Positions 1 to 64,000 are shown, counted from the stretch's first letter. The stretch: DNA of 64,000 bases from Campylobacterales bacterium (GCA_050252455.1 JBFWKW010000003.1:13699-77698), one strand, 5' to 3'. The notes: generated by a model not told the origin, from the sequence alone. Translations and numbers: made by a program.

Positions 1-36
1 GATATAGCCCGTCGCACCTGTAAGTAGTATATTCAT
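1..36 (-). CDS. N-terminus of an NAD(P)-binding SDR/epimerase family protein (partial, runs off the window)
   Basis: Reverse strand from ATG at 36 reads MNILLTGATGYI, the start of a Rossmann TGxxGxxG motif. SD-like AAAGGTG lies upstream. Not in the ORF track. Confidence 0.8.
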   Translation of the reverse strand, partial: MNILLTGATGYI

Positions 37-60
37 AATACACCTTTCATATCTTGTTTG

Positions 61-84
61 ATTGTAGCAAATATTGCGTATAAT
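61..84. promoter_or_regulatory. Back-to-back divergent sigma70 -10 boxes
   Basis: Minus strand TGcTACAAT (61-69, extended -10) faces the SDR gene. Plus strand TATAAT (79-84) faces the GGDEF gene. Confidence 0.45.
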
Positions 85-121
85 CGGTTTAAAATAAGTT
101 GTTTTTGCGCAGGAAAAAAAG

Positions 122-1405
122 ATGATAGGTAGCTACATAGAGCCAAAAATTGACCAAATTATGGAAGATTTTTTGGAGAAGTACATCATAAATATGTACG
201 AAATGGACGCCGCAAAACTAGAGTCGCTAAAAAATAGTTTTAAAAATCTGCTGATATTTACGGTTGAGGGAAGCAGGCATAAACTTGTAACGGAATACGA
301 GAAACTCGCAAGACTCAATATTGCCATGCAGACCCCGTATATAGTACTTGTCAATGAAATAGCCTACCTGAAAAACACGTTGGCGGATATTTTGCTAAAA
401 AGCGGAGCAAAAACAGAGATATATGATCTTTATGCTCTTTATGTTGACATTGAAAATATAGTCGCTTATCAATATCTGGACGATTATCTCAAAAAACTTT
501 TGGAAGCCAACACATACAGAACTAACAGCCTAAAAGATATGCTGGAAAAGAATGTGGTAAGGTTTTATGAGGACCATTTGGCATGGCTTAGTGCCTTGGC
601 GATTGCGATTCAAAAGCTTGATAGTTCAAAAATACCGGAGCTAAATCCAAAATTATGTGAATTTGGCAAATGGCTCTGCGGCGAGGCAAAATCGGTCATA
701 AAAAATAACTCAAAATACAGCGAAATAGTTAGAATTCATAAGACGCTTCATGATCTGGGAAACGTAATTAACAAGCAACTAGATAAAAGGGCAAAAGATT
801 TTAACGTTATTATGAGTTATCTTGAAAAATGCGAAATGATATCGCTCTCCATCGGCGCCGAACTAGCCCTCATCGACAACACCCTTATCATCAAAAAGGC
901 TGCCAAGGATGAAATGACGGGGGCGTTAAATCGCAACTCACTCTCTTATATTTTCGCAAATCAGTATGAACTCTCTTTGGCTACCGCAACTTCGTTTGTT
1001 TTGGCGATGTGCGATTTGGATTATTTCAAAAAGCTTAATGACACGTATGGGCATGTTGCCGGAGATATGATGCTAAAAGAGTTTGTTAAGAGCGCAAAAT
1101 CAAAGATTAGAGACTCCGATGTCATCATAAGATACGGCGGCGAGGAGTTTGCCATATTGCTTCCGAATACAAACATAGTAAACGCAAAAAATAAACTTGA
1201 AGAGATAAGGATTGCATTTCAAAATACCGTATGTGTTTTTGATGGCAATGAGATACAAACAACCGTTAGTATAGGCGCTATAGAGATAGCTCCTGCGACC
1301 GAAGTGGACGTAAAAGAGGCAAAGGTCGAGACATATGTGGCGATTGCCGATAAAAAGCTATATGAATCAAAACTAAATGGAAGAAATAGGGTTTCTTGGG
1401 AATGA
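122..1405 (+). CDS. Diguanylate cyclase with CZB zinc-binding domain and N-terminal helical (globin-like) domain
   Basis: CZB motifs HLAWL, CEFGKWL, HKTLH. GGDEF domain with DLDYFKKLNDTYGH, RxxD I-site (RDSD) and GGEEF. Confidence 0.9.
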   Translation: MIGSYIEPKIDQIMEDFLEKYIINMYEMDAAKLESLKNSFKNLLIFTVEGSRHKLVTEYEKLARLNIAMQTPYIVLVNEIAYLKNTLADILLKSGAKTEIYDLYALYVDIENIVAYQYLDDYLKKLLEANTYRTNSLKDMLEKNVVRFYEDHLAWLSALAIAIQKLDSSKIPELNPKLCEFGKWLCGEAKSVIKNNSKYSEIVRIHKTLHDLGNVINKQLDKRAKDFNVIMSYLEKCEMISLSIGAELALIDNTLIIKKAAKDEMTGALNRNSLSYIFANQYELSLATATSFVLAMCDLDYFKKLNDTYGHVAGDMMLKEFVKSAKSKIRDSDVIIRYGGEEFAILLPNTNIVNAKNKLEEIRIAFQNTVCVFDGNEIQTTVSIGAIEIAPATEVDVKEAKVETYVAIADKKLYESKLNGRNRVSWE

Positions 1406-2693
1406 CGGCTTGGACGAAATAGAAATAATACCCGAATATAAAAAGGCGCTAGAGCTTGCGGTCATCGGTGGAAGTGCAGTTTTTGTAACCGGTAAGGCCG
1501 GAACGGGAAAATCCACGATGATACGCTATCTTGCGTCTTTGATAAGAGAGAGCGTTATATTGGCTCCTACGGCTGCAGCCGCTATCAACGCCGGAGGGGA
1601 TACGATACACTCCTTTTTTGCTCTCCCCGCGCGTCACATAGACAAAAGCGAAAAGCTCAGATTAAACCCAAAATCAAAGGCGGTAGCCGAGCGGATGCAT
1701 ACGCTCATTATCGACGAAGCTTCGATGGTGACACCAAATATCGTGGATGCTATGGATGTAATGCTTCGTCGCGCACGCAAAAAAGATGAGCCTTTCGGCG
1801 GTGTCTCCGTAGTATTTGTAGGCGATTTGTTGCAGCTTCCGCCCGTTATATCGACGCATGAAGAAAGAATTTATTTTAGCGAACGGTACGAAACCCAGTT
1901 TTTTTATTCGGCGGATGTATTTGATGAGATAGATATTACCCCTGTGCATCTGACACGCGTAAGGCGGCAGGAGGATAACGGCTTTATCGAAGCTCTAGGC
2001 TGGGTGCGAGAGGGGGCAAATACCCAAAGGGCGTTATCTTACTTTAACGGCAACTGTCTCAAATCCCATACCGACTTGGATAATCCGATGTGGCTTGTAG
2101 CTACCAATGCCGCCGCACACTCTATCAACGCAAGAAGGCTTGCGCAGCTACCGGGCGAGGTGAAGAGCTTTACCGCAGAGGTGACGGGCGATACTCCTGC
2201 CGGCAAGTGGCGGCTCTCCGTGCCCGAACAGCTGGAGCTAAAGGTTGGGGCAAAAGTCGTATTCTTAAGAAACAATAAACCAAAAGGGTGGATAAACGGC
2301 GACACGGGTGTAATAATCTCAATGGGAAGCGATACGATGCTTGTGCGAAGCGACGTGAGCGGCGAGGCGCTGGAGGTATCTCGTATGAGCTGGGAGCGGT
2401 ACGCCTACACGTATGATGAAAAAAATCAAAAAATCGACAAAGAGGCAATAGGTACATTCTCTCAGTTCCCCGTGGGGCTCGGCTGGGCGGTGACTATTCA
2501 TAAATCGCAAGGGATGACGCTAGAGTCGGCAGTTGTAGACCTTGGCAGTGGCGCGTTCTCTGATGGGCAGACCTATGTTGCCCTTTCTCGCTGTCGCAGG
2601 GTCGAGGGGTTGAGACTCGCCCGCAACCTAAACGAACGGGACGTACGGGCAAACAAAGAGGCTTTAGGGTTTTATAAGGCTATAGGGGTCTAG
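1377..2693 (+). CDS. Pif1/RecD-like SF1B DNA helicase
   Basis: GKAGTGKS, APTAAAA, TIHSFF, DEASM, GDLLQLPPV, LKVGAKVVFLRN..NGDTG, TIHKSQG, GQTYVALSR. Confidence 0.9.
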   Translation: MEEIGFLGNDGLDEIEIIPEYKKALELAVIGGSAVFVTGKAGTGKSTMIRYLASLIRESVILAPTAAAAINAGGDTIHSFFALPARHIDKSEKLRLNPKSKAVAERMHTLIIDEASMVTPNIVDAMDVMLRRARKKDEPFGGVSVVFVGDLLQLPPVISTHEERIYFSERYETQFFYSADVFDEIDITPVHLTRVRRQEDNGFIEALGWVREGANTQRALSYFNGNCLKSHTDLDNPMWLVATNAAAHSINARRLAQLPGEVKSFTAEVTGDTPAGKWRLSVPEQLELKVGAKVVFLRNNKPKGWINGDTGVIISMGSDTMLVRSDVSGEALEVSRMSWERYAYTYDEKNQKIDKEAIGTFSQFPVGLGWAVTIHKSQGMTLESAVVDLGSGAFSDGQTYVALSRCRRVEGLRLARNLNERDVRANKEALGFYKAIGV

Positions 2694-3033
2694 CGTTTTT
2701 AAGGCTTTTTAATTCCTCTTTTAGGTTTGGAATATGGTTTTTGCAAACATCAAAAATTATCTCCGCATCAAGGTCTATATAGTGATGCGAGATTTTTTCT
2801 CTGAGTTGTATCGCGCCTTTTATATTTTTGGAGTTTATGTTTGTTTTTGCAGACAGGCTTTTTAGCATCTCTCCTATGACTTGAAGTCGCATAAGTACCG
2901 AGTCAAACAAGATTATCGCATCATCGTCTTTGAGAAAATCTTGCGGAGTCAAAATATGTTCTGTCCTTTTTAGCACGGTGTCTATTGACTCCAAAATATC
3001 CAACAGTTTATCGTCAAAAAGCTCGTCAGACAA
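2680..3033 (-). CDS. HepT-like HEPN (DUF86) ribonuclease toxin
   Basis: LQVIGE and Rx4HxY motif (REKISHHY). Overlaps the upstream MNT gene. Confidence 0.85.
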   Translation of the reverse strand: MSDELFDDKLLDILESIDTVLKRTEHILTPQDFLKDDDAIILFDSVLMRLQVIGEMLKSLSAKTNINSKNIKGAIQLREKISHHYIDLDAEIIFDVCKNHIPNLKEELKSLKNARPL

Positions 3034-3313
3034 AAATTGCCTCCCGCAAAATTCGGGTTTTAAATCTTTCTCTCATGTTGTCGTGTATCCTTACGAGGTC
3101 AACTTTTGTTCCAAACTCTTTTTCAAGCTCATCTTGCAGCCCTATCAGGCTGCTAAAACTAGGCGGCATTTGGGCTATTATGTCCACATCGCTACTCTCT
3201 GTCGCCTCATCTCTTGCGACAGAGCCGAATATCCCTATGCGCTCTACACCGTAACGAACGGCAAAATCTGCTTTGTGGCTTTCAAGGATTGAGAGGGCTT
3301 GTATTTTTGTCAT
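3026..3313 (-). CDS. MntA-like minimal nucleotidyltransferase antitoxin
   Basis: FGSVARDEATESSDVD (GSx10DxD) and KVDLV; 95 aa. Confidence 0.88.
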   Translation of the reverse strand: MTKIQALSILESHKADFAVRYGVERIGIFGSVARDEATESSDVDIIAQMPPSFSSLIGLQDELEKEFGTKVDLVRIHDNMRERFKTRILREAIFV

Positions 3314-3316
3314 TTC

Positions 3317-3769
3317 TTAGCCTAAATTTAAAAGTCGTTTGCACCATAAAATAACAAAGTACGCCAATGCTACAAAAATAATAAAGACAAACACATATTG
3401 AAAACTATCGAAATCTTTAGCATTATCCTTTCTACAGGAAGGCTTTAAATATTCTTCTATCGCTCTAGTTACAATATATACTTTTCTTTTTGATTTTGAC
3501 ATTGCATATAGATTTATGAACAGTAAAATTATAGATGAAAAAACTAGGATTATCCATATAGTTGCGAGCAAACTATCTTTAAAAACTATTGATTGTGGAG
3601 TTAGAAATACACTAAGAAGAGCACTGCTTAATATTAAATATATTCCCGCATGTCTTGCTGTACTTTTACTATATATGTCTTCAGTTTGAAGCAACTTTTC
3701 CATTTTTTCTAGTTTGATTAATTGCCTTTTTGTCATATGTTGCATATCGCTACTGTCTTTCTCGTTCAA
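3317..3769 (-). CDS. Hypothetical membrane protein (about 3 TM segments)
   Basis: 150-aa AT-rich ORF with three hydrophobic stretches. Start uncertain (TTG 3769 or a later ATG). Confidence 0.6.
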   Translation of the reverse strand: MNEKDSSDMQHMTKRQLIKLEKMEKLLQTEDIYSKSTARHAGIYLILSSALLSVFLTPQSIVFKDSLLATIWIILVFSSIILLFINLYAMSKSKRKVYIVTRAIEEYLKPSCRKDNAKDFDSFQYVFVFIIFVALAYFVILWCKRLLNLG

Positions 3770-4481
3770 TTTTTTCTTGTATTAATTTAGCCTCGTCTTG
3801 CGCTTTAATAATCTGATCTTGACTTAAGTGAGAAGCGGCAATATCTCTATTATTTTTTGCCTCACTATCTCCTGAGGAGGAAGCTAGTGAAAACCATTTA
3901 TACGCTTCAGCGTTATCTTGGGCTATACCTTCTCCTTTGGCGTACATCATTCCTAGGTTAAATTGAGCATCAGTGCTACCTTTTTCGGCGGATTGCCTGA
4001 AAAAATGTAATGCTTCTTTAAAGTTTTGCGTAACACCTTTGCCATAATAATAGATTACTCCAAGATCATATAGTGCTAAAATATGCCCTTGTTCTGCTGA
4101 CAATTTATACCATCTTAGCGATTCCTGTAGGTTCTTTTTTGTAATCGTGTCATCTCTAGAATACATAAACCCTAGCAAAAATTGAGCTTGAGAATGCCCG
4201 CCTTCGGCGGCTTTTAAGTATAGCTTAAATGCCTCCGTTTCATTTTTATCAGTACCCAATCCACGATCATATAAAAGCCCCAAGTTGTATAGAGCTTCTG
4301 GAATATTTTTGTTTGCAAGTGGTTTAAGTTCATTATATGCAGCAATATAATTTTTCTGCTGATATGCCAAGGTTGCTCTATTTAATGCCTCTCTATCCGC
4401 GCCACCAATAGATGAAGATATTTTTGAGTCACATCCGATAATAAATAAACAAGCTACAATGGCACAAATAATAATTTTCAA
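3750..4481 (-). CDS. Sel1-repeat lipoprotein
   Basis: Lipobox IIGC. Repeated A.YNLG.LY..G.G...N..EA..WY..AAEQG units. Confidence 0.88.
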   Translation of the reverse strand: MKIIICAIVACLFIIGCDSKISSSIGGADREALNRATLAYQQKNYIAAYNELKPLANKNIPEALYNLGLLYDRGLGTDKNETEAFKLYLKAAEGGHSQAQFLLGFMYSRDDTITKKNLQESLRWYKLSAEQGHILALYDLGVIYYYGKGVTQNFKEALHFFRQSAEKGSTDAQFNLGMMYAKGEGIAQDNAEAYKWFSLASSSGDSEAKNNRDIAASHLSQDQIIKAQDEAKLIQEKIERERQ

Positions 4482-4502
4482 GTAATACTCCTCGCTTAAA
4501 TT

Positions 4503-5885
4503 TTACAGCCCCATTTTCCCTGGATTTAGTATATTATTTGGGTCAAATGCTTTTTTGATGGAGCGGAACAGGTCGAGTTCCGCTTCCGTAAACGCCATTT
4601 TCATAAAAGGGGCTTTACTTACGCCGATGCCGTGTTCACCGCTGAGTGTGCCGCCAAGGTCGATAGCTATTTGAAATATCTCTTCGATAGCTTTTTCCGC
4701 CATTTCCACCTTGTGCGGGTCATTTTTGTCGGTCATGACATTGGTGTGTACGTTGCCGTCCCCTGTGTGACCGAAGCACGGGATATTGAATCCGTATTTT
4801 TCGCTTACTTTTTTGTATTCGGCTAGAAGTTCCGGCAGTACGGCTCTTGGTACGGTGATGTCTTCGTTTAGTTTTTTACTTCCATATACCTTGAGGCTTT
4901 GAGATGCATTTCGTCTTGCAAACCATAGATTTGAAGCTTCTGTAGCGTCCTTGGCTCTTACGAAGTCGCTGCATCCGTTGGCTTTAAATACTCTCTCAAG
5001 AGCGCCCATTTGCAAATCAAGGTCTTCTTCGAGGTTGCCGTCCACGTCTGTGATGAGTATTGCTCCGGCATCTACAGGAAGCCCTTTTTTATGCACCTCT
5101 TCGACGGCTCTTATGGTTAGATTGTCGAGAAATTCCATAGCGACCGGGGTGATACCCTCGGCAAAGCTTTTATATACAGCTTCCATCGCCGATTCAACAG
5201 TCGGGAATACCCCCATTGCCGTCTTGGTCATTTTCGGTTTTGCTATTAGTCTTAGTGTGATTTCGGTTGTTACCGCTAGTGTCCCCTCGCTACCTACGAG
5301 TATGCCGCACAGGTTGTATCCAGCTACGTCCTTGATGGTTCTTTTGCCGGCTTTGATGACATCACCGTTTGGTATGACTGCTCTCATTGCCATTACGAAG
5401 TCTTTTGTGATGCCGTATTTTGCGGCTCTCATGCCGCCTGCGTTTTCGGCGACATTGCCCCCTATGGTGCTATACTCTTGGCTGGCAGGGTCTGGCGGAT
5501 AGAAGAGTCCGACACGCTCGACTGCCTCTTGGAGTTCTTTGTTGACAACCCCTGGTTGCACTACGGCTACGAGGTTTTTGGTGTCAATCTCCAAGATTTT
5601 ATTCATATGTTTTTCAAAGGCAAGTACTATCCCGCCAGTTACAGGCAAGGCTCCACCGGTAAAGCCGCTCCCTGCACCGCGAGGCACTATGGCTATACGG
5701 TTGTCGTTGCAGTATTTTAGGACTTTGCTTACGTCTTCTTCATCTCTTGGGAATACGACGGCGGATGGCTCATATCTATTTTTTGTAGCGTCGTAACAAT
5801 ACGCTATTAGGTGCGCCTTGTCGTCAAAGCAGTTGTCGTCGCCTACTATGGATTTGAGGGCGGATATATGTTTTTTGTCTAGCAT
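4503..5885 (-). CDS. glcD: FAD-linked oxidase, glycolate oxidase subunit GlcD
   Basis: PRGAGSGFTGG, PPDPAS, GHTGDGNVH, SGEHGIG, FDPNNILNPGK. Confidence 0.88.
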   Translation of the reverse strand: MLDKKHISALKSIVGDDNCFDDKAHLIAYCYDATKNRYEPSAVVFPRDEEDVSKVLKYCNDNRIAIVPRGAGSGFTGGALPVTGGIVLAFEKHMNKILEIDTKNLVAVVQPGVVNKELQEAVERVGLFYPPDPASQEYSTIGGNVAENAGGMRAAKYGITKDFVMAMRAVIPNGDVIKAGKRTIKDVAGYNLCGILVGSEGTLAVTTEITLRLIAKPKMTKTAMGVFPTVESAMEAVYKSFAEGITPVAMEFLDNLTIRAVEEVHKKGLPVDAGAILITDVDGNLEEDLDLQMGALERVFKANGCSDFVRAKDATEASNLWFARRNASQSLKVYGSKKLNEDITVPRAVLPELLAEYKKVSEKYGFNIPCFGHTGDGNVHTNVMTDKNDPHKVEMAEKAIEEIFQIAIDLGGTLSGEHGIGVSKAPFMKMAFTEAELDLFRSIKKAFDPNNILNPGKMGL

Positions 5886-5887
5886 TT

Positions 5888-6595
5888 TTATCTACCGATT
5901 AGTGCTGAGTAGTAAGAGTCAAAGTCTTCGACTTTTTCTTTCATCATTCCCATGTATCCGGTCTCAATCTCTCCCGTTCTTTTGAAAAACGGAGATTCGA
6001 AATCTTTTGAATTTTCAGATGCAAAGGCTCTCTCTTCTAGTACTTCAAGGCTTTGGCAATCAGTGACGTATAGTTTGTTTTTTATCGGAAAATAGATTGT
6101 GCCTATAGAGTAGATTTTACAAAAAGAGGAAAAGTGCTTTGCCTCAGGTTCGCCGACTCTCTCTTTTGTGAGTAGTGCGGACAGAAGGTCGGGATGTATC
6201 CATATTTTATTTTCAGATGCTGTTACTTTTTGATAGTCTGCTTGATTTTTAGCTATTACAACCGCTCTTTCATCGTTTAGATAGAACATTACTTTGTCGC
6301 CTACTCTCGGTAGTACGAGTGCTCTTGGTAGTGCGTCTTGCGATAAGTCTGTTAGAGTTTGAAATCTGATTTTTATCTCTGAGCCGCTATTTAGCGCTTT
6401 TGCTGAGGCAACTATCGCATCTTTGCTGCCGACTATTGTCGTGACCACTATTCCGGTTGCCCCTTTTTGTACCTCCGCGCCTTTGGCTGTTGCCCCCATG
6501 CCGTCAGCATCCATGCTTGTTATCGTTAGCTCGGCTCTTTCTTTGGCAAACACCAATGAAGTCAGTGCCAAAAACGCCAATATCAACTTTTTCAT
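5888..6595 (-). CDS. Secreted protein with plasminogen-binding PgbA N-terminal-like domain
   Basis: Signal peptide; LSQDALP, IHPDL and DCQS motifs; upstream of glcD as in other Campylobacterota. Confidence 0.65.
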   Translation of the reverse strand: MKKLILAFLALTSLVFAKERAELTITSMDADGMGATAKGAEVQKGATGIVVTTIVGSKDAIVASAKALNSGSEIKIRFQTLTDLSQDALPRALVLPRVGDKVMFYLNDERAVVIAKNQADYQKVTASENKIWIHPDLLSALLTKERVGEPEAKHFSSFCKIYSIGTIYFPIKNKLYVTDCQSLEVLEERAFASENSKDFESPFFKRTGEIETGYMGMMKEKVEDFDSYYSALIGR

Positions 6596-6640
6596 TATCT
6601 ACCTTGTGTTCAGTTTGTTTTTATTATATCAGTGCAGCGA

Positions 6641-6907
6641 TTACAAAACGTACTTTACACATTCTGCTTTTCGTAGTTCTTCGTAAATATACAGTCTTTC
6701 ATCATCGCTGTAGACCAGCACCTCTAAAGTGAGGCTAACAAACTTTCCGGATGAAGATTTGTTGGAGGGCGTGAGCGAGAACGGTTTTTCTTTTAGTATA
6801 TGCACCGTTTTTGCATGCATTTCGCCCTCATCCATACCTATCAGCTTATACTGCCACGATACCGGATATTCTAGTTCTAGTTTTTTACCCTCTAGTATAT
6901 TCGCCAC
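6641..6907 (-). CDS. DUF493/YbeD-like (HP0495-like) protein
   Basis: [13 protein letters not shown] and [11 protein letters not shown] motifs. GTG 6907 has a GGAGG SD. Confidence 0.8.
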
Positions 6908-7358
6908 TTTTGCCTCCGACTTTGCTTTCAAGTCTTATGTCTGAGATTTCCATACTTTTGTCGATTGCTTTTACCATATCATATATAGTTAGAAGTCCAG
7001 TAGATACAGCAGTCAAGGCTTCCATCTCAACGCCGGTTTTCCCTTCCATTTTGACTGTAACCGACATCTTAAAGCCTGGCAAAGCGTCTATTTCTTCTAT
7101 GTCGCATTTGACAGATGAGAGAGCCAGAGGGTGGCACATCGGTATAAGCTCACTTGTTTTTTTAGCTCCCATTACGGCGGCTATAACCGCTGTTTGGAGT
7201 ACAGGCCCCTTTTTTGCCGTTCCCTCTTTGACCGCTTTGTATGCCTCTGCGCTCATTTTGATAGTTCCGCTGGCTATTGCTACCCTTACGGTCTCATTTT
7301 TATCCGAGACATCCACCATTTTTGGTAGATTATTTTCATCCAAATGGGTTAACTCCAT
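6885..7358 (-). CDS. moaC: Cyclic pyranopterin monophosphate synthase
   Basis: [39 protein letters not shown]. Confidence 0.95.
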
Positions 7359-7947
7359 CTTTTATAGCCTTCTCATAATCTTCGTATCTATTGAGGTTTG
7401 CAAGCTCTGCCCCCTCATCTAAATCTACGAAAATTGTACCGATTTTCTCTAAAAGCAGGGTTAATTTATGTCTATCGTTTTTTATCATGTCGGTCAGCTG
7501 GGTACATATACTTTTATCATACATTCCGATAGTCGGATGGATTTTGCCGTTATGTCTGGCGGCTTTATGCTCTGCAGGCTCTGAGATGATTTTTGCGATT
7601 GAATTTTGCGAAATAAAGGGGGTGTCGACGCCAATAAAAAATAGTTTTTCGGCTTTTGTGGCATGGAATGAGCTTAGCATACCAAGCGTCGGAGCAAAAA
7701 GTGACGAGGTGTCTATATTATCCACCGTTTTTAGGTCTTCTATGATGTTTTGAGGCGGTATTTGTCCGTAATCGGCTGAATTTTTAGCGGACAAGTAGAC
7801 TTTTGGAAAGATTTTGGAGAGCTTTTCAAACTGTCTCTCATAAAGCGGTTTGCCGTAGAAATCAAGAAATGCCTTGTCTATTCCGACGTCTTCTCTCATG
7901 CGAGAGCTTTTGCCCCCGCTGAGTATGATGCAAATGCCGTCAAGCAT
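7336..7947 (-). CDS. mobA: Molybdenum cofactor guanylyltransferase
   Basis: [23 protein letters not shown]; adjacent to moaC. Confidence 0.88.
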
Positions 7948-8552
7948 TAGAATATAGCATTGCCTATTTCGTTTGCTTTTTGTTCAAACTTGTTTAGACT
8001 TTCGTTGATTTCATCAAATAACGAACCGAGTTTTGGATTTTGGTTTTGAGCGTTTAGTATTTGCGCCGCATTATCCATTTGTTCTTTTTTTGCTGCCCCA
8101 AAAGCCGCAAGAGGATTTGATATCTGCTCTTTTTTGGCTTTTAACATATCCGATACATTTGATTTCCAGCTTTCAAAATCAGCTCCAAACCCCAACTCTT
8201 CAGAGGCTATATCTATATGAAGCACTCCGGCCGTAGTGTCAAAGCTTTGTTTTGAAGCGACATTTTTACCGGCAAACGATATCGTCTCAGCTAGCTTTGC
8301 GGCGCCATCGAAATTTGTAATACCTTCTTTATCAAGCTTGCTCAAAAAAGCTTGCCCTGTTTGTATGAACCCTACCGCATCGTTCGTATCTTTAATTTTT
8401 TGAACGAAATTTGCACCGGATGGGGCCCTTGTTTGTGATGGTGTGGCCTGTGCTATCCCATCATTTTTCTTTAGCTCGCCATCTTCCGATTTTGGCATTT
8501 GGATTCCGGGTACATTAAAAGGATTTGTTTTGATTAAAAAATCGACATTCAT
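7947..8552 (-). CDS. Flagellar FliS co-chaperone-like (HP1076-like) / flagellin-N-like protein
   Basis: FVQKIKDTNDAVGFIQ resembles the flagellin N-terminal/HP1076 helix; a sigma54 promoter lies upstream. Confidence 0.55.
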   Translation of the reverse strand: MNVDFLIKTNPFNVPGIQMPKSEDGELKKNDGIAQATPSQTRAPSGANFVQKIKDTNDAVGFIQTGQAFLSKLDKEGITNFDGAAKLAETISFAGKNVASKQSFDTTAGVLHIDIASEELGFGADFESWKSNVSDMLKAKKEQISNPLAAFGAAKKEQMDNAAQILNAQNQNPKLGSLFDEINESLNKFEQKANEIGNAIF

Positions 8553-8590
8553 GTTGTGCCGCCTTTAATTATAGTGATTTGAGGAAATTC

Positions 8591-8607
8591 AGCAAAAATC
8601 GTTCCCA
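8591..8607 (-). promoter_or_regulatory. Sigma54 (RpoN) -24/-12 promoter
   Basis: Minus strand TGGGAACGATTTTTGCT = GG-N10-GC in the GGAAC-N5-TTGC form, about 40 bp above the ATG at 8552. Confidence 0.7.
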
Positions 8608-8621
8608 AAGAAAAATTAATA

Positions 8622-8653
8622 AAGTATTATTTTTTAATAGATAAATAATACTT
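8622..8653. promoter_or_regulatory. Candidate NikR operator
   Basis: Perfect 11-bp inverted repeat AAGTATTATTT-N10-AAATAATACTT. Core GTATTA-N16-TAATAC versus E. coli NikR GTATGA-N16-TCATAC. Lies upstream of the hydrogenase/nickel operon. Confidence 0.6.
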
Positions 8654-8745
8654 AACAAAACGTTAAAAATTAATAAATGGTTAAGAAATGTTTAACTAGA
8701 ATTTACAACATAGCCTACAAAGCCTATAAAACAAGGGGGACAAAT

Positions 8746-9984
8746 ATGCAAAGCAGTTGCCACGAGCCGGTACTAACGGCATTCACAGCTACGCCTTCGT
8801 ACATAGATACAAACAAGGGCGATAGTTATTACAAAGCATTATATGAGAAATGTAAAACAAGACTTGAAACTCTTAAAAAAGAAGAGACTTCAAAATCCGA
8901 ATTTGATATCTATGAGACACTCGAAGCTCACGATATAAATAGAAGAGATTTTCTTAAGTGGGTATCAGCTACTACCGCCACTTTGATGCTTCCTTCTTTC
9001 TTTGAGCCTTTGGTTGCGCAGGCTGCAGAATTGATGAATAGAGCGCCTGTAATTTGGATAGAGCTCCAAGACTGTGCCGGAAACTCCGAAGCGCTTCTAA
9101 GAAGTTCGGCTCCTACGGTTGACGATTTGCTATTTGATATTATCAGCCTTGAGTACCATGAGACTTTGATGGCGGCTGCAGGTCACCAAGCGGATAAGCA
9201 ACTAGAAGACGGTATGCATACTTTCAAAGGTAAATATATACTTTTCGTAGAGGGCGCAATTCCGGTTAAAGACAAAGGTATTTACGGAACTATCGGCGCA
9301 AGCGGCGAGACTTTTGAAGAGCACCTAAAAAGACTTTCTGCGGACGCAGCTGCTGTCGTAGCTGTCGGCTCATGTGCTACATTCGGTGGTATACCTGCTG
9401 CGGCTCCAAACCCAACTGGTGCGGTAGGCGTTATGGATATAGTAAAAGGTAAGCCTGTTATCAATATACCTGCCTGTCCGGCAAACCCTGCAAATATGGT
9501 TGGCGTTGTTCTTCACTATCTTATGACCGGAACAATACCCGAGCTTGACCATCTTCTTAGACCTAAATTTGCATTTGGTTACAGAATTCATGATAACTGC
9601 GAAAGAAGAGCGCACTTTGATGCGGGCGAATTCGTAGAAAAATGGGGCGATACAGGGGCAAAAAACAACTTCTGTCTATACAAAATGGGCTGCAAAGGTC
9701 CTATGACTTTCAATAACTGTTCAATTATCAGATACAATGACGGTACCAACTGGCCTATCGGCGTCGGTCGTGGATGTATCGGATGCTCAGAGCCTGATTT
9801 TTGGGATAAGTATGCATACGAAAGACCGATGGCAAACGCAGGAATCAAAGCTCCTGGCGGCGGCGTAGAAAAATCAATAGATGAATTCGGTATGGGACTG
9901 GTGACTGCGGCAGTAGTCGGCGTAGGTATCCATGCGGCTATCAGTGCATTTGCGGGTAAAAAAAGCGGAGAGGGAGATAACTAA
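8746..9984 (+). CDS. hydA: [NiFe] uptake hydrogenase small subunit
   Basis: Tat motif RRDFLK; Fe-S ligands (DCAGN, GSCA, PACP, HDNC, CLYKMGCKGP, CIGC); C-terminal TM anchor. ATG 8746 has an AGGGGG SD. Confidence 0.95.
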   Translation: MQSSCHEPVLTAFTATPSYIDTNKGDSYYKALYEKCKTRLETLKKEETSKSEFDIYETLEAHDINRRDFLKWVSATTATLMLPSFFEPLVAQAAELMNRAPVIWIELQDCAGNSEALLRSSAPTVDDLLFDIISLEYHETLMAAAGHQADKQLEDGMHTFKGKYILFVEGAIPVKDKGIYGTIGASGETFEEHLKRLSADAAAVVAVGSCATFGGIPAAAPNPTGAVGVMDIVKGKPVINIPACPANPANMVGVVLHYLMTGTIPELDHLLRPKFAFGYRIHDNCERRAHFDAGEFVEKWGDTGAKNNFCLYKMGCKGPMTFNNCSIIRYNDGTNWPIGVGRGCIGCSEPDFWDKYAYERPMANAGIKAPGGGVEKSIDEFGMGLVTAAVVGVGIHAAISAFAGKKSGEGDN

Positions 9985-11729
9985 TGAGCAAACACGTAGT
10001 AATAGATCCGATTACCAGGATTGAGGGACACCTAAGAGTTGAAGTGGTAATCGACGATAGCAATAAAATAGTTGACGCATATAGCTCATCTACAATGTTT
10101 AGAGGTATTGAGACGATACTAAAAGGTAGAGACCCTAGAGATGCAGGTCTTCTTGCGATGAGAATCTGTGGTGTTTGTACAGGAACACACTACCAAAGAA
10201 GTATCGAAGGCGTTGAGCATGCATTTAAAGTAAAAATTCCTAAAAATGCAAGACTCGTAAGAAATCTTGTTCAAGGCGCTCTTTATGTTCATGACCATAT
10301 AGTTCACTTCTATCACTTGCACGGTCTTGACTGGGTAGACGTAGTATCTGCACTAAAAGCAGACCCTAAAAAAGCCGTAGAGATAGCCAGTAAAGTATCG
10401 GCGAAACCTTGGAATGTGAGCGAAGCTACATATAAGGCCGTCCAAGAGAGAGTTACTAAGTTTGTTAAGCAAGGTAGACTAGGAATTTTCGGTAACGGTT
10501 ATTGGGGTAGCAAAGCGTACAAGCTAAGCCCTGAAGAGAACCTAATCATCCTATCTCACTACCTTGATGCTCTTGATTTGCAAAAAGAACTTGCAAAAAT
10601 GATGGCGATATTCGGCGGTAAAATGCCACACCCTCAAAGTTTTGTAGTCGGCGGTGTGACTTGTGTTCAAGATATCCAAAATCCTGCACGTATAGCACAG
10701 TTCAAACAATGGCTAAAAAAAGGTCAAGACTTTACTAAAAACGCATACATACCTGACGTAGTTCTTGCAGGAAAAGCTTATGCAGACGAGGCTCTTGCCG
10801 GAGTGGGCGGCGGTCTTGGAAGTTTCCTGAGCTATGGCGACTTTAGACTTGACGATAACGATTTCTACAAAGCTTCGCTACTTTTCCCAAGCGGCGTAGT
10901 TTTGAATAAAGATATTAGCAAGGTACTTGAACTAGACCAAGCAAAAATCACGGAAGACGTAACGCACGCATGGTATAAAGGGACAGCTCCTCTTCATCCG
11001 TTCAAAGGTGAGACGATACCTGAATATACGGGCTTCGGTAAAAAAGAAAACGGCATAGCTTATCTAGATACAAAAAACAAATACAGCTGGATTAAAGCTC
11101 CTATTTACAACGATAATAGAGTTGAAGTCGGGCCGCTAGCTAGAATGGTAATCGGATATGCGAAAGGCGATAAGAGAATTAAATCTTATGTAGATGGATT
11201 CTTTGGAAGATTGAATGCTCATGTTGGAGCACAAGTTCCGCTAACGGCTCTATTCTCTACGGTGGGTAGAACTGCTGCGAGAGCTGTTGAGACTGAGCTT
11301 ATGTGTGACGCTATGATGGAGTGGACAGACGAGCTACTCAAAAATACGACAAGCGGACAGCTTGACACATGGACCGAGTTTGATTTTGACAAAGTAGCAA
11401 AAGATGCAGAAGGTTACGGTATGGCGGAGGCTCCAAGGGGCGCTCTAGGTCACTGGGTAAAAATCAAAGACGGTAAAATCGAAAACTATCAGTGTATAGT
11501 TCCTTCAACTTGGAATGCGGGTCCTAGGGATGCAAAAGGCAGAATGGGCGCATATGAGGCTTCTCTTGTAGGCACAAAAGTTGCAAATCCTGACCAACCG
11601 CTTGAAATTTTGCGAACTATCCACAGCTTCGACCCTTGTATCGCTTGCGCGGTTCACATTGTAGATACGAAAGGAAAAGAGCTTGGTGTGTTTAAAATCT
11701 CTCCAAGTGCGGGGGTGTGCAATGTCTAA
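9984..11729 (+). CDS. hydB: [NiFe] hydrogenase large subunit
   Basis: DPITRIEGH, L1 RICGVC, L2 DPCIACAVH followed by a cleavable C-terminal extension. Confidence 0.97.
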   Translation: MSKHVVIDPITRIEGHLRVEVVIDDSNKIVDAYSSSTMFRGIETILKGRDPRDAGLLAMRICGVCTGTHYQRSIEGVEHAFKVKIPKNARLVRNLVQGALYVHDHIVHFYHLHGLDWVDVVSALKADPKKAVEIASKVSAKPWNVSEATYKAVQERVTKFVKQGRLGIFGNGYWGSKAYKLSPEENLIILSHYLDALDLQKELAKMMAIFGGKMPHPQSFVVGGVTCVQDIQNPARIAQFKQWLKKGQDFTKNAYIPDVVLAGKAYADEALAGVGGGLGSFLSYGDFRLDDNDFYKASLLFPSGVVLNKDISKVLELDQAKITEDVTHAWYKGTAPLHPFKGETIPEYTGFGKKENGIAYLDTKNKYSWIKAPIYNDNRVEVGPLARMVIGYAKGDKRIKSYVDGFFGRLNAHVGAQVPLTALFSTVGRTAARAVETELMCDAMMEWTDELLKNTTSGQLDTWTEFDFDKVAKDAEGYGMAEAPRGALGHWVKIKDGKIENYQCIVPSTWNAGPRDAKGRMGAYEASLVGTKVANPDQPLEILRTIHSFDPCIACAVHIVDTKGKELGVFKISPSAGVCNV

Positions 11730-12426
11730 GATGGCAGTGCCGGTCAAAAGAATGACCGTCGCCGGCCGTGTTATACACTGGGCAAACGCTATATCAATAT
11801 TAGCTTGCGTAATAACGGGTCTTTATATAGGACACCCTTACTACCAAAGCTTTATAGCGGATCCGGCGGTAAACAAGTACGTTATGGCATACAATAGGCT
11901 GATACACTTTATCGGCGCAATCATACTTGACGTTACGTCGATAGTTATTGCGTATCTATATTTTTATAGTAGATTTGAGAAAGCCTATCTGAAGATTATC
12001 CCTAATAAAGAGAATTTGACCGAGTTTTGGGAAGTCTTTGTAAATCTAATGACGTTTAACAAACGTAAAAATTTCAACTCTGCTCATGCAGACAGCTTCA
12101 ATACGGTGTACTTTACGGTATTCCATATTTTGCTAATTTTGATGCTTCTAACCGGTCTTCAGCTTTATGTTCAAGGACTTGCTAGCGGTCTTAGCTCTGT
12201 GGGTGCATGGTGGCCTCTGGTTTTACACCTCTCAACAGACTGGACACTATGGGTGTTTGGCGGAAATATGGGTGTTAGAATTGCGCATCACACTATGATG
12301 TGGTGGATTATAGCGTGGACTATTTTCCACATTTACTACCAGATATGGAGAACTATATTCTGGAAAGAGGGAGATATAGCCATCGTCTTCGGCGGTGAGA
12401 AATTCGTAAAAGCCGATAAGGCTTGA
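11722..12426 (+). CDS. hydC: Hydrogenase b-type cytochrome subunit
   Basis: RVIHW, RLIHF, HH..MW...FHIY heme ligands; about 4 TM; position after hydB. Confidence 0.92.
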   Translation: MSKMAVPVKRMTVAGRVIHWANAISILACVITGLYIGHPYYQSFIADPAVNKYVMAYNRLIHFIGAIILDVTSIVIAYLYFYSRFEKAYLKIIPNKENLTEFWEVFVNLMTFNKRKNFNSAHADSFNTVYFTVFHILLILMLLTGLQLYVQGLASGLSSVGAWWPLVLHLSTDWTLWVFGGNMGVRIAHHTMMWWIIAWTIFHIYYQIWRTIFWKEGDIAIVFGGEKFVKADKA

Positions 12427-12944
12427 GCGCCAAAAATCTTCTAATCGGTGTAGGCAACGTCCTCTTCAAAGATGAAGGGGTCGGCGTCTATGCCGCAAAA
12501 TACCTCGATACCAACTACGCTTTCGATAACTCCCTCGAAATAATAGACGGCGGAACGCTTGGCTTCAAACTTATGGCTCTCTTTCAAGAATACGATAATG
12601 TGATTATTTTGGATACCGTCTCTATAGAGGATTCTCCTGGTAGTGTGTATAGACTTCCGGCTGAAGAACTTTTGGGTCTAGGCAGCTACCGCAAGACTGC
12701 GCACGAAGTCGAAATAGTGGAAATGCTGGAGATTTGCTCAATGCTTGATAAAATGGCAAATGTCGTTATTATCGGTATCGTTCCAAAAGACATAGAAAGT
12801 GTAGAGAATGCGATGACCGATGATATAATGTCCGCAATGGATCATTATCTAAAAACGGTTCTTGATGAAGTAACCTCTCTTGGGGTTAAGTTTGAAAAGA
12901 AAAACGATATAAAATTAGAATCAATAATAGACAATTTTTTCTAG
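12423..12944 (+). CDS. hydD: Hydrogenase maturation endopeptidase
   Basis: GVGNVLFKDEGVG, IDGGT, TAHE. Confidence 0.93.
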   Translation: MSAKNLLIGVGNVLFKDEGVGVYAAKYLDTNYAFDNSLEIIDGGTLGFKLMALFQEYDNVIILDTVSIEDSPGSVYRLPAEELLGLGSYRKTAHEVEIVEMLEICSMLDKMANVVIIGIVPKDIESVENAMTDDIMSAMDHYLKTVLDEVTSLGVKFEKKNDIKLESIIDNFF

Positions 12945-12954
12945 GAAAATTCAT

Positions 12955-14457
12955 TTGGTAATCATATATAGACTCGGATTTAATGACGCTAGCGAAGATT
13001 ATGCGTACCTAGCAAGTCAAATACTAAAAAATAAAAATGCAAACGTCATCAAAACCGACGACGAAATAATAATATATATAGACGGTAATGAAGAGGAGAT
13101 AAAATCAACATTCTCGCTTCTCGGCGAAGAGTTGCCGCTGTCTTTGTATTTATCTGCCCAAAGCGTTGAGGAGGCGGCTATGATGCCACCAAATCGTCAG
13201 CCTTTGAAAGAGGTATCCTATCTGGCTATGTATCCTTATGCGGCACGTGACTTGATAGATGATAGAAGCGAAAAGTATTTTGACATAGGCGATGTTGCGC
13301 TTACCGTAAACGGCAAAAATGTTTCAGGCCAAAATGCCGTTAAAGAGAGTATGGGTTTTGTTGTTGAGCAGCTCAAAAACGGTTTATCGGTAGATATAAA
13401 AAATGAGAGAAATCATTATGCGGTATCGACTGCCGAAAGCCCCGCTTTTGTTATGACGAATTTAACCGAGAGAAATCTTAGAAGTTTTGATATATCCATG
13501 GATGAAGCATTGAGCCTTAGCGCAATGGAACGCCCGTTTGTATTGAAGCTCACCGAACAAGCTTCTAAAATAGTTTGTTTTGCCAATGATTCGATTATGC
13601 TGCTTCTCTCTAAGGCTGCCACCGATGCCGGAATAGACGCTCTTTTTATTCATCAAGCAGGAAAATCGGACGTATCCGTTGAGTATCGTGGTGCTTTAGG
13701 TGACGCCCCTGAGAGAAAAGTGGTATATTTTAACGGCAGCGATAGGTTTTTTGTGAATGAAGATTTTGTTGCCGAGAAGATAGAAAACAGTATCGGATCG
13801 CTCTTTTTTGACCTCAATATATCAGATAATTTCGGTGTATATGCAATAAAAGAAGGTGTCGGCTCCAAAAAAATATTATCCGCAGATTTTTTTAATGATA
13901 GCGTTTGGGGTGAAATTGGATCCGGATTTGAATTTGGAGAAAAGCTAGCAGCTAATTTTAAGTCAAGTTTTCCGGATAGATTTGCTGCTATAGGCTCTCT
14001 AAAACTTGGCGATAAACCTACGATTCAAAGTTTTTTTGCCGCAATGTCTGCTATTTTGGGTCTTGACGGTGGATTTGAAAGCGTAGCGTTGATGGCAAAT
14101 AAAGCCGATATAGCGGGCGGGGTAAAACTCGATTTTGTTTTGTCAAAAAATGAAAATGGCTCAGTGGCTTTGAATCTAAAAAAATGTTTTATGTCCATGC
14201 TAAGCTACAAGATAGCCGGGGTTGAAGATGAGATTTTGGCGTATTCATTTTTTGAATCGGCTGTTGACTTTCTCATAATCTCTCAAGATGAAGTCAAGAA
14301 AAGCTTTGAAATCAAAAAACTTCATGTTGCCGGAGAGTTTTTGCTATCCAAAGTTTTTGTCTCAAAACTAAAATCAAAAATAAAAAATGTAGATATCGAT
14401 ATGGCTCTAAACTCCGTTTCTCTTAACTTAAAAGGCTTTTACGAGAGTGCAAGATAA
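12955..14457 (+). CDS. hydE: HydE-like hydrogenase accessory protein (degenerate HypF-like)
   Basis: 500 aa in the hydE position. ELPLSLYL, LSAMERP and a C-terminal SMLSYKIAG..LAYSFFES..AGE region resembling the HypF C-terminus. Confidence 0.6.
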   Translation: MVIIYRLGFNDASEDYAYLASQILKNKNANVIKTDDEIIIYIDGNEEEIKSTFSLLGEELPLSLYLSAQSVEEAAMMPPNRQPLKEVSYLAMYPYAARDLIDDRSEKYFDIGDVALTVNGKNVSGQNAVKESMGFVVEQLKNGLSVDIKNERNHYAVSTAESPAFVMTNLTERNLRSFDISMDEALSLSAMERPFVLKLTEQASKIVCFANDSIMLLLSKAATDAGIDALFIHQAGKSDVSVEYRGALGDAPERKVVYFNGSDRFFVNEDFVAEKIENSIGSLFFDLNISDNFGVYAIKEGVGSKKILSADFFNDSVWGEIGSGFEFGEKLAANFKSSFPDRFAAIGSLKLGDKPTIQSFFAAMSAILGLDGGFESVALMANKADIAGGVKLDFVLSKNENGSVALNLKKCFMSMLSYKIAGVEDEILAYSFFESAVDFLIISQDEVKKSFEIKKLHVAGEFLLSKVFVSKLKSKIKNVDIDMALNSVSLNLKGFYESAR

Positions 14458-16690
14458 GTGTGTCGAGATTGATGTCGGCGGTGTCGTACAAGGGGTCGGA
14501 TTTCGCCCTTTTGTCGCACGCTTGGCTTCAAAGTACGACCTTAAAGGCAGCGTAAAAAACTCGTCGCTCGGCGCCTCAATCGTTGTCTGCGGAAATGACT
14601 CGTCTATCAAATATTTCCTAGAAGAGCTCAAAACTAATCCTCCCGTACTTTCAAAAATAGACAAAATCACTATTAACGAATCGGTATATAAGGCTTTTGA
14701 CGGCTTTTGCGTTGAAGAGAGCTTTGATAGCGGCCTCAAAAATGCTCTTTTCCCCCCGGATCTTACTATTTGCGATGAGTGTGAAAAAGAACTTTTTGAG
14801 CCTGAAAATAGAAGATTTTTGTATCCGCTTATAAATTGTCAAAACTGTGGTCCAAGATTCACGGTTATAGAGTCTTTGCCTTACGACAGAAGTCGCACGA
14901 CTATGCGGTTTTTTGAGATGTGCGATAAGTGTAAGAGCGAATACAAAAATATTCTAGACAGACGTTTCCATGCCGAGCCTATATCTTGCCCCTCTTGCGG
15001 CCCTTCGTTTTATTTTGCCGATGAGTTGGGTGGAGTTTTGGATGTTTCCAAAACCGGGAAAGTACTCGAATCGGTAGCCATAGCCCTGAGCGAAGGTAAG
15101 ATAGTAGCCATGAAAGGTATGGGCGGTTTTCATTTGCTTTGTCGCGCCGACAGCGATGAGGCGGTGACGAGGCTTAGATGGAAAAAAAGAAGAGCCAAAA
15201 AACCGCTTGCGGTAATGTTCGGCTCAATAGATGCGCTGAGGCAAGAGTGTGCATTGTCCGAGTGTGAAGAAAATCTGATTGTCTCAAAAGAGAGACCCAT
15301 AGCTATACTCAAGAAATCACCGTCTTATTCGCTCAGCCGACATATATCATACGATAGTGCCTTTGTGGGCGCTTTTTTGCCTTATAACGGAATATATGCA
15401 ATTTTATTTTGTCTGATAGATTTTCCGCTTGTCGCTACTAGCGCAAACATATCGGATGAGCCGATAATTACGGACGAAAAAGAGCTTTTTGCTAGACTTG
15501 GAAATGCTTTTGACTTTGCTTTTTATTATGATAGGATAATTGTACAAGGTTGCGATGACTCCGTGGTTAGGGCGGCCGACAAAACAACAATAAAGCTTAG
15601 AAACTCCAGAGGTTATTCCCCCTGTTTTCTTAAAAGCCCGCCTTTTTTGAGTCCTGTTTTTTGCGCAGGAGCACACCAAAAAAATTGTTTTGCCGTTTGT
15701 TTTGATGACAATATAGCGGTCTCTTCGCATATCGGCGATTTGAGTTCGTTGGACGCCGTCGAATATTATGAGCAAAGTATAGAGCATATGCGTTCTTTGT
15801 GGAATCTTTCATTTTCTCTTGCCGTATGTGACAAAAATAGTCGTTATGCCTCTTTTGAATACGCAACTTCGCTAGGCGTTAAGACTTTAAAAATACAACA
15901 TCATAAAGCCCATTTTTTAGCCTCTTTATTTGAAAAAGATATGCTGCATGCAGATGCCGTAGGTATCGTATGGGACGGCACGGGACTTGGCGATGACGGT
16001 ACGGTATGGGGCGGCGAGATTTTTGTGAAAAATGGCTACGACATATCCAGGGCGTCCCATGTGCCGCAGTTTTGGCTGCTAGGAGGAGAGATTGCCGCCA
16101 AGCAACCTCGCAAGACCGCGCTATCTCTTGCTTTATCATTTTTGGACAAAGATGAGTCCTATGCAGTGGCAAAAAGATTGGGTTTTGCCGACTCTGAGAT
16201 TCAAATACTATTTGACGCTTTTTTAAAAAAAATAAACTGTGTCAAAAGTACCTCAATGGGAAGGCTATTTGACGGCGTAGCGGCGCTTATCGGAGTTGTT
16301 TGGGATGAGTGCTACGAAGGGGAAAGCGGTCTTATGCTTGAAAGTCTATATGATGCTTCTTGTGACGAGTATTTTGGGGATATGTCAAATATCGGCGCTA
16401 TGTTGCGATATATTCTGGCCGAGGGCGACGCGGCATCGGCTGCTACAAAATTTATCAATACACTCGCAAGATATATAAAAGAGGTATCCGAAAAATATGA
16501 TATGCCTGTTTTTTGTTCCGGAGGGGTATTCCAAAACTCAGCGCTAGTTGCAAAAATAAATCGTGAAATATCAAAAGATAAGATATTTTTCCACGAAAAG
16601 CTAAGTCCAAACGACTCTTCTATATGCGTTGGACAAGCGGCCTTTGCGTCTTTGTATCTAAGCGGTCACATAACCAAAGAAGAACTTTAG
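14447..16690 (+). CDS. hypF: Carbamoyltransferase HypF
   Basis: GVVQGVGFRPF, two CxxC-x18-CxxC zinc fingers, ATSAN, QHHKAH, DGTGLGDDG. Confidence 0.95.
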   Translation: MQDKCVEIDVGGVVQGVGFRPFVARLASKYDLKGSVKNSSLGASIVVCGNDSSIKYFLEELKTNPPVLSKIDKITINESVYKAFDGFCVEESFDSGLKNALFPPDLTICDECEKELFEPENRRFLYPLINCQNCGPRFTVIESLPYDRSRTTMRFFEMCDKCKSEYKNILDRRFHAEPISCPSCGPSFYFADELGGVLDVSKTGKVLESVAIALSEGKIVAMKGMGGFHLLCRADSDEAVTRLRWKKRRAKKPLAVMFGSIDALRQECALSECEENLIVSKERPIAILKKSPSYSLSRHISYDSAFVGAFLPYNGIYAILFCLIDFPLVATSANISDEPIITDEKELFARLGNAFDFAFYYDRIIVQGCDDSVVRAADKTTIKLRNSRGYSPCFLKSPPFLSPVFCAGAHQKNCFAVCFDDNIAVSSHIGDLSSLDAVEYYEQSIEHMRSLWNLSFSLAVCDKNSRYASFEYATSLGVKTLKIQHHKAHFLASLFEKDMLHADAVGIVWDGTGLGDDGTVWGGEIFVKNGYDISRASHVPQFWLLGGEIAAKQPRKTALSLALSFLDKDESYAVAKRLGFADSEIQILFDAFLKKINCVKSTSMGRLFDGVAALIGVVWDECYEGESGLMLESLYDASCDEYFGDMSNIGAMLRYILAEGDAASAATKFINTLARYIKEVSEKYDMPVFCSGGVFQNSALVAKINREISKDKIFFHEKLSPNDSSICVGQAAFASLYLSGHITKEEL

Positions 16691-16738
16691 GTTAAAGTAA
16701 ATAAAATCTTGACCGAATATTACTAAAAGGAAAAAAGT

Positions 16739-17404
16739 ATGCACATTCCTGACGGTTTTTTGGCACCGGCCGTTTATGCGCCGCTGTTTGTTGCTGAAGT
16801 CGGACTGCTTTATTATGCTTTCAAAAAAACGGTTAATCTCGTGAGTGACGATAGCGTGATGCCGTTCTTGGCTTCTATTTCCGCTTTTAGCTTCGTAATC
16901 ATGATGTTTAATGTTCCGATTCCGGGCGGTACCAGTGGGCATGCCACCGGAGTTGCTATTTTGACTTTGCTTTTTGGGCCGTGGGTTGCAATGTTTTCGC
17001 TTAGTGTGGTTTTATTATTGCAGGCAGTATTGTTTGGTGACGGTGGAATACTTGCCTTTGGGGCAAATGCCATCTCTATGGGTTTTGTCGGGGCATTTTC
17101 GGCACACTTTGCCGTTAAGTTCGTCTCTAAGTTTGCAAGTGACAAAATATCTTGGTTTGCCGCAGGGTATGCATCCGCAGTTGTTTCATCGGTTGCTATC
17201 GCCGTTTTGCTCGGTATTCAGCCTATGTTTTTTATGGATGAGGCCGGTAAGGCGATGTTTTTCCCGCTTGGTCTGGAGATTACAATCCCTGCGCTCGTAG
17301 GTTCGCATGCCTTATTCTTTGGTATGCTTGAGGGGGCCGTAACAGTAGGGGCATTGGCTTTACTAAAGAGAGTAAATATTGCTTTGCCGGGGGTACAAAG
17401 ATGA
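16739..17404 (+). CDS. nikM: ECF nickel transporter substrate-binding subunit NikM (CbiM family)
   Basis: N-terminal MHIPDGFL (NikM type), GTSGH, LFGDGG. Confidence 0.88.
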   Translation: MHIPDGFLAPAVYAPLFVAEVGLLYYAFKKTVNLVSDDSVMPFLASISAFSFVIMMFNVPIPGGTSGHATGVAILTLLFGPWVAMFSLSVVLLLQAVLFGDGGILAFGANAISMGFVGAFSAHFAVKFVSKFASDKISWFAAGYASAVVSSVAIAVLLGIQPMFFMDEAGKAMFFPLGLEITIPALVGSHALFFGMLEGAVTVGALALLKRVNIALPGVQR

Positions 17405-17697
17405 AGAGCTATAAAAAACTTATTATCGGGCTTGGCATATTAATAGCCTTAACTCCGCTTGGTCTTATCACCGAAAATCCGGCTTGGGGCGAATGGAGCG
17501 AAGAGGAGATGACGGCAATGCTAGGCTTTATGCCGCAAGGAATCAAGAACGGTTCTTGGTTTGAGGCGCCGTTTGGGGATTATGCTTTTGCACCGCTTGG
17601 GGATGTCGGCGGATATATATTTAGCGCTACACTCGGCTCCATCATCGTAATATCTATTTTCTATGCCTTAAAAAAGATGGCTCGTGCACAAAAATAA
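17401..17697 (+). CDS. nikN: NikN-like (PDGLE-type) ECF accessory subunit
   Basis: Two TM segments around AWGEW...APFGDY; directly follows nikM. Confidence 0.75.
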   Translation: MKSYKKLIIGLGILIALTPLGLITENPAWGEWSEEEMTAMLGFMPQGIKNGSWFEAPFGDYAFAPLGDVGGYIFSATLGSIIVISIFYALKKMARAQK

Positions 17698-18241
17698 ACT
17701 ATTGGCGGCAATGTATGTCGCCGCTTTGGTAGTTTTGAGCATATCTGTTAATTTTTTGTTTTTCGCATTTATCGTGTTTGTATGTTTTTTGGTGCTGCAA
17801 AAAGGTCGCAGAAAAATTATATTTTTCAGATCTTTTTTTGCGGTTGCATTTTTTAGCGGGCTGACTTTACTGGGAACAGCTGCCAGCTCTGCTTTTTTTG
17901 GTGTCGATTTTGATTTGCTCCACATAGCAACTCTGTTTTGCAGGTCATTTGCAAGTGTTTTTCTGACCCTTTCTCTTGTCGATAGAATAGGGATTGTTAA
18001 TATATTTTCTTTTAAAAATGAACTTTCCATGTTTTTTGTAATGCTCTTTTCAAAAATAGAGAGCCTTAAAAAAGAGATGAATGAGTTTAGCGAGGCGGCT
18101 AGAAGCAGGGGGCTTAGAATGAATAACATAAAAGAGTCGACCAGGCTTTTATCCATTGTGGCTACGGCTTTGCTGCTAAAAAGTCTAGAGGGGTTTCGTG
18201 CGAGCGCGGAGGCTTTGAAATCAAGGGGACAAAGTGCTTAA
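17684..18241 (+). CDS. nikQ: ECF transmembrane T component (NikQ/CbiQ)
   Basis: Hydrophobic protein with two Arg motifs, ARSRG and LKSRG. Confidence 0.75.
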   Translation: MHKNKLLAAMYVAALVVLSISVNFLFFAFIVFVCFLVLQKGRRKIIFFRSFFAVAFFSGLTLLGTAASSAFFGVDFDLLHIATLFCRSFASVFLTLSLVDRIGIVNIFSFKNELSMFFVMLFSKIESLKKEMNEFSEAARSRGLRMNNIKESTRLLSIVATALLLKSLEGFRASAEALKSRGQSA

Positions 18242-19001
18242 GGTAGAAAATTTAGTTTTTGAAAGAGACGGCAAAAGAGTTGTAGACAATATATCCTTTG
18301 AGATTAAAGAGGGTGAAAAGGTTGTGCTTTTGGGTCTTAACGGCAGCGGTAAGACTAGTCTTTTAAAGATTTTGAACGGACTATATTTTGCAAACGGCGG
18401 GAATTTTTATTTTCGTGATAAAAAAATAGAAAAAAAAACTTTTACTAAGCAGTTTGAAAAAGATTTTAGGCAAAAATGTTCGCTCTTGTTTCAAAACTAT
18501 GAAGCAATGTTTTTTTGTAAAAATTTATATGAAGATATAGCGTTTTCACCGGCTAGATTTGGGATTTTGGATGTAGACGATAGAGTGATGCATGCTTCTA
18601 GTATGTTCGGTCTTGAGAATAAGCTAGATGAATTTGCATTCAATCTAAGCGGCGGCGAGAAGCAAAGAGCCGCTCTCGCTTGTTTGTTCGCTCTATCGCC
18701 GGATGTGTTGCTGTTAGATGAGCCGACATCCGCACTTGACCCTTTTTGGACAGCTAGACTTGTTGAGATGCTAGAGGTTTCAAATGCGCTTTGTCTCACT
18801 GCTACGCACAATTTATCGCTTGCGTGTGAGCTTGGCGATAGGGCGATAGTTATGAAAGACGGCAAGATAGTATTTGACGGCAAAACGGCCGAGTTTTTAG
18901 GTAATAAAAGCTTGCTGGCAGATGCCGGACTCTTGCATTCACATAGACATACCCACGATGGTGAGCTTCACGAGCATTTGCATGCTCATGATTGGAATTA
19001 G
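18234..19001 (+). CDS. nikO: ECF ATPase (NikO/CbiO) with His-rich tail
   Basis: GLNGSGKT, LSGGEKQR, LLLDEP, TH; C-terminal HSHRHTHDGELHEHLHAH. Confidence 0.88.
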   Translation: MLKVENLVFERDGKRVVDNISFEIKEGEKVVLLGLNGSGKTSLLKILNGLYFANGGNFYFRDKKIEKKTFTKQFEKDFRQKCSLLFQNYEAMFFCKNLYEDIAFSPARFGILDVDDRVMHASSMFGLENKLDEFAFNLSGGEKQRAALACLFALSPDVLLLDEPTSALDPFWTARLVEMLEVSNALCLTATHNLSLACELGDRAIVMKDGKIVFDGKTAEFLGNKSLLADAGLLHSHRHTHDGELHEHLHAHDWN

Positions 19002-19026
19002 AAATTAAACGGCAAGGAAATTTATA

Positions 19027-19851
19027 ATGTGTAAAGATTGCGGCTGCACTATAGCTGGGGGAAAACACTCCCACGAACATACTCACGGCGACGGACATAC
19101 GCATTCGCATGACCATAACCACGACGGCGAACACGGACACGGGCATCATCATGACCATGGACATCACGAACATCTACACCAAAATCCGCAGCTAAATGAT
19201 AAAAAAACGATAGCGGTTATAACGAAAATATTGGATGAAAACGATCGCGAAGCAGCCGGAAACAGGGAGCACTTCAATGAAGCAAACGTGCTTGCCGTAA
19301 ATCTTATGAGCTCTCCGGGAAGTGGTAAAACTAGCCTGCTTGAAAAGACGATAGAGGAAGGCTCTTTAAAAATAGCCGTTATAGAGGGTGACCTTGAAAC
19401 AAATAAGGACGCCGATAGGATAAAAGCCAAAGGCGCCGCGGCTTATCAAATAACCACAGGGACGGCATGTCATCTTGATGCTCATATGGTGCATCATGCA
19501 CTCCATGAGCTACCGATAAATGGCTCCGATATAGTATTTATAGAAAATGTAGGGAATCTAGTTTGTCCGGCCAGTTATGACCTTGGAGCACATATCAACG
19601 TGGTGCTTCTCTCAATTCCCGAGGGCGCCGATAAAATCCAAAAATACCCTGTAATGTTCCGTGCGGCAGACTTAATAGTCTTTACAAAGTGTGATTTGTT
19701 GCCGCATTTTGATTTTGATATGAAAGAGGCAAAAGAGGATGCAAGACGTTTGAATCCAAAAGCCGACATATTGGAAGTGTCTACAAAAGACGATGCGAGC
19801 GTACAAAAATGGATAAATTATCTAAAAATGAAAAAAGAGCTTAGGGGTTAA
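19027..19851 (+). CDS. hypB: Hydrogenase nickel-insertion GTPase HypB
   Basis: N-terminal CKDCGC, His-rich linker, SSPGSGKT, ACHLDA, ENVGNLVCP. Confidence 0.96.
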   Translation: MCKDCGCTIAGGKHSHEHTHGDGHTHSHDHNHDGEHGHGHHHDHGHHEHLHQNPQLNDKKTIAVITKILDENDREAAGNREHFNEANVLAVNLMSSPGSGKTSLLEKTIEEGSLKIAVIEGDLETNKDADRIKAKGAAAYQITTGTACHLDAHMVHHALHELPINGSDIVFIENVGNLVCPASYDLGAHINVVLLSIPEGADKIQKYPVMFRAADLIVFTKCDLLPHFDFDMKEAKEDARRLNPKADILEVSTKDDASVQKWINYLKMKKELRG

Positions 19852-19853
19852 AT

Positions 19854-20111
19854 ATGTGTCTGTCGATACCTTCAAAAGTCGTTTCGCTAAACGACGACAA
19901 TATGGCTACGGTTGATACTCTCGGCGTAGAGAGGGTTGTAAGTCTGGACTTAATGCCGGAACCCCTCAATATCGGTGATTACGTGTTGATACATATCGGA
20001 TATGCCATAAATAAAATAGACGAAGAGAGTGCTCTACTTAGTATCGAAACCTTTAAAGAGATAATAGCCCAGATGGATGAGGAAGAGAGACGAGAGGCGA
20101 TTGGTGAATAG
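19854..20111 (+). CDS. hypC: HypC chaperone
   Basis: MCLSIP and GDYVLIHIGYA. Confidence 0.96.
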   Translation: MCLSIPSKVVSLNDDNMATVDTLGVERVVSLDLMPEPLNIGDYVLIHIGYAINKIDEESALLSIETFKEIIAQMDEEERREAIGE

Positions 20112-21231
20112 CCTGGTTGACTTTTCCGTTCTTTTTGACGGGTTTAGAGACAAAGAAACGATATTTGCACTAAAACGGAAGATATCCGCCGATGCAAAAA
20201 AACTAAAAGAAAAGCTATACATCATGGAGGTTTGCGGAGGGCATACTCATACCATAATGAAATACGGCATAAATCAAATGATGCCTGACAATATTGAGTT
20301 TGTTCACGGCCCCGGATGTCCGGTGTGTATCATGCCAAAAAATCGAATAGACGCCGCAATAGCCTTGGCTCAAATGAAAGACACGATACTTGTGACTTTG
20401 GGTGATATGATAAGAGTTCCCGGCTCCAAGCAGTCGCTATCGCAAGTCAGAGGCGACGGTGCGGACGTGCGTTTTGTTTATTCCCCCACCGAAATACTAA
20501 AAATAGCAGAACAAAATCCGGATAAAAAAATCATATATTTTGCGATAGGTTTTGAGACTACGACCCCGATGACGGCTGCTATCATGGATAGGGGTGTTAG
20601 AGCCGGGCTTACAAATATATATTATGCAATCAATCACGTGACGGTTCCGGAGCCTATGTGTGCAATAATGGATGATGCTGAGACGAAGGTAAATGCGTTT
20701 TTGGCGCCTGCGCATGTGAGCGTTATTACCGGCGCAAAAATATATGAGCCTATATCAAAAAAATATGGCGTACCAATAATGGCCGCAGGTTTTGAGCCGG
20801 TCGATATTATGCAGGCTATCTCTATGCTTGTAGCTCAGAAGATAGAAGGTAGAGCTGAAACCGAGATAGAGTATACGAGAAGTGTCGGAGTGGAGCCAAA
20901 TCCCAAGGCTGCAGAATTGATACAAAGATATATGGAAGTTGATGATTTTTTCATTTGGCGAGGCATTGGACCCATCCCAAAAAGTTCACTCAAAATAAGA
21001 GATGAATTTGCCAATCTGGATGCGTACAAAGTATTTGCGGATGTATTGCCAAAGGATTCCTCGGAAGATCATAAAGCTTGCATATGCGGAGAGGTGCTAA
21101 AAGGAAAGGCAAAGCCTTATGATTGCAAAGTCTTTGGAAAAGCTTGCACGCCTACTTCGCCGCTTGGTTCTTGCATGGTTAGCTCGGAGGGGGCATGTGC
21201 GGCATATTTTAAATACGGAAAATCTATATGA
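20104..21231 (+). CDS. hypD: HypD
   Basis: MEVCGGHT, GPGCPVC, GFETT, CMVSSEGAC; likely GTG start at 20104. Confidence 0.96.
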   Translation: MNSLVDFSVLFDGFRDKETIFALKRKISADAKKLKEKLYIMEVCGGHTHTIMKYGINQMMPDNIEFVHGPGCPVCIMPKNRIDAAIALAQMKDTILVTLGDMIRVPGSKQSLSQVRGDGADVRFVYSPTEILKIAEQNPDKKIIYFAIGFETTTPMTAAIMDRGVRAGLTNIYYAINHVTVPEPMCAIMDDAETKVNAFLAPAHVSVITGAKIYEPISKKYGVPIMAAGFEPVDIMQAISMLVAQKIEGRAETEIEYTRSVGVEPNPKAAELIQRYMEVDDFFIWRGIGPIPKSSLKIRDEFANLDAYKVFADVLPKDSSEDHKACICGEVLKGKAKPYDCKVFGKACTPTSPLGSCMVSSEGACAAYFKYGKSI

Positions 21232-22223
21232 AAAAAATTACCTTGGCGCATGGCAGCGGCGGCGTAGAGTCAAATAAATTAATAGGCGAAGTTTTTTTCT
21301 CAAGACTAAAAAACGATATTTTGCTCTCAAGTGAGGATGCTGCGGTATTCAAGATAGACGGTAAAACAGCCTTTACGACAGATAGCTTTATCGTTAGCCC
21401 GATATTTTTTGCCGGCGGAGATATAGGAAAAATAGCCGTGTGCGGTAGCTGCAACGACCTGGCTATGATGGGCGCAAAACCTAAATATCTATCGCTCTCT
21501 TTGATTATTGAAGAGGGGTTTGAGCTAGAGGATTTGGAGCGAATAGCCGATTCCATAGCAAAAGAGCTAGCCGTCAATGGGGCAATGGTTGTAACCGGAG
21601 ATACCAAGATAGCTCCGAGAGGGAGTGTCGATAAAATATTTATTAATACATCTGCCGTCGGCGAGGTAGTTTTTGACGGGCTTAGCTGTAAAAACCTAAG
21701 AGCAGGCGATAAAATAATAGTATCTAGAAGCATAGGCGAACACGGCGCTGCAATATTTTCGGCAAGAGAGGGAATAGAGCTTACGAGTGCGCTCAAAAGC
21801 GACTGCGCTTCTATGTGGCCGACCGTTGAAAAGCTACTTGGCACAAAAACGGAGATTATAGCTCTAAGGGATGCCACTCGCGGAGGCGTTGCGGCAGTAC
21901 TTAATGAGTGGTGCGCAAGCTCCGGTATCTCTATGGATATCAACGAAGATGCATTTACTGTACTTTCCGAGGTTGCCGGAGTGTGTGAACTTCTAGGATT
22001 TGAACCTTTTAGTCTTGCCAATGAAGGCACCTTTGTGATGGCTGTTCGCGGCGATGAAAGCGAAGTTCTTGGCATACTAAAAGGCGAAGAGTTTACAAAA
22101 AATGCCGCTTTGGTGGGCGAGGTAGTAGCTGACGGCAAAAATAGGGTTGTGCTACGAAACGGTTACGGTACACGAAGGATTTTGGAGTATCCAACCGGCG
22201 AATTGCTTCCGAGAATTTGCTAA
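21228..22223 (+). CDS. hypE: HypE
   Basis: AHGSGG, TTDSF, RDATRGG, ANEG, C-terminal PRIC. Confidence 0.96.
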   Translation: MKKITLAHGSGGVESNKLIGEVFFSRLKNDILLSSEDAAVFKIDGKTAFTTDSFIVSPIFFAGGDIGKIAVCGSCNDLAMMGAKPKYLSLSLIIEEGFELEDLERIADSIAKELAVNGAMVVTGDTKIAPRGSVDKIFINTSAVGEVVFDGLSCKNLRAGDKIIVSRSIGEHGAAIFSAREGIELTSALKSDCASMWPTVEKLLGTKTEIIALRDATRGGVAAVLNEWCASSGISMDINEDAFTVLSEVAGVCELLGFEPFSLANEGTFVMAVRGDESEVLGILKGEEFTKNAALVGEVVADGKNRVVLRNGYGTRRILEYPTGELLPRIC

Positions 22224-22564
22224 TGCATGAATATTCTATAGTCCAAAATCTACTTGATTTGTGTGAACAAAACGCCCATGAAAATAATGCTACAAAAGTG
22301 CACAAAGTTGTAATCGGCATCGGAGAGATGAGCTCCGTGGAGCCGCAGCTGCTTAAGACGGCGTTTGATACTTTCAAGCTAGACACGATAGCCTCGGATG
22401 CCTTGATGGAAATCCAAAGAACCCCTTTGAAGGCTGAATGTTTTGATTGCTCTGCCGATTTTGTCCCGACTATGTCAAATTTTTTGTGCCCCAAGTGTGG
22501 CTCGGCCAATACAAAATTAATAAGCGGAGACGAGCTTTTACTTTTAAGTTTGGAAATTGAATAA
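22223..22564 (+). CDS. hypA: HypA nickel chaperone
   Basis: MHEYS start (TAATG overlap with hypE); two CxxC motifs. Confidence 0.95.
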   Translation: MHEYSIVQNLLDLCEQNAHENNATKVHKVVIGIGEMSSVEPQLLKTAFDTFKLDTIASDALMEIQRTPLKAECFDCSADFVPTMSNFLCPKCGSANTKLISGDELLLLSLEIE

Positions 22565-22605
22565 TAGAGCCCATATTTAAGACCACCTAGGGAGGGTGCC
22601 TTGCT

Positions 22606-22791
22606 ATGATAGACAATGATGAAGAGTATGCAAAAGGCGAGATTGCAAAGCCTCAAAAAGAGAAAAAAGTAGAACGCGAAGAGTCGATAGAAGACCTCGA
22701 TAGTCTCAAAAAACTAGAGCCTATGTATAAAGGCGCCAATGCAATAAAGGCTTTTTTGAATAAAAAAGGGAAGACGAGCGGTAAAAAATAG
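22606..22791 (+). CDS. Small charged hypothetical protein
   Basis: 61 aa, GGGAGG SD upstream, fills the hypA-hup gap. Confidence 0.55.
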   Translation: MIDNDEEYAKGEIAKPQKEKKVEREESIEDLDSLKKLEPMYKGANAIKAFLNKKGKTSGKK

Positions 22792-22875
22792 CTTCAAAAA
22801 GTAATCATTTTCTTACAAATAGCTTAAGAATACCGAACTTATAGCCATTTTTGTGAAAAATTTTATCATTACCCC

Positions 22876-22903
22876 TTGATTTCATTGGTTTTTATGCTAG
22901 AAT
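22876..22903 (+). promoter_or_regulatory. Sigma70 promoter of hup
   Basis: TTGATT-N16-TAGAAT with extended TG. Confidence 0.5.
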
Positions 22904-22940
22904 ATAACCGCATTACATTAATTTACAGAGGAGACGTCCT

Positions 22941-23249
22941 ATGAATAAGGCTGAATTCATCTCTATGGTTGCCGCTAAAGCCGGTACTTCAAAAAAAGAT
23001 TCTGAAGCGAATCTAAACGCAATACTAGCGGTAATCTCTGAGACTCTTGCAAAAGGTCAAGATGTTCCGTTTATAGGTTTCGGTACTTTTAAAGTTGTAA
23101 AAAGACCTGAGAGAATGGGAAGAAACCCAGGAACTGGTCAAACTATTAAAATACCTGCTACAAAAGCTGTTACTTTCAAAGTAGGCGCTAAACTTAAAGA
23201 AGCTGTAGCTGGTAAAAAAGCTCCTGCTGCTAAAGCTAAAAAAAAGTAA
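22941..23249 (+). CDS. hup: DNA-binding protein HU
   Basis: MNKAEFI, GFGTF, RMGRNPGTG..IKIPA; short K/A-rich tail. Confidence 0.96.
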   Translation: MNKAEFISMVAAKAGTSKKDSEANLNAILAVISETLAKGQDVPFIGFGTFKVVKRPERMGRNPGTGQTIKIPATKAVTFKVGAKLKEAVAGKKAPAAKAKKK

Positions 23250-23258
23250 TTTAACTTT

Positions 23259-23290
23259 CTAGGCGGGCTTGCCCGTCTAGTTTATACTTT
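23259..23290. terminator. Intrinsic terminator between the convergent hup and cytochrome c genes
   Basis: CTAGGCGGG-CTTG-CCCGTCTAG stem followed by TTTATACTTT. Confidence 0.7.
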
Positions 23291-23633
23291 GTGCATTCGC
23301 CTTTGATAGGTAATATATCAAAGCCTCTACTTCATTATCCGTCAAAAAATATTCCGGCATAACACTTCTTTTCTTGCTATACTTAAGACTGTTTTTTATC
23401 TCTGTAAAAGAGCTCTTTGAGATTTTTGGGGCAATAATTTGGATTGTCTTATTATTTTTTTTGTAGTTTCCTAGATTCATGCCTTCGCCATATTTGCCGT
23501 GGCATTTGTCGCATCCTACGCCTCTAGGATTTTTGTATAACATTTCCCCGTATTCATAATTGTTTATAAATGACTCAGAGTGAGCCACGTTGAAAGCCAA
23601 AATAATGGCAAAAACAGACCTTGTCAAACCCAC
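23277..23633 (-). CDS. Periplasmic monoheme c-type cytochrome
   Basis: Signal peptide, CDKCH, distal VMP; divergent from folD as in Campylobacter. Confidence 0.85.
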   Translation of the reverse strand: MGLTRSVFAIILAFNVAHSESFINNYEYGEMLYKNPRGVGCDKCHGKYGEGMNLGNYKKNNKTIQIIAPKISKSSFTEIKNSLKYSKKRSVMPEYFLTDNEVEALIYYLSKANAQSIN

Positions 23634-23691
23634 GCCCTCAAAGCAAAATTATCCTATAATACAGTAGTTTAGCTTGATTTAAAGGAAGCGC

Positions 23692-24528
23692 GTGGAGCTT
23701 TTGGACGGTAAAAAACTCTCATCAAAAATAAAAGAAAATCTAAAAAAAGAGACTGCAAAATTCATAGAAGAAAAAGGTGTTACTCCCGGTCTTGCCGTGA
23801 TACTGGTCGGTAATGACCCGGCGAGTCACGCTTACGTGTCTATGAAGGCAAAAGCTTGCAAAGAGGTGGGCATATATAGCGTCACACACGAGATGCCGGA
23901 TACCGTGACGGAAGCCGATATCCTCTCTACAATTCAGATGATAAACGACAATCCAAAAATCCACGGTCTTCTAGTTCAGCTGCCGCTTCCTAGCCATGTG
24001 GACTCTACAAAAATACTAGAGGCGATAGCCCCTTCAAAAGACGTTGATGGTTTCCACCCGTTTAATCTCGGTCGTTTGGTTGCAGGGCTTGATACTTTTG
24101 TCCCTTGCACGCCGCTTGGTGTTATGGAGCTTCTTGCCGAACACAATGTCGACGTCAAAGGCAAAGATTGCGTGGTTGTCGGAGCCAGCAATATAGTAGG
24201 CAAGCCGATGGCAAGTCTTCTGTTAAATGCCGGGGCTACCGTAGATATATGCCACATACTTACAAAAGACCTTGCCGCTCATACCAAAAGGGCAGATATG
24301 GTTTTTGTCGGAGTCGGCAAACCAAATCTAATAACCGCAGATATGATAAAAGAGGGTGCCGTAGTAGTGGATATAGGCATTAATAGAGTGGGTGACAAAC
24401 TTGTAGGCGACGTGGCAGAAGATGCTACCGCAAAATGCTCGTATATCACCCCCGTACCGGGCGGTGTGGGCCCAATGACAATCGCCATGCTACTATCCAA
24501 TACGCTAAAGGCTGCAAAAAGCATATGA
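23692..24528 (+). CDS. folD: Methylenetetrahydrofolate dehydrogenase/cyclohydrolase
   Basis: LVQLPLP, KDVDGFHP, PCTPLG, TPVPGGVGPMT. Confidence 0.97.
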   Translation: MELLDGKKLSSKIKENLKKETAKFIEEKGVTPGLAVILVGNDPASHAYVSMKAKACKEVGIYSVTHEMPDTVTEADILSTIQMINDNPKIHGLLVQLPLPSHVDSTKILEAIAPSKDVDGFHPFNLGRLVAGLDTFVPCTPLGVMELLAEHNVDVKGKDCVVVGASNIVGKPMASLLLNAGATVDICHILTKDLAAHTKRADMVFVGVGKPNLITADMIKEGAVVVDIGINRVGDKLVGDVAEDATAKCSYITPVPGGVGPMTIAMLLSNTLKAAKSI

Positions 24529-25385
24529 AAGAAAACCTACTAAAACTGTATAAATTTTCAAATAGCTGGACTGGCACTATCATCATAGTGTTGCTTGTCG
24601 TATTTTTTGTCGCGCAAGCGTTCGTAATCCCGTCAGGTTCGATGATAAGGACGCTTCTGATAGGCGACCACCTTTTTGTCAAAAAATTTGCATACGGCGT
24701 CCCTACGCCCCACATCCCGTTCCTTGAAATCCCGTTGGTTCCAAATCACGACGGACACCTGATAGAGGGCGAGAGACCAAAGAGAGGCGATATAGTAATT
24801 TTCCGATATCCGCTTAACGAAAAAGTCCACTTCGTAAAAAGATGCGTTGCGGTAGACGGAGATGAGCTATTTTTTCATAATCAAGACCTATATCTGCATC
24901 CAAACGAGGGCGATGAGTATGCAAAGACAAACTTTAAAGGCTATGAACTTGTGTCCATAGGCGGTAAGCTATGGGTTAAAAATCCGTACCAAAATGAGCA
25001 CAAAGGGATTCATTACGACAACAAAAAACTATCTTCCAGTATCGATGATATAGGTTTTGATAAAAAATATTTGGATCCAAAAGAGTATTATGCCGCAGCG
25101 GCCGGATCTGAGCAGGTTTATGAAACCGCATTTACCGTGCTTGACGCAGAAGAGGTGAGGCTTAGAAAGTATTTTTTTGGTCCAATAAAACTGGGTAAAG
25201 ATAGATTTTTTATGATGGGTGACAACCGCGACAACTCCGCAGACAGCAGATATTGGGGTCCCGTGTCATATCCTCAAGTTGTCGGCAAGCCGTGGTTTAT
25301 ATATTTTAGCTGGGATAACGACTATCTAATCAGATGGGAGAGGATAGGCAAAACAATAGAGACTTTAGAGGGCGAGCTAAAATAA
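24525..25385 (+). CDS. lepB: Signal peptidase I
   Basis: IPSGSM, FVKRC, MGDNRDNSADSRYWG; ATGA overlap with folD. Confidence 0.95.
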   Translation: MKENLLKLYKFSNSWTGTIIIVLLVVFFVAQAFVIPSGSMIRTLLIGDHLFVKKFAYGVPTPHIPFLEIPLVPNHDGHLIEGERPKRGDIVIFRYPLNEKVHFVKRCVAVDGDELFFHNQDLYLHPNEGDEYAKTNFKGYELVSIGGKLWVKNPYQNEHKGIHYDNKKLSSSIDDIGFDKKYLDPKEYYAAAAGSEQVYETAFTVLDAEEVRLRKYFFGPIKLGKDRFFMMGDNRDNSADSRYWGPVSYPQVVGKPWFIYFSWDNDYLIRWERIGKTIETLEGELK

Positions 25386-25386
25386 G

Positions 25387-26025
25387 GTGTTTGATTTTAC
25401 CGAGTTTGATCCGCTAAAAGCCGTAGCGATAATCGCAGCCCTTATGGTTGCAATTATCGGGCATGAGATAATGCACGGGTATGTTGCATATAAGTACGGA
25501 GACAATACCGCAAAGCATGAGGGTAGACTCTCTATAAACCCCATTATCCATATAGACCCGATAGGTTCGATAGCCGTTCCGTTGCTTCTTTTTGTTTCAG
25601 GCTCTCCGTTTTTATTCGGATGGGCAAAACCTGTACCGGTCAATATGTGGACGGTTATGCGAAACGGCGGATATAACGGTGCGATAGCGGTATCTTTGGC
25701 CGGAATAATCTACAATCTTTTTATGGCCGTTATTGCGTCCTTGCTTCTTGGTTTTATGCAAAACGACGGTTTGCTGACTATGACTCTTTACTATTTGGTC
25801 TTATACAACGTTATTTTAGCGGTGTTTAACCTCTGGCCGATACCGCCGCTTGACGGCTCAAATGCCCTTGGATTTTTGGGAAGAAAATACGGTATTAACG
25901 CAATAGATGAGTTCAATGAAAAAGTCGGCAGATATGGGATGATTATCCTCATTATTATACTTGCCACTCCGCTTGTCGGTATTTTTATGCTCCCTGCGCA
26001 CCTTTTGCTTTCTATTTTGTTATAA
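25387..26025 (+). CDS. Site-2 protease (M50) family metalloprotease
   Basis: HEIMH and FNLWPIPPLDG. Confidence 0.92.
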   Translation: MFDFTEFDPLKAVAIIAALMVAIIGHEIMHGYVAYKYGDNTAKHEGRLSINPIIHIDPIGSIAVPLLLFVSGSPFLFGWAKPVPVNMWTVMRNGGYNGAIAVSLAGIIYNLFMAVIASLLLGFMQNDGLLTMTLYYLVLYNVILAVFNLWPIPPLDGSNALGFLGRKYGINAIDEFNEKVGRYGMIILIIILATPLVGIFMLPAHLLLSILL

Positions 26026-26026
26026 T
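26018..26026 (+). promoter_or_regulatory. Extended -10 promoter for the DUF2892 gene
   Basis: TGTTATAAT, 30 bp above an ATG with an AAGGAG SD. Confidence 0.5.
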
Positions 26027-26056
26027 CAATAGATTTTCAAACAAAGGAGCCATCTT

Positions 26057-26281
26057 ATGAAGAAGAATGTGGGTGGAATTGACAAAAAAGCAAGGATGAT
26101 AATTGGTGCTCTGCTCGTGCTTGTGGGCACCGTCGGTATTCAGAGTATAGTCGTGACTATCGTCGGTCTTGTGGTGATGGGGACTGGGGTATTCGGTTTT
26201 TGCGGTCTTTATAGCTTGCTAGGGATTAACACGGCTTGCAAAATAGCTCCAAAAGATGGCGAGAAAAAAGAGGGGGAATAA
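26057..26281 (+). CDS. DUF2892/YgaP-like membrane protein
   Basis: KNVGGID..R..G, two TM segments, FCGLYSLLGINT. Confidence 0.85.
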   Translation: MKKNVGGIDKKARMIIGALLVLVGTVGIQSIVVTIVGLVVMGTGVFGFCGLYSLLGINTACKIAPKDGEKKEGE

Positions 26282-26292
26282 AGTCCCCTTTT
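26271..26292. terminator. Weak bidirectional terminator
   Basis: AGGGGGA-ATAAAG-TCCCCTT with flanking A/T runs between convergent genes. Confidence 0.4.
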
Positions 26293-26302
26293 GGTTTGGC
26301 TT

Positions 26303-27427
26303 TTAGTAGCCAAACCAGTGTTTTATCTTATCAAATAGCCCTTCGTATTCGCTCTCGCTTTGCTTCCCCTCAAATCCAAAACTCTCATGCAGTTTTTTTA
26401 CAATCTCTTTTTGCTCATCCGTTAGCTTTGTCGGCTTAACTATTTTGATTTGGACGATAAAACTACCGTTTCGTTTTGAGCGGACATTTGGTGCGCCCTC
26501 GTTTTTGAATACGAATTGCTCTTTGTCTTTTGTATCGGGCTTTAGTTTTAGCTCCAGCTCGCCTCTAAGCCCAGGGAATTTGATGGTTTCCCCAAGAAGT
26601 GTCTGAGTGAAGAATACGGGAACTTCTAGATATACGTCGTCACCGTCTCTGACATATTTTTTGTCCTCTTTGACGCTAATTACGATATACAGGTCGCCTC
26701 TTGCGCCGCTTTTTGATAGATTTCCTCGTCCCGCTACTCTGATTCTATTTTGATCGTCAACGCCCGCAGGAATATCCACAGTAATCGTCTCTTCAATCTC
26801 TTCGTATCCGTTGCCTTTGCATTTTGGGCATTTTTCTTTGACTATTTCGCCCTCTCCGCCGCATTTTGGGCATGTTTGGGAGAATGTCATAAACCCTTGT
26901 CTTAGATATACCTGCCCACTACCGCCACAATCAGGGCATTGTGTTCTTTTGCCGTCTTTGGCTCCGCTGCCGCTGCACTCTGCGCAAGGTTTTTTGTATT
27001 TATACTTTACTTCTTGCTTGCAACCAAATATCGCCTCGGTAAACTCTATCGTCGCAGATACCGCCATGTCAAGGTTGTATCTGTCTTGCTTTGCCCTTTT
27101 GCCGCCGCTTCTGGAGCCACCACCGAAGAATGAATCAAATATAGAGTCGAAATCTCCAAAATCAAATCCAAAGCCGCCTGAGCCGCCGCCGCCCATTTGA
27201 CCTTCTAGCCCTTTTTTGCCGTATCTGTCATATATGGCTCTTTTGTTTTCGTCGCTTAGTACCTGATATGCTTCGTTAATTGCTTTGAATTTCTCTTCTG
27301 CATCAGCGTCCCCTTGATTTTTATCCGGGTGATACTTCATCGCCATTTTTCTATATGCTTTCTTGAGCTCGTCTTGGCTTGCCGTCTTTTCCACTTCCAA
27401 AAGCTCGTAATAACATATCTCTATCAT
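26303..27427 (-). CDS. dnaJ: Chaperone DnaJ
   Basis: HPD J-domain, G/F region, four CxxCxGxG repeats; ATG 27427. Confidence 0.97.
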
Positions 27428-27510
27428 TCTCAAACCTCTAGAAAATTTTTTGCGAATTTTACCAAAACGGGGCATAAGGTTTTAAATAATTATCCTGTAA
27501 TATCCGGCTC

Positions 27511-28080
27511 ATGAAAAAGTCTAGCACTAAATTTGCGGAACTAGTAGATTTGTTTGCCGCACTCCCTACCGTAGGCCGAAAAAGCGCCTTTAAAATAGCC
27601 TATCACCTCCTATTTGAAGACAACTTCAAAGCCGTCAAGCTCTCTCATCTTGTCGAAGAGGCCGTTCGGAGCGTTCAAAAGTGTGAAGTGTGCGGAAACA
27701 TCACCGAAGATGAGATATGCCACATCTGCGCCGATGAAGAGAGGGATGAAAAAAGACTTTGTATCGTATCAAGCGCAAAAGATATTTTCTCACTAGAGCT
27801 TAGCGGCGGATATGACGGCAGATACTTTGTCTTTGAGGAGATGAGGGCTACGCTAGTCGATAGGCTAGAAGAGTGCGTAAAAGGCGGGGTGGAAGAGGTG
27901 ATATTTGCCTTTACGCCGTCCGTTGAGAGTGACGGGCTTATCGTTTACCTGGAAGACAGGCTCTCAAAATACGATACGACGTTCACAAAGATAGCGCACG
28001 GGGTGCCGACTGGGGTTGCGTTTGAAAATATCGACACCGTATCGTTGGCTCGCGCGATAGAGTCCAGGGTAAAAGCCTAG
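27511..28080 (+). CDS. recR: Recombination protein RecR
   Basis: LPTVGRKSA HhH, C4 zinc finger, Toprim region, IAHGVPTG. Confidence 0.95.
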   Translation: MKKSSTKFAELVDLFAALPTVGRKSAFKIAYHLLFEDNFKAVKLSHLVEEAVRSVQKCEVCGNITEDEICHICADEERDEKRLCIVSSAKDIFSLELSGGYDGRYFVFEEMRATLVDRLEECVKGGVEEVIFAFTPSVESDGLIVYLEDRLSKYDTTFTKIAHGVPTGVAFENIDTVSLARAIESRVKA

Positions 28081-28841
28081 AGCTCGTCGCTCAGCGCACC
28101 GTATGTTTCGGCGCTTTTTATATGACCTTTTATCCCTTCAAAGCTTGCCGTAACTTTCGTAAGCCTCTTATCAAATCCTTCCGTTTTTACTTTTAGAGCG
28201 TTGTCATTTTGTGCCCTTTTGTCGCTTTCCGATTTGTCCGAGAAGATAGAAGTTGCCTTGGATAGTAGCTGGTCGCCGGAGCTATAATATTGGGATATTG
28301 CCATGCTGACGGCTATCAGCCCTGCGGCTCCGTCTTTGAGTCTAACAAGGCTTAGTTTTGCCTCTTCAAGGTCGTTTTGTAGTACGGCTGAGGCGTATTT
28401 TCTAGCTTCTTGAAGTTTTTGAGAGCTTTTTGTCGTCTCATATGCCGTTAGTTTGGCGTCAAATTCGGCTGCCGATACGCTCAGCTTGCCGACGGATTTT
28501 GAAGCGTTGCTTGCAAGAGCGGTCATTTTGGTGCCAAAAGCTGCCGATGAAGATATCTGTCCGGCGTACGGGATAGGCATATATTTGATTACCAGTGATG
28601 CCGTAGAAGCCGCACTGATATACTTGGAGTATTCTGCTGTGTAAGCGTTGAGGAAGTTGATATAAGAGGCCATCTCGGAATATTCGGTTTTGAAAGTAGA
28701 TAGCGAGTTTCTAGCGTTTTTGAGCGCGTCATACTCCCTTTGTTCCAATTTTGCTTTGTCAAAACAGTTTTTTGGCTGCTCGCTCACGGCGCATCCGGCA
28801 AATAAAAACAGCGCCAATACCGAAAATATAACGTTTCTCAT
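28077..28841 (-). CDS. Hypothetical all-helical lipoprotein
   Basis: Lipobox FAGC; amphipathic helices; ATGA overlap with the mltA stop. Confidence 0.75.
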   Translation of the reverse strand: MRNVIFSVLALFLFAGCAVSEQPKNCFDKAKLEQREYDALKNARNSLSTFKTEYSEMASYINFLNAYTAEYSKYISAASTASLVIKYMPIPYAGQISSSAAFGTKMTALASNASKSVGKLSVSAAEFDAKLTAYETTKSSQKLQEARKYASAVLQNDLEEAKLSLVRLKDGAAGLIAVSMAISQYYSSGDQLLSKATSIFSDKSESDKRAQNDNALKVKTEGFDKRLTKVTASFEGIKGHIKSAETYGALSDEL

Positions 28842-30058
28842 TGAGTCAATCTCTCCTTTTTTGCTACAATCAAATAAACTTCACCCTTGGAGGCCGTCTG
28901 CCCGGCGTAAAACAGAGCCTCTTCGCCTTCGCCGAAATATATATCCACACGTCCGCCACCCCTTATGGCTCCGCCCGTGTCTTGTATCATAAAGAATTTC
29001 TCAAACGGCTCTCTCTCGCTTCTTGGCACTACCTCAAGCCCATTGATTTTTTTTGGCACTTCTGTTTTGATATAGGCAAGAGCGCCTCTTGGGAGCAATT
29101 CACTATCCATTGCCACACTCTCTTTTGCGGTTAGCGGTACGGATATATTGCCAAATATCCCTTCTGTGCTGTTGAGTTTGAAAAATACAAAGCTTTTGTT
29201 TTTGTTTAGCACGTAGTCCCTCATTGTTTCATTGGCGTCCAAAAACTCTTTGATGGTTTGCATATTGATTTTTGACGGGTCGATTAGCTTCTCTTCGTAA
29301 ACTATTTTGCCGATTGAGGTGTATGGATGTCCGTTTTTACCGGCATACCCGACGTAGTGTTTTTTGCCGTCTATCTCAACGATCCCTGAGCCCTGCACCT
29401 CCAATAAAAAGGCGTCTACTTTGTTGTCTAGATATAGCAGCGGCTTTTCTTTGAGAGCGCCCTTGGCGATTTCCTCTCTTGTGTAATAAGGGACAAGTTC
29501 GCTATTTTCAACTTTTCCGGCAATATTTCGTATCGATTTTGCCGTCGGAAATTTCTTTAATTTTGCTATAACAATGTCTTTTGGAAGAGGGTAGAGTGGG
29601 GCATTGTACTTCTCTGTTTTTGTAAACGAGCCTTTAAGAACAGGGGCATAATAGCCTGTAATTAAAGAGCTATTGTTTTCATTTTTGCTTTCATATACCG
29701 TAAAATCTTTGTCTAGTCTGGATAAAAATTCATCTTTTGGGAGCTTGGCTATCTCTTTGAATAGTCTAAGCGAATCCGCCATTTGTAGTGCAGTATAGTT
29801 TTGGTCGGCGAACACAAAATTTTCGTTTTTCTTGGAGACTTTTTCATAGTATCCTATGGAGTAGTCAAGGGCTTTATAAAATTCTTGCGTAGGCAGTATT
29901 TGGACTATTTCGGACGGTTTTTTTCCGGATTTTGCCAGCGGTGCGATTTTTGGCTTTTCAATCACCTTTACGGATGGGGTAGTGCTTACCGCTTTTTCAA
30001 CTTTTGGTGCACATCCTGCCAGCAAAAATGCTACAACCGCAAAAATCCAAATTTTCAT
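28838..30058 (-). CDS. mltA: Membrane-bound lytic murein transglycosylase A
   Basis: Lipobox LAGC, TGYYAP, QGSG, NGHPYTSIG, SVAMD, QDTGGAIRG..VDIYFG (3D domain). Confidence 0.92.
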   Translation of the reverse strand: MKIWIFAVVAFLLAGCAPKVEKAVSTTPSVKVIEKPKIAPLAKSGKKPSEIVQILPTQEFYKALDYSIGYYEKVSKKNENFVFADQNYTALQMADSLRLFKEIAKLPKDEFLSRLDKDFTVYESKNENNSSLITGYYAPVLKGSFTKTEKYNAPLYPLPKDIVIAKLKKFPTAKSIRNIAGKVENSELVPYYTREEIAKGALKEKPLLYLDNKVDAFLLEVQGSGIVEIDGKKHYVGYAGKNGHPYTSIGKIVYEEKLIDPSKINMQTIKEFLDANETMRDYVLNKNKSFVFFKLNSTEGIFGNISVPLTAKESVAMDSELLPRGALAYIKTEVPKKINGLEVVPRSEREPFEKFFMIQDTGGAIRGGGRVDIYFGEGEEALFYAGQTASKGEVYLIVAKKERLTQ

Positions 30059-30228
30059 TTTTTTATCACCTTTAGCTCGAATATCTCACACTGCATACCG
30101 CTACTTTGAAATACGACAAGGCTTGGCATTTGAGGGCTTTTGAAGCCGTATGCCTTGCATCCGTACGGTCTTTGCGGCTCATAGGTTACAAAAAAGTGTT
30201 TGCATTTTATACAGTTGACCTTTTGCAT
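30055..30228 (-). CDS. 57-aa four-cysteine (putative metal-binding) protein, missing from the ORF track
   Basis: MQKVNCIKCKHFFVTYEPQRPYGCKAYGFKSPQMPSLVVFQSSGMQCEIFELKVIKK. Fills the mtaB-mltA gap; its TGA overlaps the mltA ATG (ATGA). Confidence 0.85.
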   Translation of the reverse strand: MQKVNCIKCKHFFVTYEPQRPYGCKAYGFKSPQMPSLVVFQSSGMQCEIFELKVIKK

Positions 30229-30233
30229 GCGAA

Positions 30234-31457
30234 CTAGCCTATTGTTTTTTCCATCGTAATTTCACGTTCTCTCACCTCTACCCATTCGCGCTCTTGCGGC
30301 GCTCTAAACGTTATTTTATTAAAAAACTGGTCAAAGCCGCTCATCTTGGAATCTTCGACGTTGACGATTAGCGGCACGGTGAGTTTTTTTCTAAATTCAT
30401 AATTTTTCTCGGCCACTATTTCGTTGATTTGATGTAGCCTTTCTTTGGAGACATTGCCGTTTACGTCTGCTTTTATCTGTGCGGCCGGCGTGCCGTCACG
30501 TTTTGAATAGACGAAAGGATGGATATGTGTTAACGGCATTGCTTTTAGATTTTGCACCGCTTCGTCCCATATGGCATCAGATTCGCCGGGGAAGCCCACG
30601 ATATAATCAGTACCTATCGCAAATCCTAGGCGTGAGAGCCTCTCAAAGAGTCTTAAGTCATCCTCAAATCTATTTTTGCGGTTCATCCTCTCAAGCATCG
30701 CATTTGAGCTGTGTTGGATGGCGATGTGAAGCTGTTTTGAAAACGTCTCATGCGAGACGATATCCAAAAATTCGTCCGTGATTTGGGAGGGCTCCACGCT
30801 ACCGAGTCTTACCCTGCGAGCTAGCCCCAAATCTATAATCGCTTTCATTAGTTTTTCTAGGGTCGTGTCATTGTCGCGGTAGCTTCCGACGTTTGTCCCC
30901 GTGAGGATGAATTCGCTAAAGCCGCTATCTGCCAACACCTCTATCTGACGAATGACGGTACGAGCAGGGATGGCTCTGCTGTGTCCACGCACGGATGGAA
31001 TGATGCAGTAGCTACACGCAAAATCACACCCCTCTTGGATTTTGATAAACGCCTTTGTTTTTCCCTCAAAATTTGTGACTACACTGTCGTCGATGTAGTT
31101 TTTGTCACCTTCGACAAACAGTTTTTGCGGCTCCTCAAAAAAAGATGTCAGCCTCGTTTTTTCCGAGTGCCCAAAGACCAAATCCACTTTTCCCGCCTCA
31201 AAAAGCTTTTTCCCTTCCGTTTGTACGCCGCATCCGGTAAATAGTATCTTTGTATCGTTGTTTTTGCTTTTTACTTTTGATATGTACTGCCTTACTCCCG
31301 TGTCTGCGCCGTTTGTGACCGTGCACGAGTTGATGACTACGACATCGGCGAGACTTTCGTCATTTGTCAGCTCGTATGCGCCGATATGCTCTATCATCGT
31401 TTGCGTGTCAAACATATTTGTCCGGCATCCGAATGTTTTGAAATATACTTTTTTCAT
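30234..31457 (-). CDS. mtaB: tRNA t6A37 methylthiotransferase MtaB
   Basis: TFGCRTN, NSCTVT, TGC, KIQEGCDFACSYC radical-SAM motif. Confidence 0.9.
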   Translation of the reverse strand: MKKVYFKTFGCRTNMFDTQTMIEHIGAYELTNDESLADVVVINSCTVTNGADTGVRQYISKVKSKNNDTKILFTGCGVQTEGKKLFEAGKVDLVFGHSEKTRLTSFFEEPQKLFVEGDKNYIDDSVVTNFEGKTKAFIKIQEGCDFACSYCIIPSVRGHSRAIPARTVIRQIEVLADSGFSEFILTGTNVGSYRDNDTTLEKLMKAIIDLGLARRVRLGSVEPSQITDEFLDIVSHETFSKQLHIAIQHSSNAMLERMNRKNRFEDDLRLFERLSRLGFAIGTDYIVGFPGESDAIWDEAVQNLKAMPLTHIHPFVYSKRDGTPAAQIKADVNGNVSKERLHQINEIVAEKNYEFRKKLTVPLIVNVEDSKMSGFDQFFNKITFRAPQEREWVEVREREITMEKTIG

Positions 31458-31464
31458 CAAGGTT

Positions 31465-32337
31465 TTATTTTCTCGTTATCAAAATTCCGGAAAGCACTAT
31501 AAGCGCCATCCCTAAAAATACCGTTAGACTAGGTGGTGCTTCGCCCACCGCTAGACCGAACAAAACTCCAAAAAGGATGCTAAAGTAGCTAACGGTACTA
31601 ACTAGCCCCGCTTTCGCTCCAAAATAGGCCTTTGTCATCAGTACCTGTCCCGCCGCCGATAGTACCCCTATCGCAAGAAGGAGCCAAAACTCACCAAGGC
31701 TTGGCATCACAAAAACCTTGATAATTTCTCCGTTTTCGACCACGGTTGCAAGTGACATTATAAGTATCGGCAGCAAGGTTCCAAAGGCCATAAACGACAA
31801 TACTACAAATCTATGGTCAAAATCGTCTTTTATCCGTCTTATCGTAGTGTATGCCAGCGCCGCGCAAAATCCGGCAAATACTCCGATAGCATTGTCGTAG
31901 GCCATCTGTGTACCCCTGTCGACACCTATCGCGACTATCCCGGCAAATCCTATCAGTATTGCGGCTATTTTTACCCGATCAAGCCGTTCCGACATCAGCC
32001 AAAAAGCAATAAGCGCACTAAAAAGAGGCTCCGTTTTCGTAAAGGTCATAGCGTCAGCTAGACTAACTGCGGCCACGTTGTAAAAGAAGGCTATTAGGGC
32101 AACCGTCCCTATGAATCCACGAAAAAGAAGTAGGCTTAGTTTTTTTACGTTAAATTTTTTTGATTTTGCATAGTTAAAAAACATTAACAGCACAATAATC
32201 CCTATGCTGTTTCTGAAAAATGTTATTTCTACCGCACCAAGTCTTGATACAAGCTTTGCAAACAACGCTACACATGAAAAAAGCAGTGTCGCCGCAAACA
32301 TATAAAGGATGGCTTTTTGTTCTTTTGTTATTATCAC
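31465..32337 (-). CDS. DMT/EamA family transporter
   Basis: About 10 TM segments in two repeats; FFRNSIG, FRGFIG, GQVLMTKAY. Confidence 0.88.
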   Translation of the reverse strand: MIITKEQKAILYMFAATLLFSCVALFAKLVSRLGAVEITFFRNSIGIIVLLMFFNYAKSKKFNVKKLSLLLFRGFIGTVALIAFFYNVAAVSLADAMTFTKTEPLFSALIAFWLMSERLDRVKIAAILIGFAGIVAIGVDRGTQMAYDNAIGVFAGFCAALAYTTIRRIKDDFDHRFVVLSFMAFGTLLPILIMSLATVVENGEIIKVFVMPSLGEFWLLLAIGVLSAAGQVLMTKAYFGAKAGLVSTVSYFSILFGVLFGLAVGEAPPSLTVFLGMALIVLSGILITRK

Positions 32338-32366
32338 GAAAGCATTTTACCAAAAAGGGACTAACG

Positions 32367-32813
32367 GTGAGGGAATACGGGTATGAAGAATTTGTAACGG
32401 ACGCAAAAAAATTGTCGGCGATAGTGTCCGATTTTGAGGCTGACGGAATATTGTTTATTGCAAGAGGCGGCGCTACTTTGGCGCATTTTTTGGCCATGAA
32501 TACGGGCATTCGTAAGATGTATGCGGTAAACACCGTTTCGTATGATGGCCAAACGAAGCTTGGCGCCCCGATTGTTGGAGAGCTGCCAAATCTAAAAGAA
32601 GCCAAAAAGATTATCGTCGTCGATGAGATAGTGGATACCGGCGAGACTCTAAAAGTTGTTATGGAGAAGTTAAGAGGAGCATTTGTGGATGTGGAGTTTA
32701 GGGCAGCCTCTCTTTATCAGCGTGAGAGGGCGGTGGTTAAGGCCGATTATTATTTGCATTTGACTGATGAGTGGGTAGAGTTTTTTTGGGAAAAAGATGG
32801 TGGCGAAAATTAA
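32367..32813 (+). CDS. Type I phosphoribosyltransferase (purine PRT-like)
   Basis: IARGG, PRPP loop VVDEIVDTGET, WVEFFWE; GTG 32367 has an AAGGGA SD. Confidence 0.88.
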   Translation: MREYGYEEFVTDAKKLSAIVSDFEADGILFIARGGATLAHFLAMNTGIRKMYAVNTVSYDGQTKLGAPIVGELPNLKEAKKIIVVDEIVDTGETLKVVMEKLRGAFVDVEFRAASLYQRERAVVKADYYLHLTDEWVEFFWEKDGGEN

Positions 32814-32826
32814 AATATAAAATAAA

Positions 32827-33759
32827 ATGAGTTTTAATATGACAAATCATGAGGCATGGCGCAAAAACTATAGAAGTAAAAGATATATGGAGTTCTTATC
32901 TCAGCAAGAGTTGCAGTAGAGAGCCAAAGATATTATGTCTAATTTATTAATTTTGACACATGATGAAAAAATTGGACTACGCCCAATGGATAAAGACGGG
33001 ATTTATTGGATAATAGTTTTTACAGAGATGCTCGAAGAATTTAGATTGAGATATGGTGAATACCCCGCTGGTTTTGAGGCAGGTTTTATAAAAGATGCAA
33101 ATATTGTTAATCCAGATTGTGTTAGGTTTGCCAAAAAAGCAATTGATAAAGTGGGCGGTATCAAAAATGGGTGTTTATATAAATATGGTCAAACAGAACA
33201 TCTTTTGGAAATGTTAAAAACTGGAAAAATTCTTATATCGCCAGCCTCTTATTACAAAGACCCATCCTTGAATCATGCTATAAATGATGATGAATTAAAC
33301 TTCAAATATGTAATGCTTAAGCAGGATACAAAGATTTGGAATGAAAGTCTGAATTGCGAGATAAAACCAATAAAAAACGTAGATATTAACTTGTCATCAA
33401 AGACTGACTATTATGTGCAATGCATGTCAACGGCTTACTCGTATCGGGAATTTGAAGATTTCGAGTGTACTTCATGTCTTGTAATTTACGATGTAAAGAA
33501 GTATTTGAGAATAATTGAAGATAAGCTGAAGAATGTTTTTACAGGGTATAAATTTGAATACGGAAGTGTTGACTATATTGACCCATTAAAATTCAAGAAG
33601 GAACCAGATGTATTTTTTTCTAAGCATTTTAGATTTACTTATCAAAATGAGTTTAGAATCGTATGGATTCCAATTGTCATGACTATGCAATTAGATAAAT
33701 TTTTTGTTGAGATAGGCAATATGGAGGATTACGCCAAATTAATTACTTTGGAACAATGA
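32827..33759 (+). pseudogene. AT-rich hypothetical gene interrupted by an in-frame TAG (32917-32919); the downstream part is ORF 32935-33759
   Basis: ATG 32827 is in frame with ATG 32935, separated by one TAG at codon 31. C-terminal FSKHFRFTYQNEFR motif. Confidence 0.55.
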
Positions 33760-33784
33760 TTTATATCAGATATAGAAATTTTTG

Positions 33785-33843
33785 GTAATTAAATAAACGA
33801 AATTACAAAACATACTTAGCTATAATACGGCAAAAATATACGG
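33785..33843 (+). promoter_or_regulatory. TA operon promoter with candidate antitoxin operator
   Basis: TATAAT at 33821-33826; inverted repeat GTAATT-N10-AATTAC (33785-33806); ATACGG direct repeats at 33825 and 33838. Confidence 0.4.
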
Positions 33844-33852
33844 GAGTTTATT

Positions 33853-34101
33853 ATGGTAAATTCTAACACTGAAAAAATCACCTTTAATATGCCTGTTGAG
33901 CTAAAAAATCAGGTAATGCAGCTCAAAGATGAGCTAAAAGTGTCGCTCTCTACGATATATAATGAAGCGGTCAAAAACTATGTGCAGCAAAAAGAGCTGG
34001 AGAGATGGAAGAGGGCGGCCGAGAGCGCCGCAAAAGACAAAAAATATGCCGCAGATATGAAAGAGTTTGGAGGCGACGAAGGCGGACTTTATGAATATTA
34101 A
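33853..34101 (+). CDS. Ribbon-helix-helix (CopG-like) antitoxin
   Basis: KITFNMP strand followed by two helices and an acidic C-terminus; overlaps the toxin gene. Confidence 0.8.
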   Translation: MVNSNTEKITFNMPVELKNQVMQLKDELKVSLSTIYNEAVKNYVQQKELERWKRAAESAAKDKKYAADMKEFGGDEGGLYEY

Positions 34102-34450
34102 GCAGGGCGAGATTTGGCTTGTTGAGTTCTTTCCAAAAGTTGGAAGTGAGATAGCCAAACAAAGACCCGCCGTGGTCGTGAGTGCTGATGAGATAGGCAA
34201 ACTACCGCTAAAAACGGTTGCACCTATCACCGAGTGGTCGACGCAATACGGCTCTTATCCGTGGATGATTAGGCTAGAAAACAGCGCTTCAAACGGATTG
34301 TCAAAAACTTCTGCAATTGACTGTTTTCAAATAAAAAACTTCTCCCATGACAGATTTGTCAAAAAAATAGGGCAACTGGACGCTGATGCGGTATATAAAG
34401 TTCATGCGACTATTGCAAAAACGCTAAACCCGCTTTACTGCTTATCTTAG
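34091..34450 (+). CDS. mazF: PemK/MazF family endoribonuclease toxin
   Basis: KQGEIWLVEF.P..GSEI.K.RPAVVVS, VAPIT, GLSKTS..DC.QI. Confidence 0.92.
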   Translation: MNIKQGEIWLVEFFPKVGSEIAKQRPAVVVSADEIGKLPLKTVAPITEWSTQYGSYPWMIRLENSASNGLSKTSAIDCFQIKNFSHDRFVKKIGQLDADAVYKVHATIAKTLNPLYCLS

Positions 34451-34509
34451 GCTTAAATTATTTTAATGACAAAAAAACCGTTAATTGGGCGTGCAAGTTT
34501 GGAGAAAAT

Positions 34510-35514
34510 GTGAATACGATAAAAATTGAACAATTAAACGGTGATTTCTCGGACTATGACCTCATTATTGATGCCAGAAGCCCAAAAGAGTATGCCGAGT
34601 CGCATATACCGGGTGCTATCAATCTGTACGCCTTGAGCGATGAAGAGCACAGTGAGGTCGGAACAATATACAAGCAGGTATCTCCGTTTCAGGCAAGGGT
34701 AAAGGGCGCGTCATATGTGTGTCTCAACGCCGCAAAACATATAGAGGCCATATACCCGTCATATACTCCAAAAGCGCGAATAGCTATCTACTGTGCAAGA
34801 GGCGGAATGCGCTCATCCTCGCTGGCTACTATTTTTTCAAGTATAGGGTATAGAATCGAAAAGCTTGAGGGCGGTTATAAGTCATATCGGAAGTTTGTCG
34901 TCGAGTATCTAAACTCTTTTGAAAAAATAAATTTTATAACGCTGAGGGGCTATACCGGATGCGGTAAAAGCGATCTTTTAAAGCAACTTGACAATGTCAT
35001 AGACTTGGAGGGGATGGCAAACCATTACGGCTCGGTTTTTGGTGCGGTCAATGGGCGGCAGCCGACACAAAAAGAGTTTCAAAACCGTCTTACCAATGCC
35101 CTTTTGTCGATAGACCGTTCGCGTCCTGTTTTTATCGAAGGAGAGAGTGTGCGAATAGGCTCTGTGATGCTCCCGCAGCGTTTGTATACGATGATGGAAG
35201 ACGGCGTGCAAGTGCGTATTGATACGCCGCTTTCGCAGAGGGTCGATAGAATCGTCGGTATGTACGAGGGGTTGAGCGAAGAGTATTTCAGGGCATGTAT
35301 GGAAAAAATAACCCCTTATATCTCGCGCACGGCCAAAGAGAGAGCGATTTGCTCATATGAGATGAAAGAGATGGGGGCTGCCGCGGAGATTTTGCTGCTA
35401 GAGTACTACGACAAAGTCTACAAAAAAACTGCCGGATTCGACCATGAAATATACTACGAAAGCGAGCAAGAGGCGATTGCGCAGCTAACACAGATACAAA
35501 ACGCGCTTTTATGA
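34510..35514 (+). CDS. mnmH: tRNA 2-selenouridine synthase
   Basis: Rhodanese DARSPKEY..SHIPGA and YCARGGMRS; P-loop GYTGCGKS; DLEGMANH.GSVFG; EGES. Confidence 0.93.
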   Translation: MNTIKIEQLNGDFSDYDLIIDARSPKEYAESHIPGAINLYALSDEEHSEVGTIYKQVSPFQARVKGASYVCLNAAKHIEAIYPSYTPKARIAIYCARGGMRSSSLATIFSSIGYRIEKLEGGYKSYRKFVVEYLNSFEKINFITLRGYTGCGKSDLLKQLDNVIDLEGMANHYGSVFGAVNGRQPTQKEFQNRLTNALLSIDRSRPVFIEGESVRIGSVMLPQRLYTMMEDGVQVRIDTPLSQRVDRIVGMYEGLSEEYFRACMEKITPYISRTAKERAICSYEMKEMGAAAEILLLEYYDKVYKKTAGFDHEIYYESEQEAIAQLTQIQNALL

Positions 35515-37401
35515 TATTGTCGGAATAACGATTGTAAATACGGTACCGTTGCCAACACCCTTTGTGGTTATGGTTCCGGCAAAGCTCTCTTCGATAATCT
35601 TTTTGCAAATATAAAGACCTATTCCGGTCCCTTTTTCGCCTTTTGTCGTGTAGTATTGCTCAAATATTTTTTCTATGACGTCGGTCGGCATGCCCCCGGC
35701 GTTGTCTTTTATCTCTAGCACGACAAAACCGCCGTCTTTTTTGAGCGATATTTCTATTTTTCTATCTATGATGTCGTGAGAGCAAAAAGCGTCTTTTGCG
35801 TTGTTAAAAAGATTTAAAAGAACCTGTTTTAGTTCATTCTCTTTTCCGATTATTTTGATGGTTTCGTCACCGTTTATTTCAAAGCTTATATTTTCGTATT
35901 CGTATTGTTTGCCAAACATCGCCAATATGGTATTTACGGTCGATATTGGAGAAAATGTTTTTTTGTTTTTTGACGGAGAAAAGAAATTTCTAAAATCGTC
36001 CATAGTTGACGACATTCCGGTTATGACGGATTGTATATTAGTAATTTCGGTGTCTACTTTTTTTGAGATTTTTTTATCGCCTTCCGATGCTATCATTTGC
36101 ACCTCTTCTAGCATAATCATCAAAAGGGTAAGCGGCTGATTCCATTGATGGATTATTGCCGACACCATTTCGCCCATTTGCGCCTGTCTGGAGTTCATCT
36201 CTAGCAAGGCTCGTTGGGCCTCATATTTGGCTACGGCTTCCTCTTTTTGCTCTCTTAATATATTGATTTGGTCGGCAAGCGCAAACGAAAGGAGTATCGA
36301 CTCAAAAATAATTCCTACTCTTCCACCGATTAAGGCCGTTTCAAACTCTATATTTACACCTAGCATTAGTAACATTAGCGGTGTCATCCCCAATGCCCAG
36401 GCGCTCCATGCAACGGTGTAAAATCTAGCCTCTTTGTACCCTTGCCGCCAGACATATAACCCAAGTAGCGGCAAAAGCGACATTACCAGCGAAGACACGG
36501 TGAATATTTTGATTGAATCGACCTTGAACCCCATAATAAAGACAATGAGCAAAACGACAAAAAGTATCGAGAATATATTGAGCAGCCTATCCAAAAGTAA
36601 AAACCGCTTTTTTGTCTTTAGAAATTCTCTTGAAAATTGGAGGGCGGAGGCAAACATCAAAGGATAAGATATGACAAAAATGTTTTTTGACAAAAATTCG
36701 GACGAACCCCATAAAAATTGGTATCCTATGCCGTTATTGCTCAAAAAAAACAGTGCTACAAAAAATATATAGACGCAATACCAAGCGTATGCCTTGGTTT
36801 TAAAAGAGAAAAACAAAAATAAATTGTAAGCAAACAAAATCATGATTGCGCCGAGCACTATGCTTTTTATCATTGTATTTGTGATTGTTTGTTTTAAAAA
36901 CAGCTCTTTTGCGGTTATGTCAAATTTTGGAAATATAAAATAGCTACCGCTTGACGATGTCTTGATGAGTAGCGCGCCCGTCTCTTTTGGTTGGCTTGTC
37001 GCCAAATATGAGATTGTCGGATAGTTCAGAAATGAATACGACTCGGCAATAGATGTGCCTCTATCCTCTCCTTTTTGGTTTATGTAGTATATGTTTCCGT
37101 CCGAATTTGCTTTTGGTATCGAAAGCGTCCAATCCAGCTGTTTTTCCGATATGTTTTCTATACTTACATAAAACCAATATATCCCCTTGTATGCAGATGA
37201 TATAGGGTGGAGCTTCTCTTCTTGCAAGCCCAGCTTCTCGGCATTTAGTATATCTTTTGGAGTTAACGTGCCGTTAATATCTCTATAGACTTTTACGTTG
37301 TCGGTTATATTGAGAGTTGTTAGCGTTTCGTTGATTTTTACCGTATTCGCATAAGATAGCGAAGAAAAAAGCAGTATAAGGAGAAAAAATATATTAGGCA
37401 T
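35509..37401 (-). CDS. 7TM-DISM sensor histidine kinase
   Basis: Signal peptide, extracellular domain, about 7 TM (YNLFLF..Y..YC.Y, SFALAD), H-box HQWNQP, NNAKDA, DNAGG, GTGIGL. Confidence 0.9.
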   Translation of the reverse strand: MPNIFFLLILLFSSLSYANTVKINETLTTLNITDNVKVYRDINGTLTPKDILNAEKLGLQEEKLHPISSAYKGIYWFYVSIENISEKQLDWTLSIPKANSDGNIYYINQKGEDRGTSIAESYSFLNYPTISYLATSQPKETGALLIKTSSSGSYFIFPKFDITAKELFLKQTITNTMIKSIVLGAIMILFAYNLFLFFSFKTKAYAWYCVYIFFVALFFLSNNGIGYQFLWGSSEFLSKNIFVISYPLMFASALQFSREFLKTKKRFLLLDRLLNIFSILFVVLLIVFIMGFKVDSIKIFTVSSLVMSLLPLLGLYVWRQGYKEARFYTVAWSAWALGMTPLMLLMLGVNIEFETALIGGRVGIIFESILLSFALADQINILREQKEEAVAKYEAQRALLEMNSRQAQMGEMVSAIIHQWNQPLTLLMIMLEEVQMIASEGDKKISKKVDTEITNIQSVITGMSSTMDDFRNFFSPSKNKKTFSPISTVNTILAMFGKQYEYENISFEINGDETIKIIGKENELKQVLLNLFNNAKDAFCSHDIIDRKIEISLKKDGGFVVLEIKDNAGGMPTDVIEKIFEQYYTTKGEKGTGIGLYICKKIIEESFAGTITTKGVGNGTVFTIVIPTIS

Positions 37402-37577
37402 CTTAAATTATCTCTATGGTGTGTTGGAAGTATTGATTGTGCGCTAAGTGCAATTAAAACGGTATTAAAGCACAATAAACTATATTTTTATCATCCAAAA
37501 ATGACAAATTTTTGTGCTTTTTGACACAAAATGCTTTTTTTATGCGTAAAAACACACTCCCTAAGTAAGCCGTTCCC

Positions 37578-37586
37578 TGCTAAAAT
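37578..37586 (+). promoter_or_regulatory. Extended -10 promoter
   Basis: TGCTAAAAT, 26 bp above the ATG at 37613. Confidence 0.4.
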
Positions 37587-37612
37587 TACGGCAAATAAAC
37601 AAAGGCTAAAAA

Positions 37613-37876
37613 ATGGCAAAAAATAACCAAAAACAAACACAAAATGATGATGACGTAACACTAGAAGAGATGAGTGCCGTACTCCAAGAGATGCTAAGAG
37701 CTACTCTGTACTTTGCGGGTGTCAAAAAAGCAAAGCTTGACGAAGCAGCGGATGTCTACCTAGACGCAATAGATGAGGTATTCGGCGAAGAGGAAGAGGG
37801 AATGCTCGGCGTCGATGAAGTAGTAAAAGTCATCGAGTACATGAAAAAAGAGAATGCGGAGTTGTTCGCTAAATAA
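37613..37876 (+). CDS. Small acidic hypothetical protein
   Basis: 87 aa, AAGG SD, TAATG coupling to the DHH gene. Confidence 0.75.
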   Translation: MAKNNQKQTQNDDDVTLEEMSAVLQEMLRATLYFAGVKKAKLDEAADVYLDAIDEVFGEEEEGMLGVDEVVKVIEYMKKENAELFAK

Positions 37877-38913
37877 TGAGACTATTTCACTTATCGCACA
37901 CGGATTTGGACGGTTACGGTTGCCAGTACGTATCCTCAAAATATATAGAGAACACAAGGTTTTTCAATTCCAATTACGGAAACGAAATTAACGCTAGACT
38001 CAAACAGATGACTTCTGAGATAGAGGCCTTAGAAGATAAAAGCGAAGAGATACTTTTTCTTATTACCGACCTAAATCTAAGCACTCAGGATTGCAGGTAC
38101 CTAGATGATAAAATCAGAGCTTTGAATACGAGCGGATATAACATTAAGTTGCAGCTTCTAGACCACCACATTAGTGGCGAGGAACAGGCAAAAGAGTTTT
38201 CGGATTGGTATACGCTTGATAACAACAGATGCGGCACAAAGCTCACATATGATTATTTCGGCGAGATAGACGAGGCGACTACAACCTTAATAAACGCTAT
38301 AAACGCCATAGATTTATGGAAAGAGGACCAACCGCTTTTTGAATTTGGCAAGACTCTTATGAGGCTGATTACGGAGACAAAAGAGCTAAATAAGCTTATA
38401 TTCCCGGATGAGAGCGTGGCTTATAAGCTGTATGCGCTTGAGAGGGCAAAAGAGTTTTTGGGTAAAGATGATGCCCATATAGCCCTTGACGATGCGATAC
38501 ATTTTTTGAAAAAAGAGTTTTTGAGGGGTGAAGAAGCGAACGATACGATAGACAATCTATCGAGCAGATACGTAACTCAATTATTGTCAACCAAAAAAGA
38601 TGAATTTAGCGTAGAGTATGCCGGATATACCGGCTTTCTCACCGTCTCTATAGGCAACGTATCGGTAATAGCTAACGGCTTTTTGTCGGCAAACGATGAG
38701 TATGACTTTTTTATAGACGTCTCTCCAAAGGGCAATATATCTATGCGCTCAAGCAATAAAGCGGACGTTAGCGAAATAAGCAAGACGCTTTTTGGCGGCG
38801 GCGGTCACCGAAATGCCGCGGGCGGAAGAGCAAATAATATAAAAGAATTTTTTACGTACGCAGAGTACAAAAAAGCAATAGAATCTATCATGAAACCGGT
38901 AATCGAGGGATAA
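37876..38913 (+). CDS. DHH/DHHA1 family phosphoesterase
   Basis: HTDLDG, ITDL, LLDHH, GGGHRNAAGG. Confidence 0.9.
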   Translation: MRLFHLSHTDLDGYGCQYVSSKYIENTRFFNSNYGNEINARLKQMTSEIEALEDKSEEILFLITDLNLSTQDCRYLDDKIRALNTSGYNIKLQLLDHHISGEEQAKEFSDWYTLDNNRCGTKLTYDYFGEIDEATTTLINAINAIDLWKEDQPLFEFGKTLMRLITETKELNKLIFPDESVAYKLYALERAKEFLGKDDAHIALDDAIHFLKKEFLRGEEANDTIDNLSSRYVTQLLSTKKDEFSVEYAGYTGFLTVSIGNVSVIANGFLSANDEYDFFIDVSPKGNISMRSSNKADVSEISKTLFGGGGHRNAAGGRANNIKEFFTYAEYKKAIESIMKPVIEG

Positions 38914-39218
38914 TGGAAGCTATCGAAACATATCAAAACTATATCGCTCTCGGATTTTTGTTAAATATTTTCGCTACCGTTGGATTCGGGATTTACAAGG
39001 CCTCAAATATTAGCGAGACGGAGGCTTTTTATCTCATTAGTACATATGAGGCAAAAGCCAATATGGGTAAATTGGTGATTTTGTGGTGTGTGCCGTTTCT
39101 TGGATTTTTGTATGTGTTTAAAGAGATTTTGACGCTTCAGACTAGCTACCTCAACAGAGGCGCTACGGTCTTTAACTATATGGAAGACAAGATAAAAAAA
39201 GAATCGAAAGAGAGATAA
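38913..39218 (+). CDS. Small two-TM hypothetical protein
   Basis: 101 aa, two hydrophobic segments, TAATG coupling. Confidence 0.7.
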   Translation: MEAIETYQNYIALGFLLNIFATVGFGIYKASNISETEAFYLISTYEAKANMGKLVILWCVPFLGFLYVFKEILTLQTSYLNRGATVFNYMEDKIKKESKER

Positions 39219-39232
39219 CAATCTCTCTTTTT
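39207..39232. terminator. Bidirectional intrinsic terminator
   Basis: AAAGAGAGAT-AACA-ATCTCTCTTT(TT), a 10-bp stem between convergent operons. Confidence 0.6.
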
Positions 39233-39353
39233 CTCAGCCAAATTTACCGATTTTTCTGCCGCTTTATGCGGCTAGCTTCAGTGGCTCAGCGCCTAGCGTA
39301 GCAAGAAAGGGCTTTGCTCGTTCTTGCGTGTGTTTGGCTCAGCCAAACTTTCC
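39233..39353. repeat. 105-bp multi-hairpin insert bounded by a degenerate direct repeat of the pstB 3' end (REP/MITE-like)
   Basis: CTCAGCCAAAtTTaCC (39233) versus CTCAGCCAAAcTTtCC (39338). Internal hairpins at 39258-39272, 39301-39327 and 39332-39348. Confidence 0.65.
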
Positions 39354-40130
39354 AGTAATGTATTCTTCTGTTAGTTTTTCTACAGGATTGATAAATAGCT
39401 CTTCAGTATGACCTAGTTCAATCAAATCGCCAAGATACATGAACGCCGTATAATCAGACACCCTTGCCGCTTGTTGCATATTGTGCGTTACGATGATGAC
39501 CGTTAGCTTCTCTTTTAGCTCAATTATTAGCTTCTCAACCGCAAGCGTAGATATCGGGTCAAGTGCGGATGTCGGTTCGTCAAATAGTAGCACTTCAGGC
39601 TCTACCGCTACCGCTCTTGCGATACAAAGTCTTTGTTGTTGTCCGCCTGAGAGCGAGTTGCCGTCCGCGTGAAGTCTATTTGATACCTCTTCCCATAGCG
39701 CTGCACCTTTGAGCGCCGCTTCTACTCTACCTTCAAGTTCCGATTTATTTTTTATCCCTTGAAGTCTAAGACCGTAAGCGACATTGTCAAAAATACTCAT
39801 CGGAAACGGAGTCGGTTTTTGGAAAATCATACCGATTTTTAGTCTAAGGTCGATAAGGTCAACATCTTTGTCAAGGATATTTTTCTTTGTATCTTCAAAA
39901 AGTATCTCACCCTCATATTTATTGCCCGGATACAGGTCGTGAATTCTATTAAAAGACCTAAGAAGGGTAGTCTTACCACAGCCTGAAGGGCCGATTAGCG
40001 CCGTGATGCGGTTTTTTGCTATCGGCATATTGATGTTTTTTAGGCTTGGGCTAGTAGTCCCCTTGTAGTAAAAATTGAAGTTTTTTACCTCTAGCTCAAG
40101 AGCCTCTTTTACATTAGCTATAGTTGACAT
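39339..40130 (-). CDS. pstB: Phosphate ABC transporter ATPase
   Basis: [34 protein letters not shown]. Confidence 0.97.
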
Positions 40131-40133
40131 GTT

Positions 40134-40979
40134 TTACCTTTTACCTTTTTTGATATTCATAATAACTCTACTTAGTATGTTGACAAACAGTACCGCAAAA
40201 GTAAGTATCGCAGCAGCTGCCCAGCCAAGTTGTTGCCAGTCTTCGTACGGGCTTGACGCATAGCCGAACATTGTGACCGTGAGCGACGCCATAGAATCGT
40301 TCATATTGAGGCTAAAGAAGTTGTTATTAAACGATGTGAACAGTAGCGGAGCAGTCTCTCCGGCAACCCTTGCGACGCCCAGGAGTATACCCGTCATCAA
40401 TCCTACTGCCGCCCCTTTGTAAACTACTTGAAATATCACTTTCCATTTCGGTGCGCCGAGTGCGTATGCGGCTTCTCTAAGTGTTTGCGGAACAAGGCGA
40501 AGCATATCGTCGGTTGTTCTAATGATGACCGGGATGGCAAGGATGGCAAGAGCGACACTACCTGCCCAGCCTGAGAAGTGATGAACAGGGGCCACCATGA
40601 TGCCGTAGACGAATACGCCGACAACGATAGATGGAGCCGACATCATGATGTCCGATAGGTCTCTTATGAAGTTTGCAACCCTAGAGCCTGCGCCGTATTC
40701 GCTCAGATATGTTCCCGCCAGCATACCGACAGGGATACCGATACCCATTGCAACGCTTGTTAGCATCAGGTGTCCGACAAGTGCTTGTCTGAGGCCTCCA
40801 CCTTCCATTCCAGGAGGTGTTCCGTCTTGGGTAAATGTATTGATGGATATTACCGATAGCCCTTTGAAAAGCAGTATTCCTATTATCCAAAATAGTATTG
40901 CAATACCGAGAAGAGCAGCCGTTGTAGAGAGCGCCAAAACTACCGTGTTTAGAATTTTTCTTTTATTTTTGTGCAACAT
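40134..40979 (-). CDS. pstA: Phosphate ABC transporter permease
   Basis: YLSEY, APSIVVG, EAAYALGA, ARVAGETAPL. Confidence 0.95.
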   Translation of the reverse strand: MLHKNKRKILNTVVLALSTTAALLGIAILFWIIGILLFKGLSVISINTFTQDGTPPGMEGGGLRQALVGHLMLTSVAMGIGIPVGMLAGTYLSEYGAGSRVANFIRDLSDIMMSAPSIVVGVFVYGIMVAPVHHFSGWAGSVALAILAIPVIIRTTDDMLRLVPQTLREAAYALGAPKWKVIFQVVYKGAAVGLMTGILLGVARVAGETAPLLFTSFNNNFFSLNMNDSMASLTVTMFGYASSPYEDWQQLGWAAAAILTFAVLFVNILSRVIMNIKKGKR

Positions 40980-40980
40980 C

Positions 40981-41841
40981 TTAGCTTCTCTCTTTCTTTA
41001 GGAAAAGGAATTTTGCGGTTGCGATAATCGCAAAGCTAACAACAAATAGTAGCAACGCCAGTAGATACAAGCTTGAGTAGTATATATCGCTATCTGCTTC
41101 CGTAAACTCGTTTGCGAGAGTGACCGGGATGCTTGTCGCAGGCTCCAGAATACTCTCGGGAATTCTCTGTGCATTACCCATAACAAATGTTACAGCCATA
41201 GTCTCGCCAAGCGCACGCCCTAGAGATAGTATGATTGAACCGATAACCCCTATTTTTGCATACGGAAGGACTACGTCTTTAATAACGTCCCATTTGGTTG
41301 CGCCGAGTGCATATGCAGATTCTTTGAGGATATCCGGGGTTGTGTTCATAGAGTCTCTAGTGATTGAAGCGGTAAAAGGGACAATCATAATAGCAAGGAT
41401 AAGACCACCGGTCAAAAGCCCCATTCCGGAACCGCCGGTTACGTCTCTGACTATAGGCACGAAGTAAAAAAGACCCCACATACCGTAGATAACGGATGGA
41501 ATCGCAGCCAAAAGCTCTATTAGCGTTCCTGCTACCCCTTTGATTTTTGCATGGGCTATTTCACTTAAGAATATGGCTATACCGATGGCTATAGGAGTTG
41601 CTACGGCCATCGCTATAATCGTTGATATGATAGTACCGTATATGGACGGCAAAGCGCCGAATGTTTCCATATTGGGAGCCCAAATCTCACCTGTTAGAAA
41701 ACCGGTACCGAAAGAATCTATGGCAGGTTTTGCATCGATGTACAAAACCACAAAAATGGCTACAAGTACTACGAATACGGAGAGCGCCATAAACCTTGAA
41801 AGGCTCTCGAAAATAAAGTCGCCTAAATTGATGTTTTTCAT
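40981..41841 (-). CDS. pstC: Phosphate ABC transporter permease
   Basis: ELLAAIPSVIYGMWG, ESAYALGAT, GRALGETMAV. Confidence 0.95.
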   Translation of the reverse strand: MKNINLGDFIFESLSRFMALSVFVVLVAIFVVLYIDAKPAIDSFGTGFLTGEIWAPNMETFGALPSIYGTIISTIIAMAVATPIAIGIAIFLSEIAHAKIKGVAGTLIELLAAIPSVIYGMWGLFYFVPIVRDVTGGSGMGLLTGGLILAIMIVPFTASITRDSMNTTPDILKESAYALGATKWDVIKDVVLPYAKIGVIGSIILSLGRALGETMAVTFVMGNAQRIPESILEPATSIPVTLANEFTEADSDIYYSSLYLLALLLFVVSFAIIATAKFLFLKKERS

Positions 41842-41891
41842 ACGGAATACCCTAATAAACCACTATTTTTGAAGTGTTTTTGTGTGTCTTA

Positions 41892-41923
41892 ATTGTATAT
41901 TTTGTCGGTTACGAAATAGTTAC
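41892..41923 (-). promoter_or_regulatory. Pho-box-like direct repeat plus -10 box of pstCAB
   Basis: GTTAC-GAAATA-GTTAC (41908-41923, 11-bp period), resembling the C. jejuni PhosR box GTTTCNAAAANGTTTC. TACAAT on the minus strand at 41892-41897. Confidence 0.65.
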
Positions 41924-41931
41924 TTTCGGCC

Positions 41932-42240
41932 TTAAAACTCTTTTTTTACGTTTAGTAAAACGATCAGATTGAGCTTGTCTAAGAGTTCGTAAAGGTCAGC
42001 GCTATAAACGTAAACCGTAATTTTAGCATTATCTTTTTGAACCATTTTAAGCAGGGTGCCTATTATTGAGGAGGTTATGATGTAGGAATCGATAATGTGG
42101 ATATCTATTTTTGCGCCGGGGTCTTTTAGTAAAATGTCGGAAATACTTTTTTTGAATATTGTGCTATCTTCTATCGTTTTGATTACATTTTTGACTACTA
42201 TTTTGTGGCTATTTCCGTTTTGTGAGCTTTCTAGTTGCAC
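41932..42240 (-). CDS. STAS-like anti-anti-sigma factor
   Basis: 102 aa; IDIHIIDSYIITSSIIGTLL matches the STAS phospho-Ser helix; follows a PP2C/anti-sigma kinase gene. Confidence 0.7.
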   Translation of the reverse strand: MQLESSQNGNSHKIVVKNVIKTIEDSTIFKKSISDILLKDPGAKIDIHIIDSYIITSSIIGTLLKMVQKDNAKITVYVYSADLYELLDKLNLIVLLNVKKEF

Positions 42241-42303
42241 GCAGATTCCCTTTATTTTTTTTCCTGTTCGATTTTAAGACAAAAACTCTTAGCTGGCGAT
42301 AAA

Positions 42304-44322
42304 TTAACTTTTTTGTTTAATTGTTTTAAAAAATGTAGTTTTATTTCCGGTTTCACTGAAGAATACACCGTCGGTTATATCGTTTGCCATCCACATTCCT
42401 CTGCCTGAAAATCTATCATTGTTTTCTACGTAAATTGTTTTTAGAGCCTCTGAGAATTTAAAACCTTTGCCCGGATCCTCGATTCCTATTTCTAGTATTT
42501 TTTGGTTGTTTTTTGTGTTTGATATCGTGATTTCGACCGCAATTTTTTTGGTACTTTCGGAACTGTCGAAGCTCTCCAAAAACTCCTCATAAGTATCTTC
42601 TTCGATTAATCTTTGCTTCTCGTCCGGCGTTAGGCATAATGCCCCATGCTCAAAGGCATTCATTAGTAGTTCGCTAAATACAAGCTGAGTTTCGGATGCT
42701 TCTCTTTCGTCTATTCCGGCGCTGCTTAGCATCTCTTCTATCTCGTTGTTTAGCTTTATAACCTCTGCAAGTTTGGACGATATTTCCACTTTTTGCTCAA
42801 ACACGACCTCTTTTTTAGATGTTTGAGAGATAAAAATAAGGGTCATATCATCATCTAAAGAGTCAACTCTCGATTCAAACTTTCTTAGAAGTTGCCGCAT
42901 TAAAATTGAATTTTCAAAGTCATCTTCTATGTATTTTGAATAAGGCTTACCGTCTTTTGTCTCGCTTTCATTTAGTCCGTCCGAATAAATGGCTATTTTG
43001 CTCACATTGTCAAGCGTCACCACGTCTATGTTTTCAGTGCTCAAAAAAGACATTATCGGAGGATTGTTCGGTTTTATACGTTCAACGCTTCCGTTTTTTT
43101 CTATTAGCAGGGGAGGCATTCCATAGTTGGCTACCTTGATAGTTTGGCGATTAATGTCAAGGTCAACAAAAGCAATGCAAAGCAATTCATCCTCAAGGAG
43201 CTGCTTTCTTATGAAGCTGCAAAAAGAGCTTACTATTTTTTCCAGTTCAAAATCGCTATGCTCATTTGCCCTTTCAATGCTATTGTTGATAAAAGAGGTG
43301 GATTGAATACTGGTAACCGAGGCGCTAAGTCCTTTGCCCATTGCGTCTACTATATAAAAAAGATACCTGTCGTCACTCACTTTTATGGCGCCGAGCGTAT
43401 CCCCACTCAGTATATCCAGAGGCTTGCAGTAGGAGTCAAAAGACCAGCCGTTTTTAAGCAGATGCGACACGTCATCTTTAATAATCTTTTTTTGCTTTTT
43501 GAAGGCGTCTTGTTGCTGTGTATTATGGTATCTCTCTTTATATTTTAAAAGCTCAAGTTCTTGTCTTTTTGCTTTTTCGTGAACGGTAATATCGCTAATC
43601 GTTAGTATTATTTTTATTTCGCTTAGCACCTTTGCTTCGCTCAGCTCAAGCGAGAAAATACCGTCCACCCCTTTTATTCCGGCTTTAAACTCTTCACTTT
43701 TTGAAAGCAAATCCAAAAAACTCTCGTCATCTTCGGGTATGGTATATCCGTCATAAGCGGTTAGCTTTGCCGTTAGCGAAAAATCATAGCCAGGCTTTAT
43801 TATTTCTTCAAATGAGCGGTTGTAGTTTTCTAGTCTAAGTTGAGAGTCAAAGATTGCGATTAGCTGTTTTTGTGCATCAAGAATTGCCCTAATGTAAGCA
43901 AGACCCCTTTTGAGTCCGGTTTGTAGCTTGTAGAGCTTGGTTTGGTTTTTAACCCTGGTTAGAATTTCCGTCTTATCGAATGATTTTGCTACGAAGTCGA
44001 CCCCTCCGACCTCAAATCCTTTTAATTTTGTGCTCAAATCGTCAAAGGCCGTTAAGAATATGACCGGAATATCTTTAACGTGCTGATTTTGCTTGATAAG
44101 TTTGCACGTCTCGAACCCGTCTATCCCCTTGCCCATTTGTATGTCAAGAAGTATGGTGTCTACGGAAATATTTTGCAGTAACTCCAGGGCTTCTTCGCCG
44201 CTAGAGGCGGTAAAAACTTCAAATCCCTCTTTTTTAAGTATCATAGTGAGCAGCTGAACGATTGTTCTGGTGTCATCGACTATTAGGATTTTATCGGTGG
44301 TGGTCACATTGGTGGGTTGCAT
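42304..44322 (-). CDS. Response regulator with REC, PP2C (SpoIIE) phosphatase and RsbW-like Ser kinase domains
   Basis: REC: ILIVDD, LLDIQM, IFLTA. PP2C: SGD, VDAMGKG, YSDGL, DDDMT. HATPase: ELLMNAFEHG, DPGKGF, GRGM. Likely ATG at 44322. Confidence 0.88.
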   Translation of the reverse strand: MQPTNVTTTDKILIVDDTRTIVQLLTMILKKEGFEVFTASSGEEALELLQNISVDTILLDIQMGKGIDGFETCKLIKQNQHVKDIPVIFLTAFDDLSTKLKGFEVGGVDFVAKSFDKTEILTRVKNQTKLYKLQTGLKRGLAYIRAILDAQKQLIAIFDSQLRLENYNRSFEEIIKPGYDFSLTAKLTAYDGYTIPEDDESFLDLLSKSEEFKAGIKGVDGIFSLELSEAKVLSEIKIILTISDITVHEKAKRQELELLKYKERYHNTQQQDAFKKQKKIIKDDVSHLLKNGWSFDSYCKPLDILSGDTLGAIKVSDDRYLFYIVDAMGKGLSASVTSIQSTSFINNSIERANEHSDFELEKIVSSFCSFIRKQLLEDELLCIAFVDLDINRQTIKVANYGMPPLLIEKNGSVERIKPNNPPIMSFLSTENIDVVTLDNVSKIAIYSDGLNESETKDGKPYSKYIEDDFENSILMRQLLRKFESRVDSLDDDMTLIFISQTSKKEVVFEQKVEISSKLAEVIKLNNEIEEMLSSAGIDEREASETQLVFSELLMNAFEHGALCLTPDEKQRLIEEDTYEEFLESFDSSESTKKIAVEITISNTKNNQKILEIGIEDPGKGFKFSEALKTIYVENNDRFSGRGMWMANDITDGVFFSETGNKTTFFKTIKQKS

Positions 44323-44400
44323 TGAGGCCCTTATTTTGTTATCAAGCTTTTGATACAATTTTTTCATAAAATAACTGATAAACCATAAAAAGGCGCATAG

Positions 44401-45588
44401 ATGAGTTACGAACAAGAAGAATCAAAATATTTACTTCACACATACAAAAGAAACTATACGAATTTCACGGACGGCAAAGGTGCTAGGCTGTTTGACGAAA
44501 ACGGCAAAGAATATGTAGATTTTATGTCGGGCATTGCGGTCAGTTCGCTTGGATACAGACATCCGGCGCTTGTCAAAGCGGTAAGCGAAGCGATAGACGG
44601 CGTTCATCACATATCAAATCTGTTTTATATAGATTCGCAAGTCAAGGCGGCAAAAAAAATAAACGAACTTTGCGGCATGGATGTAGCGGTGTTTTTTGCC
44701 AATAGCGGCGCAGAGGCAAACGAAGGCGCTATCAAAGTCGCTAGAAAATACGGTGAGAGCAGATTTGAGAAAAAAAGATACAAAATCATCACTATCAAAA
44801 ACTCGTTTCACGGTCGTACTATCACTACCCTAAAGGCAACGGCGCAAGATAGATTTCACGACTTTTTTGGGCCATACCCGGAGGGCTTTTTTTATGCCGC
44901 CACGATAAAAGAGGCAATAGAGATGTGTGACGACGAGACGGCGGCTGTTATGCTTGAGCCTATACAAGCGGAGGGCGGCGTATATGCGTTTGAAAAAGAT
45001 GACATCGTAAAACTTAGAGAATTTACGAAAGCACAAAACATCTTACTTGTTTTTGACGAAATTCAAAGCGGCGTATATAGAAGCGGCGAGTTTTTGGCGT
45101 CATCCGTATATGGTGTAGAGCCTGACGTATTTACGTTGGCAAAAGGGCTTGCGGGTGGCGTACCTGTGGGCGCAGTGTGTACGACGATAAAAGATGTATT
45201 TAGCTATGGCGAACACGGCTCCACATTTGGCGGCAATCCATTGTCCACCAAGGCGACTATTGCTGTTCTCGGTGCGCTGGAAGATGAGTACAAATCTGGG
45301 AGACTAGCAAATATCATCGAGCTCTTCGACAAGGAGCTTGCTGCTATCGTTGCGGACTATCCAAGTCTGTTTGAAAAAACTAGCGGTTTTGGACTGCTTC
45401 GTGGGCTAAAAGCCAAAAACGACGACATTATGCTTTCCGTCATCGCAAAAGGGATGGAGGAGGGCGTGCTTGTTATCAAATCTGCTCAAAGTACCGTGAG
45501 ATTTTTGCCGGCTCTTGTCATCACTCCGGAGGATATCAAAGAGGGCTTTGCAAGACTAAGACGTGTGCTTGACAAGGTGGGCGGTTGA
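44401..45588 (+). CDS. argD: Acetylornithine aminotransferase
   Basis: NSGAEANE, SFHGRT, DEIQSG, LAKGLAGG, HGSTFGGNP. Confidence 0.92.
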   Translation: MSYEQEESKYLLHTYKRNYTNFTDGKGARLFDENGKEYVDFMSGIAVSSLGYRHPALVKAVSEAIDGVHHISNLFYIDSQVKAAKKINELCGMDVAVFFANSGAEANEGAIKVARKYGESRFEKKRYKIITIKNSFHGRTITTLKATAQDRFHDFFGPYPEGFFYAATIKEAIEMCDDETAAVMLEPIQAEGGVYAFEKDDIVKLREFTKAQNILLVFDEIQSGVYRSGEFLASSVYGVEPDVFTLAKGLAGGVPVGAVCTTIKDVFSYGEHGSTFGGNPLSTKATIAVLGALEDEYKSGRLANIIELFDKELAAIVADYPSLFEKTSGFGLLRGLKAKNDDIMLSVIAKGMEEGVLVIKSAQSTVRFLPALVITPEDIKEGFARLRRVLDKVGG

Positions 45589-46574
45589 GATTTTCGGAGT
45601 ATATGAGTGAGTGGCTATACGGTGATAATGGCTACTACCTAGATATCGGGCAAGTAGGCAAGGCGGGGGATTTTCTCACCTCTCCTAGTGTTTCGATGTT
45701 TTTTGGCGGGGCTATTGCCAACAAGTTCGTTTCACTCGTGCGAAGCGGCATATTGCCGAGAGATTCTATCGTGTGCGAGTTTGGGGCGAATTCGCTGTAT
45801 GCACTCAAAGATTTTGCATCATTTGTAGCAGGATTAGAGCCGGAGCTTCTTAAGACAGTGAAGTTCGTAATCGTCGAAAAACAGGCAAAAGCGGCTGATT
45901 TTCAAGCCAGTGAGCTAAAAGAGTTTTTTGCAGACGTTGATTTTGGGATAGTGAGTGAGTTAAAAGGTTTTGAAAACAGGGCGGCATTTGTATTTGCAAA
46001 CGAGATATTTGACGCATTTGCCTGTGAGCTGCTGCATGAGGGCAAATTTGCGAGCGTGCGCGAACACAAAATAAGTTTTGATATGGATGATGAAGCGCTA
46101 CTCAAAAAGGCGCAAAAGCTGGAGATAACAAAAGGGGAAATAGCCCTGGGATACGAGGAGTTTGCAAAAGAGCTTTACTCGGCGTTTGCAAAAAGCTACT
46201 TTGTGACGTTTGATTACGGGCAGGAGTATGCCAGAAACGATTTTTCTGTGCGTATCTACAAAGAACACAAAAATGAGCCGCTTTTTGGCGTAGATAATCT
46301 AGGTGAGTATTTTGCAAATTCAGATATTACATATGACGTGAATTTTGGACACCTTGCGAGAGCATTTGAAGACGCAGGATTTGATACGATAGATTACAAA
46401 AATCAGGCGAGTGCGCTTGTGAATTTCGGTATTTCCGAACTTCTTGAGATGTATTTAAAGAAGGTAGGCGAAGCGGCATACCTCAAAGAAGCCGCAAAGG
46501 CAAAGGCCTTGATTGCGCCGGAAGGGTTTGGGGAACGGTTTAAGATGATTAGTTTTGGCAAGGGGATAGTGTGA
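45585..46574 (+). CDS. SAM-dependent methyltransferase, MidA/NDUFAF7 family
   Basis: YMSEWLY..GYY, GDFLTSP, ANEIFDA, FDYG, DITYDVNF, GERFK. Confidence 0.85.
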   Translation: MRFSEYMSEWLYGDNGYYLDIGQVGKAGDFLTSPSVSMFFGGAIANKFVSLVRSGILPRDSIVCEFGANSLYALKDFASFVAGLEPELLKTVKFVIVEKQAKAADFQASELKEFFADVDFGIVSELKGFENRAAFVFANEIFDAFACELLHEGKFASVREHKISFDMDDEALLKKAQKLEITKGEIALGYEEFAKELYSAFAKSYFVTFDYGQEYARNDFSVRIYKEHKNEPLFGVDNLGEYFANSDITYDVNFGHLARAFEDAGFDTIDYKNQASALVNFGISELLEMYLKKVGEAAYLKEAAKAKALIAPEGFGERFKMISFGKGIV

Positions 46575-46771
46575 AAATAGTACTAAACGGCGAACAAAGA
46601 GAGTTTGAAGAGGGTATTACGCTTGGCGCGCTCATACAAAAAGAGGGCGTGAGCGAGAAAGTAATGGCAGCTGCCGTAAATATGCAAATCGTAAAAAAAG
46701 AAGATTGGAGTATTAGAAAACTAGAAGAGGGCGATAAAATAGAGCTTCTTCAGTTTGTCGGGGGCGGGTAA
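46571..46771 (+). CDS. thiS: Sulfur carrier protein ThiS
   Basis: 66 aa, LNGE, AVN, C-terminal VGGG. Confidence 0.9.
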   Translation: MKIVLNGEQREFEEGITLGALIQKEGVSEKVMAAAVNMQIVKKEDWSIRKLEEGDKIELLQFVGGG

Positions 46772-47109
46772 ATAAAAGCCGCCGCTACGGCGTACTCTCC
46801 ATCGTGGGTAATTGATATATGAACTTTATTTACGCCAAATATTTTTGACGATCTCTCACTGAGTATGGCGTACGGTGCGCCGTTGGCGTCTTTTTTTATT
46901 TCAATATCCAAAAACCCCAATTTGCCGCCTATTCCGCAACCTAGGGCTTTTGATACTGCCTCTTTTGCCGCCCATTTAGCGGCTATGGAGGATATGTGTT
47001 TACTATCTTTAATTTCGGTATCGCTCAAAAACTTTTGCGTAAAAGCGTCGCCGTGACGCTCTATCGCTTTTTTTATACGCTCTATTTTGACTAAATCTAC
47101 GCCTAGCAA
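46750..47109 (-). CDS. acpS: Holo-ACP synthase
   Basis: GVDLV, WAAKEAVSKALG, SITHD. Confidence 0.93.
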   Translation of the reverse strand: MLGVDLVKIERIKKAIERHGDAFTQKFLSDTEIKDSKHISSIAAKWAAKEAVSKALGCGIGGKLGFLDIEIKKDANGAPYAILSERSSKIFGVNKVHISITHDGEYAVAAAFIYPPPTN

Positions 47110-47110
47110 A

Positions 47111-47650
47111 TTACTGAACTACGAAGTTTGTGAAATAAACGTTTTTGACTCTACCGTCTTTGAGTCTTTCGTTCACTTTTTCCATTATTTCGTTTTTAAC
47201 TGCCTCTTTGCCTTTGATGTTCATAAGCTCTTCGGCTGTTTTTGATGAAACGACGGTGATTACTATGTCGGTTACTAGGGCTTTTTTGGCTAGCATTTCA
47301 GGTGCGAGCTCTTGTGCGTCAAGCTCCAAGGCTACTGCAAATTTGGCGTATCTTGAGCCGCCCTCGCTCATTAGATTGACAACCAGACCGTCTACCGCAA
47401 ATACAGGCCCCATTGTAAGGTCATCGCCGTGAGCGCCGCCTTTTTTCTTGTCTTTGTCTGTAGCTTTACCGTGCGCCGCAGCAGGTGCGTGTCCATCGGC
47501 AGCCTCTTCTTCGCCGCCATGACTCATAAGGAAAAATAATGCCCCTCCTACCGCAAGCAGCAATACCAAAACTGCCGCTATGATGATAATAAGAGTTTTG
47601 CTTTTTTTGGGTTCTTCCCCGCCTTCAGCTTTTTCTTTTTCTTCTGCCAT
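47111..47650 (-). CDS. fliL: Flagellar basal body-associated FliL
   Basis: Single N-terminal TM, VVNL, C-terminal VYFTNFVVQ; adjacent to acpS as in Campylobacterota. Confidence 0.92.
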   Translation of the reverse strand: MAEEKEKAEGGEEPKKSKTLIIIIAAVLVLLLAVGGALFFLMSHGGEEEAADGHAPAAAHGKATDKDKKKGGAHGDDLTMGPVFAVDGLVVNLMSEGGSRYAKFAVALELDAQELAPEMLAKKALVTDIVITVVSSKTAEELMNIKGKEAVKNEIMEKVNERLKDGRVKNVYFTNFVVQ

Positions 47651-47661
47651 TTTCGCCTCTT

Positions 47662-48660
47662 TTAGCTATTAGTTAGCCTGTTCATAACGCTTAGAACCTC
47701 TTCCATTTTTTGGTCCACTTGCGCCAGCTCTTCCGTAAGCTCATTCATCTCTTTTGCGTTATTGTTCAAAGAATCGGAGTTATCGCCTATTGCCTGAACG
47801 ACTACACTTATTGTAGCATTAATTTCCGTTAAGCTTTTCTGTGTTCTCTCTGCAAGCTTTCTTACTTCATCGGCGACAACGGCAAATCCTCTACCGTGTT
47901 CGCCGGCTCTTGCCGCTTCTATCGCCGCATTTAGTGCAAGCAAATTTGTTTGGTCGGCTATATCGCTTATTACTGTCAAAATCCCTTTTACCTGCTCAGC
48001 GTCAGAGCTTAGCCTTGCGAGGTTGTCCGCAAGTTCGTTTTGTTTGTGTGAGGCGTCCATTATTCTGCCGGTCGTTCTCTCTACTATGTGGCTAAGGTCT
48101 TTAAATGTAGTTTGTTTTAGTGTCTCTATCGCAGTACCGAGTTCGGCCGCTTTTTGCTCTAGTATTTTTGCAGACTCTTTATTTTGCTGCTCCGCTTCAG
48201 AAAGAGCGTCCCCTAGAGAGTTAACCCCTTCTAGCATCTCTTTCATCTGTCCGCCGAGTTTGCCGGTATCTATTTTGACATTGTAGTTTTTGTTTCCATA
48301 CTCTTTTAGCGTTTTGTTCGAGTCTTGCAGGCTGTGTTCGATGTTATCAAGCATTCCGTTGATTGTTTTTGCAAGTACTTTTATTTGAGGAGTTTCGGAA
48401 GTCGCTCCGGCTCTACAATCGTAATATCCGCTTGCCACTTTTGAGGCCAGTAGCACCATCTCGCCGGTTACTTTCATATCTTGCTGAGTTTTATTGATGT
48501 ATATCTCGGCCGCTTTTTCCAGTTTTCTAAGAAGCTCCGATACCTTGTCGCTCCCCTCAACTTCCGGCAATGTAAGAATATTTCTTTTGCCGTTCATAAG
48601 CTCCGTTAACTGCTCTAAAAACTCTTCTAGTTTGTCAAGTTTTGAATTTCCAAAAAACAT
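47662..48660 (-). CDS. Soluble methyl-accepting chemotaxis protein
   Basis: [38 protein letters not shown]; HAMP-like helices; no TM segment visible. Confidence 0.9.
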
Positions 48661-48676
48661 ATCGGCTGCCTCTTTA

Positions 48677-49060
48677 TTAGTTTAGTGTTTTATAAAGCTC
48701 TTCGGCTTTTTTGATTTCGTCTCTGGTTGCCATTCTTCTACATGACATATAACCTCTTTTTGAGCCGCAGCTTATCATCGGATAAACAGTTGCATACACC
48801 CAGTAGTATCCGCCGCCTTTAACTGCGTTTTTTACTATTCCAGTCCATACTTTTCCCGCTTTTACGGTATCCCATAGGTCTTTGAATGCAGCTTTGGGCA
48901 TATCCGGATGTCTTACGATGCTATGCGGTTTTCCTAGCATCTCTTCTCTGCTATATCCGGCTATTTCGCAGAAATCATCGTTGGCGAATGTAATAATCCC
49001 TTTTTCATCGGTCTCGGAGACCAAAAAAGCGCCTTCGGAAAGCGTATATTCTTTTTCCAT
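48677..49060 (-). CDS. Stand-alone Aer/CetB-like PAS sensor
   Basis: [37 protein letters not shown]. Confidence 0.9.
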
Positions 49061-49135
49061 TTAATAAACTCCAAATAGCTTTTTATTCCAAATTTCACAA
49101 ACTTCAATCAAACAATAAATCAGATAAAAAAACCC

Positions 49136-50407
49136 TTAATTTGTGATTGAAGTTCGACTTTTATTTACCGAGTGGAAAACGGCAGTTCCGTATTTTTTGG
49201 ATAAATGGCGAATTATCATTTCCTGTATTACGGGTTCCAAGGACGGGACAAACCATGCGTTGTTGGAGATTGTTATCATGTATTTGGGTTGCCCTTGATA
49301 CATTTTTTCGCTTGTAGCCTCGTAACATATAGCATTTCTAAAAGTTACGCCGCCAACCTCAAAGTCGCTAGGTTTTTCAGCCGTCCTATAATCTTCGGCG
49401 CCGTTGAAGAAAAGGTCGTTAACTATCTGCGACATAAACTTCGGCAGCGGATTGACCTCTCCAAACGGAACTGCGACGACTTTGTCAAAAATAAACATTT
49501 CTCCGTTTTTAAACAAATACGAGGAGTTATATATGGTGTTTCCGTCCAGCTTTAAGCCCCCGGCCAATATCGCAGCATCAAAACTTTTTTGCTTTAATAG
49601 CTCCGTAACCCCGTCGGCTTTATTTAGAAAATACGGAAATGCGGTTTCCGGAAGCACTACAATGTCGGCATTTTCCGCAATAGCTTTGTCTATCAAATTT
49701 AGGTTTTGCGCCGTTAGCTGAAGTTTAAATTTTTCATCCCATTTGTCGTCTTGCTCTACGGATGTTTCTATTAGTTTGATATTGAGTTTTGGCAACTCTT
49801 TTGGCTTTGTAGACCCCAATGATATGGCAAATAGTAGTGCAGGGACGGCGGCAAGCTTATAAAATCTTTTTGCCCTCACAAGGACGGCAACGCCTAAAAG
49901 CAAAGCCAAAAGCTCCCATTTTGATGGACCAAATAGTGAGCCGCTATATATTATCTCCGGGCGAAGCCAATCGAATCCGAGCGGGGCTAAATAGTCGAAA
50001 ATAAAAGCAACTATCACAATGCGAAGCCAAAAAAACTTTTGAGACAAAAAACCGACGAGCCAAAAAAGGGCTCCGTAGTAGAAAAATATGAATGCCAAAA
50101 GTAGCGGCGCAAGCCACAAAAGATTGTAATAATAAAGCGAGAAACTTACCCAATAAAACCAGATAACTCCGCTAAATGCCCCAAACCAGAAAAGCTCTTT
50201 TTTAGCGAGGATAAAAAATCCGCTAAGTGCAATGACGGCAAGTAGACTGAAAAATAGCTTCGACTCTATTCCGATTGCCGTAAAAACGACGGGTGACAAG
50301 AGGGCTAGAGAGCCCAAAAAGCCTTTTATAATGAGGCTTTTGTTAAAATCAAACCAAATCGCTATTTTATTTTTAAGAGGTGTTACCATATGGAAGCTAT
50401 CGTTCAA
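49136..50407 (-). CDS. lnt: Apolipoprotein N-acyltransferase
   Basis: Catalytic triad motifs LPET, DK..VPFGE, ICYE; SNNAWF. Start is TTG 50407 or ATG 50389. Confidence 0.92.
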   Translation of the reverse strand: MNDSFHMVTPLKNKIAIWFDFNKSLIIKGFLGSLALLSPVVFTAIGIESKLFFSLLAVIALSGFFILAKKELFWFGAFSGVIWFYWVSFSLYYYNLLWLAPLLLAFIFFYYGALFWLVGFLSQKFFWLRIVIVAFIFDYLAPLGFDWLRPEIIYSGSLFGPSKWELLALLLGVAVLVRAKRFYKLAAVPALLFAISLGSTKPKELPKLNIKLIETSVEQDDKWDEKFKLQLTAQNLNLIDKAIAENADIVVLPETAFPYFLNKADGVTELLKQKSFDAAILAGGLKLDGNTIYNSSYLFKNGEMFIFDKVVAVPFGEVNPLPKFMSQIVNDLFFNGAEDYRTAEKPSDFEVGGVTFRNAICYEATSEKMYQGQPKYMITISNNAWFVPSLEPVIQEMIIRHLSKKYGTAVFHSVNKSRTSITN

Positions 50408-50665
50408 ATTTTACCTTTAGCCGTACTTTTCGCAATTATCTATTTTCTTGTTATTAGACCTCAACAAGTTCAAGCAAAAAAACACAAAGAGATGGTTGAT
50501 GCCCTAACCAAGGGCGATAAAATAATAACTGCTGGCGGTATTCACGCTGAAGTTATTAAGACTGAAGATGATTTTATCAAAGTCAAGTTAAACGACGAAG
50601 GCGTAACTGTCAGACTAGCAAAAGAGTTTGTAGCTAGAAAAATCGAAGATACTACTGCCGCATAA
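50390..50665 (+). CDS. yajC: Preprotein translocase subunit YajC
   Basis: YFLVIRPQ, L.KGDKIIT.GG. Confidence 0.95.
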   Translation: MEAIVQILPLAVLFAIIYFLVIRPQQVQAKKHKEMVDALTKGDKIITAGGIHAEVIKTEDDFIKVKLNDEGVTVRLAKEFVARKIEDTTAA

Positions 50666-50674
50666 TAAAAACCT

Positions 50675-52261
50675 ATGAAAAAAACAAACATAAGACTGTG
50701 GATATTCGCAGTCACCACTCTTATCGGAACGCTTCTTTGCGTTCCTTCGTTTACAGGTGCCGATTTTTTTGCGAAAGTAAAACTCGGTCTTGACCTCCAA
50801 GGCGGTCTTTATACGGCTCTGGGCGTAAAAACCGAGGAGGCCGTAGAGGCAAAAATCAAATCAACGGCACTAGGCTTCAAATACTACGCCGAAAAAAATG
50901 ATATTTTAATCGATGCCCTAAAAATAGAGCCTAATAAATTTAGCTTTTCGCTCATAGACAAAGAGGCAAAAGCTAAGCTAGATGAGTATTTTAAAAAAGA
51001 TGCCGGACTTACCGCTTCTTATAGCGGCGAAATCATCGAGGTTTCTTTGACTCAAAAAGAGATTGCGGCAACAAAAGAGTTTGCGGTCTCTCAAGCGGTC
51101 GAGACTATTAGAAACAGACTTGACCTGTTCGGTCTAGCCGAGCCTAGCGTTACCCGCTCGGGAACGGACAATATTATCGTTGAGCTACCCGGGGTTAAAA
51201 GCCAAGCCGAAGAGCAAAGAGCTAGAGAGCTAATAGCCAAAACGGCGAAACTCGAGCTTATGGAAGTTGACGGCGGACGAAGCGATGCCTTTAATATGGG
51301 CGAAGGTGAGCTGAAAGAGGCCGGACTAAGAGTCCTTGCCGATTATAAAAATCCGAATGAAAAATTTGTCGTAAAAGACGTTCCGGTGCTTGACGGTTCA
51401 ATGTTGACCGATGCCAGAGTGGGATATGACAATAACGGACAGGCTGCTATCGAGTTTAAGCTAAATTCCCAAGGTGCTTCTATATTTGGAGACTTTACGG
51501 CTAAGAGTGTCGGCAAGAGGCTAGCCATAGTCCTTGACGGCAAGGTATACTCTGCTCCTTCAATCAAAGAGAGAATAGGCGGCGGAAGCGGTCAGATAAC
51601 TGGACATTTTACCCCTGAAGAGGCTAGAGACTTGGCTATTGCGCTTCGTTCCGGAGCTTTGCCTGCGGGTGTCGTGATGCTTGAAAAAAGAAGCGTAGGG
51701 CCGTCTCTTGGTGCGGACAGCATACATGCCAGTCTTATGGCGTTTGTAACGGGCGGTATTTTGGTATTTGGATTTATGGCTGTTTATTATGGTGCGGCGG
51801 GGATGTTTGCAAATATCGCGCTTGTATCCAATATAGCCCTTATTATTGCCGTTATGGCGCTCTTTGGTGCCACCATGACGCTTCCTGGTATGGCGGGGCT
51901 CGTACTTACCATCGGTATGTCGGTGGATGCGAACGTCATCATAAACGAGCGTATCAGGGAGCTACTAAGACAAGGGATGCCTATCAGAAAAGCTATTGAA
52001 GAGGGCTATAATAATGCTATGAGCGCCATTGTGGACTCGAATGTAACGGCGGTTATAGCGGCTATTGCCATGTATGTTTACGGTACGGGTCCTATCAAGG
52101 GATTTGCCGTTGTTATGGCGGTCGGCGTTCTTATCTCTATGCTTACCGCAATCGTCGGTACGCATGGGCTATTTGACGCATTCTTGTCAAAAATAGAAAA
52201 AAGCAAAAATATCAGGTTTTGGTTTGGTATGCCAAATAGCTACCTTAAAGGCGGCAAATAA
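50675..52261 (+). CDS. secD: Protein translocase subunit SecD
   Basis: LGLDLQGG, IRNRLD, LRSGALP, VGPSLG, DANVII.ERI. Confidence 0.97.
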   Translation: MKKTNIRLWIFAVTTLIGTLLCVPSFTGADFFAKVKLGLDLQGGLYTALGVKTEEAVEAKIKSTALGFKYYAEKNDILIDALKIEPNKFSFSLIDKEAKAKLDEYFKKDAGLTASYSGEIIEVSLTQKEIAATKEFAVSQAVETIRNRLDLFGLAEPSVTRSGTDNIIVELPGVKSQAEEQRARELIAKTAKLELMEVDGGRSDAFNMGEGELKEAGLRVLADYKNPNEKFVVKDVPVLDGSMLTDARVGYDNNGQAAIEFKLNSQGASIFGDFTAKSVGKRLAIVLDGKVYSAPSIKERIGGGSGQITGHFTPEEARDLAIALRSGALPAGVVMLEKRSVGPSLGADSIHASLMAFVTGGILVFGFMAVYYGAAGMFANIALVSNIALIIAVMALFGATMTLPGMAGLVLTIGMSVDANVIINERIRELLRQGMPIRKAIEEGYNNAMSAIVDSNVTAVIAAIAMYVYGTGPIKGFAVVMAVGVLISMLTAIVGTHGLFDAFLSKIEKSKNIRFWFGMPNSYLKGGK

Positions 52262-53244
52262 TGGAACTTTTTAACAATAAAAAAACCTATGATTTTATGG
52301 GTAAAAACAAGATTATATTCTCCATCTCCGCTGCTGTTATGGCTCTTTGCGTATATTTTCTTGCATTTCAAGGCTTCAAGCTCGGCGTAGACTTTGCCGG
52401 CGGTACCGTTGTGCAAATAAAATATGATGCAAAGCCAAATACCGAAAAGATTAGAGAGCTACTCAAAGAGAGTGATTTCAAGGGTGCCGAAATTCAAGAG
52501 TTCGGCAAAGAAAACGAGATACTTATCCGTTTTCAGACGACAAACCAAAGCGTGACGAAAGACACCGGAGATGCTATATCAAAGCTACTGTCTCCAACCG
52601 GCAAGTTTGAGATAAGAAGGGTTGAGATTATAGGTCCGAAAGTCGGCGACGAGCTGAGACAAAAAGGGATGATGGCTATGCTTATATCGTCTCTCGGCAT
52701 TCTCTTTTACCTTGCGTTTAGATTTGAGTGGAGATTTGGTCTTGCGGCGCTTCTGGGCGTTATACACGACGTTGCCATTACGGCAGGAGCCGTGGCGGTA
52801 ATCGGTGTTGACTTTGACCTTACGGTTCTTGCGGCGCTTCTTACGCTGATGGGGCACTCAATCAACGATACTATCATCATCTTTGACCGTATCAGGGAGC
52901 ATGTGAAGGAAGCAAAACCCGACGCTAACGGCAAATATAATTTTGCACAGATAATTAACGAGGCGATTTCAAGAACGCTATCAAGAACAATTTTGACGGT
53001 GCTTACACTTTTCTTTGTTATTTTGACGCTTTATCTATTCGGCGGCGAAATCATCAAAGGATTTGCGTTTACGATGCTGATAGGTACTATTATCGGGGCG
53101 TATAGCTCTATATTTATAGCTTCGCCATTCCTTATTTGGTTCGGATACGATGTGGCAAAAGCCAAAGAAAAAGAGGCTGAAAAGCTAAAAATCCAAATCG
53201 AAAAAGACAAAATGAGAGCGGAATTTGAAAAAGGGACAATCTAG
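52261..53244 (+). CDS. secF: Protein translocase subunit SecF
   Basis: GVDFAGG, GPKVG.EL, HD, NDTIIIFDRIRE. Confidence 0.97.
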   Translation: MELFNNKKTYDFMGKNKIIFSISAAVMALCVYFLAFQGFKLGVDFAGGTVVQIKYDAKPNTEKIRELLKESDFKGAEIQEFGKENEILIRFQTTNQSVTKDTGDAISKLLSPTGKFEIRRVEIIGPKVGDELRQKGMMAMLISSLGILFYLAFRFEWRFGLAALLGVIHDVAITAGAVAVIGVDFDLTVLAALLTLMGHSINDTIIIFDRIREHVKEAKPDANGKYNFAQIINEAISRTLSRTILTVLTLFFVILTLYLFGGEIIKGFAFTMLIGTIIGAYSSIFIASPFLIWFGYDVAKAKEKEAEKLKIQIEKDKMRAEFEKGTI

Positions 53245-53247
53245 GTA

Positions 53248-55695
53248 ATGAGCTACGATTTTAGAGAAGTAGAAGGAAAATGGCAAAAAGAGTGGACGGC
53301 TACAAACGCTTTTGAGCCATCGGACGATACGAGTAAACCGAAAAAATATATTCTATCCATGTTTCCGTACCCGAGTGGGCGGATACACATGGGACATGTG
53401 CGTAACTACACGATAGGCGACGCATTTGCCAGACACTATCGAAAGCTTGGCTTTAATGTCCTTCATCCGATAGGGTGGGATGCCTTTGGTCTGCCTGCGG
53501 AAAACGCCGCTATCAAACACCAAGTACACCCGAAAAAATGGACATACGAAAACATCGATTACATGAGAAGCGAGCTAAAAGGGCTAGGTCTTAGTTTTTC
53601 GGTAAAAAGAGATTTTGCAACCTGCGACGCCGAATATACGAAGTTTGAGCAGGGCTTTATCATCGACATGTGGGAGAAAGGGCTGATATACCGAAAGGGT
53701 GGCCTTCTCAACTGGTGTCCGCATGATCTTACCGTGCTTGCAAACGAGCAGGTAGAAGAGGGTAAATGCTGGAGATGCGGCACCGAAGTTGTTCTAAGAG
53801 AGATGAACCAATATTATCTAGCTATAACGAACTACGCCGCAGAGCTTTTGGAGGACATCAAAACCCTTGAAAAAGGCTGGCCAAAGCAAGTTCTAACGAT
53901 GCAGGAAAACTGGATAGGACAAAGCGAGGGCTTGGAGTTTAGCTTTGAACTCGACGAAGCATCCAAGGCGACTTTGGGCGGTAACTTTGAGAAGCTTTCA
54001 GTATTTACGACTAGAGCCGATACCGTATACGGCGTGACATATTGTGCACTTGCGGCAGAGCATGAGATAATCAGATATATGCAGCAAAACGGGCTTTTGG
54101 ACGGCGAGAAGTCGGCAAAAGTATCGGCAATGCAAAGAGTTGCTCCAAGAGACAGAGGCGCGGCTCCTAAAGACGGGTTTGATACCGGACTCAAAGTTGT
54201 TCATCCGCTTACAAAAGAGAGTTTGCCTCTGTGGGTTGCCAACTTCGTCATAGCCGACTACGGCAGCGGGGCTGTCATGAGCGTTGCGGCGCACGATGAT
54301 AGAGACTACGAATTTGCTACCAAATTTGGCTTGCCGCTAAAAGCAGTCATCAAAGCTCCTGAGGGCACAGAAGTAAGCGGCGCTTACACGGGCGAGGGCG
54401 AGATGTTCGGTAGCGGTGAGTTTGACGGCATGGGAAATGTGGAAGCAAAATCCGCAATTATCAAAAAGTTTGAAAGCCTTAGCATCGGCAAAGGTGTTAA
54501 GACTTATAGACTTAGAGACTGGGGAATATCCAGACAGAGATATTGGGGTACGCCTATTCCTTTTATCCACTGCGACAAATGCGGCGTAGTGCCTGAGAAA
54601 AAAGAGAATTTGCCTGTACTTCTGCCTGAAGATGTAGTGATAGACGGAAGCGGAAATCCTCTTGAAAAACACGCCGGATTTATGAAATGCACCTGCCCAA
54701 AATGCGGCGGCGAGGCGAGACGGGAGACCGATACGCTCGATACCTTTGCGGAGTCTAGCTGGTATTTTCTGCGGTATGCGCAAAATCCGGCTAATTTCTC
54801 TAAAGAGGCGTTTTCAAAAGAGGCGGTAAATTACTGGATGCCGGTCGATAGATATGTAGGTGGGATTGAGCATGCGATATTGCATCTTCTCTACTCCAGA
54901 TTTTTTACGAAAGCCCTTAGAGATTTGGGGTATGTGAATGTAGATGAGCCGTTTGAAAATCTTCTCACTCAAGGAATGGTGCTAAAAGACGGCGCCAAGA
55001 TGTCTAAATCAAAAGGTAACACCGTAGACCCTGACGAGCTGGTCAAAAAATACGGCGCAGATACGGCTAGGCTATTTATACTATTTGCCGCTCCTCCTAC
55101 CAAGGAATTAGAGTGGAACGATAGCGCCGTTGAGGGTTGCTTTAGATTTTTACGCCGTTTTTATGAGAAAAGCGAGGCAGTCAAAGGCTCCAAGGTAAAA
55201 CCGCAGATAGATACTGCAAACCTCTCGAAAGAGTCAAAAGAAGCTAGAAAAAAAGTATACGAAGCTCTCAAAAAAAGCCTTGCGGTATTCGATGACGGTT
55301 TTGCATTTAATACCGTTATAGCCGCTTGCATGGAAGCGTTAAATGCGCTTGACGCACAAAATGACGAGAACGTATGGAGCGAGGGGTATTATATCCTTAC
55401 AAACGTGCTTGAGCCTATCGCGCCTCATGCCTGCCATGAGATAGCCCATAGACTATTTGGGCGTGCTAATTTTGGCAAAATAGAGATTGATGAAGCGGCG
55501 TTTGATAGCGATACCGTATTTTATGCCATAACCATCAACGGGAAAAAAAGAGCGGAAATCAACGCCCCAAAAGATGCCTCAAAAGATGAGATTTTGGCAC
55601 TTGCAAAAGCTGAAGCCGGCAAATGGCTTGAGGGCGAGATAATAAAAGAAGTTGTCGTTCCGGGCAAATTGATTAACTTCGTTGTTAAGGGATAA
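53248..55695 (+). CDS. leuS: Leucyl-tRNA synthetase
   Basis: [27 protein letters not shown]. Confidence 0.98.
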
Positions 55696-55698
55696 AAA

Positions 55699-56229
55699 TT
55701 GAAAAAGCTTTTCTTGGCTCTCTCTTTGGCTCTCGTTTTTGCGGGATGCGGATATAAGCCATCTTCGTACTACTCCAAAAAGGCGATAGGCGATAAAGTG
55801 TACGCCAAAGTTGAGATGCTAAGAAGCGACCCTGAAAATACCGTGGTTATAAAAGATGCCATTAACGAGGCCGTAATCACCAAGTTAAAATCAAAACTTG
55901 TCCCAGAGAGCGAAGCCAATACGAAACTATTTATCAAAGTGGCTTCGGTGAGCTTTTCTGCCGTGCAGTACGATGCAAACGGATACGTAGTATTGTACCG
56001 CGCAAACGTCACCATGCAGACGGCAGTTGTGACGGCTAGCGGAACGAAACATTTTAGCACTTCCGGGAGCTATGACTTCCCTATTGAGCCGAATACTACA
56101 ATTTCGGATTCAAAAAGATTTGACGCCATCAAAAACGGAGGCGTGAAAGCAATCGACATGTTGATCTCCCAAATATCAGTACTAGGGGCGCTCAGTGAAA
56201 CTGGATCAAATAGCGGCAAGGGCAATTAA
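55699..56229 (+). CDS. lptE: LPS assembly lipoprotein LptE
   Basis: Lipobox FAGCGY; directly after leuS. Confidence 0.8.
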   Translation: MKKLFLALSLALVFAGCGYKPSSYYSKKAIGDKVYAKVEMLRSDPENTVVIKDAINEAVITKLKSKLVPESEANTKLFIKVASVSFSAVQYDANGYVVLYRANVTMQTAVVTASGTKHFSTSGSYDFPIEPNTTISDSKRFDAIKNGGVKAIDMLISQISVLGALSETGSNSGKGN

Positions 56230-57718
56230 GTCCTTAAAAGAACAACATAAAGAACTTACCCCTAGCGAGTTCGAGAGAGCCTTCTGCAAAGAGCTAAAAA
56301 AAGAGGGGCTTAGCCATGAAGATTGCGATAAGCTAAATAAGTTTATCTCTCGGCTTGATGACGGATATCAAAAGCTAATTAAGGGGTATGCCCCAAAAAC
56401 TATCGATGAGCTTGTGCAGTTCCTTATATCGCAGGTCAATAGGTTAAACCCTAGCGAGGCGAACGAATATTTAAGCGCCCAATACATACTAATCCAAAAA
56501 GTTCTAAAAGCATCCAAGCAGCTTCGTCACAAAGATACCGCAAAACTAGCCTCAATGACTCTGGATAAAATAGAAAACACAAAAAACAGCGAACTTTTGA
56601 TGAATCTAGCCAAAGAGTGGGATTCGCTCTGTGCAAACTACAAACCAAACGAATTTACCAGACTGGAGCAATATGCCCAGATAAAATCACATTTTTTAGA
56701 TGAGGTCTCCGCCGAGCTAAAACTTGCCTTTGAAAAAACCGCTTTAAATTTTGACGACCTTGTGATTTTGGTTTTGGAGGGGCTTAAACCTTCATTTACA
56801 AAAGAGATGCAAAAAGAGCTGGAGATTTTTGGCAAAAATTTACTTAACGACCCTTCGCAGATATCCCAAAAAAGGGTTCAGCACGAAGTAAAATCGCTTG
56901 TCTCAAAAAGAGTTTTTCTTGATAATAAAGCTATAAAATCAAAAATCTCAGAGATAGACTCAATAGTTACAAGATGCTATGCAAAAATTTCAGGCGTAGG
57001 CGAGGTAAGTGCCAAAGGGGCGCAAAAAGTAGGCTCGATTAAAAAGCTCATCGAGGATAGTAACGAGGGCGATTTTGAAGCCGTGAAAGTAAAATTGACG
57101 GCCCTTGTAACCGCTCTTGATAGCGATATCAATGAAGCGATAGGCACTATCAGAAGCGAACAGGGGCAGATGGAGAGCCTAAAACAAAAAATCAAAACCC
57201 TGGAAAGTGAGCTTGAGAGCGCAAAAGAAGAAGCCGGAGTCGACTTCTTGACCAAGGTAGTCAATAGAAGAGTTATAGACGAAGAGATGGAGAGGTTTGA
57301 AGAGCTATTTTTAAGATTCGACGATAACTATAGCGTCGTATTTTTCGATATAGATTTTTTCAAAAAAATTAACGATAACTACGGGCATATGGCTGGCGAC
57401 GTCGTGCTTGCTTCTTTTGCTCAAATACTAAAGAAAAAATCAAGAGATATGGATATTGTGGGGAGATTTGGAGGGGAGGAGTTTGTAACGATACTTCCAA
57501 AAACAGACCTTGCAGGGGCAAAGGCTTATGCCGAATCGATAAGGGCTGCCGTTGAAAAAACGAAATTTATCTACAAAGAGACGCGCATAGAGGTGACTGT
57601 AAGCTGTGGGTGTGCGGAGCGCAAAGGCGTAGCAAACCTAAAAGAGCTAATAAAAGCATCGGATGAACAGCTATACAAAGCCAAACAAAGCGGCAGAAAT
57701 AGAGTATTCCCTGCGTGA
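56195..57718 (+). CDS. Cytoplasmic diguanylate cyclase with long helical N-terminus
   Basis: DFLT..NRR, DIDFFKKINDNYGH, RxxD (RDMD), GGEEF. Confidence 0.9.
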   Translation: MKLDQIAARAIKSLKEQHKELTPSEFERAFCKELKKEGLSHEDCDKLNKFISRLDDGYQKLIKGYAPKTIDELVQFLISQVNRLNPSEANEYLSAQYILIQKVLKASKQLRHKDTAKLASMTLDKIENTKNSELLMNLAKEWDSLCANYKPNEFTRLEQYAQIKSHFLDEVSAELKLAFEKTALNFDDLVILVLEGLKPSFTKEMQKELEIFGKNLLNDPSQISQKRVQHEVKSLVSKRVFLDNKAIKSKISEIDSIVTRCYAKISGVGEVSAKGAQKVGSIKKLIEDSNEGDFEAVKVKLTALVTALDSDINEAIGTIRSEQGQMESLKQKIKTLESELESAKEEAGVDFLTKVVNRRVIDEEMERFEELFLRFDDNYSVVFFDIDFFKKINDNYGHMAGDVVLASFAQILKKKSRDMDIVGRFGGEEFVTILPKTDLAGAKAYAESIRAAVEKTKFIYKETRIEVTVSCGCAERKGVANLKELIKASDEQLYKAKQSGRNRVFPA

Positions 57719-58863
57719 ATCTAGTCTCTTTTTTGGATGCAAAAGGGGTTGAGTATGCCCCGTTTGACCCGAATAGATTTAAAAACTTCATAGCTTCCCA
57801 CCCCGATTTTTTAAGCGCAGCCCCAAGAATAGTTCAAATAGTAGGGACTAACGGCAAGGGGACTACGGGTCGATTTTTGGCTGAGATACTAAAAAACGGC
57901 GGGTTGAAAGTGGGGCATTTCACCTCGCCGCACATCCTGTCGTTTACCGAGCGTTTTTGGTTCGACGGGCAGGATGCAAACGAAGATGAGCTTGAGACGG
58001 CTTTTGAGGCGATGCATGTCAGATTCAAAGACGAGCTGGGACCCCTTAGTTATTTTGAGATTTTGACGCTACTTGCGTGTTTTTATTTTAAAGATAGGGC
58101 GGAGATAGTTGTGATGGAGGCCGGGGTCGGCGGAGAATACGACTCCACTAGCGCCCTATCAAAAGAGCTTTTGCTGGTTACGCCGATAAGCATGGACCAT
58201 CTGGATATGCTTGGCAGCAGCATAGAGGAGATAACAAGGACTAAGCTTAGAGCCTCAAATTGCAAGACAATAGTCGGTTTCCAGCCGCACCGCACCGTAA
58301 AAGAGGTTATAAAAACGGAGTTTTTGAGCTCGGATATATCGTTTTTAGAGGATTTGTTATCGGCAGAAGAGATGCTTTTTATAGAGGATTATATTGCAAA
58401 TAATTCATATGCCTCTTATTTATCGCAAAATCTAGCCCTTGCATATGCCGCCTCAAAGAGTCTCGGCATCAATCCTGCACTTGAGAATATAAAACCTCTC
58501 AAGGGTAGATTTGAGAGGATAGAGCCAAATGTTATTTTGGACGTAGGACACAATGTCGACGCCGCAAGAAGGGTTGCCGAAGAACTCGGTGGTAAAAAAG
58601 TGGTTTTGGTATTTAACTGCTACGCCGATAAAGACCCGGAAAACTCTCTGCTTGCGCTCAAAAATAATATAGAAATCGTCGAGATTATCGATGTTGAAAA
58701 TGAAAGATTAATTAAAAAAGATAAGTTAATAAAAGTTTTAGATAAAATAAAAGTTCCCTACCGAAACTTCGACAAAATTGACAAAAACAGCGATTATCTG
58801 GTTTTTGGGTCGTTTAGCGTAGCGGCCGAGTTTTTGAGGAGAAGGTTTGAAAAAAAAATCTAG
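57715..58863 (+). CDS. folC: Folylpolyglutamate/dihydrofolate synthase
   Basis: VGTNGKGTT, FTSPH, EAGVGGEYD, DVGHN. Confidence 0.93.
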   Translation: MNLVSFLDAKGVEYAPFDPNRFKNFIASHPDFLSAAPRIVQIVGTNGKGTTGRFLAEILKNGGLKVGHFTSPHILSFTERFWFDGQDANEDELETAFEAMHVRFKDELGPLSYFEILTLLACFYFKDRAEIVVMEAGVGGEYDSTSALSKELLLVTPISMDHLDMLGSSIEEITRTKLRASNCKTIVGFQPHRTVKEVIKTEFLSSDISFLEDLLSAEEMLFIEDYIANNSYASYLSQNLALAYAASKSLGINPALENIKPLKGRFERIEPNVILDVGHNVDAARRVAEELGGKKVVLVFNCYADKDPENSLLALKNNIEIVEIIDVENERLIKKDKLIKVLDKIKVPYRNFDKIDKNSDYLVFGSFSVAAEFLRRRFEKKI

Positions 58864-59893
58864 ACCTTTAGACGATTCGCACTATAAAAATATAGTTATT
58901 CCCGAGCTTGAGAGGCAAAAAGCCAAAAGAAGGGACATAAAGCTTCAGATGCCAAAAATCAGGTATCCAAAAGCCGTTCCTTTAAGAAGCAAAGAGGCAA
59001 ATACTACGGTTATTACCGTTTCAACCCCGTTTGGCCTTAAAAGTTTTGCGCTCGGGAAGGTAAAAAAACGTATACTTATAAGTTTTACGGCCTTTACGGT
59101 ACTTTTTTTGATATTCGGCTCTTTTGGGCTGTATGTTTCTTTGTCCAACAATATGGCCCTTGAAAATTTGCTCAGCAAAACAAGGGAAAACTACGGTGAG
59201 TTGGTAGCTCAAAACCGTGGACTTAAAAGTATAGTCGACGAAGAGAGAGCTATTAAAGAAAAAGAGACCAACCTTGCGAATATGGTAAATCTAAGGAGCG
59301 AGGCAATTGGCGAGAAGGCTATCGAGCTTTCAACTATAAGCGTAGAGCAAAAAACTATGCTTTTAAAAAATATTCCAAACGGCTCACCGGTTCCGTATCA
59401 AGGCGTAACGAGCGATTTTGGCTCCAGAAACCATCCGGTACTCGGGCGAAGCATATTTCACGAGGGGATAGACTTGAAGGCCGCGATAGGCACAAAAGTA
59501 TATTCTGCTGCCGACGGCATCGTAGAGGCTACAAAATATAACGGCGGATATGGAAATATGCTGACTGTTCAGCACGCTTACGGTTTCAAAAGCGTGTATG
59601 GGCATCTATCCAGATTCGCCGTGCAGCCGGGGCAGTTTGTGAGGAAGGGACAGCTTATTGCATTTAGTGGAAACACTGGACTTACGGCTGGGCCACATCT
59701 TCATTATGAAGTTCGTTTTATCGGTGATCCGCTCAATCCGGATCCGTTTTTGAAATGGAATTATTCTAATTTTGCATATTTATTTGAAAAGGAGAAAAAA
59801 GTCAGATGGGCATCTTTGGTAGAAGCAACAAGGTGGCAGGCGCAGGCGGAGCGTCTATCATATCGTCAGGAACAAAAATCATCGGTCAATTAG
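58847..59893 (+). CDS. M23 family peptidoglycan endopeptidase (Csd1-like)
   Basis: TM plus coiled coil, HEGID, YGH, GPHLHYEV; overlaps the bactofilin gene. Confidence 0.9.
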   Translation: MKKKSRPLDDSHYKNIVIPELERQKAKRRDIKLQMPKIRYPKAVPLRSKEANTTVITVSTPFGLKSFALGKVKKRILISFTAFTVLFLIFGSFGLYVSLSNNMALENLLSKTRENYGELVAQNRGLKSIVDEERAIKEKETNLANMVNLRSEAIGEKAIELSTISVEQKTMLLKNIPNGSPVPYQGVTSDFGSRNHPVLGRSIFHEGIDLKAAIGTKVYSAADGIVEATKYNGGYGNMLTVQHAYGFKSVYGHLSRFAVQPGQFVRKGQLIAFSGNTGLTAGPHLHYEVRFIGDPLNPDPFLKWNYSNFAYLFEKEKKVRWASLVEATRWQAQAERLSYRQEQKSSVN

Positions 59894-60201
59894 CGCTAAA
59901 AGATAGCTTTTATATAGACGGAGAGATAGAGGGCGACATAAATTCTGAAGCTCTTATCACGGTCGGCAAAAACGGTCTTGTGATAGGTAAGTTGGTAGCA
60001 AAAAGCGTAATCATAGGCGGCGAAGTAAAAGGAAAAGTCGAGTGCGAAAATTGCGAAATATTGTCCGGCGGCAAAATAAAAGGCGAAGTTTATAGCTCAT
60101 CGCTTGTTATAGAGGCGGGCGGTATTTTGGAAGGTTCTAGCTATGTTAAAAACAATGGACTTGCACCAGTTCAAAGCGTCAAAAAGAGCGATAGCGAGTA
60201 A
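59806..60201 (+). CDS. Bactofilin (Helicobacter CcmA-like cytoskeletal protein)
   Basis: SIISSGT.I.G..IDGEIEG.I beta-helix repeats; 88-bp overlap with the M23 gene. Confidence 0.9.
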   Translation: MGIFGRSNKVAGAGGASIISSGTKIIGQLALKDSFYIDGEIEGDINSEALITVGKNGLVIGKLVAKSVIIGGEVKGKVECENCEILSGGKIKGEVYSSSLVIEAGGILEGSSYVKNNGLAPVQSVKKSDSE

Positions 60202-60203
60202 TA

Positions 60204-63179
60204 TTGCAAAGTTCGTTATTTGAGTTTCTAAGCTCCGGTAAATGGGGCGGTGTTTCGCTATGTGTTCTTGCCTCTGACGCCAAAGAGGCTAATGCGCTAA
60301 AGTCCGTCTCCGATTTTTGCGGTTTTGAGAGCTTCGTATTGCCTGATTTTCGGGCTCAGAGCGGGGATGATTTACGAAGCTTTTCGGATGAGATGAGAGA
60401 ACTATTTTGGGTTCTAAACTCTTTTATAAACTCCAAAAAAAATAAAAAAATCCTCCTATCGCCATACAAAACACTGTCGCGCCCACTTCCCGCTCCAAAA
60501 TACCTAAACGGTTTTGAGTTAAATTTTGCCCAAAAAGTTGATATTGAAGCGCTAAAATCAAAGCTTTATGCTTACGGTTACGAGTTTGTCGATATAGTGG
60601 CCGAGGCCGGAGAGGTATCGTTTCGGGGCGATATTATGGATATTTTTGCCCCAGGTTGCGAAAAGCCGTTTAGGATATGTTTTTTTGACGATGAGATAGA
60701 GTCGATACGGGAATTTGACATCGATACCCAAAAAAGCGACAAAAACGAGCTTGAAAAAGTATATATGGCTCCAGCGCTTCTTGCTCTTGAGGCTGACGAG
60801 TACGAGAGGCTGAACGCTCTTGCCGCTAGCGGTGAATTCGACGGATTTTTCAAGGATGCCCACTCTTTTGGCCTTTGGTGTTTTTGGGATAATGTAGACT
60901 ATAAGGGCGTGTTTGAGAGCTACCGTACTTTTAGCCCGTCTTTTATCAAGGCCGAAGAAGATGACGAAAGTGTTTGCGCCGCACTTGCCGCGCTCCCCAG
61001 CTTGCCCGAGGCAAAAGAGTATAAAGAGCATTCGATACTCGATATAAAAGGGGCGTTGGAGTCTCACAAAAACAAAAAAATAACGATTATTGCCGCAAAC
61101 GATGCACTCCTAAAACAAGCCGGAATATATGAGCTAAAAGATTCATTTAGGCACGTAGAGGCCTCTCATGTTATCAATATCCAAAGCCCAGGCGAGCTAA
61201 TCATATCGCTTAACAAGCTAGAAAAAAGGGCGAAAAGCAGGCCAAAAAAAGCGCTTGCGCTCGATGAATTCAAGCTTGGCGATTACATAGTCCACGACAA
61301 ATACGGTGTCGGGATATTTGACGGACTCAGACACCTAACGGTTCTAGGCGCAACCAAAGACTTTGTAGAGATACGCTACCAAAATGACGATAAGCTACTT
61401 GTTCCGGTCGAAAATCTAGGGCTTATAGATAGATTTGTAGGCGACGGCGGGGCTGTGCCGGCAATAGACAGGCTGGGTAAATCAAGCTTTATAAAACTAA
61501 AAGAGTCGGTGCGAAGCCGTCTATTCGAGATAGCCGGAGAGATAGTCCGCCTTGCCGCTGAGAGAGAGCTGCAAGAAGGGGTCAAGCTAAACACAAAAAA
61601 AGCGGAAATCGCAATATTCCAAAAAGACGCCGGATTTGAGTACACGGCGGACCAAGCTCGCTCTATTGAAGAGATATTTGCGGATTTTGAGCGTGGCGTG
61701 GCTATGGATAGGCTGCTTAGCGGGGACGTTGGATTTGGTAAGACCGAGGTTGCTATGAACGCCGTATTTGCGGCGGCGGCGAGTGGTTATGCCTCTGTGG
61801 TCTTGGCGCCCACTACGCTTCTTGTCAATCAGCACTTCAAAAGCTTTAATGAGCGGTTTTCAAAATACGGGATAAAGTGCGAGAAAATAGATAGGTTTGT
61901 ATCGACAAAAGAGAAAAAGGCAAGTCTTGAGGGGTTAAAAAACGGAACTCTCAAGGTTGCAATCGGGACTCACGCCCTTCTTGACGCAGAGGTAAAAGAC
62001 CTTGCCCTTGTGGTTGTGGACGAGGAGCATAAGTTCGGCGTCAAGCAAAAAGAGAAACTAAAGGCCATCTCAAAAACGGCGCATATCCTCTCGATGTCGG
62101 CAACGCCGATACCTAGAAGTCTAAATATGGCGCTCTCTCAGGTCAAAAGCCTAAGCGAAATCAATACTCCTCCAAGAGAGAGACTCCCTATTAAGACCTT
62201 TGTTAAAGAGTACGACGAAAAAGCACTCAAAGAGGCGGTTATGAGGGAGCTTAGGCGCGGCGGACAGGTATTTTATATTCACAACCGCATAGCGAGCCTT
62301 GAGGACGCTAAAAAAAGGATACTGGATATTCTGCCGTCCTTGCGGATAGCACTTCTTCACTCAAAAATAGGCTCGGACGAGACAGAGAAAATTATGATAG
62401 ATTTTGTGGAGGGCAAGTACGATATGCTACTCTCCACCTCCATCATCGAATCCGGAATCAATATGCCTCGCGTTAACACGATAATGGTCGATTCGGCCGA
62501 TATGTTCGGCATGGCGGATCTCCATCAGCTGCGCGGCAGAGTAGGCAGGGGAAGCGCGCAGGGGTATGCTTATTTCTTCGTTGAGTCAAAAGACGAGCTG
62601 ACCGACGAAGCCAAAAAACGGCTTATCGCCCTAGAGTCAAACTCATATCTTGGAAGCGGCGCGGCACTGGCGTATCAAGATCTGGAGATAAGAGGCGGCG
62701 GAAATATCGTCGGAGAGGCGCAATCCGGGCACATCAAAAACATCGGTTACGGCCTATATCTGCGGATGCTAGAAGACGCCATCAACGAACTAAGCGGCAA
62801 AAGCTTCGAAAAAGAAAAAGAGGTGGAGCTAAAACTTAGCGTATCGGCGTTTATATCCCCTGAATTCATAGCCGAAGACAGGCTGCGTCTCGAGGCATAT
62901 AGAAGACTGAGCCGCGCGACCGAGGTATCCGAGATATATGAGATAGAAGAAGAGCTAAACGACAGATTCGGCAAGCCGGATTTGCCGACAAAACAGTTTT
63001 TGCTCCTTATTGAGATAAAGGCTCTTGCTCTAAAAGTCGGCGTTTCGGCTATCTCAAACTACGCTCAAAATATAACGGTCAACTACGAAGACGGCAAAAA
63101 AGAGTATATTACCGCGCCTAGCAAAGATGATGACGATGTGCTTGATAGCGTGCTGAAGTTTTTGAGGGCAAAAAAATGA
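60204..63179 (+). CDS. mfd: Transcription-repair coupling factor
   Basis: UvrB-like RGDIMDIF, CarD-like VHDKYGVG, GDVGFGKT, DEEH, SATPIPR, HQLRGRVGR, TRCF C-terminus. Confidence 0.97.
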   Translation: MQSSLFEFLSSGKWGGVSLCVLASDAKEANALKSVSDFCGFESFVLPDFRAQSGDDLRSFSDEMRELFWVLNSFINSKKNKKILLSPYKTLSRPLPAPKYLNGFELNFAQKVDIEALKSKLYAYGYEFVDIVAEAGEVSFRGDIMDIFAPGCEKPFRICFFDDEIESIREFDIDTQKSDKNELEKVYMAPALLALEADEYERLNALAASGEFDGFFKDAHSFGLWCFWDNVDYKGVFESYRTFSPSFIKAEEDDESVCAALAALPSLPEAKEYKEHSILDIKGALESHKNKKITIIAANDALLKQAGIYELKDSFRHVEASHVINIQSPGELIISLNKLEKRAKSRPKKALALDEFKLGDYIVHDKYGVGIFDGLRHLTVLGATKDFVEIRYQNDDKLLVPVENLGLIDRFVGDGGAVPAIDRLGKSSFIKLKESVRSRLFEIAGEIVRLAAERELQEGVKLNTKKAEIAIFQKDAGFEYTADQARSIEEIFADFERGVAMDRLLSGDVGFGKTEVAMNAVFAAAASGYASVVLAPTTLLVNQHFKSFNERFSKYGIKCEKIDRFVSTKEKKASLEGLKNGTLKVAIGTHALLDAEVKDLALVVVDEEHKFGVKQKEKLKAISKTAHILSMSATPIPRSLNMALSQVKSLSEINTPPRERLPIKTFVKEYDEKALKEAVMRELRRGGQVFYIHNRIASLEDAKKRILDILPSLRIALLHSKIGSDETEKIMIDFVEGKYDMLLSTSIIESGINMPRVNTIMVDSADMFGMADLHQLRGRVGRGSAQGYAYFFVESKDELTDEAKKRLIALESNSYLGSGAALAYQDLEIRGGGNIVGEAQSGHIKNIGYGLYLRMLEDAINELSGKSFEKEKEVELKLSVSAFISPEFIAEDRLRLEAYRRLSRATEVSEIYEIEEELNDRFGKPDLPTKQFLLLIEIKALALKVGVSAISNYAQNITVNYEDGKKEYITAPSKDDDDVLDSVLKFLRAKK

Positions 63180-63985
63180 GAATATTATTTGTTGGCGACA
63201 TCATCGGTAGCCCCGGGCGAGATATGGTCAGACGACACTTGGCGTGTGCAAAAGAGCGTTTTGGCGTAGACGTAGCTATCGTAAATGCCGAAAATATAGC
63301 GGCGGGATTTGGGATTACGCAAAAGACGGCGGCCGAGATGATGGATGCGGGTGTGGATATGATGACTAGCGGCAACCACATTTGGGATAAAGCAGAGGTC
63401 ATCGAGGTGTTCAAAAAATACCCCCTTATAAGACCGCTCAATTACCCGTCAGAGCTTGGCGGAGAGGGTCTAAAGGTGCTTGAAATAGGCGGCGATAAGC
63501 TCGGGGTTATCAATCTTATGGGGCATTTTTCTATGCCTATTTCGGATAACCCTTTTAGGCTTGCGAGAGCCGCCGTTGATACGCTCAAAAACGACGGGGT
63601 AGAAAATATTTTTATCGATTTTCACGCAGAGACTACAAGCGAAAAAGAGGCTCTTTGGCGTTATCTTGAATCCGATGTATCTTTTATCGTCGGGACGCAC
63701 ACACATATCGGCACCGATGATTTGCGTATCACAAACGGCTGCGGTTTTCTCGGCGATATAGGTCTGACCGGATGTAGAGACGGGGTGATAGGGGTTGGCA
63801 AAGATGAGCCGATATACCGATTTTTGACGGGGACAAACAAACGCTTCGTCGTTCACAAAGAGTGCAAAAAAATATTTCAGGCTCTTATTTGTGACATTGA
63901 GGGCGGCAGATGCATGGGGGCGTTCAAAATCAAGGCGTACGATGACGGCGAGATTTGTGTTTCGCAGGAGGCTTATGTTGAATAG
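63176..63985 (+). CDS. YmdB/TIGR00282 family metallophosphoesterase
   Basis: GDIIG, NAEN, SGNH.WD, DFHAETTSEK, GTHTH. Confidence 0.92.
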   Translation: MRILFVGDIIGSPGRDMVRRHLACAKERFGVDVAIVNAENIAAGFGITQKTAAEMMDAGVDMMTSGNHIWDKAEVIEVFKKYPLIRPLNYPSELGGEGLKVLEIGGDKLGVINLMGHFSMPISDNPFRLARAAVDTLKNDGVENIFIDFHAETTSEKEALWRYLESDVSFIVGTHTHIGTDDLRITNGCGFLGDIGLTGCRDGVIGVGKDEPIYRFLTGTNKRFVVHKECKKIFQALICDIEGGRCMGAFKIKAYDDGEICVSQEAYVE

Positions 63986-64000
63986 TTTTGAGCTATTCAA
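63975..64000 (+). CDS. Start of the next gene (partial), possibly a MagIII-like 3-methyladenine DNA glycosylase
   Basis: GGAGG SD then ATG: MLNSFELF, similar to the MLDSFEIL start of H. pylori MagIII as I recall it. Only 8 codons are visible. Confidence 0.4.

Follow-up and report, generated by a model that had tools for sequence, protein, structure and literature searches.

In one lineage of the species studied here, an intergenic repeat of about 77 nt, which is found throughout the genus and is of the GTAG-tagged REP/BIME-like type, has very likely inserted between the stop codon of pstB and the transcriptional terminator of this gene. The site lies in a window of 64,000 nt from a Campylobacterales bacterium (GCA_050252455.1, JBFWKW010000003.1:13699-77698), and all coordinates are counted from the first letter of this window. 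Such an event would have added 89 nt, consisting of 8 nt, a 75-nt core, and 6 nt, and would also have duplicated 16 nt of the target, namely the last four codons, TGA, and one G. The proximal copy of this stretch would still end the gene, and the distal copy would persist as a non-coding relic beside the old terminator. The finding is thus an ordinary, intact pstB gene with a small repeat in its 3' UTR, and not a recoding signal.

On the minus strand, pstB (39339..40130), which encodes a phosphate ABC transporter ATPase of 263 aa, ends after an ACT codon with GGA AAG TTT GGC TGA, the stop codon lying at 39341-39339. Exactly 105 nt downstream, the same strand carries a second gene end, GGT AAA TTT GGC TGA (39248-39234). 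If the G after each stop codon is counted, the two form a 16-nt direct repeat (39353-39338 and 39248-39233) in which only two positions differ, each of them the third of a codon. A partner with at most two mismatches at a distance of 16-150 nt exists for only 24 overlapping 16-mer windows of the 64-kb window. The first copy (GGAAAGTTTGGCTGAG; 39338..39353, minus strand), which comprises the last four pstB codons, the stop codon, and one base, is the one still in use; the second (GGTAAATTTGGCTGAG; 39233..39248, minus strand) is followed by the native intrinsic terminator of pstB (39197..39230, minus strand), a 10-bp stem with a subsequent T run that directly follows the stop codon in relatives. 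GAAAAAGAGAGATTGTTATCTCTCTTTCGATTCTTTTTTT, which follows the second gene end, was the sole terminator-like site in a scan of positions 38900-39500 (stem 39230-39207), and no terminator-like T run was detected after the repeat in the scan of the pstB site. On the plus strand, a convergent ORF of 101 aa (38913..39218) without any Pfam or NCBIfam match approaches the site, so that the repeat lies downstream of this ORF on the GTAG strand. The stop codon of the ORF is located inside the pstB terminator stem, and its DNA is 73-84% conserved in seven same-genus relatives (G001-G007).

The sequence between the two gene ends is composed of three parts, all given for the minus strand: 8 nt that lie outside the family consensus (CCAAACAC; 39330..39337), the 75-nt family core (ACGC ... 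GGCAGA; 39255..39329), and the 6 nt AAAATC (39249..39254), corresponding to the A/T-rich tail that follows GGCAGA in most family copies. The core contains hairpin 1 (39301-39327, with the arms GCAAGAA at 39301 and TTCTTGC at 39321), a small middle hairpin, and hairpin 3 (GCCGC-N5-GCGGC, 39258-39272). Its GTAG strand is the plus strand of the window (GTAG at 39298) and not the strand of the pstB mRNA. A 17-nt palindrome, GTTTGGC-TGA-GCCAAAC (39332..39348), spans the gene end and the left edge of the insert, with the stop codon in its 3-nt loop. The motif CTCAGC occurs three times (39233, 39285, and 39338), and the frame past the first pstB stop codon reads AKHTQERAKPFLATLGAEPLKLAA up to a stop codon, then SGRKIGKFG up to the next. 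The two gene ends 105 nt apart, the palindrome, the hairpins, GTAG, CTCAGC, and the reading frame had already been described in an earlier note on this DNA, and all of them were recovered in place. The 89-nt non-duplicated insert has a G+C content of 52.8%, compared with 42.7% genome-wide. A stretch of 171 nt folds with -55.3 kcal/mol versus -40.4 +/- 4.4 for shuffled sequences (z = -3.4), and the minimum-free-energy fold includes the stop-codon palindrome. An Rfam scan of positions 38800-39800 with E values up to 10 returned just three chance-level matches, far under the gathering scores.

We compared 541 nt around the site with 40 relatives by BLAST and then read out the loci. The site is empty in four species of the same genus (G003, G004, G005, and G008), in which pstB ends with GG(T/A) AAA TT(T/C) GGT TGA, directly followed by the GAAAAAGAG terminator and the same downstream sequence. 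At these empty sites the two BLAST pieces overlap by about 15-17 nt, which is the duplicated stretch. An empty pstB site had indeed been anticipated in relatives, and these species lack exactly 105 nt. In the other relatives the sequence after the stop codon varies: G006 and G007 carry a different hairpin, G001 reads TGA-TT-CCAAAC-CAC followed by unrelated sequence, and G002 has an inverted variant of the family repeat. The metagenome locus L183 also carries a family variant after the pstB stop codon, in the same orientation and with a gene end that is not duplicated.

The same comparison was made within the species with contigs of public sequencing runs over positions 39000-39640. The filled allele was recovered without a single difference from run X1, possibly the source sample (contig covering 39000-39585), and from run X2, which belongs to a different study (171-nt contig covering 39213-39381 with both junctions and both copies). 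The empty allele, which joins 39232 to 39338 and thereby skips exactly 105 nt (10 ambiguous letters), is represented by single contigs in X2, X3, and X10. These contigs differ from the window at 8 of 321 (X2), 12 of 373 (X3), and 5 of 231 (X10) positions and are thus about 97-98% identical; both alleles are present in one sample, X2. Because contigs exist both with and without the 105 nt, this is a real insertion, which was recovered from at least two studies and for which the species is polymorphic. As the outgroup species are empty as well, the ancestral state is the one without the insert.

The core belongs to a repeat family. An nhmmer profile was built from 21 copies, 20 from relatives and the one at pstB, and the pstB copy matches with E = 1.9e-23; its assignment also rests on a 56-copy alignment, covariation, and strand asymmetry (see below). 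This genome (G000) harbors six family copies, five full ones and one short form that lacks the middle hairpin, plus one fragment. The core is therefore not single-copy, and the idea of a multi-copy, structured, non-autonomous repeat is borne out by these six copies and their covarying hairpins. Among the 41 genomes including G000, the repeat part of the BLAST query matched only this genome and its eight same-genus relatives, so that all nine genomes of the genus hold the repeat; in the 32 genomes of other genera, this part of the query gave no match. The number of matches per relative ranges from at least 3 (G004, G007, and G008) to at least 25 (G002), and some relatives hold about 10 to 30 or more copies, all of these being lower bounds. 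A motif scan of one genome per species returned at least 80 loci. Of 80 such loci, 67 are in records labelled Sulfuricurvum, Sulfurimonas, Helicobacteraceae, Campylobacterales, or similar, and all 67 are nhmmer-positive; the other 13 are in other phyla, 11 of them without an nhmmer match and two with a partial match over the motif itself. A full-text literature search found no description of this family in Sulfuricurvum or Sulfurimonas, and the supplementary family tables of PMC3733652 may list a relative.

The consensus derived from 56 distinct copies consists of TnGTACGC, hairpin 1, GCTACGCTAGGCGCTnAGCCACTAAAGCTAGCCGC, a loop, and GCGGCAGA. At three loci from relatives (L124, L161, and L169), an extra module of about 35-40 nt (...CATGTAGCGAAGCGAAATTGCG...GAGCACAAAAGC...) separates the middle hairpin from hairpin 3; like BOX or BIME repeats, the family is modular. 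At three loci of G001 (L152, L153, and L154), a second, unrelated hairpin repeat (...AAGACCTAATCTTGGGCTTAGCTCAAGATTTGAG...) is found beside family copies without hairpin 3, and this genome evidently holds several small repeat families.

RNAalifold predicted three helices. Over the 56 copies, 91.2% of the cells of a 22-pair structure are paired, versus 79.1 +/- 0.6% in shuffled alignments. Double changes were counted in 151 cells, versus 50.6 +/- 5.7 after shuffling; none of 500 shuffles reached 151, and sliding the structure by 1-3 columns left at most 42 such cells. Pairs with double changes make up 13 of the 22 overall, 10 of 12 in hairpin 1, and all three in the middle hairpin. The sequences between the helices are nearly invariant, and CTAC (GTAG on the other strand), which abuts hairpin 1, is invariant or at least 90% conserved across all 56 copies. 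If folded as RNA, the GTAG strand is the more stable one in 52 of 56 copies (46 versus 3 for hairpin 1 alone), because a recurrent A.C mismatch, found in 27 of the 56, becomes a G.U pair on that strand. We also considered the variable stem of hairpin 1 as a guide that matches the flanks, but rejected this: over 57 copies, the best 8-mer match between stem and flanks averaged 5.81, compared with 5.90 for mismatched copies.

All six copies of this genome are intergenic, so that insertion into coding DNA, suggested before as a habit of the family, is not supported. In five of the six, one end lies within about 8 nt of a stop codon, and direct abutment was found for a TAG at one copy and a TAA at another; the orientation relative to transcription is mixed. 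When copies of the relatives were mapped onto the gene models of G000, 39 distinct sites were obtained. At 22 of 29 sites, transcription of the gene on the GGCAGA side runs towards the repeat, and therefore the repeat is usually located downstream of a co-directional gene on the GTAG strand. Convergent gene pairs are the commonest type (nine sites), to which the pstB site belongs, and divergent pairs are rare (two of the 39). For 32 copies of relatives, both flanks map to one place in G000, which holds a family copy in two cases, a diverged look-alike in one, and neither in the rest. This look-alike (C29, about 17970-18047; a hairpin 1-like stem, a CAAAG loop, and a short GC hairpin) is nhmmer-negative and lies where another species (L106) has its family copy. 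At such places G000 often has a simple G+C-rich, terminator-like hairpin instead, for example at C30:4545-4566, C1:201471-201512, and C6:23275-23307, and some of these look like an isolated hairpin 3 of the repeat, forward or reversed.

These properties are reminiscent of GTAG-tagged REP repeats, which Di Nocera et al. (2013, PMC3733652) describe from all proteobacterial divisions; GTAG and CGTC repeats are mentioned for Sulfurovum sp. NBC37-1 of the same phylum (PMC3733652, PMC2817692). According to the account in PMC3733652, such repeats show G-T pairing, which is taken there as a sign of RNA function, have complementary stem variants, lie between convergent or unidirectional ORFs, and supply stop codons with their ends. 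Likewise, GTAG in our family stands immediately at the base of an imperfect palindrome rich in G+C, the stem variants are complementary and show G-T pairs on the GTAG strand, and the copies are extragenic, mostly between convergent or co-directional genes, with ends that often abut stop codons. As in BIMEs, the unit is a composite of several hairpins. In contrast to REPs, it is a fixed three-hairpin composite of about 77 nt instead of a palindrome of 20-40 nt, and the six copies in G000 (at least 25 matches in G002) compare with a REP copy number that is given as usually more than 100 per genome (PMC2817692). We conclude that the family resembles GTAG-tagged REP/BIME repeats, but misses their high copy number and a cognate flanked transposase (see below).

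The structure and position of the copies would also fit a host 3'-end module, that is, a terminator or a set of RNA-stabilising hairpins, which was spread and kept by selection and would be functional for pstB or the convergent gene. The hairpins are kept by compensatory changes with G.U-type pairs on one strand, the repeat follows a co-directional gene on its GTAG strand at most of the oriented sites (22 of 29), and G000 has a plain terminator hairpin at many orthologous sites where relatives have the repeat; the location of GTAG repeats between convergent or unidirectional ORFs and the meaning attached to their G-T pairs (PMC3733652) point in the same direction. But the pstB site is polymorphic within the species, with both alleles in X2, the native terminator was retained beside the repeat, and the repeat itself is not followed by a terminator-like T run. 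Moreover, its orientation to transcription is mixed in G000, and the sole RNA contig at the site represents the empty allele. This explanation deserves some weight, yet we consider it rather unlikely and favor the insertion of a REP/BIME-like repeat. The only certain effect of this insertion is that the 3' UTR gains 105 nt and becomes strongly structured. REPs can slow 3' exonucleases or weakly attenuate transcription, and by analogy the insert could do so, too. Such an effect could apply on either strand, since the better-folding GTAG strand is that of the convergent gene.

The matched codons at the two gene ends had been read as a target duplication that leaves the end of the gene intact, and the 16-bp repeat together with empty sites that lack 105 nt agrees with this view. 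The further suggestion that such duplications flank family copies in general was not confirmed: local alignment of one flank to the other gave a mean score of 6.74 over 61 copies, versus 6.04 for mismatched pairs, and only three of the 61 copies exceed the 99th percentile. These are the pstB copy, a copy in G007, and a tandem arrangement in G001. The pstB and G007 duplications each comprise 16 nt with two mismatches, and 0.63% of mismatched flank pairs score as high. The repeat at pstB thus exceeds what chance would give, and the alleles of other species and samples that lack the insert prove it directly. The G007 site (site A, also filled in G001) is empty in six genomes, in which the stop codon of one gene overlaps or abuts the start codon of the next; in the filled genome, the start region is present in two copies, one of them still used and the other decayed. 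A second site (site B), filled only in G005 and empty in seven genomes, has a diverged second target copy of about 30 nt, with 20 of 31 positions matching. The arrangement in G001 (L159; G001:C78:4030-4394) contains a perfect 44-nt direct repeat at positions 84-127 and 196-239 of the reverse strand, with a period of 112. This repeat, composed of the family 3' hairpin and 24 flanking nt, encloses the first two-thirds (5' part) of a family copy and appears to be the product of a very recent duplication or insertion at this place. Flanking duplications are thus 16 nt long at pstB and about 16, about 30, and 44 nt in three other cases, and absent from most copies. Long duplications probably appear at younger insertions, or where the sequence landed on had to be kept.

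The two duplicated gene ends differ in two wobble positions. The distal copy has GGT and AAA, as do several other species, and GGA AAG is found in G001. Within the species, the empty alleles seem to have GGA AAG like the coding copy, as judged from the joint at 39232/39338 with no listed difference at 39348 or 39351. If this is so, the relic is the copy that differs, and the G of AAG, which adds a pair to the stop-codon hairpin, would have preceded the insert rather than having evolved to fit the hairpin. GGC is common to both copies and was otherwise found only in G006 among the relatives, the others of the genus having GGT; therefore, both copies are argued to come from this species. Synonymous divergence between filled and empty strains is about 0.17-0.2 (4-7 differences in 90-140 coding nt), from which about 1.4 changes are expected in 16 neutral nt on one branch. 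The chance that both changes fall on former third positions is about 0.05-0.08. It is improbable (rough estimate 0.01-0.05) that pure drift of the relic would hit both wobble positions and also produce the bases of other species. Either the relic drifted nevertheless, or, more likely, the coding copy would later have been replaced by another functional allele via homologous recombination. In the latter case, the original insertion would have occurred in a strain with the pstB end GGT AAA TTT GGC, into which a GGA AAG allele later recombined, and the replacing tract would have to end at the insert. In any case, the wobble differences are ordinary population genetics, and none of these models needs recoding.

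The same differences would also be accounted for if two alleles had been joined by illegitimate recombination, one copy of the GKFG-stop sequence stemming from the donor and the other from the recipient. A foreign or sister-strain segment composed of a pstB end, CCAAACAC, and the repeat could have been anchored by homology in pstB and joined 16 nt before the recipient stop codon, or a small circle could have integrated via a single crossover in the gene end. The copies indeed differ only synonymously, each of the two states being known from other alleles (GGT/AAA in several species, GGA AAG in G001 and apparently the empty conspecific strains). TGA-TT-CCAAAC-CAC right after the pstB stop codon of G001 resembles the left edge, and the spacer between pstB and its terminator independently holds related repeats in G002 (reverse) and L183 (same orientation). 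Against this, the shared GGC, otherwise only in G006 among relatives, fits a duplication within one lineage, three other family copies are also flanked by duplications of their own targets, and no donor with such an arrangement was found. Furthermore, the flanks are about equally similar to the empty alleles on both sides (2-3% divergence on the terminator side, 4-5% on the pstB side), without a step in relatedness. A junction of two alleles is therefore very unlikely in our view, and we retain the insertion with target duplication. Its left edge may nevertheless have a history shared with the G001 allele, beyond a simple insertion model. CCAAACAC was also considered as the family's own left end and rejected, because it is absent at other copies and the three G001 copies whose BLAST alignments ran into it merely have A-rich flanks. 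G000 contains no potential donor whose 8-nt and 6-nt edges match those at pstB.

As the earlier note had remarked, no transposase gene is located near the insert. G000 encodes a single Y1 tyrosine transposase of 221 aa on contig 19 (L148 1137..2133), which matches PF01797 and also the 'REP-associated tyrosine transposase' profile NF047646 with 83 bits (cut-off 80). The gene is bracketed by its own 19-bp inverted repeat with GTAGCC, which occurs nowhere else in the genome. Thus, the RAYT- or IS200-type transposase that was suspected elsewhere in the genome does exist as one RAYT-type gene, but a different repeat flanks it. Just upstream of it on the other strand, a fragment resembles by eye the C-terminus of an IS110-type transposase. 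Within the genus, the surroundings of all six PF01797 loci, taken to about 1.5 kb, are free of family copies, and no match there was better than 10 nt. PF01797 is present in four of nine genomes (G000, G001, G002, and G003), the repeat in all nine. The two copy-richest genomes, G002 and G001, are among the PF01797 carriers, and G005 (84% complete) is copy-rich without PF01797; this overlap is a hint at most. A retro-element-mediated, SINE-like insertion was considered and rejected: G000 (99.98% complete) has no match to the reverse transcriptase profile PF00078.

RAYT genes are described as always flanked by their REPs, and larger target duplications as absent from IS200/IS605 elements (Nunvar et al. 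2010, PMC2817692). The first statement does not fit our family, as the REP-type transposase of G000 is not flanked by the family repeat. The second may not fit either: most copies show no target duplication, but the pstB copy and three others have long ones (16 to 44 nt), which are not reported for an IS200/IS605-type mechanism; a full-text literature search likewise gave no account of target duplications at REP insertions. Like a MITE, the family is small, non-coding, multi-copy, and structured, and it shows an insertion polymorphism with a flanking direct repeat at pstB. Unlike MITEs, it has no terminal inverted repeats (the consensus ends TnGTACGC... and ...GCGGCAGA are not complementary) and no constant short target duplication; the duplications that do occur are long and differ in size (16, about 16, about 30, and 44 nt), and no parent IS was found.

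It is conceivable, though unlikely, that the family spreads by a process which duplicates long target stretches of differing size, 16 to 44 nt in the cases observed. This would set it apart from RAYT/IS200-type REP transposition, which leaves no duplication, and from MITEs, whose transposition involves inverted ends and a duplication that is short and fixed. Copy-choice or template switching at hairpin-stalled replication forks, or an unrecognised enzyme, could produce such duplications. If this were true, copies could settle on stop codons, start codons, and promoters and leave them intact. The arrival of REP-like repeats at new sites is, to our knowledge, poorly documented outside the gamma-proteobacteria, and the family described here offers a clear example of a REP-like repeat whose insertion is polymorphic within a species and can be read at both junctions. 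Should a duplication that preserves gene ends be regular, it would explain repeats that sit flush against stop or start codons in compact genomes and would point to a mechanism other than the known tyrosine-transposase route.

PstB matches TIGR00972 with 380 bits (cut-off 343), with residues 13-263 aligned to positions 2-248 of the 248 in the profile, so that the last residue before the first TGA coincides with the end of the profile. The protein also matches PF00005, and two BPD_transp_1 permease genes are located upstream of pstB. PstB is therefore intact: its translation ends at the first TGA, and strains without the insert make the same protein. Since PstB is complete at the first stop codon, the second gene end is a non-coding relic, and since the insert follows this stop codon, the fact that its length is a multiple of three has no consequence. 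Rickettsia palindromic elements (RPEs) are translated in frame inside proteins and have a length that is a multiple of three. The palindromic repeat at the pstB site also touches a coding region and shares this property of length, but it lies after the stop codon and leaves PstB unchanged; with the first TGA kept, a profile alignment that ends at the last residue, and an in-frame TAA inside the insert, the RPE-like reading of the earlier note does not apply.

In the bypass of T4 gene 60, matched Gly codons flank a non-coding gap of 50 nt, and a stop codon is part of the take-off hairpin. The pstB site is similar in having matched Gly codons around a gap and a stop codon in the loop of a 7-bp hairpin, and on these grounds a programmed bypass or readthrough was considered, with take-off at the first, hairpin-held GGC-TGA and landing at the second GGC. 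However, the gap measures 105 nt instead of 50, nothing coding follows the landing site, and, because TGA directly follows the landing codon, the product would equal the same protein. In addition, the family profile is already filled by PstB at the first stop codon, a TAA interrupts the frame between the copies, conspecific strains do without the insert, and a target duplication, as also seen at non-coding targets, accounts for the matched codons. Bypass is thus extremely improbable. The same holds for an assembly artefact that joined two strain variants: although the genome is a draft of 48 contigs and variants of the site co-occur in metagenomes, separately assembled contigs from the probable source run (39000-39585) and, independently, from another study (39213-39381, both junctions and both copies) show 0 differences.

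The hairpin over the pstB stop codon owes its stem to the first 6-7 nt of the insert (GCCAAAC), which can pair with the last bases of the gene. An analogous sequence, GTTTGG-TTGATT-CCAAAC, surrounds the pstB stop codon of G001, which lacks the full element at this site, and the stop codon is likewise found in a hairpin loop in L172/L187 and in G032 (L028). Recurrence of such hairpins was not significant among 42 distinct pstB ends, of which seven have a stem of at least 5 bp, versus 5.25 expected (conservative permutation, p = 0.22). In G032, which belongs to another genus, the last pstB codons form the 5' arm of a hairpin of at least 8 bp with the stop codon in its loop and a T run behind it, so that the terminator of pstB itself overlaps the coding end.
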